64,000 nucleotides of DNA from Dictyostelium discoideum. Its lineage: Eukaryota. Position 1 is the stretch's first letter, and every line of letters begins with the position of its first letter. Of the stretch, positions 1 through 64,000 are shown one piece after another. The translations under genes were made by a program, and so were the position numbers. The stretch covers positions 1,728,001 to 1,792,000 of the forward strand of contig CM000150.2 in NCBI GenBank assembly GCA_000004695.1, written 5' to 3'. Below the pieces are notes generated by a model that was not told where the DNA came from, did not search any database, and saw only the letters and a program-made list of their open reading frames with translations.

Positions 1-832
1 ATTATCAAATCCAAAGATTGCAATTATTTTGTTTAATTGTATTATAATTGCAAGTGGTATGAGTGTTTGTAATAATTATTTAGCATTGATTATAACAGAT
101 GTGAGATATTTTAATTCATCAACATCTTTAGTTGGATTTGCGTCAATATTGAATGTAACATTTGAAATTGCATTCTTTTATTTCGGTAAACAATTATTGA
201 TGAAAATTGGTATTTTCAAATTAATTATACTAGCACATTGTGCATTAATTACAAGAGTTGTAGCATATTCAATATTGTTAAGATTGAATGCAAATGGGTG
301 GTGTATTGTACCAATTGAGTTATTACATGGTATTGTATTTGCAAGTTGTTGGAATTCAGGTAGTAGTATAATCAATGCCAATTCACCAGCAGGTTTAGAA
401 GCGACTGGTCAAAGTCTATTCTTTGGAGTTTATATGGGATTTGGTACAAGTTTGGGTGCATTACTCGGTGGTCTCCTATTAAATAGTTACGGTCCAATAA
501 CTATGTTTCAATTTGTAGCTGCAATTGTAACTTTTGGTTTATTAATTTTCTTAATTGCTGAATTCCTTCTATACAGTAAAGAACCACTTAAAAATAAAAA
601 ATTATTAAAACAAAAAGAAGAAATTGAATTAAAAGAACAACAACAAAAGCAAAGTGAATCAAAAGAAAAAGAAAAAGAAAAAGAAGAAGTAGAATTAAAT
701 TTACAATTTAATCAAATTTTAAAAGATGAACTTGAAAAAAATAAAGAATTAATTGAAGATGAAGCTAAATATAATAATTTAATAATTAATAATGTTAATG
801 ATGAAATTATTCATAGTTCAACTTTATTATAA
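1..832 (+). CDS. 3' portion of a gene for a multi-pass membrane protein of the major facilitator superfamily (MFSD6-like C-terminal half) with a Lys/Glu-rich tail; the gene starts upstream of the window
   Basis: The frame is open from position 2, and the track ORF 29..832 begins at an internal TTG. Hydrophobic helices carry Gly-rich motifs (GIVFASCWNSGSS, GFGTSLGALLGGLLL) typical of MFS transporters. A charged KEKEKE tail precedes the stop at 830-832. Confidence 0.5.
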   Translation, partial: LSNPKIAIILFNCIIIASGMSVCNNYLALIITDVRYFNSSTSLVGFASILNVTFEIAFFYFGKQLLMKIGIFKLIILAHCALITRVVAYSILLRLNANGWCIVPIELLHGIVFASCWNSGSSIINANSPAGLEATGQSLFFGVYMGFGTSLGALLGGLLLNSYGPITMFQFVAAIVTFGLLIFLIAEFLLYSKEPLKNKKLLKQKEEIELKEQQQKQSESKEKEKEKEEVELNLQFNQILKDELEKNKELIEDEAKYNNLIINNVNDEIIHSSTLL

Positions 833-956
833 ATATATATATATAAATAAACCTAGGTTTTTTTTTAATAATTAATATTGTACATTTTATTTTTTTTTTT
901 TGGGGAATTCTGAAACTTTTTTCTTTTTTTTTTTTTTTTTTTTTTTTTTATTATTA

Positions 957-4034
<3,078 letters not shown>

Positions 4035-4245
4035 TTTGTCTTTTATTCATTATCTTTTTCTTTTTTTTTTGAATATTTTATATTTTTATTTCTATTATAT
4101 TATTATATTATATATTATTCATGTACAATTTGAATGAAACAAATAAAAAAATTATAAAAAATAAAAAAAAAAAAAAAAAAAAATAAATTTAAAACTTTAA
4201 TTTTTATTTTTATTTTTATTTTTTATTATTTTTGTGGGTCAATGG

Positions 4246-4281
<36 letters not shown>

Positions 4282-4576
4282 TCATGGAATGACTTAAAAA
4301 ATTAACTCTTCAAAATTAAAATTTCTTCCACTCACCAAAAATTTTTGATTTTGACTGTTTAAATATTAAAATTATAATAATTTTAAAGAAAAAAAAAAAT
4401 TTTAAAAAATTAAAAATAAAAATATTTTACCCTATAAAAAATTTATTTGTTTATTTTTTTTTTTTTATCTATTTTTAAAAAAAAGAATGTTGGTCCGTGG
4501 ATTTTGGAATTTTCATCTTTTATTGGTTAACCTTTTTTAAAAAAAAAAATAAAAAAAAATAAAAAATAAAGATTAT

Positions 4577-4696
4577 CTATTCACCATTTGAATTTGAATT
4601 TGATAATCTTTCTGCTAATGATTCCATATAATATTGACTTTTAACTTTTTTCTTTTTTGTGGTTGGATTATTATCATCATTATTATTATTATCATT

Positions 4697-4727
<31 letters not shown>

Positions 4728-5340
4728 TCATTTTTATTATTATCATTTTTATTATTATTATTTAAATCATTAACAGATTGTTGATTAATTGGTGGCAAAA
4801 TTGGAGCAAAAATAGGTAAATTATTAATTTCATTTTCATCTAAACTACTCATTGAATTTAAACAATTGATTAATGAATATGGTGAAAATGGTATCATTGT
4901 TGATTGTTTTCCATTTATTGTTGTTTGTATTGAGTTTAAACTTGTAAACAAAGAACTATCAATATTATTACCATTTGTTGTTGTTGCTGTTGTTGGTATT
5001 GGCGTTGATGTTGATGTAGAAACATTGTTATTATTATTATTATTATTATTATATTTATTATTGGAATAATTTGAAATTGATTTTGATACTTTTGGTTTCA
5101 TTATTGTAATTGGTGAAGAATTTGTTGTATTTGATTTACTTTTTGAAGTTGATTGAGAAGGAAATAAATTATCAATTGTTGGTTCAATTTTCAATCTTGG
5201 AGTTCTTGTTGATTTGTATTTAAACGTAGACATTAGCTCTTTTTGTGAAACTCCATTACCACTTAAGCCACTATTTCCAACATTACTTGGTACCAATGAA
5301 TGTTTATATTTTGCACTATATCTATGATGAGTTTTTTTAA

Positions 5341-5377
<37 letters not shown>

Positions 5378-5416
5378 TAAATCTTCGCTACTATTATTTT
5401 TATTATTTTCATTCAT
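4577..5416 (-). CDS. hypothetical Asn/Ser-rich low-complexity protein (279 aa)
   Basis: Long ORF with Dictyostelium-type poly-N tracts and flanking AT-rich non-coding DNA; no recognisable domain. Confidence 0.35.
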
Positions 5417-5948
5417 TTTTCCTTTTTTATTATAAAATATAAAAAATTGGAAATCTAAAAAAAAAAAAAAATTAATTAAACAATTTTTTAAAAAAAAATT
5501 AATAAAAAAAAAAAAAATAAAAAATAATTGGGTTAAGAATATATTTTTATTATCTTTTAAATTTGTGGAATCAAAAAAATAAAATAAAAAAAAAAAAAAG
5601 TGTTTAAAAAATATTTCATTTACAAAGAAAAGGATTAAAAAAAAATAAAATAATAAATAAAATTAAAAATTAAATAAATAAAAAAAAATATAACCAAATA
5701 AGAAAAAAAAAAAAAAAAAATGAAAATGAAAAGACAATATTGGTTTTAAATTGTTAAAATAAGTTTTTTTTTTTTTTAAATATGAATTATAATTTATATT
5801 TTTTTATTTTTTTTTTTTTTTTTTTTTTTTTTATTTTATTTTATTTTATTTTATTTTATTTTATTTTATTTTTTTTTTTTTTTTTAGTTTGAACCTTTGG
5901 TTGAGTGAGAGAAGTGGAGATAGGAAAAAAGAATTTTTAAAAATGAAT

Positions 5949-7414
5949 TTATTGAGCTTCAACTTCAACATTTTTATTTTCAGTTGAATTTGAGGTAGCG
6001 TTGTCATCAATTGGAGCAACTGGAGTTGGTTCTTCAGTGGTGGTGGTAACTTTTTCATCAGCAGATTTTTCTTTTTCAGCAGTGGTGGTGGTAGCGGCAG
6101 TAGCAGCAGCTTCTTTATCAGCTTTGGCTTTTGCTAATCTTTCTTCCATTTGAGTTGCAGATAATTTTGAATAATGATCTTTCTTTGATTTAATTTGGTC
6201 AATATATTCAGGGATATCAGAGTATTTTGGTGGTGGAGCCATTGAGAGTTTTTCGAAATCAGAGAAGATCTCTAATGGATGTCTGATGGTATCTGGTTGA
6301 GCTTTTGGTTGTTGTTGTTGGAGTGCTTTCTTCTTTGGATTTTCACGATTCTTTGAGACTTTCTCCTTTTTGACGAGAACGAAACCCTCTTCAATTTCAG
6401 CGATATTACGATCCAAAGCAGATTGTTCATTGGTGGTTTCCTTTGGAGTGATAGCTTTGAGATAAGAGATGAGAGAATCACAATTGTTCATTTCCTTCTC
6501 GTAAGGTACTTTGAGGAGATCCTCTTGGATTCTTTTCTCCTCTTCGGCTTTCTTCTTTTCGAGGAGTTCTTGTCTACGTTGTTCTTGTTCGAGTTTACGT
6601 TGTTCTTGTTCGAGTTTACGTTGTTCCTTACGTTTGACGACGTGAGCCTCGAGCAAAGCCTTCTCCTCCTCGATATCCTTTTTAATCTCCTCGATGAAGC
6701 CACGAGAGGCAACAAACTTGTCGTTGTTCTCCTTGATCTCTGTCTCAACGTCTTTACGTTGTTGTTTGAGTTCCTTGAGAACGGCCTCTTGCTTCTCTCT
6801 TGGCTCCTCTGGCTTGATTTGAGCGCTCAACTCGTTGACTTGAGCTTTTTGTTCAGTGACTTGTTTCTTGATCTTTTCAAACTCGTTCTTGACTCCATAG
6901 TATTCGGTGACGTATTTCTTGCTGGAATTGACTTGAGACAATTTCTTCAAGAGGGCACGTTGTTGGTTTGGGTTGGTCTCATTCTCGACTTGCTCTTCCA
7001 ATTCACGAATTCTCTCTTCGATTGAACACATGGTGTCAACCTCTTCGGCGTTCTTGCTGATCTTTATTGGTAATTGGTCTTCGAGACTGATCAATATCTT
7101 CTTCTTCTCCTCTTGTGTTGCCATCAAGGCCTTTAAGGTATTACGTGCCTCAATGGTTTGGGCTTTCATTGGATCTGATGTACGACTCTTATTACCTTCA
7201 TAAATCTTTTCGATTGACTCTTTGTATCCAGTATGTTTCTTTTTTAATTCAACCATATCTTTCTTTAAATTTTCTAAATTATTATTAATCTCTACTATTT
7301 TATTTCTAAGTTCATTAATTCTCTTTTGATGTGCATCATAAACTGGATCTGGTGGGTATTTATTATCTTTATTATCTGAATTTGTATTATTATTATTACC
7401 GTCTCTATTATTTA

Positions 7415-7448
<34 letters not shown>

Positions 7449-7538
7449 GTTTTGTTTTTTTTCACCACCTTTGGTGTTATTATTTTTATTATTTGTAGTG
7501 GTAGTAGTTGTAGTTTTTTTAACTGATTTATCTGACAT
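5949..7538 (-). CDS. coiled-coil protein (529 aa) with Lys/Glu-rich heptad regions and an internal tandem RKLEQEQ repeat
   Basis: The ORF has a clearly higher GC content than its surroundings and long predicted coiled coils (ELRNKIVEINNNLENLKKDMVELKK). A 27-nt direct repeat at 6573-6626 encodes EQRKLEQEQRKLEQ. No enzymatic motif is present. Confidence 0.5.
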
Positions 7539-7971
7539 TTTTTAAATTATATATATATTTTGTTTTTTTTTTGTTTTTGTTTTTTGATAATAATAATTTT
7601 CAATCTCTTTTTTTATGAATGTAATATTATATGTTTTATGTTATTTATTTGATATTATAAAAAATTAATTTATAAATAAAATAAAAGAGGTTTGGAAGAA
7701 AAAAAAAAAAAAAAGAAAAATTATTATAACTTTTTTTAGAATACAAAAAGATGAAAAAAAATAAAAATAAAAAAAAAAAAATTTTAAAAAAAAAAAAAAT
7801 TCACACTTTTTTTTTTTTTTTATTTTTTTTTATTTTTTTTTTTTAATATTGGCATGATCTTTTTTTCAACAAAAGTCAATTTTTTTTTTTTTTATATTTT
7901 TAATTTGTCAAATGACAGTGCATGTTGTCAGTTATCACCCAATTTTTTCCATTTCCATTTCCATTTCAAGG

Positions 7972-8030
<59 letters not shown>

Positions 8031-8096
8031 CATAAAATATAATAAAAAATATATTTTTTTTTTTATTTTTTTTTTTAAAAAAAAAAATTATTTTCT

Positions 8097-8489
8097 TTAT
8101 TTGGTTTTTTTTTTTTTTAAACCAGAAGAGTTATTTTTATCCTCCCTTAAAGAATTTATAGTTGGTTGGAAATATAATTGAATTAATAAAATAAAATTTG
8201 AAATAAATAACATTAGTGAACTTGTTGAAGTTGATGGATATGTATTCCAAGCATATTCAGTAATACACATAAATCCAATTCTAAAAAATATAAAAAAAAA
8301 AAAAAAAAAAAAAAAATAATTAGTAATGTAGTTCTTAAAATAAAAAATAAAAATAAAATTTTTTTTTTTTCGATCATCTGATTGTTGTTGACGACATCTG
8401 CACCAAAAAAAAAATTATTTTTCGTTTTCATTTTTTTTTTTTTTTTTTTCCACTTTTTTTTTTTTTTTCCATTTTTTTTTTTTTTTTTT

Positions 8490-8532
<43 letters not shown>

Positions 8533-9372
8533 ATTGATTAAAAAAAAATATATTACTTACTTTAAAAATAAATTATAATTTGTTGACCAAAGTAAAAATG
8601 GTAATGTGTGGAAATACCATAAATAAAATTGATAATGTAATGATCTTGAGAATGTAACACCAATAAGATTAATAGTAAACATTATCAATAAAATATAATT
8701 TACCGATAAAAGTTTTGGATTTTGATTAATACTACCTCTTTTTAATATATTTGAAATACCACCTTGTTCTTTCCTAAAATAATAAAATTTAATTAATAAA
8801 ATTAATATTATTATTATTATTTATTATATTATTATTTGAATTTGAATTTGAATTTGAATATTTGTATATATAAACTTACTTTATATATTTTATAAAAAAT
8901 AAAATTATAAATAATAAATGAATTGATAATAAGAATAAAGCCCAAGATTTGTTGAGGAAAAGATGTTCAGGTAAGAATCTCCAATTTACAGTCCATTTGT
9001 ATAAGAATTGACGAGAGAATTCGAAAGCACGTAATAGATAACCTTGAGGATTAACCATCAGGAATGGAATTGCTAATAACACTTGAACCAAGCCACAAAT
9101 CATTAGTTTTGGTATAGTTCTCCAAATACCAAATGTTGACAATAACAAAAACAATAAAGCTGGTGAGTATAATAGTACATTCATCTTTACACTAACTGAA
9201 CAACTGAAAAATAAACAACCTAAATTCCATCTACCTTTAATTATTAAATATAATGAAATATAAAATAATAACATTGATATACAATCATTAAACATACGAA
9301 GTGCAAATATTGAATGAATTCTTTTTGATAAACATAAAAATATTATAATATAAAATGGTATTTTTAAAAATA

Positions 9373-9421
<49 letters not shown>

Positions 9422-9900
9422 TGATTTATTTGTGATTTGTTTAATAGATTCTTTAATTGATTCACCATAAATTGAAAATACTATAAATGTTAATAATATA
9501 TAAATTGCTGCAAATATATATTGTGCTTTTAATATATTTAATCCATTTTCTGTTAAATTATATAATAAACTGAAAACATATAAATGTCCAGCTGGATAGA
9601 CACATGGTCCTGTATCTCCTTCAATCTTTGTATAATCATAAATTCCTTTTAAAAATACTTCAACTTGTTGAACATATGTACTCCAATCAATTTCTGTATC
9701 TACATATATATACATATGTTAATGATGTTCATCATCTTATTATTATTATTAATTAGTGTTTGTTTGTTGTACTTACATTTTACATAATCAATGATTATTT
9801 TATTAATACATAGTTCATAAATCATTAAAAATGATGCTAATGTATAAAAACATTTGATTTGATTATTTTTAATGAATGGAAGAACTTTATTTTCGATCAT
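8097..9900 (-). CDS. alg3: ALG3 dolichyl-P-Man:Man5GlcNAc2-PP-dolichol alpha-1,3-mannosyltransferase, 4 exons, about 446 aa
   Basis: Exons (minus strand) are 9900..9777, 9699..8880, 8773..8561 and 8280..8097. The introns 9776..9700, 8879..8774 and 8560..8281 all have GTAAGT donors and AG acceptors with consistent phases. Hallmark ALG3 motifs are present: [46 protein letters not shown] and [14 protein letters not shown]. Confidence 0.85.
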
Positions 9901-10890
9901 GATCTTGAATTTTGTTGATTTTCCACAAACATTAATAAAAAAAAAAAAAAAAAATAAAAAAAAATTTTAAAAATTAAAAAAAAAAAAAAAAAAAAAAAAA
10001 TAAAAAAATAAAATCTTTTTTTATTTTTACATTTGTTTATTTTGTTTTTTTGTTTTTTTTTTTTATTATTTTTTTTAATTTTTTAAATGATAAACAACCA
10101 AAAAAAGAAAAAACAATTCCCAATAATTAAATTTGTTTTTATTCAAAAATTTTATTAAAAAAAAAAAAAAAAATTGCACATGGTGTTTGTTAACTTCATC
10201 AAAATTTAATATACATTTCACCCAAAATTTTTTTTTTTCTCTTTTTTTTAAAACACTAAACACTACTTACATATGGTCATCCTAACATTTGTATAAAAAT
10301 TTAAAAAAAAAAAAAAAAAAATATAAAAAAAAAAAATAATATAAAAAAAAACAATTAATTAAAAAAAAAAAAAAAAAAAAAAACAAATTATTGTGTGTAT
10401 TTCATTTTTTTAATTTTATTTTATTTTTTTTTTTGTTAATTATTATTAATATAAGAAGTTTTTTTTTTTTTTTTTTTTTTTTGAACCATTAAATAACTTC
10501 ATCATTCATAATATTGTTAGTATTTTTATATTAATGATTTTTGTTTGTTGTTGGACTTTAATATAAAAAAAAAAATAAAAAAATAAAAAAATAAAAAAAA
10601 AATAATATATAATATAAATTAAAATTTTAAACATTAAATGATTGTATAATAATAGAAATAGTAATAACAAAAAAAAGTAATAAAATAATAAAGTAATAAT
10701 TGTTCAAAATTAGATAAATTTAAAAAATAATAAATAAAAATAAATAAAAATAAAATAAAAAATAAAAAAAAAAAAAATAAAAAAAATAAAAAAAATAAAA
10801 AAATATATTAATAAAAAAAAAAATATATTAAAAAAAAAAAATAAAAAAAGAAAAAAAAAAAAAAAAAAATAAACATTTTTTTAAAACAAA

Positions 10891-17341
<6,451 letters not shown>

Positions 17342-19124
17342 AATAAAAAAAAAATAAAAATAAAAATAAAAAAAAAAAAAAAAATAATAATGTAATGATA
17401 AAATAATAATAATAACAATAATAAATAAATAATAATACTACTTTTTTTTTTTTTTTTTAATATTTAAATCGTGATCCAATCAAAAATATAAAAAATTATT
17501 TTTAATTTGATTTATTATCTATTAATCAATGAATAAAAATTTTTTTAATCCAGATAAAATAAAAGTTCGATTCATATTAATTAATGGTAAAACTGACAAT
17601 TATGATTTTTTGAAGTTTTAATAAATTTCAAATTTTATTTCATTTAAAATATAAAAATTTATAATATAAATTTTATTTATTTTATTAATTAAAAATTCAA
17701 ATAAAAACAATAATTTGATTTTTTTTAAATCTTTCCATTTAGTCATCTAGATAATTCCAAAATCTAACCCTAAAAAATTTAAATCCTCAAATCCAAACTA
17801 TTTTTTATTTTATTAAAAATTTTGAAAATTGTAAAACGAAATCAAAAATAATAAAATGACTCCACACTTATTAAACAATAAAAAAAAAATAAAAAAAATT
17901 AAACACAAAACAGACAAATAAAATAAAAAAATAATTGTGTTTTTATTAATTTTAAAGATATACCGAATTTTATAAAAATCAAAAAAAAAACTAACCCATG
18001 TATATATATGTATATATATAATAAAAAAAAAATAATTAACTTTGGTATTATTTTATTTATTTTGGTTGTTTTGATTAAATTGGGTTATGCTTATGTAGTG
18101 AAAATCAACCAAAAATGATAATTATATATAAAAAAAAAATAATAAATAATTATTTTTAGTTTAACCCGAAATAATTTTAACCTCAGATCTAAAATGATTT
18201 AATTTTTATTATTTTTTTACTTAAACAAGGGGTGGTTGGTAGTTTTTAAAAAATAATGAAAAAAAAAAAAAAAAAAGGTTAACAACTTAAAGAGTTGTTT
18301 TTTTTAGTGTTTTGAATTACTTTTTACCACATTCTATCATTGATCAGTTTCAAAAACATGATCATTTAATAATTAACTAACAAATCTTGGTTTATTAACA
18401 TTTAAAAGTTTTTGTTCTGAAAAAAAAAATAAACTAAAATAAAATAATAATAAAAAAAAAAAAAAAAAAATGTTGCCATACACAAATATATTCATTCATT
18501 CTCTGATTTTTAAAAAAATAGGAAATAATCTAAATTTTTATAATAAAAATCCAATGAATATATCACCTCAAATTTATTAAATTATACGTCTACTCTCTCT
18601 CTCTCTTTTTAAAATTTTACATATTTAAATTATTTCAAATTTGTAAAAATTAAAATTTTATTTAAAATAAAATATTATACAAAAAAAAAAAAAAAAAAAA
18701 AAAAACTATAAATACCAATTTTAAAAATAAATTTTTTTTCATTATTAACTTATTTATTTATTTATTTATTTATTTAAAAAAAAAAAAAAAAAAAACAATT
18801 TAAACTTTATTACATTTTATTATTTTAAAATATGGCAATTTTTAGTAAATATTTTTTTTTATTAGAAATAAAAAATAAAAAGATTAATAAAAATATTAAC
18901 AAATATAAATTAAAATTTTTTAAAGATAATATTTCAAAAAATTCATTAAATATTAAATCAAATAATTTAATTATTAATCAAAATTTTAATCAAAATTTAA
19001 ATCATACCCAAAATAATATTACAAGAATGTATACTTCAAGTAAATGGGTTTATGTTTCATTTTATTATGAAAGAAATTCTTGTTCTCTTGGTAGTTATTA
19101 TTAAAATAAATATTTTTTTTAAAA

Positions 19125-19172
<48 letters not shown>

Positions 19173-19428
19173 TTCATAAATCATTTATTTAATTATTTTA
19201 AATAAAAAAAAAAAAAAAGTAATATTAAATTTGTTATATTAATACAAAAAAAAAAAAAAAGAGAAATTACATTATTATTATTTTTTTTTTTTATTTAATT
19301 TTAATGATTAAAAAAAAAATTGTAATTTCGTTAGTTATTACCCATTTTATTTTTACCAAAATTTTATAAATGATTAAGAAATTTGATTTATCTTTTTTTT
19401 TTTTTTTTTTAAATAAATCACTAGTCGA

Positions 19429-19461
<33 letters not shown>

Positions 19462-19505
19462 TTATCAGTAATATTATGCGTATAATGAGTATTGGTATTT
19501 TTTTT

Positions 19506-22802
<3,297 letters not shown>

Positions 22803-22964
22803 ATTTAAAATTATTACTACCTTTTTTTAAAAATTATTTAGTAGTAACAATAGTACCTTTTTTATTTTTTGAAAAAAGAAAAAAAAAAAATTTTAAAAAA
22901 AAAAAAATTTAAAAAAAAAATAATTTTATTTTAGGCAAATAATTATTTTTTGAAAAAAAAAAAA

Positions 22965-22995
<31 letters not shown>

Positions 22996-23036
22996 TTTAA
23001 AAAAGGCGGGATGTTTGAAATATATAATAAAATAAA

Positions 23037-23082
<46 letters not shown>

Positions 23083-23139
23083 AAAAAATTTTCTTTATTA
23101 ATTTTTTGTTTAGAAAAAAAAAAAAATAAATAAAAGAAT

Positions 23140-23197
<58 letters not shown>

Positions 23198-23520
23198 TAA
23201 TAACAATAATAAAAACCAAACACCATCACACACCATTAAAAATTGCTTAATCAAAAATTTTTTTTTTTATTTTTTTTGTTTTTGCTTTATTCCCAAAATT
23301 ACAATGATTTTTTTTGTTTTTTTAATTTTTTAATTTTTTAATTTTATTTAAACATTATTATTTTTTTTATTATTTTTTTTTTTTATTTTTTTTATTACTT
23401 TTTTAATTTATTCTTTTTTAATATATTTGTTTTATTAAAATGATTTTTTTTTTTTTTTGATTAAACAAAATGAAACGCAACTTTTCCAGAGGTCTTTTTT
23501 TTAATTTTTTTATTTTTTTT

Positions 23521-23565
<45 letters not shown>

Positions 23566-23918
23566 CAAAAAAATCTTTTTTTATATTTTTTTTTAATTTT
23601 TTTTTTCAATATATTTAAAACCACACACAAAAAAAAAGTATAATTATAGATCAACCGAGATTATTAATATTATTATCATTATAGTTTTTTTATAATTTTT
23701 TTTATAATATCTCAATATTAAATTGTGTTTGTGTGTATTTTAAAATTTATTGTGTGTTATATGTATGCTTATAATTCATACCATTAAAAAAATTTAAAAA
23801 AAAAAAATATATTCACATAAAATATAAATATATTTAATTTTTTTTTTTTTTTAAAAAAAAAAAAAACAATATTTTGTAGAACATTTGCGTGTGTGTGTGT
23901 ATATTGTATATTTATTTG

Positions 23919-23952
<34 letters not shown>

Positions 23953-24058
23953 TTCTATAAAAGTGTAATTGTATATAAAAACTAGAATAAAATAATAATA
24001 ATAATAATAATAATAAAATTAAAAACATAATAGCTTCCTCCCCATAAAATACAACAAA

Positions 24059-26689
24059 ATGGGTGATATTCAAAATACAGATAATATAGAATCAAATATA
24101 GATAATAATAATAATAATAATGTTTCATTAGAATCATCATCATCATCACAAAATAATAATACAAATACAACTACAACTACAACTACAACATCAGTTGATA
24201 ATTTACAAGTTGGAGTATTATCAATTAGTGATCAATCAACACCAACAATTGAAACACCAAATCAACAACAACAACAACAACAAGATGATAATAATAGAGG
24301 TGTATCAAATGAAACAATTAAAGCATCATTAGATGGATTAAAACATAATTCATTAAAAACAACATTTCCAAATTCAACAAATCATCAATATATTGATGTT
24401 AATACGCAATGGATAACAAATAAATTAAAAGAGAGAGAATCTGAATTTACAGAGAAAAGAGGTATGAGTATATTTTTAGGTACATGGAATGTAAATGGTA
24501 AAAAACCATCGGAATCATTAGATCCATGGTTAAAAGATCCATCAATGTCATTACAACCCGACATTTATGCAATTGGATTTCAAGAATTAGATTTAACAGC
24601 AGAGGCATTGCTATTGGGTGACACAACCAGATCATTACCATGGGAACAACACATTTTAAATACATTACAAGGTGACTATGTTAAACTATTAAGTAAACAA
24701 TTGGTTGGTATATTATTATGTGTTTACGTTAAAAAAGAACATAAACCACATATTGCAAATGTTCAATCCGATATTGCAGCCGTTGGTATAATGGGTATGA
24801 TGGGTAATAAAGGTGGTGTTGCAATTAGATTTTCATTTTATAATACAACCATCTGTATTTTAAATTCTCATTTAAATGCTCATATGGATAATGTTTTACG
24901 TCGTAATCAAGATATGAAAGATATTTCAAAAAATATTAAATTTATAAATGAATCTTCAACTGATCATTCAACTATAAATATTTTTGATCATGAGTAAGTT
25001 AAAAAAAAAAAAAAAAAAATTAATTTTATTATAAGAATCATTTCAAGTTTGTGCACACTTTTTTTTTTTTTTTTGCAATTAAAAATATTTTTATATGGGG
25101 GGTACTCATATAAAAATAATATTAATTTTTCAAATTTTTGAAAAAGTTTGTAAAAACTTGAATGATTTTCATAATATATAATTTAATAAAAAAAAAATAT
25201 ATTAATAATAATATTTTTTTTTTTTTTTTTTTTTTATTTTTTTTTTAAAAAAAAAAAAAGTCAATTATTTTGGATTGGTGATTTAAATTATAGAATACCA
25301 TTACCAGATAATGAAGTTAAAGAAAAAATTAAAAAAAAAGATTTTTATAATTTATTTTTAGTTGATCAATTAAATCAACAAATGAAAGCTGGAGCAGTAT
25401 TTGAAGGATTTCAAGAACCACCAATTAGTTTTGCACCAACTTATAAATATGATGCAGGTACAGAAGAATATGATAGTAGTGAAAAGAAGAGAACACCAGC
25501 ATGGTGTGATCGTATACTTTGGAAAACTCATAAAAAAGCTGAAAATGTTGGTATTTTATCATACAAGAGAGCAGAGTTAATTTCATCAGATCATAGACCA
25601 GTTAGTGCATCATTTGTAATTAAAATTAAAGTTGTAATTCCAGATTCAAAAAATCGTATCTATCAAGAGATTGTTAAAGAATTGGATAAAAAAGAGAATG
25701 ATAGTATGCCAGATGCAAATATCTCTACGAATATGGTAGATTTTGAAACTATTAAATTTATGCAACCAATTTCAAAACAATTAATATTTGAAAATATTGG
25801 TCAAGTTATTGCACGTTTTCAATTTATACCAAAGCTAGATGAAACAATACTTTGTAAACCTTGGTTAAAAATTTCACCATTAGCTGGTATGATGATACCA
25901 AAAGAAAAAGTTACAATTGATTTAACAATTTATGTTGATAATTTAACATCTGGTTTATTTAATATTAATAATAATTCAACAAATTCAACAAATGAATCAA
26001 TGGATGATATTTTAATTTTACATTTAGAAAATGGTAAAGATTATTTTATTTCAATTTCAGGTAAATTTCAAAAAACTTGTTTTGGTAATACATTGGATAA
26101 TTTAGTTAGATATCCACATCCAATTCGTAATAATTTACCAATACCACCTGAACAAAAGAAATTATCAATTCCAAAAGAATTGTGGAGAATAATTGATTAT
26201 ATTTATTATAATGGTTTAAAAGAGGAGGGATTATTTATAAAGAGTGGTGTAACCAAAGAAATGGAATTGATTCGTGATTGTTTAGATACCGCTGAACCAT
26301 TCTCTTCAATAAGTTTTTCAATTCATTCAATGGCTGAAACTTTAATTAGATTTTTAGAATCATTAGTTGAACCTGTTATACCATTCAATATGTATCAACA
26401 GGCGTTGGATGCTTCCTCTTCACCATTGTCTTGTAAAACTTTGGTTTCACATTTACCTTCGGTAAATTATAATGTATTCTTTTATTTAATCTCTTTTTTA
26501 ATTGAAACTTTATCAAATCAAAAAGAAAATGATTTAAAACCTGATCAATTGGCTATCATTTTTTCAACTGTTTTATTACGTCCTTCACCACAATCACAAT
26601 TATCACAATTCCCTCCTGATGCTACAACTGTTAAAAAGAAAGCTGATTTAATTTTACATTTTTTAATTTCAAAAGATTTAATTAATTAA
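24059..26689 (+). CDS. Dd5P4: OCRL-like inositol polyphosphate 5-phosphatase with C-terminal ASH and catalytically degenerate RhoGAP domains, 2 exons, 787 codons
   Basis: Exon 1 is 24059..24993 (donor GTAAGT at 24994). The intron 24994..25260 is 267 bp of A/T homopolymers. Exon 2 is 25261..26689 and its junction gives ...IFDHDQLFWIGDLNYRI. IPPc motifs are GTWNVNGK, AIGFQELD, KGGVAIRF, NSHLNAH, WIGDLNYRI, PTYKYD, PAWCDRILW and SDHRPV. The RhoGAP-like region is IPKELWRIIDYIYYNGLKEEGLFIKSG...FSTVLLRP. The 787-aa length matches my recollection of Dd5P4. Confidence 0.8.
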
Positions 26690-26913
26690 AAAAAAAAAAT
26701 TTTAAAAAAAAAAAAATAATAATAAATAAAAAAAATAAAAAAAATAAATAAAAATAATAGAAATAATAATAAATAATAAAAAAATAAAATATATATATTA
26801 TTTTATTTATCTTGTTTTTTTTATTTTATTTTTATTTTTACTATATATATATAAAATGTTTTACAAGTTTTTTATTTTATTTTTTTTTTATTTTATTTTT
26901 TTTTTTCTAATCA

Positions 26914-26949
26914 TTAATTTTCTGGTGTTGTTGAAGTGGTATTATCACT

Positions 26950-27000
<51 letters not shown>

Positions 27001-27359
27001 TGTAATTGGACAATCCTTTTTAACTTTACAACATGATGATGATAATTTTCCAAATGATTCAGTATAACCAATACCAAAACCAATACCAGTTCCAATACAA
27101 ATTGATGATTTTGCAAAACCAACACTCTTTGCTTTATTTATTTAAAATTTAAAATAAAAATTAGTAAAAAAAAACTTTTCTTTTTTTGAAATCTAATAAT
27201 ATATGTGTGTTGATTGGAATTAAAAAAAAAAAAAAAAAACTTTTTCAACTTACTAAATACAAATAAAACAAATGGTAAAGAGAAACCAATTAATGTCTTT
27301 TTTACAACATTTTCAACACCTCTTTCACGTTGAATTTTTTCTTGATCAATAATTGACAT
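26914..27359 (-). CDS. Mic10/MINOS1-like small mitochondrial inner-membrane protein (MICOS subunit) with poly-Asn tail, 2 exons, about 107 aa
   Basis: Exon 1 is 27359..27254 (ATG, donor GTAAGT) and exon 2 is 27131..26914 (acceptor AG 27133-32, stop TAA 26916..26914). The spliced product is MSIIDQEKIQRERGVENVVKKTLIGFSLPFVLFVFTKSVGFAKSSICIGTGIGFGIGYTESFGKL... This carries the Gly-zipper GxGxGxG transmembrane motif characteristic of Mic10. Confidence 0.5.
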
Positions 27360-27480
27360 TATTTATTTTAAAATTTTTTTTTTTTTTCTTTCTTTAAAAT
27401 TCGTTTAATATATAAATTCATAAAAAAAAAAAAAAAAAAAAATTCTTTTCTAAAACAAAAAAAAAAAAAAAAAAAAATTC

Positions 27481-27518
<38 letters not shown>

Positions 27519-27750
27519 TATTTTTTTTAAATTTTTTTATTAATTATTTAATTTCCTTTTTAATCTTTTTTTATTTTTGTAAATCAAAAAATATCGATTT
27601 GCTAATTATGAGTTTTTACAATTTTCTTCAATTTAGGTTAATCAAAATTGGTGTGTGTTTAGGTTTCAAAAAAAAAAAAAAAAAAAAAATAAAGAAATTA
27701 ACAATTTCTGATTAAATTATTTTTCACATATATTGTTAATATTATTTATA

Positions 27751-27759
27751 TATTGGTTG

Positions 27760-27840
<81 letters not shown>
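27751..27840. repeat. (AAT)30 microsatellite
   Basis: Direct reading. Confidence 0.95.
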
Positions 27841-27842
<2 letters not shown>

Positions 27843-27910
27843 TTTTGTCGAAGAAGTTCCCGCCCCCAGCCCCCGAATAATTTGATTTTATGTTACAATA
27901 TTTTTTTTTT

Positions 27911-28315
27911 TACAACACTTACCTTCACCCAAAGACCACCACATGTTGATGCGTACCCACCCATCCAACCCCATATGCCTGATACCTAAAAATACTGAAT
28001 TTAAAACAATTTATTATTCTGTTTTTGCTTAATATTATTTTATTTTTTTCTTTTTATTTATAATTATATATAATTCTTACCCTATAAAACATAAAATATT
28101 TATAACACCTTAAATAGTTACCCCAATATGCTTGACACCTAAAAATACTGAATTTAAAATAATTAATAATTATTCTGTTTTTGCTTACTATTATTTTATT
28201 TTTTTCTTTTTATTTATAATTATATATATATAATTCTTACCATATAAAATATAAAATATTTATAACTTGAATTAAAGTCCACCAATGGACTACCACACCT
28301 AATACAAATGATTCC

Positions 28316-28397
<82 letters not shown>

Positions 28398-28670
28398 CAC
28401 ATACCTTCACCTAAAGACCACCACATGTTGACGCATACCCACCCATCCAACCCCATATGCTTGACACATAAAAATACTGAATTTAAAATAATTAATTATT
28501 CTGTTTTTGCTTAATATTTTTTTATTTTTTTCTTTTTATTTATTATTTTATATAATTCTTACCCTATAAAACATAAAATATTTAAAACTTACCTTAAAAG
28601 TTCACCAATTGACCACCACACCTAATACAAATGATTCCATTATTTTTTTTTTTTTTTTTTTTTTTTTTTT
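27911..28670. repeat. tandem array of two and a half copies of a roughly 270-bp unit separated by very long poly-T tracts (T75 at 28320-28394; T30 at 28641-28670)
   Basis: A conserved core ACCTTCACC(C/T)AAAGACCACCACATGTTGA(T/C)GC(G/A)TACCCACCCATCCAACCCCATATGC(C/T)TGA(T/C)AC.TAAAAATACTGAATTTAAAA occurs at 27918, 28118 (partial) and 28403. A conserved tail ...CACCTAATACAAATGATTCCATTA occurs at 28294 and 28617. Confidence 0.8.
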
Positions 28671-28760
28671 GAACATACATTTATAGACCATACTTGATAT
28701 TAATTGACCCTAATACTATCACCCTGTTTATTTATTTTTCAAATTTTTGATTACAAAAAT

Positions 28761-29123
28761 TTAAATCAAAATTAACAGAGAGTACTTCAGATCTGGACAA
28801 AATACTAGGTTTGAACCAATTAAATCTTTAAGATTTCCTCTATACTCTTTTTCATCGATTAAGAGAAAACCCATAAAGAATTTAGTATAACAAACACCAA
28901 ATACAAATATATTACTATCATCATTAAATTCGAGTAAACCTGAAATATCTTCAATATTAACTTGACCACTAGTACCATATATTATTTTAACATTTTCATT
29001 CACTATTGGGTCAATTGTATTATACCCTTTTCTTTTAAATTCTGACACCATTTGATTTTTATCTTTCTCATTTTCACATGAAATTAATAATTGAATGATT
29101 TCCTTTTTCTTTTTCTTTCTCAT
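28761..29123 (-). CDS. hypothetical 120-aa ORF adjacent to retroelement debris
   Basis: ORF only; moderately complex sequence and no recognisable motif. Confidence 0.2.
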   Translation of the reverse strand: MRKKKKKEIIQLLISCENEKDKNQMVSEFKRKGYNTIDPIVNENVKIIYGTSGQVNIEDISGLLEFNDDSNIFVFGVCYTKFFMGFLLIDEKEYRGNLKDLIGSNLVFCPDLKYSLLILI

Positions 29124-29206
29124 TTTAATTATTGAATAATTTATAATATTGGTTACATCTTCAATTTCATTTTTTATTAGATTATAAGATTGAAATTTTA
29201 TTTTAA

Positions 29207-31400
<2,194 letters not shown>

Positions 31401-31439
31401 TGATGATGACGACATATTTGAATTGTTTTAAAAAAAATC

Positions 31440-31552
31440 TTTTTTTTTTTTTTTTTTTTTTTTTGAATGGAATAACGCAATTTTTAGTTGCTTCTTCTTG
31501 AGATATATCTCATTTTATTATTAAATATTTTACAGGTGCCTTTTAAGGTTGT

Positions 31553-31594
<42 letters not shown>

Positions 31595-31718
31595 TTGGGG
31601 GTGTAGAGTGTGTTGAGTGATGTAATATATTTATTGAGGTTTGATGGTAATGTTACTGTGAGTTCCAGTATTTGCTAAATCTTTCAAGTTGCAGGGAGAT
31701 GATGTTTTTTTTTGTATT
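31440..31718 (-). mobile_element. 5'-truncated TRE5-type non-LTR retroelement 3' fragment (3' unit plus poly-A on the minus strand) about 48 bp upstream of tRNA-Lys
   Basis: T25 at 31440-31464 is a poly-A tail on the minus strand. It is followed by GAATGGAATAACGCAATTTTTAGTTGCTTCTTCTTGAGATATATCTCATTTT, the same 3' unit that terminates the elements at 45101, 62258 and 62368. The fragment abuts the position 48 bp upstream of the tRNA 5' end (31767), in head-to-head orientation. Confidence 0.5.
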
Positions 31719-31766
31719 TTAATAAAAAAACCTGATGGAGTAAATAAATTTTGATTTCATATCAAT

Positions 31767-31839
31767 GCCCGGCTAGCTCAGTCGGTAGAGCGCCAGACTC
31801 TTAATCTGGTGGTCGGGGGTTCGAGCCCCCCGTTGGGCG
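31767..31839 (+). tRNA. tRNA-Lys (anticodon CUU), 73 nt
   Basis: GCCCGGCTAGCTCAGTCGGTAGAGCGCCAGACTCTTAATCTGGTGGTCGGGGGTTCGAGCCCCCCGTTGGGCG. This has a 7-bp acceptor stem with two G-U pairs, an A box TAGCTCAGTCGG, an anticodon loop CTCTTAA, a B box GGTTCGAGCCC and discriminator G. It is nearly identical to the metazoan tRNA-Lys-CTT consensus. Confidence 0.93.
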
Positions 31840-31863
31840 AAATTTTATTTGTAAGGATATTAA

Positions 31864-31883
31864 AGTCGAGGGATCGACTCCAT
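31864..31883 (+). promoter_or_regulatory. downstream extra B-box-like element for tRNA-Lys
   Basis: GTCGAGGGATCGACTCC lies about 27 bp past the tRNA 3' end and matches the B-box consensus GGTTCGANTCC with one mismatch. Dictyostelium tRNA genes commonly carry an external B box at this distance. Confidence 0.4.
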
Positions 31884-32298
31884 AAAAATCAATGACTATT
31901 CACCTAACTTCCTATGAGACTTTTAATGTATATATTGGTTTAGTCATGATGGTTGAACCTGGTGTACTAAATATTAGGATTGCCTATAATGAATGATATT
32001 GAACTGTTTATGTTAAGATGATGTCACTTGCAGAATTAATCAAAGTTTTATAGTGAAAAGTCAAGTTTATCTGTAAACGTAAACTTTGAATAGAAAATTT
32101 TCTCCCCCGTTCTTAATAGTTCTTCGATCACCAGTACAAAGAGAGTTGGTGATAATAGAGTTTTGGTTCGAAAATAACTAAAACTAAAGATGTTTAAATT
32201 GTAAAAATTGAAAAATAAAGTTGGTTTTGATTCACTCTTTAGAGTATTATTATATAATATTAATTGTATGTTTACTTTATAAAGTTGAATTTTTATTA

Positions 32299-32314
32299 AA
32301 CAAGATTCGAACTT
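32299..32314 (-). promoter_or_regulatory. downstream extra B-box-like element for tRNA-Arg
   Basis: The minus strand reads CAAGTTCGAATCTTG about 35 bp past the tRNA 3' end; GTTCGAATC is a perfect B-box core. Confidence 0.45.
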
Positions 32315-32347
32315 GTGATCTAACTTTCCAATTTTTTAAAAACTGTA

Positions 32348-32421
32348 CGAGACCATCAGGGGTCGAACCTGAGACCTACCGGTTCGTAGCCGGTCGTTAT
32401 ATCCAACTAAACTATAGTCCC
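32348..32421 (-). tRNA. tRNA-Arg (anticodon ACG), 74 nt
   Basis: The minus strand reads GGGACTATAGTTTAGTTGGATATAACGACCGGCTACGAACCGGTAGGTCTCAGGTTCGACCCCTGATGGTCTCG. The acceptor stem pairs with two G-U pairs, the anticodon stem ACCGG/CCGGT has loop CTACGAA, the T-loop is GGTTCGACC and the discriminator is G. Confidence 0.88.
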
Positions 32422-32453
32422 TTTGATATTTCTTGAAAAAATTAGTTTATTAA

Positions 32454-32533
32454 AACCTATTTCTTATCAAGGAGAAGCAAATAATAATTGCGTTATCCAA
32501 TTCAAAAAAAAAAAAAAAAAAACCTATTTCTTC
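32454..32533 (+). mobile_element. extremely 5'-truncated TRE5-type retroelement insertion (35-bp 3' unit plus A19) with a 12-13 bp target-site duplication, 46 bp upstream of tRNA-Arg
   Basis: 32467-32501 TCAAGGAGAAGCAAATAATAATTGCGTTATCCAATTC is the exact reverse complement of the 3' unit GAATTGGATAACGCAATTATTATTTGCTTCTCCTTGA seen at 45101 and 62368. It is followed by A19. Flanking direct repeats are AACCTATTTCTTA (32454-66) and AACCTATTTCTTC (32521-33). The element's truncated 5' end faces the tRNA 5' end (32421). Confidence 0.75.
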
Positions 32534-32553
32534 CAAATTAAAAAAAAAAAAAT

Positions 32554-32646
32554 CTTTTGTTTAAAGAATAATTTCATTGTCCAAAAAAAAAAATTTTTAA
32601 ACAAAAGATTTTTTTTTTTGGACAATGAAATTATTCTTTAAACATT
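32554..32646. repeat. near-perfect palindrome/hairpin of about 90 bp (stem about 30 bp including A/T runs)
   Basis: CTTTTGTTTAAAGAATAATTTCATTGTCCAAAAAAAAAAA is followed by TTTTTAAACAAAAGA and then TTTTTTTTTTTGGACAATGAAATTATTCTTTAAACA. The arm GAATAATTTCATTGTCC is perfectly complementary to GGACAATGAAATTATTC. Confidence 0.8.
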
Positions 32647-33067
32647 TGTCCTAATTTTATTAAGAGTTTTAAGGCCTTAAAAGTGTACACTTTTTAATTT
32701 AAGGATATTATGGTTTTTTTTTTTTTTACAGTATTCTACTTGAATTGATTTAATAAACCAAATAGTAAATAAATAAATTTTAATAACCTAAATTACTATT
32801 AAATTTAAAATTTTATTTAAAATTTAATTTAAAATTTTTAATTTAAATACACCATGGTGACCAAAATTTTCACTTCCGTTAATTAAAAAAAATCTTTTTT
32901 TTTTCATTTTTTTTTTTTTTTTTTCATTTTTTTTTTTTTTTTTTTGAATTTTTTTTTTTTTTAAAAAAAAAAAATAAAAAAAAATTAATAAAAAAAAAAA
33001 AAATAATTTATTGATTGTTGTGGGAAAAAAAAAATAAATAATAAAGGCAACAACAACAACAACTACA

Positions 33068-35956
<2,889 letters not shown>

Positions 35957-35994
35957 AACATATCTTTAAAATATAAAAAAAAAAAAAAAAAAAT

Positions 35995-36043
<49 letters not shown>

Positions 36044-36264
36044 ATCAAAAAAAAAAAAAATAAAAATTAAAAATAAATTAACCAAAAAAACCTTTTGGAA
36101 AAAAAAAAACATAAACTGTTTTACATAACTATAAATAGAATTTTTTTTTTTTTTTTTTTTTTCTTTTCTTTTTTTTTTTTTTTTTAAATTTTTTTTTTGA
36201 ATTTTTTTTTTTTTTCATTATTTTTTTAAAACTACTATGAAAATGAAATTAAAATAAAAAAAAA

Positions 36265-38742
<2,478 letters not shown>

Positions 38743-38761
38743 TTTTAATATTAAAATAAAA

Positions 38762-38797
<36 letters not shown>

Positions 38798-38830
38798 TAT
38801 TATTTGTAAATTTTATATCTCTTTTTTTTT

Positions 38831-40018
38831 TTAACAACCTTTAACACCACCACTAATTGGAACTTCACGACAAATACCAGATTTACATTGATAATTATAA
38901 TCACATGTAATTGGATTACCATCATTTGTTAATGGTATACATCTTGGAATACCATTTACCCAAGATATTAAATTATTTGATTGATCACAATGATCACATG
39001 AATCACCCGTAAAACCTTGAGCACAAATACAATGACTTTTATTTAAATTTGAATCAAATAAAATTTCATTTAAACCTGTATTAACATTAATTCTTGAAAT
39101 TTTACCATTTAATGAATAATAAATGAAATCATTATAATATTTAAAAGAAGTTGGTAAATCTGATAAAATAGTTTTCTTTGGTCCAAATGTATTTGATAAT
39201 GAAATTGAATATAATTTTTTATCAAATTGATTTGAATAATATAAATCACTTGTTGAAACGTCAAATTCTTTAATTGTATATGCTTTACTTTCATTATACA
39301 CCATTGGTAAATCACGAATATATCCACCATTACTTTTTGGACTTAAGCTACCTTTATAAATTACATTTGTACCATCATAAATATATAAATCACTACCGTC
39401 ATCATTACCACTGGTGGTGGCGGTGTTAATGCCATTTGATTTCATTTCAAAACATGGACCATTATATAAAGTTTCACCTAAATCATTATATTTACCAATT
39501 TCACCTTTAAATATTTTATTTGCATATGGCCAACATGTGTATTGAGTATTTGTAGATTGTTTGAAAATGAAATTACCAATTTGATTCCATGTTAATTCAT
39601 TTCCAATTGTATTATTTGTAAAGAATATATTACTTGTTGGACCTGCTATACGTCTTTCAATATCGATAACAATATTTTGTGATTTCGAATCAACCAATTG
39701 TAATAAACCAATAACTTTTGTATATGTTGTTTGACCAAATAATGTATTTTGTGATTTTAAATAATTACCATTTTCATTTACCTGGGGTTGAATTGGTACT
39801 GAAACTACTCTTGGTTCAAATTCATCACTATATTTAATTGTAAATAAAATTCTACCATTCTCTTTATCTATATCAATTCTTTGTCCACCATTCTCTAATA
39901 ATGTTGCATTATTTTTACATAATGTAAATGGTGAATTACCACATGACCCATTTGAATCACAAGATGATGTATATGAAATTATACCAATTAAAATTAGTAA
40001 TAATAATAATAATTTCAT
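38831..40018 (-). CDS. secreted protein with a Cys-containing 300-aa N-terminal domain and a C-terminal laminin-type EGF module (395 aa); paralogue of 40454..41626
   Basis: It has a signal peptide (MKLLLLLLILIGIISYTSSC) and conserved blocks shared with the upstream paralogue (RVVS.P...CWPY.N.....G.IG.YN.LG..LY, HCICAQGFTG.SC..CD......ISWVNGIPRCIPL...GNPITCD.NYQC). It is a single exon. Confidence 0.6.
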   Translation of the reverse strand: MKLLLLLLILIGIISYTSSCDSNGSCGNSPFTLCKNNATLLENGGQRIDIDKENGRILFTIKYSDEFEPRVVSVPIQPQVNENGNYLKSQNTLFGQTTYTKVIGLLQLVDSKSQNIVIDIERRIAGPTSNIFFTNNTIGNELTWNQIGNFIFKQSTNTQYTCWPYANKIFKGEIGKYNDLGETLYNGPCFEMKSNGINTATTSGNDDGSDLYIYDGTNVIYKGSLSPKSNGGYIRDLPMVYNESKAYTIKEFDVSTSDLYYSNQFDKKLYSISLSNTFGPKKTILSDLPTSFKYYNDFIYYSLNGKISRINVNTGLNEILFDSNLNKSHCICAQGFTGDSCDHCDQSNNLISWVNGIPRCIPLTNDGNPITCDYNYQCKSGICREVPISGGVKGC

Positions 40019-40453
40019 TTTTTTTTTTTTTTAAAAAAAATATTATTATTAAAATTAACAAAATACTTTTTTTTTTTTTTTATTCATTTTATAGTTTTTT
40101 TTTTTTTTATTTCTTTTTTCATTTCATTCTTTTTTGTATACATATGAAATTATGTAAAAGTGTGTTGTATAAATTTGGAAAAATAAAATAAAAATAAAAA
40201 TAAAAAAAAAAAAAATAAAAAAAAGAAACACACCAGATTTAAAAATAAATTCCAGATTTAAAAAATTTCTTCAAAAAAAAAAAAAAAAAAAAAAAGTTGT
40301 AATTTTAATATTATTATTATTATTTTATATTTTATATTTTTTTATTTTTATATTTTTTATTGAATAGTTTATTATTATTATTAATTTTTTTATTTTTTAA
40401 AAAAAAAAAAATAAATAAATAATAATTTAAAATAAATATTTTTATTCTCTCTC

Positions 40454-41626
40454 TCAAGTTGAACAACCTTTATTACCACCAGATAAAACAATTTCTTTAC
40501 AAATTTTAACATTATATGGTGAACATTGATAATTAAAATCACAAGTTATTGGATTACCATCAGAAGCTAATGGAATACATCTTGGTATACCATTTACCCA
40601 ACTAATAATATTTTTTGAAGTATCACATTGATTACATGATGAACCAGTGAAACCTTGAGCACAAATACAATGACCAACAGTTGAAGATGAGTCAAATAAA
40701 ATTTGAGGTAAGTTATCACCATTGGTGGAAACTCTTACAATTTTACCACCTTGTTGATAATATAACCAATTATTATGATATTTAAAAAATGTTGGAATGA
40801 AACCAATATCTAATATAACTTTTTTTTGATTTGTTGAAGATATTAAAACTTGATAGATTTTATTATCAGATTTACTAGTGTAAAATATACGATTAGATGA
40901 ATCATCAACATCGAAAATACCCATATTTGAATCTTGGAAAATCATAGGTAAACTTGAGATAACTGCATGTGGACCGTTTAAATTACCATTACGAATTGAA
41001 CCATTACCGTCTTGGATCAATAATGAGCTTTGGTAAGCTCTAATTGCAACTACTACACCAGAATATAATTGGCTACCCAAATTATTGTATTCTCCAATTT
41101 TACCCTTATAAACACCATTGGTGTATGGCCAACAAGTCCATTGTATATTATTAATTTCATCAAATATGAAATTACCTGGTACTGTCCATGTTAATTCATT
41201 ACCAAATGTATTGTTTGAAAAGAAAATATTGGCTGTTGTACCAGCGATTCTTACACTTCTATTGATCACCATTGATTTTGAAATTGGTCCAACATATTGA
41301 ATTAATCCTTGAATGATTTGGTATGTTGATTGACCATATAATGTTGAATGACTAATTACGTCATTTCCATTACTACCATCAACTGGAATTGATACAACAC
41401 GTTTTTCAAATTCATCTGGATATTGAACTGTAAAAAATAATCTACCATGAACTTTATCAATATCAATTCTATTATCATATTGATCAATTACAGTTTTATT
41501 TGTTCTACATCTTGTATATGGAGTATTACCACATTGCCAATCATGTTCACAACTACAATTAATTAATAAAATTTTACATAATATTAAAATTGAAATTAAA
41601 ATTAAATTATTAATTTTCATTTTCAT
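40454..41626 (-). CDS. secreted EGF-module protein (390 aa), tandem paralogue of 38831..40018
   Basis: It has the same architecture and about 45% identity by eye, with a signal peptide MKMKINNLILISILILCKILLINCSC. Both genes lie on the minus strand about 440 bp apart. Confidence 0.6.
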   Translation of the reverse strand: MKMKINNLILISILILCKILLINCSCEHDWQCGNTPYTRCRTNKTVIDQYDNRIDIDKVHGRLFFTVQYPDEFEKRVVSIPVDGSNGNDVISHSTLYGQSTYQIIQGLIQYVGPISKSMVINRSVRIAGTTANIFFSNNTFGNELTWTVPGNFIFDEINNIQWTCWPYTNGVYKGKIGEYNNLGSQLYSGVVVAIRAYQSSLLIQDGNGSIRNGNLNGPHAVISSLPMIFQDSNMGIFDVDDSSNRIFYTSKSDNKIYQVLISSTNQKKVILDIGFIPTFFKYHNNWLYYQQGGKIVRVSTNGDNLPQILFDSSSTVGHCICAQGFTGSSCNQCDTSKNIISWVNGIPRCIPLASDGNPITCDFNYQCSPYNVKICKEIVLSGGNKGCST

Positions 41627-41656
41627 TTTTTTTTTAATTTTTTTTTTTAATTTATA

Positions 41657-41687
<31 letters not shown>

Positions 41688-43284
41688 TTTTTTTTAAATA
41701 AATAAAAAGATTAATAAATATTTTATAAATGAATATTTTAAATTAAATTATGAGAATAAATTTTTTTTTTTTTTTACTCTTTTATAGTTAATTTAAAATA
41801 TTTTTTATATATTATATTTTTTTATTTAAAAAATTAAAAATTTATAAAAAAAAAAAAAATTAATCATTTAAAAAAAATGAATAAATTAACAATAGATTGT
41901 TGTGGGGTTAGTATATTTGTGTCAAAATATAAAAATTAAAATACTCACTAATTGGTGGTTAAAAAAAAAAAAAAAAAAAAAAACCAATTCACCGATTACA
42001 CACTTTTACATTCACATTAATTTTAAAGTTTATGATCTAAAAAAAATTACAATTTATCCAAAAAAAGAAATCATTTTAATTTTATAAATTTTTTTTGTTG
42101 TATATGAATCGCCATCAATTTCTAAAATGTTTTTTACACCATAATAAATTTTATATATTTATTTTATTTATTTATTTATTTTTTAATTTATTTATTTATT
42201 TTTTTTTATTTTTAATAAAAACAATGTTTTTTATCATACAAAATATAAGCTTTTATTATTATCCATTGAGTAAAAAAAAAAAAAAAAAAAAATTTATAAT
42301 AAATATAAAAATAAATAATAATTAAAAAAAAAAAAAAAAAATAATTAAATGGTAATAAAAAATATTTCAATTATTTTTAATTAACACATTCAAATTGAAA
42401 TTATATGAGTTTGTGTTTATAGTCTATGGTTTACTTAAAGTTTTATTTGATTCAACTTCAACTAATGGTAAAAGAATTTGTGATCAATTTTTCACTGGAT
42501 AATCAATAAATCAAAGTGATACTTTAAAAATAATGTAATAAAATTAAAATTAAAATTAAAAAAAAAAATTAAAAAAAGGAAATAAAAACTAATTTTTTTA
42601 TAAAAATAATATTTAATTTAATTTAGAACCCAATAGAATAGAATAGAAAACATTTTGGTATATCAATAGACAAACCAATAATATTTTGATGGTGTGAAAT
42701 ATTGCTCACAAATTCAATTTCCTATTACAATAATTTCAAAATAATCAAATTTTTTTTTTTTTTTTTATTTATTTAAAAAATTAACACCTTTTACCAATGT
42801 AATAAATTTTTTTTTTAAAATAATTTTTATATTGGGTTTTTAATTGATTGTAAATAGAAAAAAAAATAATTAATGATGTGTTTTTTTTTTTTCTATTCAT
42901 TAATTTTATCATTTTTTTATTTTCCCTTTATCTTTATTTTAAAACAACTGAATAATACTTTTTTTTTTTTTTTGTTAAACAATAAAAAAAAAAAAAAAAA
43001 AAGTATTATTAAAATATAACAAAAAAATAAAAAAAGTATTACTCAGTTGCGAACAATAAAAAAAAAAAAAAAAAATTTAATAAAAAACAAATTTCAAACC
43101 AATTTTAAAATAAAAATAATAATTAATAAATAATTAATAAATAATAAATAAATAATAAATAATTAATAAAAAATAAATGAAAAATAAAAATAAATAATAA
43201 AAAAATAAATAAATAAATAAATAATATAATTATTTATTATCTTTTTAATTTTCTTTTAATTTTTTAATTTTTATTTTAATTAAT

Positions 43285-44395
43285 TTAATAAGAATTTTTA
43301 TGAAGATGTGGTGTATTATAATATTGTAAAGCTTCAGCATAATTTGAAGAATGTTTTGAATCAATTACTTCACAAGCTTCTAAATACTTTTCAATATATT
43401 TCTTATGTAATGGAAAAGTATTTTTATTTGTAATAGCTATTTGAAATCCATCATAATAAGTACGTGCTAATGGCATAATTCCAGATGCATATTTTTCGCC
43501 CATTTCAATTAATTCATCAACTTTTTTTAATGATTCTCTAATATCATCCTCTGTACGAATTGGTAATGTAAAAATTAATTCATCCAATTCATGACCTTTT
43601 TGAATTGAATCAATGATTTCTTTATTTTTACAAATACAACTACTATCACAATTAATATCCCATTTTGGTCTAATAACAGATTCTCTAACATCTCTAACCT
43701 CTTTACTTGATGAAAAATCATTATAAAAATAATATTGAATTGAAATCTCTTCACCTTCTTGAATATCTTTAATTGCTACCAATATAAATGAATTTAAATC
43801 TGGTATAAATTTATTTGTTGCATTATTTCTACAATCATGATTAACTCTTGCTAATCTAATACCTAAATTATCACCACCTTCTTTTGTAAAAAATGAATTT
43901 AAATCCCATCTGTTATTTTTCATAAAAAAAAAAATAATAATTAGTAACTTCCAACCCCCCCATATTTTTCACACATAAAAAAAAAAAAGTCAAATTTAAA
44001 ATTAAAAAGCATGGGTGTGGGGAGTGGGAAATTTTTAAAAATATATTTAATTACTTTTCTTGTAATGTGCCACCATGTGGCATTAAAGAATTTATAAATT
44101 CAAATGGTGTTTCTTTAATAGTTCTATAACCTCTATCAACCATAATTTTTGTATGTTTTGGTAATAATCTTTTTGCAAATACACCTAAACCTTTACCTTC
44201 AGTTTCTTTGACTTCCCAATCAATATCTTCTTCACCAATATTATCTTTACACCAAATTTTATGTGATTGTCCTTTACTTGTCCAATCACTAACTTGACAT
44301 TCTCTTGAACAATATGTTCTACGCATACATCCTGCACATTTTTTAATTTCATCTCCTTCAATACTTTTAAGGCAATATGCACAATGTCTTGTCAT
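43285..44395 (-). CDS. SET and MYND domain (SMYD-like) protein, 2 exons, about 321 aa
   Basis: Exon 1 is 44395..44055 (real ATG at MTRHCAYC; the track ORF starts further upstream at a spurious M). The intron is 44054..43910 (GTAATT...AG). Exon 2 is 43909..43285, with junction ...TLQE-K-WDLNS. The MYND zinc finger is CAYCLKSIEGDEIKKCAGCMRRTYCSRECQVSDW. The SET N-lobe is WEVKETEGKGLGVFAKRLLPKHTKIMVDRGY. The SET C-lobe is ARVNHDCRNNA...EGEEISIQYYF. Confidence 0.65.
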
Positions 44396-44640
44396 TTTTT
44401 TTTTTTTTTTTTGTTTCACAATATTTTTTTCGTTTGGAAAAATAAAAAGTGGATTAAAAAAAAAAAAAAAAAAAATAAAAATAAAAATAAAAATAAAAAA
44501 AAAAAAAAAAAAAAAAAATGACAAAAACGAAAATGAAAGATTTTTTTTTTTTTTTTTTTTTTTTATTTTTTTTTTTAATTTTGATTGGTCGCTTTTATCT
44601 CTTTCAAAATTTCATGATCTTTTTGTAGTCATTTTTTTTA

Positions 44641-44715
44641 ATTTTATTTTATTTTATTTTATTTTATTTTATTTTATTTTATTTTATTTTATTTTATTTT
44701 ATTTTATTTTATTTA
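44641..44715. repeat. (TTTTA)15 microsatellite
   Basis: Direct reading; a similar (TTTTA)8 lies at 5831-5870. Confidence 0.95.
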
Positions 44716-45029
44716 TTTTGGAAAAATTTATGGGTCCCATAAAAAATTAAAAAAAAACAAAAATATTTTAGTTTTTATATTTATTTTTTAAGTGAAACAA
44801 TTTCTTAAAATATGATAAAAACTATTAAAAAATAAGAAATTGAGGAATTTTATTAATTTATATTTCTTATTTCTTTTCTTCTTGTGTTAGTATTTCCGAT
44901 TCTTCAGGTTCATCGCATTGTGTGACATCAACTGGTTTTAAATGAATATTACCAATGATATTTCTTATTTCTTTTCTTCAGATTCATCTCTTTTCTTCAG
45001 AGTACCTGGTGAAAGTGGAAAAAACGCGA

Positions 45030-45069
45030 ACTTTTTTTGTATCGATAACGGATTTTGGAAAAAAAAACG

Positions 45070-45100
<31 letters not shown>

Positions 45101-45412
45101 GAATTGGATAACGCAATTATTATTTGCTTCTCCTTGAGATGCTAGATCTCATTTTATTTTTTTTTTTTTTTTACAGGGTCTTTTTGATTAAAACATCTTT
45201 TTTGTCCAAACTTTTTTCTAAATCTTTTTTTATTTTATCGTCTGGTTCGTGATTGATGTTTATGACGTATTTGAATTGTTTTTTTTTTAATTGAGTTTTA
45301 TCCACAATTTCGCTTATTTTTTGTAGGCATTTGTGTTGCTTAATATTTGTGGTGTTGTTTGTGATTTTCATTTTATTTTCTTTCTATCTTTTTTATTTTT
45401 CTGATTAACTTG

Positions 45413-45472
<60 letters not shown>

Positions 45473-46453
45473 TTATAGAAAGTACTGAGTGAATTATTGT
45501 ATTTTTTGAGATGTTTAGGAAGTTCTATTGCGGGTGTTGATGATGATTTGTGACACCCCTTGTCCTGTTTTATCAATTGGTGCGTGGTGTGTTATTTTGT
45601 TTTTATATTGTTGATTTATTGAGTAAATTTTATTTGTTTTTATATTTGTTTCAGTTAGAAGTGCTGCGTCCAGCTTGTTGTTGTCTAAAACGGTGTTTAT
45701 TATGCTGGCAGATTGGATGGTGTTGGATCCTTGGACGTTCCAAACACCTATTCTTATTGTGTTTTTCTTTATAGTTTTATTTGGGGTAGATTTTTATCTA
45801 CCTTTTGAAGTTTCTGGTTTATTTTGTCTTCTAACTGATCTTTACTTTGTTCATTGTGTTGTTGGTCTTGTGTGTTTGTGGGGTTTTTTGATTTATTGAT
45901 TTGTTTTAGAATTTCCTTGTTGAAGTTGTCTATATCTTCATCCATTTTTGTTTTTATGCTTTTTTGTCCATATTCACCCAATTTTGGTTTGACTGGTGTT
46001 TTGTTGGTCTTGTTTGTTTTGTCTTGTTGTTTCTTTTTTGGTGTGTTTAACAATTTACTTGGTGAATCGATAATTTTCGATGGTGTACCATAGGTTGGGC
46101 TGAAACTCATGATATGTTTTATTGGAGAGGAGAAGAACCATTGATTTGAAGGGATTGAAAGTGGGAATTCTATTTTTCTTATTGCATCAGTGTTTGGGCT
46201 GGTGAAGTCGAAGATATCATTTGCCTCTCTAAGTTTTTCTTCCGTTGTTAGTCCCTTTGTTTCGCCGTGTTGTTTTATTGGTGTATTGTATGGAGATGGT
46301 GGTTCGATAGGTTTTTCTGATTTTGTTTTAATTTCTTGATTGTTTATCGATTGTGTATTGATCTCATTCTCTATTCTTGTTAGTTCATCTACGTTTTCTA
46401 GTGATGCTTCTATTACCTTTTGAGCTGTATCATCTAGGGCCATAAATGTTTAT
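45030..46453 (-). mobile_element. TRE5-like non-autonomous non-LTR retroelement copy (M1): duplicated 3' terminal unit plus poly-A, short 3' ORF and ORF1-like gene; 5' part cut off at about 46453 by the plus-strand retrotransposon
   Basis: On plus it reads CGAAC-T7-GTATCGATAACGGATTTTGG (mini 3' fragment), then CGAAC-T28, then GAATTGGATAACGCAATTATTATTTGCTTCTCCTTGAGATGCTAGATCTCATTTT at 45101. This is a poly-A tail on the minus strand. The minus ORFs 45171..45371 and 45769..46443 are 97-100% identical to those of the copy at 62.4-63.9 kb. Homology to that copy ends at GGCCATAAATGTT (46442-46454). Confidence 0.65.
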
Positions 46454-46578
46454 GTGGAGAATTTATACATATAATAAATAAATCACTGTTATATCTTCAC
46501 CGCCACATTCATTCCTCTTAATTTTACCCTTTTTTTGCTCATTAAAGCAAGGGCTATCGTCCTATATACTTTTCAACA

Positions 46579-47787
46579 ATGGCTGATGATCACTCAACTG
46601 AATTACAGTTAAATCATACAGATAACAACACGACCAATACAAATAATACCTCCACAACCTCAACAACAAAAAATAAAAGTGCAAAAATCGACACACCTAA
46701 AAAACAAACCCCAACAAACCAACTCTCACTAAACAAAGGACTTGATAATCAATTAGATATCATTGCACCTCCATCAATCACAAGACCACTCTCTTTCTTA
46801 GAAAAAAACAATAACACCATCAACATTAAGTGTTACTTTAATCAACCACACATCCGTGAAGAATTAACCTCAAAAGATGACACAAGAATTCAACAAATTC
46901 ACAAAAACATTCACAAACTCTTCGAAGATATACTGTCGCCATCAGCATTCAAAATAATTGGTGCAACTGCCTTCGTAAATTGCAACGTTGATAAATTAAC
47001 TTCAATAATCAACCTTCAAAACCAACTTGCACTAAATATCGACAAACTCAACTATAGATTCGATATATCATCAAATGATTATGCAATCATTAAAACATTC
47101 ATTAAAACGTACTCACCCAAACATGCAAACGATGCAATTACAAACAACCTCACTAAATTCACCAGTTGTACATCAATTGAATCATTTACTGTCACATACT
47201 CATATGCTGTTGCGTTTAAAAGCTACATTATAACATATCATCTAATTGATCACACACACAACATTATTGATCAAAAGATCGAACAACCATCTGGTATCAC
47301 AAGATATATCAAAGCTGCAACACGTAGTGTCACTAAACACAAAATTCAACATGCAAAAAATGCAGATATGGCAACAACTATAAAAAATGCCATCACAAAC
47401 CCAAACATGAACAAAAACAATCAACCACCAAAAAACAACATTAACACCCCACCAATCAACGAAATTGCAAATTCCAATCGCAATAATAACTCACTTCAAA
47501 ATAGTGGTTCAAAAGCTATACTAAATGAATCACTTGATATTAACAATCAATCCCAAAACAATAATGAAATTTCACACAAAAGTGATTCTTCAAATAATAA
47601 TAACGGGAAAAACTCTTTATCAATGAGCAATCCAACCGATCCAACAATTGTACCACAAAAACCTCTACAATCTCAACCAAACAAACCAAGTGCACCAACT
47701 CCAAATACAATAAATACAAGAAGAAGCAGCAATGCCCTGACTACACAACCAGTCAATACTGGTGCTGCCAAACCTAGTAAGGTATGA
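46579..47787 (+). CDS. retrotransposon ORF1 protein (402 aa, Asn/Thr/Pro-rich, gag-like)
   Basis: ATG at 46579; overlaps ORF2 by 4 nt (ATGA at 47784-47787). Confidence 0.7.
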   Translation: MADDHSTELQLNHTDNNTTNTNNTSTTSTTKNKSAKIDTPKKQTPTNQLSLNKGLDNQLDIIAPPSITRPLSFLEKNNNTINIKCYFNQPHIREELTSKDDTRIQQIHKNIHKLFEDILSPSAFKIIGATAFVNCNVDKLTSIINLQNQLALNIDKLNYRFDISSNDYAIIKTFIKTYSPKHANDAITNNLTKFTSCTSIESFTVTYSYAVAFKSYIITYHLIDHTHNIIDQKIEQPSGITRYIKAATRSVTKHKIQHAKNADMATTIKNAITNPNMNKNNQPPKNNINTPPINEIANSNRNNNSLQNSGSKAILNESLDINNQSQNNNEISHKSDSSNNNNGKNSLSMSNPTDPTIVPQKPLQSQPNKPSAPTPNTINTRRSSNALTTQPVNTGAAKPSKV

Positions 47788-50700
47788 GCTCAAAAATCAA
47801 CTTTATAACATGGAATTGTAGAGGATTCACTGAAAACCCAAACAATCAACACAATTCCTACCAAAAAGCTGTTGACACACTACAACTACTTATATCAAAA
47901 CTTCCACCTCGTCCAACAATCTCAATACTCACTGAACTCAATTCATCACCATTACAACTTAAACATGATTTTCCCGATCACATCATCTCTGTCACCAAAC
48001 GAGGAAATGGTGTAATCATCATTAACCATAACCCAAACACACTCAAACTCAAACACATATCAACAATTGATGGTAGAGCTATTTTAGCAGACGTTATATT
48101 TCCAAATCAATTACCAATTGGTATTCTTGGAATTTACGCACCAGCATCAAATAATACCATCAAAAAGAATTCATATGCAACTTCACTACAAACACTTCTC
48201 CACAACCACTCAACAAACCCAATACCAAACCAATCCCAACATGTATCTATTATCGCAGGAGATTTCAACTGTATCCACAACGACAATTCACTATTAGATG
48301 ATATTATCCAATCCTACACATACCAACACCATCTAATTGATCAAGGTGAATTTAAAAACACTCCAACTCATACACATGGCAACAGATTAGATAGAATATA
48401 TACTCAATACAATAGAATAGACCCTGAAAATATATATACACAAGTCCACCAAATTCCATCTTCATTATCAGATCATAATCCAATATCAACAACAATTTCT
48501 TCACCTTTTCAAATAAATAAACATAAGAAAAGATGGATATTATCACCTGGTACTGCAAATGACCATGAAGCAATCAATATTATCAATCATTTAATAACTA
48601 ATCACAATAACACATCAATCAATCAATTTACAAACTGGTCAAAAGTAAAATCAAAAATTATAAAAACTCTAAAAAACTATCAATATAACAAAGACAAACA
48701 AACTCAACGTGCAAAACAAATACTATTAGAAAAAGCAGCAAAATTCAAACATCTTGAAGAACAATGCATCGCTGAATACAATATTATATGTAACAAAAAC
48801 AAACTACATCAAAACCACACAAACATATTAAAAAAACATATAAATGGAGAAATACCTAGCAAGTATCTATCAGCAATACTAAACAAAAGATCAAAAGATG
48901 CAAAAATTGAATCAATCCAATATGGTAACATCATTACATCCGACCCCGACCAAATTGAAAATGCGTTTGTTGAATTCTACACAAATCTATATAGCTTACA
49001 AATATGTTGTCCAATTACTCACCAGCTCATGCCAAACACATGGCCCATCATAAAAAATGAATATTGGAATGGTTTAGACTCACCATTTATACAAGATGAA
49101 GTTGAAGCTGCAATTAAAACCTGTAACCCCAACAAATCACCCGGTCCAGATGGCGTTACAAATGCATTCTACATTAATCATTTAAACCAAGTTAAACCAA
49201 TTCTCACTACATTATTCAACGATATACTAGAAAATCCTCACCACATCACAACAGAATTCACAGAAGGTCTTATACACACAATATACAAGAAAGGCAACCC
49301 CTTACTCATATCAAATCGTCGTCCCATTACACTTCTAAACACTGATTACAAGATCCTCTCAAAAGTAATCAATGCACGTCTTCTGAGAATACTTCCTTTC
49401 ATCATCAACAACAACCAAACTGGTTTCGTACCCCACAGATTCATCATAGACAACATCATCAACATCAATGAATTAATCAACTACCTCAAATCTAAAAACC
49501 TCCCTGGTATCATCACACTATTTGACTTCTTTAAAGCATTTGATTCTATCTCTCACGATAGCATTAAAAGAACATTAATTCATATTGGTATACCAATAAA
49601 ATTAATAAATTTAATCCACAAGCTATTATCTGACTCACAAGCAAAAATTTCAATTAATGGTAAAACGACCAGAAAATTCGATATTAAAAGAGGTGTAAAA
49701 CAAGGTGACCCAATCTCAGCCACTTTATTTGTAATTGTAATTGAAATATTAGCAAGAACAATAAATGCAGACAATTCAATAATTGGATTACCAATTTCAC
49801 CCAATCCACAAATTAAAATCAAATTTACCCAATTTGCAGACGACTCTACAACATACAACATCAACTACGAACAACAACAACAATCAATCAAACATTTCGA
49901 TAATTTCTGCGCTTCAACATCATCATCTTTAAATTTTGACAAAAGTGCAATAATAGAAATCAACCCCCACAAAATCACTGATAAACACATAATAAACAAC
50001 ATTCCACAATCAAAAAGAATTCCAATAACCAAAAAAGATCAATCAGAAAGAGTTCTTGGCTATTTCTTTAATCATAATGGTTTACATAGGAAATTACCAG
50101 AAACAATGAAAACACTGATTAAATCATTAGTGCTATGGAAAACTAGTGGCACAACATTAAAAACAAAAACAACCATCATAAACACCTACTCACTATCACC
50201 AATAACATATTTATCATACCTTGAAGAATTTACAAAAGATGAAGAAATTCAAATTAATAAATTAATCTCATGGTTTATGAATTCTCCCGCAAATTCTGAA
50301 TCACCAACTCTCGATACCAATTCCATTGAAAACAACACATCAACCATCCATTCACGTGCAAAAATACCTTTGATGTGTTATGATAGATCATTAAAACCAT
50401 TAAAAGAAGGAGGTTGGGGTATGTGGAATATCCAATTACGACAAGTTGCTCAAAAGATTTGGATATACAACAGATTTTTACAAATGCATAAATCTGCAAA
50501 CAATTCAATATACATGATAAGTTGGATGGATCAAATCATCAACAAATCAATCTCTTCTCCATACCTTATAAAAATAAAAAAAGAATGGGAAAACTATGCA
50601 ACTCAAATTGGACATCTAAAAGATAAAGTTCAAATCCTACAACCAATAATAACAAAAAACCAAACCTCTCAAACATTAAACACAAATAATATTTCACTAC

Positions 50701-51611
50701 CACCAACACTCAAAGAAATCTACTCGACAATACTAAACAATCACCTATGCAAATCAAAAGACTATATTGGCAAGAAATATTCAGATCTACTTCTTACTTC
50801 GCACCAACAATCAATACTTCTTTTATGGAAATACACATACGACCAACTTTTTGTCAAAATTCAAAAATTAAAAGATCCAAAAGGCCGAGATACAATGCAA
50901 AGATTCCATGCTAGATGTCTTCCGATTAATCATCTACACAACAAAGTTTGCCCCATTTGCAACAATGAAATGAATAATGATCCCTATGGTCATTTGTTTT
51001 TCAATTGTCAGCACACAATCAACTTCATTAACCACGACAAATTAAAATATTTTATATATAAAAATTGCAATGGAAACAAAAACTGGTCACTAACAAAAAA
51101 CCAAACAACAAAATTATACACACTCATCTATAAACCACAAACAAACAACAAAGCATTTAAACCAGATCCAACTATCAATATTAATTTTCATTTTGCAGAA
51201 AACGCACAATATAAAAAATACAGGTTCAACTGGAATTATATAAACACAAATCTTGATCTAGTCAGAACACATGCATATTGGAACATAATCTCATTAGTTA
51301 TTCACCAAATATGGATATGGTTATGCAAATCATTATTTGACATCAATATAACTCAATCAATTGATAATTGGAACAACCAAATAAACAACACAACACTAGA
51401 TTATGATATATTAAAATCAAAATGGCACAAGCTAATAAGATTGGAATATTCAAGAACTTTATCAAACTTTAACCAATACTCAATTAAAAACAACCTCACA
51501 AAAACTCAAAAAGAAACCCAATGGTCCGAAACCATCAAAAAATTTAAAAAAGAATGGAGCATAAACACTAATGAACCAATTCCAACAATTACACCACCAA
51601 TTAATTATTAA
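47784..51611 (+). CDS. retrotransposon ORF2 polyprotein (1275 aa): apurinic-endonuclease-like domain, reverse transcriptase, C-terminal CCHC-like zinc finger
   Basis: APE motifs are INFITWNCRGF...GDFNC. RT motifs are SPGPDGVTNAFY, RPITLLNTDYKILSKVINARL, QTGFVPHRFIIDNI, FDFFKAFDSISHD and FADDSTTY (the YXDD-type box). The Cys motif is CPICNNEMNNDPYGHLFFNCQHT. Confidence 0.85.
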   Translation: MSSKINFITWNCRGFTENPNNQHNSYQKAVDTLQLLISKLPPRPTISILTELNSSPLQLKHDFPDHIISVTKRGNGVIIINHNPNTLKLKHISTIDGRAILADVIFPNQLPIGILGIYAPASNNTIKKNSYATSLQTLLHNHSTNPIPNQSQHVSIIAGDFNCIHNDNSLLDDIIQSYTYQHHLIDQGEFKNTPTHTHGNRLDRIYTQYNRIDPENIYTQVHQIPSSLSDHNPISTTISSPFQINKHKKRWILSPGTANDHEAINIINHLITNHNNTSINQFTNWSKVKSKIIKTLKNYQYNKDKQTQRAKQILLEKAAKFKHLEEQCIAEYNIICNKNKLHQNHTNILKKHINGEIPSKYLSAILNKRSKDAKIESIQYGNIITSDPDQIENAFVEFYTNLYSLQICCPITHQLMPNTWPIIKNEYWNGLDSPFIQDEVEAAIKTCNPNKSPGPDGVTNAFYINHLNQVKPILTTLFNDILENPHHITTEFTEGLIHTIYKKGNPLLISNRRPITLLNTDYKILSKVINARLLRILPFIINNNQTGFVPHRFIIDNIININELINYLKSKNLPGIITLFDFFKAFDSISHDSIKRTLIHIGIPIKLINLIHKLLSDSQAKISINGKTTRKFDIKRGVKQGDPISATLFVIVIEILARTINADNSIIGLPISPNPQIKIKFTQFADDSTTYNINYEQQQQSIKHFDNFCASTSSSLNFDKSAIIEINPHKITDKHIINNIPQSKRIPITKKDQSERVLGYFFNHNGLHRKLPETMKTLIKSLVLWKTSGTTLKTKTTIINTYSLSPITYLSYLEEFTKDEEIQINKLISWFMNSPANSESPTLDTNSIENNTSTIHSRAKIPLMCYDRSLKPLKEGGWGMWNIQLRQVAQKIWIYNRFLQMHKSANNSIYMISWMDQIINKSISSPYLIKIKKEWENYATQIGHLKDKVQILQPIITKNQTSQTLNTNNISLPPTLKEIYSTILNNHLCKSKDYIGKKYSDLLLTSHQQSILLLWKYTYDQLFVKIQKLKDPKGRDTMQRFHARCLPINHLHNKVCPICNNEMNNDPYGHLFFNCQHTINFINHDKLKYFIYKNCNGNKNWSLTKNQTTKLYTLIYKPQTNNKAFKPDPTININFHFAENAQYKKYRFNWNYINTNLDLVRTHAYWNIISLVIHQIWIWLCKSLFDINITQSIDNWNNQINNTTLDYDILKSKWHKLIRLEYSRTLSNFNQYSIKNNLTKTQKETQWSETIKKFKKEWSINTNEPIPTITPPINY

Positions 51612-51835
51612 CTACCTAATCTAAAATAACATACTATTTTAAATTCACAAAAACTAAAAAACCTAAAATAAATAAATAAAAATAACATACTAATTGTATA
51701 CTACAATAGTTTATTTATATCAAAAAAAAAAAAAATTTTAGTATTACCAAAATACACCGCTTTTAGGTAAAAAAAAAAAAAAAGTATTACCAAAAGAATA
51801 AGTTAAAAAAAACCGAAAAAAACAAAGAAATAAAC

Positions 51836-54800
51836 GAGAATTTATACATATAATAAATAAATCACTGTTATATCTTCACCGCCACATTCATTCCTCTTAA
51901 TTTTACCCTATTTTTGCTCATTAAAGCAAGGGCTATCGTCCTATATACTTTTCAACAATGGCTGATGATCACTCAACTGAATTACAGTTATATCATACAG
52001 ATAACAACACAACCAATACAAATAATACCTCCACAACCTCAACAACAAAAAACAAAAGTGCAAAAATCGACACACCTAAAAAACAAACCCCAACAAACCA
52101 ACTCTCACTAAACAAAGGACTTGATAATCAATTAGATATCATTGCACCTCCATCAAATTCACAAAAACATTCACAAACTCTTCGAAGATATACTGTCGCC
52201 ATCAGCATTCAAAATAATTGGTGCAACTGCCTTCGTAAATTGCAACGTTGATAAATTAACTTCAATAATCAACCTTCAAAACCAACTTGCACTAAATATC
52301 GACAAACTCAACTATAGATTCGATATATCATCAAATGATTATGCAATCATTAAAACATTCATTAAAACGTACTCACCCAAACATGCAAACGATGCAATTA
52401 TAAACAACCTCACTAAATTCACCAGTTGTACATCAATTGAATCATTTACTGTCACATACTCATATGCTGTTGCGTTTAAAAGCTACATTATAACATATCA
52501 TCTAATTGATCACACACACAACATTGTTGATCAAAAGATCGAACAACCATCTGGTATCACAAGATATATCAAAGCTGCAACACGTAGTGTCACTAAACAC
52601 AAAATTCAACATGCAAAAAATGCAGATATGGCAACAACTATAAAAAATGCCATCACAAACCCAAACATGAACAAAAACAATCAACCACAAAAAAACAACA
52701 TTAACACCCCACCAATCAACGAAATTGCAAATTCCAATCGCAATAATAACCCACCTCAAAATATTGGTTCAAAAGCTACACAAAATGAATCACTTGATAT
52801 TAACAATCAATCCCAAAACAATAATGAAATTTCACACAAAAGTGATTCTTCAAATAATAATAACGGGAAAAACTCATTATCAATGAGCAATCCAACCGAT
52901 CCAACAATTGTACCACAAAAACCTCTACAATCTCAACCAAACAAACCAAGTGCACCAACTCCAAATCCAATAAATACAAGAAGAAGCAGCAATGCCCTGA
53001 CTACACAACCAGTCAATACTGGTGCTGCCAAACCTAGTAAGGTATGAGCTCAAAAATCAACTTTATAACATGGAATTGTAGAGGATTCACTGAAAACCCA
53101 AACAATCAACACAATTCCTACCAAAAAGCTGTTGACACACTACAACTACTTATATCAAAACTTCCACCTCGTCCAACAATCTCAATACTCACTGAACTCA
53201 ATTCATCACCATTACAACTTAAACATGATTTTCCCGATCACATCATCTCTGTCACCAAACGAGGAAATGGTGTAATCATCATTAACCATAACCCAAACAC
53301 ACTCAAACTCAAACACATATCAACAATTGATGGTAGAGCTATTTTAGCAGACGTTATATTTCCAAATCAATTACCAATTGGTATTCTTGGAATTTACGCA
53401 CCAGCATCAAATAATACCATCAAAAAGAATTCATATGCAACTTCACTACAAACACTTCTCCACAACCACTCAACAAACCCAATACCAAACCAATCCCAAC
53501 ATGTATCTATTATCGCAGGAGATTTCAACTGTATCCACAACGACAATTCACTATTAGATGATATTATCCAATCCTACACATACCAACACCATCTAATTGA
53601 TCAAGGTGAATTTAAAAACACTCCAACTCATACACATGGCAACAGATTAGATAGAATATACTCAATACAATAGAATAGACCCTGAAAATATATATACACA
53701 AGTCCACCAAATTCCATCTTCATTATCAGATCATAATCCAATATCAACAACAATTTCTTCACCTTTTCAAATAAATAAACATAAGAAAAGATGGATATTA
53801 TCACCTGGTACTGCAAATGACCATGAAGCAATCAATATTATCAATCATTTAATTACTAATCACAATAACACATCAATCAATCAATTTACAAACTGGTCAA
53901 AAGTAAATCAAAAATTATTAAAACTCTAAAAAACTATCAATATAACAAAGACAAACAAACTCAACGTGCAAAACAAATACTATTAAAAAAAGCAGCAAAA
54001 TTCAAACATCTTGAAGAACAATGCATCGCTGAATACAATATTATATGTAACAAAAACAAATTACATCAAATCCACACAAACATATTAAAAAAACATATAA
54101 ATGGAGAAATACCTAGCAAGTATCTATCAGCAATACTAAACAAAAGATCAAAAGATGCAAAAATTGAATCAATCCAATATGGTAACATCATTACATCCGA
54201 CCCCGACCAAATTGAAAATGCGTTTGTTGAATTCTACACAAATCTATAAAGCTTACAAATATGTTGTCCAATTACTCACCAGCTCATGCTAAACACATGG
54301 CCCATCATAAAAAATGAATATTGGAATGGTTTAGACTCACCATTTATACAAGATGAAGCTGCAATTAAAACCTGTAACCCCAACAAATCACCCGGTCCAG
54401 ATGGCGTTACAAATGCATTCTACATTAATCATTTAAACCAAGTTAAACCAATTCTCACTACATTATTCAACGATATACTAGAAAATCCTCACCACATCAC
54501 AACAGAATTCACCGAAGGTCTTATACACACAATATACAAGAAAGGCAACCCCTTACTCATATCAAATCGTCGTCCCATTACACTTCTAAACACTGATTAC
54601 AAGATCCTCTCAAAAGTAATCAATGCACGTCTTCTGAGAATACTTCCTTTCATCATCAACAACAACCAAACTGGTTTCGTACCCCACAGATTCATCATAG
54701 ACAACATCATCAACATCAATGAATTAATCAACTACCTCAAATCTAAAAACCTCCCTGGTATCATCACACTATTTGACTTCTTCAAAGCATTTGATTCTAT

Positions 54801-56122
54801 CTCTCACGATAGTATTAAAAGAACATTAATTCATATTGGTATACCAATAAAATTAATAAATTTAATCCACAAGCTATTATCTGACCCACAAGCAAAAATT
54901 TCAATTAATGGTAAAACGACCAGAAAATTCGATATTAAAAGAGGTGTAAAACAAGGTGACCCAATCTCAGCCACTTTATTTGTAATTGTAATTGAAATAT
55001 TAGCAAGAACAATAAATGCAGACAATACAATAATTGGATTACCAATTTCACCCAATCCACAAATTAAAATCAAAAGATGAAGAAATTCAAATTAATAAAT
55101 TAATCTCATGGTTTATGAATTCTCCCGCAAATTCTGAATCACCAACTCTCAATACCAATTCCTTTGAAAACAACACATCAACCATCCATTCACGTGCAAA
55201 AATACCTTTGATTTGTTATGATAGATCATTAAAACCATTAAAAGAAGGTGGTTGGGGTATGTGGAATATACAATTACGACAAGTTGCTCAAAAGATTTGG
55301 ATATACAACAGATTTTTACAAATGCATAAATCTGCAAACAATTCAATATACATGATAAGTTGGATGGATCAAATCATCAACAAATCAATCTCTTCTCCAT
55401 ACCTTATAAAAATCAAAAAAGAATGGGAAAACTATGCAACTCAAATTGGACATCTAAAAGATAAAGTTCAAACCCTACAACCAATATTAATAAAAAACCA
55501 AACCTCTCAAACATTAACCACAAATAATATTTCACTACCACCAACACTCAAAGAAATCTACTCGACAATACTCAACAATCATCAATGTAAATCAAAAGAC
55601 TATATTGGCAAGAAATATTCAGATCTACTTCTTACTTCGCACCAACAATCAATACAACTATTATGGAAATACACATACGACCAACTATTTGTCAAAATTC
55701 AAAAGCTAAAAGATCCAAAAGGCCGTGATACAATGCAAAGATTCCATGCTAGATGTCTTCCGATTAATCATCTACACAACAAAGTTTGCCCCATTTGCAA
55801 CAATGAAATGAATAATGATCCCTATGGTCATTTGTTTTTCAATTGTCAGCACACAATCAACTTCATAAACCACGACAAATTAAAAAATTTTATATATAAA
55901 AATTGCAATGGAAACATCAAAAAATTTAAAAAAGAATGGAGCATAAACACAAATGAACCAATTCCAACAATTACACCACCAATTAATTATTAATTACCTA
56001 ATCTAAAATAACATACCATTTTAAATTCACAAAAACTAAAAAACCTAAAATAAATAAATAAAAATAACATACTAATTGTATACTACAATAGTTTATTTAT
56101 ATCAAAAAAAAAAAAAAAAAAA
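51836..56122 (+). pseudogene. second tandem copy (P2) of the same retrotransposon, degenerate: internal deletions, frameshifts and a nonsense mutation
   Basis: Relative to P1 it has a 114-bp deletion in ORF1 (52150), a 2-bp TA deletion (about 53660), 1-bp deletions (about 53905), TAT to TAA at 54247, and roughly 460-bp deletions at 55076 and 55915 that remove the FADD box and part of the C-terminus. The ORF fragments are 51958..53047, 53044..53673, 54286..55080 and 55034..55993. The tail is A19 at 56104-56122. Confidence 0.8.
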
Positions 56123-56154
56123 CTATATTTTTAGATTTGTATGAATTTTGTTTA

Positions 56155-57000
56155 TTATTTAAGTAAAGTTTTAAGATTTTTTGGGAGTAGATTATTCGTT
56201 AATTGTAAATTTGGACAATCCAAAGTTAGAGTTGTGAGAGAATTTGGGAATATTTCATCTGGTAAATTATGTTCCTGTGTCTGGATATCTAATGATGTTA
56301 AATTTTTAAAACCAGAAAAAGGATTTATCAGTGTTGAATCCAAGGGAATATAAATTGAAAGTGTTTGAATTGATTTTGGTAATTGTTGATAATCAGAGCA
56401 ACTATTCAATGTTAAACTTGTAATATTTGGTAGGAAGATATCCTTTAAGTTATTGGAAGTTTCATGGACATCAAAAACTAAAGTTTTAATTGATATTGGT
56501 AATGAGTTTGATTCAATTTTAGAACCTCTAGAACCAAGGAATTCCAATGATGTAACATTATGTGGAATCATTCCTCTTTTAATTTTTTGATCGAAAGAAG
56601 AATCAAATGTTAATGAAGTTGTGCCACCAGGTATTGATTTTGAATTTGAATCTCTAACTGTTGAATTTGGAATTAATTTAATTGAATTGTTTTTTGAATT
56701 AAAATGGTAGTTGAGGTCTGTAATTGATTTTGGTATTGATCCATTCAAAATGGTACCTTTATTGATTCAATAGTTCTTGGTAACCATGGTATACCATTTG
56801 AATCACTTAATGCTTGATTAAATCTACTACCAAAATTAATGGTTTTAAGAGTATTACCAATGATGTTACAAGTTAATGCTTGGTCAAACTTTGAAAATGA
56901 AATGGATAACAATGTATCAGGTATCCAATGATCTCCTAATATAAAATTTGAGCAATCAATATATTTTTTCTACACCCGATGGAATTGGATATTTATCTTT
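56155..57000 (-). pseudogene. FNIP-repeat protein gene fragment (copy A)
   Basis: The minus ORF 56155..56748 has repeated 22-23 aa FNIP units (SIPGGTTSLTFDSSFDQKIKRGMIPHNVTSLEF; LPKSIQTLSI; IPNSLTTLTL). Upstream the frame is broken by stops. Confidence 0.5.
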
Positions 57001-57639
57001 TGTTAAAACTATCTCACTCTTTAAGTTGATTTTACTTAAATAATTTCTATATTTATATGTCAATAATTCATTTAATGATTTGGGCAATACAATATTTATC
57101 ATAATTATTATTATATAATCTAAGATAAAATAAAATTGTTTTCCTTAAAATCATATTTCCCCAAACTTTTTTAAATAATATATAATTATAATCAATATAT
57201 TGATTTAATTCTTTATTAATTTGGTCCAATGGTAATGATTTTAAAATTAATTGATTATTATTATTAATGATTTGATGATTTAAATTATTTTTAATAATTA
57301 TTTGAATTGAACAATCGAATGCTATTCTTTTATTTCTATTGATAGTTATATTATTATTATTATCTTATTACTATTATTATTATTATCTGCTATTGAATGA
57401 TTATATATATTGTATTGAATAGAATCATTTTTATTAGTGAAAGAATTTTTTATAAATACACCCCAAAATATTAATATGTAAATGATTATTTATTATTTGA
57501 AATTGTTGATAATTTAATCCTTTTAAATCATTTAAATAATTTTGTTCTTTTTCTTCTTCTTGTCTATATATAAAAATAATTAATAATAGTAAAGATGAGT
57601 GTGTTAACGAATGAATGAATGAGTGAGTGAATGAATGAA

Positions 57640-57712
<73 letters not shown>

Positions 57713-58056
57713 TAATAAAAATAGGGTATAATGAATATTAATAAATAATTAAACTATTATTATAACATACATTGATATTTTTCTTTTTTTTTGAATGTTT
57801 CCGATATTGTTTTTATCATTGATATTATTACAATATTCTTGTAATTGATTAAATGTTATATTTAAATTATTAATTGATAATATTAATAAACAATATAAAA
57901 ATTCTTCACTTTCATTTTTATTATTATTATTATTATTGTTATAATTATTAATTAAATAATAATAAATGATATTATCCATTTTTAAAAAAAAAAAAAATAA
58001 AAAAATAAATAAAAAACACCAAAAGTTTTGTCTGAAAAAAAAAAAAAAAAAAAAAA

Positions 58057-58416
58057 TTAAACATTAAATGTTTTAAAATCAGAGAAACCACCCACTGTTA
58101 AATTTGTAATGCTTGGTGGCAATATATCCTTTAGGTTATTGATAGATTTATGTTTAAGAAGAACCAAAGTTTTAATTGAGATTGGTAATGAATTTGCTTC
58201 AATAAGACAACCTTCATAATTTTTGAACTCTAATGATGTAACATTATGTGGAATCATTCCTTTTTTAATTGTTTGGTTGAAATGATAACCAAATGTTAAT
58301 GAAGTTGTACCACCAGGTATTGATTTTGAATTTGACATGAAGAAAAAGAACAAACCTTTTTAAATGATTTAAAAGGATTAAATTATCAACAATTTCAAAT
58401 AATAATAATAATAATA

Positions 58417-58447
<31 letters not shown>

Positions 58448-58760
58448 TCAATTAATTTTAAAATCGTTACCATTTGATCAAATTAATAAAATTAAATTAA
58501 ATAAAGAATTAAATCAATATATTGATTATAATTATATATTATTTAAAAAAGTTTGGGGAAATATAGTTATTAGGAAAATAATTTTATTTCATCTTAGATT
58601 ATATAATATTAATAATTGTACTATTGAATTTACATTAAATGGTTTATCAACATATAAATATAGAAATTATTTAAGTAAAATCATATTAGAATGAGAAGAT
58701 AGTGAGATAGTTTTAACAAAAGATAAATATCCAATTTCATCAAGTGTATAGTTAATTAAT
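58057..58760. pseudogene. FNIP-repeat gene fragments in head-to-head arrangement (FNIP repeats on minus 58057..58353; N-terminal-like region on plus 58440..58760)
   Basis: The minus ORF reads ...SIPGGTTSLTFGYHFNQTIKKGMIPHNVTSLEF... The plus strand at 58500-58760 encodes KLNKELNQYIDYNYILFKKVWGNIVIRKIILFHLRLYN...SEIVLTKDKYPI. This is an inverted copy of the minus-strand sequence at 57050-57300. Confidence 0.45.
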
Positions 58761-59068
58761 TAAATAATAATAAATGATATTATCCATTTTTCTGAAAAAT
58801 TTTAAAAAAAAAATAAAATAAAAAATAAAAAATAAAAAAACAAAAAACGTTATTTTGACAAAATTTTTGGGAAAATAAAAAAATTGTGAAGATTTATAGT
58901 ATTTTTTTTTTTTTTTTCAACAATGATTTAATTTTATATTTATGGATTTAATAAAGATAAATATAACACTAAAAAATACACAAAATGACATAATGATGAT
59001 GATTTAAATCAAACATTGAGTATTACATGTTTGATAAAGAAATCTAAACTAATAGAGTTTATACAATT

Positions 59069-60330
59069 TTAACTATCGTTTGGAATATAAAGAGATTCGA
59101 ATGAAGATGGCCAAATTAAATCTGGTAATTTTTTAAAAACAAGTTGAGAGCTAGAAAAATAAAATGATTTTAAATTTGGTGGTAACGCATCTCTATCGAT
59201 AGTTAAATTAAAATCAATACCTAAATGTAATGAAGTGAGTGATTGTGGTAATACATCTTTTTGAATTGGTTGAGAGAATGATGGTAATTTTAATATTTCT
59301 ATTGATGATGGTAGATTACCAACATTTATAGATTGGCTAAAATATGATAACTCTAAAACCTTTAGATTTCTTGGGAGGAGGTTATTCGTTAATTGTAAAT
59401 ATTGGCAATCCAAAATTAGAGTTGTGAGAGAATTTGGTAATATTGAATCTGGTAAATTATCTTCAATTGTTGAGCAACCTAATGATGTTAAATGTTTAAA
59501 ACCAGAAAAAGGATTTATCAATGTTGAATCTAAGTAAGTACCTATTTTAAGTTTTTTAATTGATTTTGGTAATTGTTGATAATCAGAGCAACCATTCACA
59601 GTTAAATTTGTAATGCTTTGTGGTAATATATCCTTAGAGTTTTAAGTGTACCAAGAACTAAAGTTTTAATTGATATTGGTAATGAGTTTGCTTCAATATC
59701 ATAACCATTGGAACCAGAGAATTCCAATGATGTAACATTATGTGGAATCATTCCTTTTTTAATTGTTTGATTGAAATTATAATCAAATTCCAACGAAGTT
59801 GTACCACCAGGTATTGATTTTGAATTTTCATCTCTAACTGTTGAATTTGGAATTAATTTAATTGAATTGTTTGAATGGAATTGATAGTTGAGGTCTTTAA
59901 TTGAGTTTGGTATTGATCCATTCACAATGATACCTTTATAATTTTCATCAAGAGTTAAAGATGTAAGTGATGGTGGTAATTCATCTCTATTAATTGATTG
60001 TTGAAATGATTCTCCAAAACGTATTGATTCAAGAGTTCTTGGTAACCATGGTATACCATTTGAATCACTTAATGATTGATTAAATCTATCACCAAAATCA
60101 ATGGTTTTAAGAGTATTACCAATGATGTTACGAGTTAATTCTTGATCAAACTTTGAAAATGAAATGGATAGCAATGTATCAGGTATCCAATGATATCCTA
60201 ATTTCATATTTGAACAATTAATTTGTAAATCTTCTACACTCGATTGAATTGGATATTTATCTTTTGTTAAAACTATTTCACTATCTTCACATTCTAATCT
60301 AATTCCACTTAAATAATTTCTATATTTATA
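59069..60330 (-). pseudogene. FNIP-repeat protein gene fragment (copy B), frame-disrupted duplicate of copy A
   Basis: The ORFs 59602..60207 and 59069..59599 are collinear with copy A but separated by an in-frame stop or indel (…ISIKTLVLGTLKTLRIYYHKALQI* versus copy A …ISIKTLVFDVHETSNNLKDIF…). Upstream sequence is shared with copy A (SEIVLTKDKYPIQSSVEDL). Confidence 0.5.
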
Positions 60331-61776
60331 TGTTGATAAATCATTTGATGTTATTTGATTAATATAATATTATTATCTGTTATTGAATGATTATATATAT
60401 ATTATCTTGTATTGAACAGAATTATTAGTGAAAGAATTTTTTAAAATTTGTTAATGATTATTTATTATTTGAAATTGTTGATCATTTAATCATTTTAAAT
60501 CATATAAATAACTTTGTTCTTTTTCTTCTTGTCTATTTATAAAAATATTTAATATAAGGAGGATGATGAGTGTGTTAATGAATGAATGAATAATAAATAA
60601 TTAGACAATCGTTATAAAATGAAAAATAAAAATTTTTTTTTTTTAAAACATGTCTGATTTATGGCAAATATTTTTTTTTTTTTTTTTTTAAGAATTTACC
60701 ATTCATTTTTACAACAATTACAAAAATTGGAATTTTAAAAAAATGAATTGGTATAAAAAAGTTTTTAAAGGGAAAAAAAAAAAATTGGTTTGGAATAAAA
60801 AAAAAAAAAAAATTAAAAATAAATTAAATGAGGTAAAATTATAATCAAATTAATAAACCTGTTCATTATTTTTTTAGTTTTCATTAAAAAAATTTTAATA
60901 CAAATAAAAATAAAATAAATAATGAATTGGTATAAAAAAAAAATTTATGAGGAAAAAATATATTCATAATGTGGAAACTATAAAAAAATAATGTTTAAAA
61001 AAAAGGGGGGTAGGGGTGAAAAAAAGAAAAAAAAAAGGGGAAAACTTAAATATTATTATTTTATACCACCTACATTTATTATGAAAATTCCACAATAAAA
61101 ATTTTAACTCAATTAATAATAATGTTTTAAATTTAATATGTATCATTCATCCATATGATATTTCTGAACCAATCAATTCCCTTCCATGGACTTCTGATGA
61201 TCCTCATGTTATAGCCATCAACCTTCCAGATTGTTATGAATATAGTATACAAGTTTGAATGATAATTTTTTGATCATTTTAAACATTACCAAAAAACATA
61301 AACAAATATTTTTAAAATAATTAAACCAAATTATTATTATTATTTTTTTTTTTTATTTTTAATTTTTTTTTTTTTATCATAAATTTTTTTTATACCAGTT
61401 CAATAAAAAAAAAAAAAAATTGATTTACTTTGATTTGATTTAATTGAATAGGTTTATTTTTTATTTTTAAAGTTTTATTAATTTCTTATTTTAATTTATT
61501 TTATAATTGAATTGCAAAAATAAAATAATTTTGAAAAAATTAAAAAAAAAAAATTAAAAAAAAACAGAATAGATTCATTTTTTTTATATTTAATATCTTT
61601 TTGAGTGCTCTATTTATCTAAAACAAATTCACATATAAAAATGATTGTTGTGAATGAAAAAAAAAAAAAAAACCCCCTTCTTGTTTTCTGAGAAACTAAA
61701 ACTGAATAAAAAAGATGAAGATAAACTTTGCTTAAAACTAAGTTTTAAAAATTAAAAAAAAAGCCATTTATTTTAC

Positions 61777-61844
<68 letters not shown>

Positions 61845-62257
61845 GTGAAAGAATTTTTTAAGATTTGTAAATGATTATTTATTATTTGAAATTGTTGATA
61901 ATTTAATCTCTTTAAATCATTTGAATAGCTTTTTTGTTTTTCTTCTTCTTGTCTATATATAAAAATAATTAAAAATAATAATGATGATGAGTGTGTTAAT
62001 GAATGAATGAGTGAATGAATAAATAATAAAAAGAATAAATAATTAAACTATTATTATAAAATACAATGATATTTTTCTTTTTTTTGAATGTTTCGGGTAT
62101 TGTTTTTATCATTGATATTATTACAATATTCTTGTTAACTGGTTGGCTCCCAGGTTTTTTTTTTTTTGTCTTTTTATATGAAAAATGAAATAATCAAAAA
62201 AAGAGATTGTTGTTTTTTGTTTTTTTCGATCTCAAATTAAGTAATAACCTTTTTTTT

Positions 62258-62322
62258 GAATAGAATAACGCAATTTTTAGTTGCTTCTTCTTGAGATATC
62301 TCATTTTATTTTGAATAATTAA
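62258..62322 (-). mobile_element. solo TRE5-type 3' terminal unit with short poly-A (mini-fragment) adjacent to the next element
   Basis: T8 is followed by GAATAGAATAACGCAATTTTTAGTTGCTTCTTCTTGAGATATCTCATTTTATTTTG. This is the same unit as at 31465. Confidence 0.5.
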
Positions 62323-62329
62323 TTAATGA

Positions 62330-62331
<2 letters not shown>

Positions 62332-62366
<35 letters not shown>

Positions 62367-62677
62367 AATTGGATAACGCAATTATTATTTGCTTCTCCTT
62401 GAGATGCTAGATCTCATTTTATTTTTTTTTTTTTTTTACAGGGTCTTTTTGATTAAAACATCTTTTTTGTCCAAACTTTTTTCTAAATCTTTTTTTATTT
62501 TATCGTCTGGTTCGTGATTGATGTTTATGACGTATTTGAATTGTTTTTTTTTTAATTGAGTTTTATCCACAATTTCGCTTATTTTTTGTAGGCATTTGTG
62601 TTGCTTAATATTTGTGGTGTTGTTTGTGATTTTCAATTTATTTTCTTTCTATCTTTTTTATTTTTCTGATTAACTTG

Positions 62678-62736
<59 letters not shown>

Positions 62737-64000
62737 TTATAGAAAGTACTGAGTGAATTATTGTATTTTTTGAGATGTTTAGGAAGTTCTATTGCGGGTG
62801 TTGATGATGATTTGTGACACCCCTTGTCCTGTTTTATCAATTGGTGCGTGGTGTGTTATTTTGTTTTTATATTGTTGATTTATTGAGTAAATTTTATTTG
62901 TTTTTATATTTGTTTCAGTTAGAAGTGCTGCGTCCAGCTTGTTGTTGTCTAAAACAAAAAAATTATGCGGCAAAAGGATGGTGTTGGATCCTTGGACGTT
63001 CCAAACACCTATTCTTGTTGTGTTTTTCTTTATAGTTTTATTTGGGGTAGATTTTTATCTACCTTTTGAAGTTTCTGGTTTATTTTGTCTTCTAACTGAT
63101 CTTTACTTGTTCGTTGTGTTGTTGGTCTGGGGTTTGTGGGTTTTTTGATTTATTGATTTGTTTTAGAATTCCTTGTTGAAGTTGTCTATTCTTTCATCCA
63201 TTTTGTTTTTTATGCTTTTTTGTCCATATTCACCCAATTTTGGTTTGACTGGTGTTTGTTGGTCTTGTTTGTTTTGTCTTGTTGTTCTTTTTTGGTGTGT
63301 TTAACAATTTACTTGGTGAATCGATAATTTTCGATGGTGTACCATAGGTTGGGCTGAAACTCATGATATGTTTTATTGGAGAGGAGAAGAACCATTGATT
63401 TGAAGGGATTGAAAGTGGGAATTCTATTTTTCTTATTGCATCAGTGTTTGGGCTGGTGAAGTCGAAGATATCATTTGCCTCTCTAAGTTTTTCTTCCGTT
63501 GTTAGTCCCTTTGTTTCGCCGTGTTGTTTTATTGGTGTATTGTATGGAGATGGTGGTTCGATAGGTTTTTCTGATTTTGTTTTAATTTCTTGATTGTTTA
63601 TCGATTGTGTATTGATCTCATTCTCTATTCTTGTTAGTTCATCTACGTTTTCTAGTGATGCTTCTATTACCTTTTGAGCTGTATCATCTAGGGCCATAAA
63701 TGTTTTATCATTAGATGAGGATGTGATTGGTGGGATAATGATTGTTCTTTTTCCTTGTTTTGGTATTTGTTCTGATGTAGATTGTGGTTGTTGTTCATCT
63801 GATTGTTTTTTATTTTTGTTTTCTTCTTGATTTTCTGGTAATGAGGTTTGATCTCTCCATCCTTTGTTGGAGTGTCCAATTAATGTTAGATTGTCTAGTT
63901 CAATGATAGTGTCAAATTCTTCTACGACTCTTTTCACTGTTTTGATAATTAGAGTTTCGCCTTTAATTTCTGATTTAATTAGTTTACATCCTTCATTTTC
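62332..64000 (-). mobile_element. TRE5-like non-autonomous non-LTR retroelement copy (M2) with A36 tail; extends beyond the right edge of the window
   Basis: T36 at 62332-62367 is followed by GAATTGGATAACGCAATTATTATTTGCTTCTCCTTGAGATGCTAGATCTCATTTT. The minus ORFs 62436..62636 (identical to 45171..45371) and 63230..63937 (ORF1-like) continue in frame upstream past 64000 (…KLIKSEIKGETLIIKTVKRVVEEFDTII…). Confidence 0.65.

Follow-up and report, generated by a model that had tools for sequence, protein, structure and literature searches.

TRE5-A (formerly DRE) is a non-LTR retrotransposon of Dictyostelium discoideum that targets tRNA genes; its truncated copies and the structure of DRE are reportedly the subjects of Siol 2006 and Marschalek 1992. 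The 5'-truncated LINE-1 copies of mammals offer a well-known parallel. They are likewise primed from a poly(A) tail at a T-rich nick, a staggered second nick leads to a duplication of the target, the extent of the 5' truncation is variable, and untemplated bases occasionally stand at the 5' end. The two systems differ in where they land: LINE-1 inserts almost anywhere, whereas TRE5-A is tethered to RNA polymerase III complexes and integrates at a fixed distance and in a fixed orientation. The features of target-primed reverse transcription have been summarised (PMC5391098), and non-templated nucleotides at the 5' end are stated there to be a hallmark of the mechanism (PMC5391098).

The rules that TRE5-A follows at its targets have been published in some detail. 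In a set of 1,003 mapped integrations, 80.2% fell within 47±3 bp upstream of a tRNA gene (PMC5391098), and a review gives the integration distance as 44-54 bp (PMC5911963). [quoted passage not shown] Deletions at the 5' end have been called "typical of TRE5-A elements" (PMC3159450), and Siol et al. reported that, in de novo copies, 5' truncation is often accompanied by deletions at the target site and by shortened distances (PMC3159450). A second element of the same targeting class, TRE5-C, has a homologous 3' module; this C-module is common to both elements, with a published identity of 78% (PMC3159450). Here we describe an insertion that has the 3' end, poly(A), duplication, distance and orientation of TRE5-A, together with the 5' truncation and extra junction base also known from that element, in which all that is left of the retrotransposon is 37 nt and a tail.

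Results

Structure of the insertion

The insertion was found in a stretch of 64,000 nucleotides of D. discoideum DNA, the whole of which was analysed and is called the window below. It lies upstream of a tRNA-Arg(ACG) gene on the minus strand, for which upstream means higher coordinates. Reading away from the gene, the order is 30 nt of flank, AAAACCTATTTCTT, a single A, TCAAGGAGAAGCAAATAATAATTGCGTTATCCAATTC, A19 and CCTATTTCTT, and the features are as follows:

32348-32421, minus strand: tRNA-Arg(ACG), the integration target (ARAGORN; Rfam RF00005, 57.9 bits), with its 5' end (+1) at 32421
32452-32465, plus strand: left (tRNA-proximal) copy of the duplication, AAAACCTATTTCTT, with an unambiguous core at 32454-32465
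32466, plus strand: junction A, a single base, present also in the independent assembly L001
32467-32503, plus strand: 3' end of a TRE5-A C-module, TCAAGGAGAAGCAAATAATAATTGCGTTATCCAATTC, 37 nt, with 37/37 identity to 45101-45137 and 62366-62402 (minus strand)
32504-32518, plus strand: poly(A) tail, without the last 4 A's of the run, which are counted to the right copy of the duplication
32519-32532, plus strand: right (tRNA-distal) copy of the duplication, AAAACCTATTTCTT, an exact repeat of the left copy

The complete A-run comprises 19 A (32504-32522), of which the final two to four may be derived from the target. Identity between the two flanking repeats extends over 14 nt (AAAACCTATTTCTT; 32452-32465 = 32519-32532). 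Because the leading A's of the right copy are indistinguishable from those of the tail, the minimum that can be assigned to the duplication is CCTATTTCTT; its length is 12 nt in the unambiguous part, and 10-14 nt are possible. The 12-mer AACCTATTTCTT has exactly two occurrences in the 64 kb, at 32454-32465 and 32521-32532. Pairs of identical 12-mers within 120 bp of each other are numerous, mostly or almost all of them in CAA-type coding repeats, and the feature that is not due to chance is a repeat that brackets both the end of a repeat element and its tail. An earlier reading of this DNA, made from the letters alone (the sequence-only reading), had allowed that the repeats might belong to a longer simple repeat. 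TRF shows no tandem array at the insertion except the A-run, and the duplication is therefore not part of a simple-sequence array.

The junction base at 32466 has no counterpart in either template: position 38 of the element, counted from its 3' end, is a C, and so is the base after the target (32533). The A was therefore added without a template, or it is a later C>A change in what had been a 1-nt microhomology. A gapped alignment that would give this base to the element (a 2-bp slippage, ATC--AAGG) was rejected as less parsimonious than one untemplated base.

Family identity

Of the ~5,650 nt of TRE5-A only 37 are present here; between the duplications there is no A- or B-module, no ORF1, no ORF2 and no promoter. 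The 38-mer that starts with the junction base has two further copies in the window (45101-45138 and 62366-62403, both on the minus strand), which differ from it at the first base only (C instead of A), and it has no match in 100 shuffles. These further copies belong to two much longer elements, which served as comparators:

45072-46443, minus strand: TRE5-A.2-like copy with part of ORF1, the start of ORF2, a B-module, a C-module and A28; its 3' end was taken as the reference
62332-64000, minus strand: second TRE5-A copy with ORF1, a B-module, a C-module and A34, which runs off the window and has the published ORF1 primer sites

Both long copies terminate in the 37-nt sequence, and A28 or A34 comes directly after it. 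The sequence-only reading had proposed an alignment to the TRE5-A 3' end as its check, and had conceded that a lack of similarity to any TRE5 3' end would count against it; BLAST of the last 140 nt of the 45101 copy against 32467-32503 gives 37/37 identity (100%; E = 5e-16), and the same 37/37 holds for both of the primer-validated TRE5-A copies in the window.

That the long copies are TRE5-A follows from several published landmarks. Upstream of the 3' end they have an internal A-run, a module of ~290 nt, the start of an endonuclease-type ORF and an ORF1-like frame, a layout that agrees with the published AB-ORF1-BC structure of TRE5-A.2 (PMC3159450). The TRE5-A ORF1 qRT-PCR primer Rep-109 has an exact match at 63885-63913, and primer Rep-108 is found, with one extra base, at 45240-45265 and 62505-62530. 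The C-module bases that Siol et al. chose for mutation, numbered from the 3' end of the element, were C38, A35, C26 and T15 (PMC3159450); the window's long copies have the same base at each of these four positions, and each is predicted to be part of a stem. The predicted RNA fold of the last 54 nt (-11.3 kcal/mol, z = -3.1) reproduces the published three-stem hairpin. A homologue search with the TRE5-A ORF1 returned only D. discoideum names of the type "hypothetical protein", and the family assignment is built on the published primers and C-module positions, not on protein names. In the numbering of PMC3159450, the 37-nt fragment would be nt 5611-5647 of TRE5-A.1.

Two TRE5-C-like C-module fragments are present in the window as well (31472-31553 and 62265-62320). 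They were assigned by their ~79% identity to TRE5-A, in line with the published 78%, and stand for TRE5-C in the comparison; they match the 37-nt fragment at 27/30 nt (90%) and the long TRE5-A C-modules at 79-86%. With 37/37 to TRE5-A against 27/30 to the TRE5-C-like sequences, the fragment is therefore TRE5-A and not TRE5-C.

Agreement with the integration rules of TRE5-A

There are 44 nt between the tRNA +1 (32421) and the junction A, which puts the junction A at -45 and the first element base at -46, inside the published 47±3 bp window. The insertion is on the plus strand, with its truncated 5' end proximal and its tail distal to the tRNA gene, which lies to the left on the minus strand. 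The duplication, at 12-14 bp, falls inside the published 10-16 bp range. Many truncated de novo TRE5-A copies show a target-site deletion, where this one shows a clean duplication and keeps the canonical distance. Such a structure agrees with the explanation given below, though it is not the outcome most often reported for such copies.

The sequence-only reading had described the insertion as a TRE5-type footprint, consisting of a 35-bp element end plus A19 between direct repeats of 12-13 bp, 46 bp upstream of tRNA-Arg(ACG) and with the truncated 5' end towards the tRNA gene. Most of this holds. The repeat is exact over 12-14 nt, the first element-matching base is at -46, and an element on the plus strand opposite a tRNA gene on the minus strand is indeed head-to-head; C-module identity, poly(A), duplication, distance and orientation all agree with the published rules. 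The A19 was also right; the element part has to be corrected from 35 bp to 37 nt, and an unmatched A has to be added at its 5' junction.

The locus in related genomes

A 395-aa ORF at 38831-40018 is identical to XP_647675.1 (DDB_G0268248, D. discoideum AX4), and orthologous loci were reached through this protein and its cluster members. When the neighbouring gene's large exon (34817-35740) served as the query, no homologue was found at E ≤ 0.001. In one independent assembly, L001 (GCA_054883475.1, a 14.7-kb contig), the identical insertion is present with A20 instead of A19, and the structure is therefore not an assembly artefact. This assembly probably represents AX2-214, the genome of Holland et al. 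2025 (PMC12745789); if so, the insertion is older than the split of the AX2 and AX4 laboratory lines.

Three further loci come from wild isolates (L004, L005 and L006), of a kind that has been described as cryptic sister species (PMC12745789). The tRNA-Arg(ACG) gene is kept at the orthologous site in all three, as it is in L001. L004 and L005 can be aligned with the window to the left and to the right of the insertion, and the 37 nt, the tail and the second copy of the repeat lie together in one gap; no TRE5-A strings were found near tRNA-Arg in the L004, L005 and L006 loci. There is thus good evidence that the insertion is derived. L004-L006 are ~90% identical to the window and their copy of the target has diverged; they show the absence of the insertion but no clean AACCTATTTCTT copy: the single target copy reads AAAATAGCTTTTT in L004 and TAAATAGCTTTTT in L005, compared to AAAACCTATTTCTT in the window. 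These genomes also lack 13 nt nearer the tRNA. A metagenome scan for the empty allele (left flank plus duplication) gave four matches, all of them unrelated and due to chance.

The sequence-only reading had looked to other strains for an empty site with a single AACCTATTTCTT copy, and had held that the insertion gives the exact pre-integration target. Absence of the insertion is seen in L004-L006; the clean single copy is not, at ~10% divergence. The duplication itself stands, and because the relatives' target copy differs, the exact pre-integration sequence is deduced from the duplication rather than observed.

Discussion

Origin of the insertion and of its truncation

We consider it very probable that the insertion is a dead-on-arrival, extremely 5'-truncated TRE5-A copy, made by target-primed reverse transcription upstream of tRNA-Arg(ACG). 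Its anatomy, its family, its position and orientation and its absence from the related genomes are observed directly; from the established model of this process we infer the order of the nicks and the source of the enzyme, which would be the TRE5-A ORF2 protein, and any cause for the capture of only 37 nt is likewise inferred. The RNA polymerase III complex bound to the tRNA gene would have brought the TRE5-A machinery into place, and a first nick would have been made in the window's minus strand. This nick would lie upstream of the tRNA by ~30-34 bp, where the segment that was to be duplicated has its tRNA-proximal edge. With a duplication of 14 nt this first cut would read 5'-GGTTTT/AATAAAC-3' (the slash marks the nick), a possible TTTT/AA site of the T-rich kind that LINE-1 uses. 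The T-rich 3' end would then have primed on the poly(A) tail of a TRE5-A RNA, and the cDNA would have consisted of the tail and the last 37 nt of the C-module only. A second nick, in the plus strand and 10-14 bp further from the tRNA, would have fallen between 32465 and the present 32533; joining of the short cDNA end with one extra A, followed by gap repair, would have given rise to the duplication of 10-14 bp.

Counted from the 3' end, the truncation falls between positions 38 and 37, a point at which the copying of stems III and II was already complete. The fragment keeps predicted stems II and III but only 3 nt of the 3' arm of stem I, whose 5' arm is absent. Mutation of stem I abolished retrotransposition in a tagged-element assay (PMC3159450). 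A remnant without stem I, both ORFs and a promoter therefore cannot move again. Dissociation of the reverse transcriptase at stem I, a cut in the RNA at that place or trimming of the cDNA may each explain the 37 nt. The sequence-only reading had taken the insertion as evidence that target-primed reverse transcription can abort after about 35 nt of template; the truncated insertion stands, with 37 nt instead of 35, and an abort leaves the same sequence as a short RNA template. We also considered whether the point of truncation is non-random, the reverse transcriptase pausing where a structured, protein-bound recognition element starts, 3 nt into stem I. We regard this as quite improbable: the other short fragments in the window start at different positions and lend it no support, and a single copy is insufficient to establish it. 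If it were true, a genome-wide pile-up of TRE5-A 5' ends at this point would map the footprint of the initiation complex.

A short template could have come about if the plus-strand TRE5-A RNA had already been cleaved or degraded to ~37 nt plus tail and was then copied to its end, which leaves the mechanism of insertion unchanged. Antisense transcripts start from the C-module, and an AgnC-dependent RNAi pathway acts on TRE5-A RNA (PMC4559204); RNAi acting on the overlap of sense transcripts and those from the antisense promoter in the C-module could cleave the RNA, and a break within stem I suits cleavage and abortion of reverse transcription equally. An RNA of 37 nt would, however, lack stem I, which is needed for retrotransposition (PMC3159450), and would have to have been recognised before it was cleaved; on balance we think prior cleavage unlikely, if a serious candidate. 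A later deletion, which would have reduced a longer or full-length TRE5-A insertion to its last 37 nt, has some precedent in the window, where TRE clusters have been rearranged (for example, the copy at 45072-46443 has been cut by another element). One end of such a deletion would need to coincide precisely with the original 5' junction, as the left duplication abuts the truncated end with one extra base between them; both copies of the duplication are intact and identical over 14 nt, and -46 is the canonical distance for a 5' junction. A deletion origin is accordingly very improbable in our view.

Still less need be made of two other routes to such a fragment, an origin from TRE5-C and an endonuclease-independent capture of cDNA at a DNA break, which together we hold to be most improbable. 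The C-module is shared between TRE5-A and TRE5-C (PMC3159450) and short 5'-truncated TRE5-C-like fragments do occur in the window, yet the fragment is 100% of the TRE5-A type, with 37/37 matches compared to 27/30 with a TRE5-C-like fragment. The integration of LINEs at breaks without their endonuclease is well established in general, and a duplication, a T-rich priming site and the canonical distance and orientation are not expected together from it. That the whole structure is a chance similarity, a simple repeat or an artefact of assembly might be entertained in a genome of ~78% A+T that is rich in short direct repeats; given 0/100 shuffles, a BLAST E of 5e-16, the absence of an array from the TRF output and the same structure in an independent assembly, we give this practically no credence. 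Target-primed insertion of a TRE5-A copy that was short from the start remains the reading that we prefer.

Elements and structures nearby

Short TRE5-type 3' ends are common in the window, and the 37-nt copy is the shortest of four. Fragments of ~80-125 nt that are truncated at the 5' end and finish in poly(A) are stacked upstream of tRNA-Lys(CTT) (31766-31840), at 31358-31716 on the minus strand, and face the tRNA gene. The first of these is ~124 nt long with A38, begins at about -50 and is single-copy within the window; the second is the TRE5-C-like C-module at 31472-31553, with A30; the third is an exact 25-nt piece of the TRE5-A B-module (31358-31382) and extends into the end of an ORF at 31076-31396. 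The other TRE5-C-like C-module fragment (62265-62320, minus strand) has ~56 nt and A8 and adjoins, on the distal side, the poly(A) that ends the TRE5-A copy at 62366. It is flanked by a possible degenerate duplication (GGTCATTAATTAATT / GGTTATTACTTAATT), with uncertain boundaries.

A larger, nested transposon cluster extends over 45072-56000. In it the minus-strand TRE5-A.2-like copy is cut at ~46443 by a plus-strand non-LTR element with an ORF1 of 402 aa and an ORF2 of 1275 aa that has endonuclease and reverse-transcriptase domains; a second, degenerate copy of the cutting element lies at 52142-55993. No tRNA gene was detected next to this cluster. At the corresponding place the sister lineages have an intron-containing tRNA with the anticodon GTA (L004 5161-5244), which has no BLAST match in the window.

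Close to the insertion, 25 bp beyond the right copy of the duplication, an inverted repeat (32558-32644) has 41-nt arms that are 98% complementary and a 5-nt spacer. The alignment with L004 and L005 continues across it, except for 13 nt of its left arm that they lack, and the palindrome is more complete in the AX4-type sequence. We rejected it as a part of the insertion event; it mostly aligns to the sister lineages and is older or independent. The string CCAAATT + A13 that follows the right duplication was likewise tried as a second, shorter insertion and rejected, since an A-run (A9-A11) is present in L004 and L005 and is ancestral. On the other side of the target gene, ~35-45 bp downstream of tRNA-Arg, there is a B-box-like motif (32303-32315; reverse complement AAGTTCGAATCTT), which we take to resemble the "external B box" of Dictyostelium tRNA genes.

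The spacer between tRNA-Arg and tRNA-Lys (31841-32347) measures 507 bp in the window and in L001 and 1.6-3 kb in the three sister lineages (L004 17604-20607, L005 17701-20522, L006 18038-19683). The enlarged spacer holds a 601-aa gene with a DUF5898 match in L004 and a 572-aa gene at the same place in L005; the difference is a lineage-specific deletion or insertion. At the end of the L001 contig (14640-14696), ~50-95 bp upstream of tRNA-Lys, 41 nt are identical to window 62174-62214, and the TRE5 fragments that stand upstream of the window's tRNA-Lys (window 31680-31725) are missing. Possible explanations are a structural difference, a paralogue of the tRNA-Lys locus elsewhere and a chimera at the end of the contig.

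Significance

The finding is real and its interpretation is correct; it is already known in kind and brings no new principle. Position, orientation, length of the duplication, additional bases at the junction and frequent truncation at the 5' end have all been published for TRE5-A, and as such truncation has been described as typical of the element (PMC3159450), the truncation point that the sequence-only reading had stressed is not a new insight. Beyond annotation the insertion is of little importance, and it is a clean textbook example of TRE5-A integration. Its value lies in three smaller things. The positions of the nicks at one tRNA gene are fixed to within 4 ambiguous A's, at ~-30 to -34 and at -44/-45. 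The insertion shows that a remnant can be as short as 37 nt, a size that probably escapes repeat maskers. Finally, being absent from three sister lineages and present in GCA_054883475.1 (probably AX2-214), the insertion could be a lineage marker for laboratory strains derived from NC4.

Follow-up and report, generated by a model that had tools for sequence, protein, structure and literature searches.

Two tRNA-targeted TRE clusters, a probably deleted tRNA-Tyr gene and a probable misjoin inside a TRE3 element on Dictyostelium discoideum AX4 chromosome 1

We propose, with a probability of about 0.7, that the retrotransposon array in a 64-kb window of Dictyostelium discoideum AX4 chromosome 1 (the whole stretch of DNA analyzed, within which all positions below are numbered) combines two tRNA-targeted TRE clusters, one of which has lost a tRNA-Tyr gene by deletion, and that the AX4 reference joins them inside a TRE3 element. 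The missing tRNA gene and the pristine-looking "master" copy in the array are probably both consequences of the deleted tRNA gene and of the joining of distant loci in AX4. The original prediction had described a non-autonomous TRE5-like element (M1) with a sister copy (M2), a full-length APE-RT element (P1) inserted into M1, and a decayed tandem twin of P1 (P2); its coordinates and anatomy of the four elements were mostly correct, and the account of how they came together requires revision.

Assemblies and loci compared

For comparison, we used the near-isogenic long-read assembly GCA_054883475.1 (relative to the window, no substitutions across 5490 bp of right flank and 3 across 7.8 kb of left flank), whose source, hereafter the sister strain, is presumably AX2-214. 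Two of its TRE3 copies correspond to parts of P1, namely P_A (locus L006) and P_B (locus L001), which lie ~602 kb apart on one contig. The corresponding loci of two wild strains that are ~12% diverged (L012 and L013) were also compared. SRP RNA and the proteins of DDB_G0268248, DDB_G0268250, DDB_G0268252, DDB_G0268606, and DDB_G0268608 gave the matches that assign the window to AX4 chromosome 1. The AX4 gene order outside the window was deduced from the order of XP and UniProt accessions, not from sequence.

Coding capacity and identity of P1

As represented in AX4, P1 occupies positions 46457-51735 on the plus strand (5279 bp), starting with GAGAATTTATAC and ending in poly(A) (51722-51735). 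The predicted 5.28-kb element with two intact reading frames was confirmed: ORF1 (46579-47787, plus strand, frame 1) encodes 402 aa and ORF2 (47784-51611, plus strand, frame 0, or -1 relative to ORF1) encodes 1275 aa, the two overlapping by ATGA at 47784-47787. On the plus strand, P1 contains an APE domain (47805-48476; Pfam Exo_endo_phos, E=1e-12), the FADD motif of the RT (49833-49844; ORF2 matches RVT_1 with E=3e-31), and a CxxC zinc-finger region from ~50949 (CPICNN...H..FNC at aa 1056), in agreement with P1 and P2 being APE-RT non-LTR elements in tandem. The claim of full length did not hold. In other family copies, the element extends 5' of GAGAATTT by at least 29-43 bp, with GAAAAAACGAAAAAAAAACCGAAAAAACAAAGAAATAAAC directly preceding that motif, and therefore P1, whose 5' part is P_A, is 5'-truncated by ~30-43 bp.

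P1 and P2 are TRE3 elements, either TRE3-A or TRE3-B. The consensus lengths of these subfamilies are 5229 bp (TRE3-A) and 5279 bp (TRE3-B) (PMC5911963), and the reconstructed full length of the P family without its tail, ~5.29-5.31 kb (5294-5308 bp), is nearer to TRE3-B. The P-family cluster includes DDB_G0291688, whose neighboring ID DDB_G0291686 is labeled "TRE3-B ORF2" in dictyBase, as well as the GenBank "Pol" protein AAD43057, which bears no subfamily name. Length and the dictyBase label on the neighboring ID favor TRE3-B over TRE3-A. Papers and supplements searched for GenBank/UniProt accessions and DDB_G identifiers gave no match bearing on the TRE3-A/B choice, and a protein search with the APE N-terminus, aimed at DDB_G0291686, returned two unnamed fragments only.

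Copies of the P family stand downstream of tRNA genes and on the same strand. The motif GAGAATTT was located 99 bp downstream of tRNA-Lys (L001 and L014), 93 bp downstream of an intron-containing tRNA gene left untyped by ARAGORN (L002), 42 bp downstream of tRNA-Thr (L003), and 68 bp downstream of tRNA-Leu (L005), and a 5'-truncated copy follows tRNA-Pro (L007). Such orientation rules, as well as TRE-TRE tandems, have already been described (PMC3159450, PMC5391098, PMC5911963).

P1 combines two TRE3 copies of the sister assembly

Compared with the sister assembly, P1 is chimeric, switching cleanly and only once along its length from one TRE3 copy to another. All 24 diagnostic SNPs in its 5' part (46457-49337, plus strand), together with the left flank, match P_A and not P_B; after an interval without informative sites (49338-49819, plus strand), all 17 in its 3' part (49820-51735, plus strand) match P_B and not P_A. 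The surroundings are partitioned in the same way, M1 and the left flank going with the P_A locus and the P_B-type side sharing the spacer, P2, and the right flank with the P_B locus. What had been put forward as a candidate master copy is, in AX4, a composite in which a young, 5'-truncated copy is combined with an older one, and the identical fused ORF1-ORF2 product is encoded at at least four other sister-strain loci.

DDB_G0268918 has an exact match in AX4. DDB_G0269036, a "partial" TRE3 ORF2 model of AX4, carries the adjacent XP number and begins at a position corresponding to nt 49269, ~70-550 bp from the switch point. We considered this model as unique proof of the 3' half of P_A and rejected it, as the family consensus matches equally well; the 3' half of P_A shows 1 nt difference in 2453 against four other copies. 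AX4 DDB_G0268944 is 100% identical to a sister-strain TRE3 copy lying 177 kb into the ~0.6-Mb block. A simple 0.6-Mb deletion in AX4 is ruled out by the retention of both DDB_G0268918 and DDB_G0268944. We propose that the AX4 reference fuses two clusters within TRE3 sequence at 49338-49819, yielding a "P1" that is half P_A and half P_B, and that the join, which would leave out the tRNA-Lys gene and ~0.6 Mb of genes, arose as a repeat-induced misjoin or mis-scaffold in the 2005 Sanger assembly.

A reference misassembly is the most likely explanation of the AX4 join, more so than a real rearrangement. That AX4 underwent a transposon-mediated rearrangement relative to AX2, with P1 as a true recombinant element, we regard as unlikely, even though homologous recombination also predicts one clean switch inside the 480-bp identical stretch. 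Further large structural changes in AX4 have already been reported (PMC12745789), and the risk of recombination between non-allelic TRE copies is recognized (PMC9012585). However, with a simple deletion excluded and the block kept in AX4, the block might have to be excised by recombination between P_A and P_B and reintegrated at another TRE3 copy, and the AX4 order demands at least two exchanges. In addition, the partial TRE3 ORF2 beside DDB_G0268918 resembles a contig break inside P_A, and neither pair of P1 flanks forms a target-site duplication. We give marginally less credence still to a TRE3-mediated relocation of ~0.6 Mb of chromosome 1 that distinguishes AX4 from AX2, with P1 as the recombinant joint; if true, recombination between dispersed retrotransposons would have set the two most widely used laboratory strains apart by a large structural change not reported before.

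The P1-P2 tandem and the tRNA-Lys gene

The arrangement of P1 and P2 as a same-orientation tandem was predicted correctly, but with a spacer of 100 bp; the true spacer is ~60 bp, because the 5' end of the element lies upstream of GAGAATTT. This spacer (51736-51796, plus strand) holds, in interrupted form, the right copy of the ~18-bp target-site duplication of P_B, TTTTAGTATTACCAAAAG, the left copy of which adjoins tRNA-Lys at the P_B locus. Within it lies a 31-nt mini-insertion (51753-51783, plus strand), composed of TACACCGCTTTTAGGT plus A15, with a 12-bp duplication of its own, GTATTACCAAAA (51741-51752 and 51784-51795); the same mini-insert was found downstream of other tRNA genes, again with duplications.

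P2 (51797-56122, plus strand) is an older TRE3 with a genuine 5' end, in which AAAAAAAACCGAAAAAAACAAAGAAATAAAC directly precedes GAGAATTT, and from 51836 on it shares 98.79% identity with P1 (4282 aligned columns). Pfam domains are matched in P2 as fragments. It is decayed as predicted, with six indels, all deletions (119, 2, 1, 6, 413, and 456 bp), rather than at least seven lesions; of the two deletions said to remove FADD, only that of 413 bp, corresponding to P1 49820-50232, takes it. The tandem is not an assembly artefact, because the P-P2 arrangement, the spacer, and the deletions in P2 all recur in the independent long-read assembly GCA_054883475.1.

The whole TRE3 array is followed on its right by CTATATTTTTAG (56123-56134, plus strand), the right copy of its target-site duplication. 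The left copy is absent from the window and lies 26-37 nt downstream of the sister-strain tRNA-Lys(UUU), the gene that P_B follows at a distance of 99-100 bp. In the proposed history of this second cluster, tRNA-Lys(UUU) would have been hit repeatedly by TRE3-type elements via target-primed reverse transcription, first by P2, then by P_B, and then by a 16-nt stub, producing a usual TRE-TRE tandem.

M1 and M2 as TRE5-A.2 elements

By their modular layout, M1 and M2 are assigned to TRE5-A.2. This element is defined by AB-ORF1-BC modules with a duplicated B-module of ~290 bp, a duplication absent from TRE5-B and TRE5-C; it has no ORF2, and its C-module is reduced to the 3'-terminal ~87 bp followed by oligo(A) (PMC3159450). 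M1 (45073-46451, minus strand, delimited by homology to M2) contains a 28-nt poly(A) (45073-45100), 81 bp left over from the C-module (45101-45181, separating the poly(A) from the B-module), the 3' B-module (45182-45468), a 300-bp ORF2 remnant between the ORF1 stop and the B-module, and the 3' half of ORF1 (45769-46443, minus strand), whose 224-aa protein matches AX4 DDB_G0268606 exactly. The ORF1-B-C layout without an ORF2 agrees with the predicted non-autonomous TRE5 element, and no RT or APE Pfam domains were found in the M1 and M2 ORFs. M2 (DDB_G0268470; 62338-64000, minus strand) continues past the window end.

M1 shares 97.9% identity with M2 (62338-63705) and 98.5% with a full-length AB-ORF1-BC element at the P_B locus, and falls short of the 2.38-kb element by ~1038 bp. 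The full-length relative carries a 307-bp direct repeat (88% identity) covering the start of ORF1 as well as the 3' UTR, and its 5' B-module is matched at 90% by M1 45182-45468 and by the equivalent segment of M2. A complete TRE5-A.2 ORF1 has 444 aa, consistent with the reported 51-kDa ORF1 protein. [quoted passage not shown] In the sister strain, M2 has a full-length counterpart positioned 45 bp upstream of tRNA-Thr(AGU). In the window, a distance of 45 bp separates tRNA-Arg from a 38-nt copy of the TRE5-A.2 3' end that carries a target-site duplication. The target DNA left of M1 (45020-45072, minus strand, read directly) includes what is probably an older, tiny TRE5-like 3' remnant (45032-45056, minus-strand reading AAAATCCGTTATCGATAC plus A7), which is bordered by the repeat GTTCG(C)GTTTTT (45020-45031 and 45059-45072).

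The M1/P1 junction and a probable loss of tRNA-Tyr

As predicted, M1 loses homology to M2 at the P1 boundary. The homology ends at 46451-46453, 3-5 nt before P1, and M2 goes on beyond. The head-to-head M1/P junction contains a filler of 3-5 nt, ATGTG (46452-46456), which we propose to be a deletion scar. The junction is genuine, as AX4 and two contigs of GCA_054883475.1 carry it in identical form. One redundant 14.7-kb contig of the latter stops exactly at the M1/P junction, indicating that the assembly graph is tangled there too.

In both wild strains, only an intron-containing tRNA-Tyr gene, and no transposon, lies between the DDB_G0268918 ortholog and the SET gene (DDB_G0268252 in AX4). The motif GTTCGTTTTTTTTTCC, which in the window adjoins the M1 poly(A), is found in the wild strains 34 nt upstream of this tRNA-Tyr gene. 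D. firmibasis (L009) was too rearranged or diverged to serve as an outgroup, with neither a homolog of the 888-aa gene nor a tRNA gene at the site. A 13-bp duplication, AACTTTTTTTGTA, around the whole M1 plus P_A composite was considered and rejected, as the wild-strain copy of the motif is oppositely oriented.

Given its presence in wild strains ~12% diverged, the tRNA-Tyr gene was presumably once part of the NC4 lineage. In the proposed history of the first cluster, M1 would have inserted ~50 bp upstream of tRNA-Tyr(GUA) and P_A downstream of it, both in canonical orientation with their 5' ends toward the tRNA gene. A deletion of ~1.3 kb would then have taken the 5' part of M1 (~1 kb), tRNA-Tyr, and the first 30-43 bp of P_A, with the head-to-head ATGTG junction as its product. 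The identities of the elements, the chimera, the target-site duplications, and the gene order of the other strains are direct observations, and we infer the order of these events and the cause of the deletion; the deletion of the gene and of the ends of M1 and the TRE3 is proposed because wild strains keep the gene and the elements are canonically oriented.

The 5' truncation of M1 may instead date from its own insertion. It is also possible, though we consider it the less probable course, that tRNA-Tyr and the 5' part of M1 were lost during the integration of P_A itself and not later, either by target-primed reverse transcription with a large target-site deletion or by the two strands priming on different RNAs. 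In this case, the 5' truncation of P_A, its attachment via 3-5 filler nucleotides, and its lack of a target-site duplication would all be accounted for, these three features being, as in L1 biology, hallmarks of abnormal 5' junctions in non-LTR insertions; a later unrelated deletion, however, yields an identical structure. Far more improbable, to the point of being nearly discounted, is the original prediction that P1 inserted into and truncated M1, drawn by element-borne B-box-like TFIIIC sites without a tRNA gene. The end of M1-M2 homology within 3-5 nt of the first base of P1 fits such nesting, and so does the absence of any tRNA gene detected by ARAGORN or Rfam at 32422-64000 of the window. 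However, P1 has no target-site duplication (left flank ending in TTTATGTG; right flank TTTTAGTATT in AX4 and GATTCGAAAA in AX2), P itself is 5'-truncated, and no M homology was found to the right of P in either the P_A locus or the window, so that the remainder of M1 is absent beyond P in AX4 and AX2 alike. Although the sister-strain P_B begins with the B-box-like GTTCAAATC, GTTCRANNC occurs at chance level (11 observed vs 8.9 expected), with no occurrence near the junctions and with those in P all 4.2 kb from its 5' end, and tRNA-Lys and the presumably lost tRNA-Tyr account for the clusters. The head-to-head layout is, moreover, exactly the one known for a TRE5 and a TRE3 at the same tRNA gene (PMC3159450, PMC5911963), and the gene in question persists in the wild strains. 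The accompanying statement that no tRNA gene occurs within 10 kb holds inside the window but not beyond it, as a tRNA-Thr gene lies at window-equivalent ~65.35 kb, just past the window end and ~9.2 kb right of P2.

Implications and comparison with known systems

The biology at this locus, namely tRNA-gene targeting, tandem formation, and decay, is already known TRE behavior, and its value is chiefly curational. The AX4 reference near DDB_G0268606/DDB_G0268608 probably misorders ~0.6 Mb of chromosome 1; it displays a hybrid TRE3, and the spliced model DDB_G0268608 spans two elements. As it stands, the locus would mislead studies of retrotransposon activity, synteny comparisons, and counts of "TREs without a tRNA gene". 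Under the deletion reading, it would illustrate clearly how a tRNA gene can be deleted between a flanking TRE5 and TRE3.

P1 shares with TRE3-A and TRE3-B (Tdd-3/RED) the two ORFs, the -1-frame ORF2, the APE-RT-zinc-finger order, the oligo(A), and the length; unlike their consensus, P1 is 5'-truncated and chimeric, and P2 is deleted at six places. M1 and M2 resemble TRE5-A.2, a non-autonomous TRE5-A/DRE derivative, in ORF1, the duplicated B-module, the ~80-bp C-module remainder, and the oligo(A), whereas M1 differs from a typical TRE5-A.2 in lacking its first ~1038 bp and its tRNA gene. As in described TRE-TRE tandems (PMC5391098), P_B and P2 stand head to tail beside a single tRNA-Lys gene, with overlapping target-site duplications and with the ORFs of each undisturbed by the other; unlike those tandems, the AX4 array has no tRNA gene, owing to the join inside the proximal copy. 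Finally, P1 resembles both Sanger-era repeat-induced chimeric joins and products of non-allelic homologous recombination between LINEs, which show the same single SNP switch within a near-identical repeat and the same unique flanks from two distant loci, and both causes fit P1.

Gene content and the P1 and P2 elements

The window is AT-rich, and its encoded proteins are exact or near-exact counterparts of D. discoideum AX4 chromosome 1 proteins. Protein matches placed DDB_G0268248, DDB_G0268250 and the SET gene DDB_G0268252 in its left part and identified the 224-aa ORF of the minus-strand TRE5 element M1 as DDB_G0268606. A Dictyostelium SRP RNA gene (30352-30634, minus strand; Rfam, 308 bits) was detected, and ARAGORN and Rfam found tRNA-Lys(CUU) at 31766 and tRNA-Arg(ACG) at 32348-32421 (minus strand), with no other tRNA gene in the window. 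The right flank (56155-60400) carries tandem FNIP-repeat gene segments with 81-88% mutual identity.

By sequence reading, the plus-strand TRE3 element P1 starts at 46457 (GAGAATTTATAC), and the poly(A) tails lie at 51722-51735 in P1 and at 56103-56122 in P2, its tandem copy. P1 encodes a 402-aa ORF1 and, in the -1 frame, a 1275-aa ORF2 with Exo_endo_phos and RVT_1. Filtered self-comparison aligned P1 and P2 in four blocks; in a global alignment they were 98.79% identical, with P2 deletions of 119, 2, 1, 6, 413 and 456 bp. Filtered self-comparison also matched M1 (45073-46451) to a second such element, M2 (62338-63705), at 97.9%, and the homology stops at 46451-46453 by sequence reading. The original prediction was thus sound in outline (end of M1/M2 homology, P1 start and ORFs); its lesion list, in which two deletions removed the FADD box, needs correction, as FADD (49833-49844) was lost through the 413-bp deletion only. 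The spliced model DDB_G0268608 tracks P1 ORF2 residue by residue, a window-specific variant included, before crossing into P2. Together with the other protein matches, this identifies the window as the AX4 reference.

The P ORF2 falls into one cluster with numerous AX4 and sister-strain proteins plus a GenBank 'Pol' entry. Comparison with other copies put the true 5′ end of the family at least 29-43 bp further upstream than GAGAATTT, so P1 is slightly 5′-truncated. Length (5279 bp vs 5229 bp) favours TRE3-B over TRE3-A, as does the label that dictyBase gives to a neighbouring gene ID. At one compared locus (L004, 2680-2800), the DNA upstream of a TRE3 copy contains two apparent tRNA halves set apart from each other, with the B-box half (GGTCATCAGTTCGAGCCTGAT) preceding the A-box half (TAGCTCAGCGGTAGAGCG); no tRNA gene was called there by ARAGORN.

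A probable loss of a tRNA-Tyr gene at the M1/P junction

In two wild D. discoideum-clade assemblies, the ortholog of DDB_G0268918, an 888-aa protein gene, adjoins the SET gene DDB_G0268252, across an interval of 0.6-0.9 kb that contains exactly one intron-containing tRNA-Tyr(GUA) gene (Rfam 57.8 bits) and no transposon. The sequence GTTCGTTTTTTTTTCC, which adjoins the M1 poly(A), recurs 34 nt upstream of this tRNA gene, the place expected for the distal copy of a TRE5 target duplication. At the M1/P junction that tRNA gene and its flanks are missing, M1 lacks approximately 1038 bp, and P_A, the sister-strain TRE3 copy at this site, lacks 30-43 bp; ATGTG stands in their place. The junction is real, being identical in AX4 and two sister-strain contigs. 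P1 had been described as nested in M1, a reading we reject because we found neither a target duplication around P nor M sequence on its far side; the sequence instead indicates a deletion scar. A redundant 14.7-kb sister-strain contig (JBTAPE010000002.1), a copy of the end of contig JBTAPE010000039.1, ends precisely at the M1/P boundary (window 46456), which shows that the long-read assembly graph is likewise unresolved at this repeat.

P1 as a hybrid and the AX4 join

Outside repeats, the long-read assembly GCA_054883475.1 of the sister strain is nearly identical to the window: the right side shows 0 substitutions over 5490 bp and the left side 3 over 7.8 kb, and almost all remaining differences are homopolymer-type, single-base-run indels. 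On its contig JBTAPE010000039.1, the window left flank and M1 are followed by P_A and then DDB_G0268918. About 602 kb from P_A, the same strand carries a TRE5 fragment, tRNA-Lys(UUU), a second TRE3 copy (P_B), the same spacer as in the window, and P2, after which the window right flank continues to M2. In a three-way alignment, P1 matched P_A at 24/24 informative sites (46542-49337) and then P_B at 17/17 (49820-51612); it is therefore a single-switch hybrid of the two. Three A-to-T differences within 5 nt (50818, 50819 and 50822; Q1012L in ORF2) are AX4-only, missing from P_A, P_B, P2 and all other copies examined, and may represent a local consensus error.

A plain AX4 deletion of the skipped block is excluded because AX4 retains its content: DDB_G0268918 is present, and DDB_G0268944 is 100% identical to the TRE3 copy located 177 kb inside the block, other copies differing at 5-7 residues. 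DDB_G0269036, a 'partial' TRE3 ORF2 whose XP number directly precedes that of DDB_G0268918, begins at the position corresponding to nt 49269 (70-550 bp ahead of the switch interval), and UniProt and XP numbering place both genes just after M2. The AX4 order would follow simply from a contig break plus misjoin within a repeat of 5.3 kb and >99% identity, and on these sequence comparisons we put the probability of an assembly artefact at roughly 0.7. A real AX4 rearrangement, which would require several exchanges to reach the same order, seems unlikely.

Repeated insertion at tRNA-Lys(UUU)

The sequence CTATATTTTTAG comes directly after the P2 poly(A) (56123-56134). In the sister strain it also occurs 26-37 nt 3′ of tRNA-Lys(UUU), and P_B is flanked on both sides by TTTTAGTATTACCAAAAG. 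The P1-P2 spacer holds a 31-nt stub (TACACCGCTTTTAGGT plus A15; 51753-51783) with a 12-bp duplication. Taken together, the P2, P_B and stub duplications show that this tRNA gene was the target of at least three insertions. Stubs of this kind, 16-17 nt of (A)ACACCGCTTTTAGGT plus poly(A), also occur downstream of other tRNA genes (L002 1516-1551; L004 8174-8200) and probably represent the extreme 3′ end of a different TRE3 family. The L002 stub has the external B box GGTTCAATTCTTTA as its duplicated target; at L004, where the stub follows the poly(A) of a P copy, no duplication was noted.

Element-borne B boxes had been proposed as the attractor; the window holds 11 GTTCRANNC motifs vs 8.9 expected, none of them near an element junction. 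P_B starts with GTTCAAATCCCAG right after the target duplication (L001 9827-9839, just upstream of P_B), and this makes up the B-box-like GGTTCAAATCC. One possibility is that it is the tRNA-Lys gene's own external B box; the duplication pattern favours import from the source locus.

TRE5 sequences and comparison with known systems

A 38-nt TRE5-A 3′ end with A20 (32467-32532) is bracketed by the two copies of a 10-bp duplication, CCTATTTCTT, at a distance of 45 bp upstream of tRNA-Arg(ACG). It shares its 3′ end with the M elements and is an extremely 5′-truncated insertion at the canonical position. Variant C-module fragments (GAATRGAATAACGCAATTTTTAGTTGCTTCTTCTTGAGATAT...; ~83-85% identical to the M1 C-module), one upstream of tRNA-Lys(CUU) (31358-31590) and the other abutting the M2 poly(A) (62250-62312), may be TRE5-C-type 3′ ends. 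The A-module is present in about four tandem ~200-bp copies at the sister-strain M2 5′ end (L014 19340-20190) and in a two-copy version (97 bp at 95% identity) in the L001 TRE5-A.2.

M and P are known element families with known behaviour, and the apparent anomalies reflect a lost tRNA gene and a probable reference-assembly join, of low interest other than for reference curation. The full-length M relative at L001 (2.38 kb, 444-aa ORF1, without ORF2) carries a ~300-bp direct repeat shared by the ORF1 start region and the 3′ UTR, its 3′ copy being present in M1 and M2. This layout is the AB-ORF1-BC arrangement defining TRE5-A.2, whose duplicated B-module TRE5-B and TRE5-C lack (PMC3159450). Other P-family copies are found 42-99 bp 3′ of tRNA genes and in the orientation of those genes, matching the TRE3 rule (PMC5911963). 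The orientations of M1 and P_A fit the canonical TRE5/TRE3 pair around one shared tRNA gene (PMC3159450, PMC5911963), and the P_B-P2 array matches described TRE-TRE tandems (PMC5391098).
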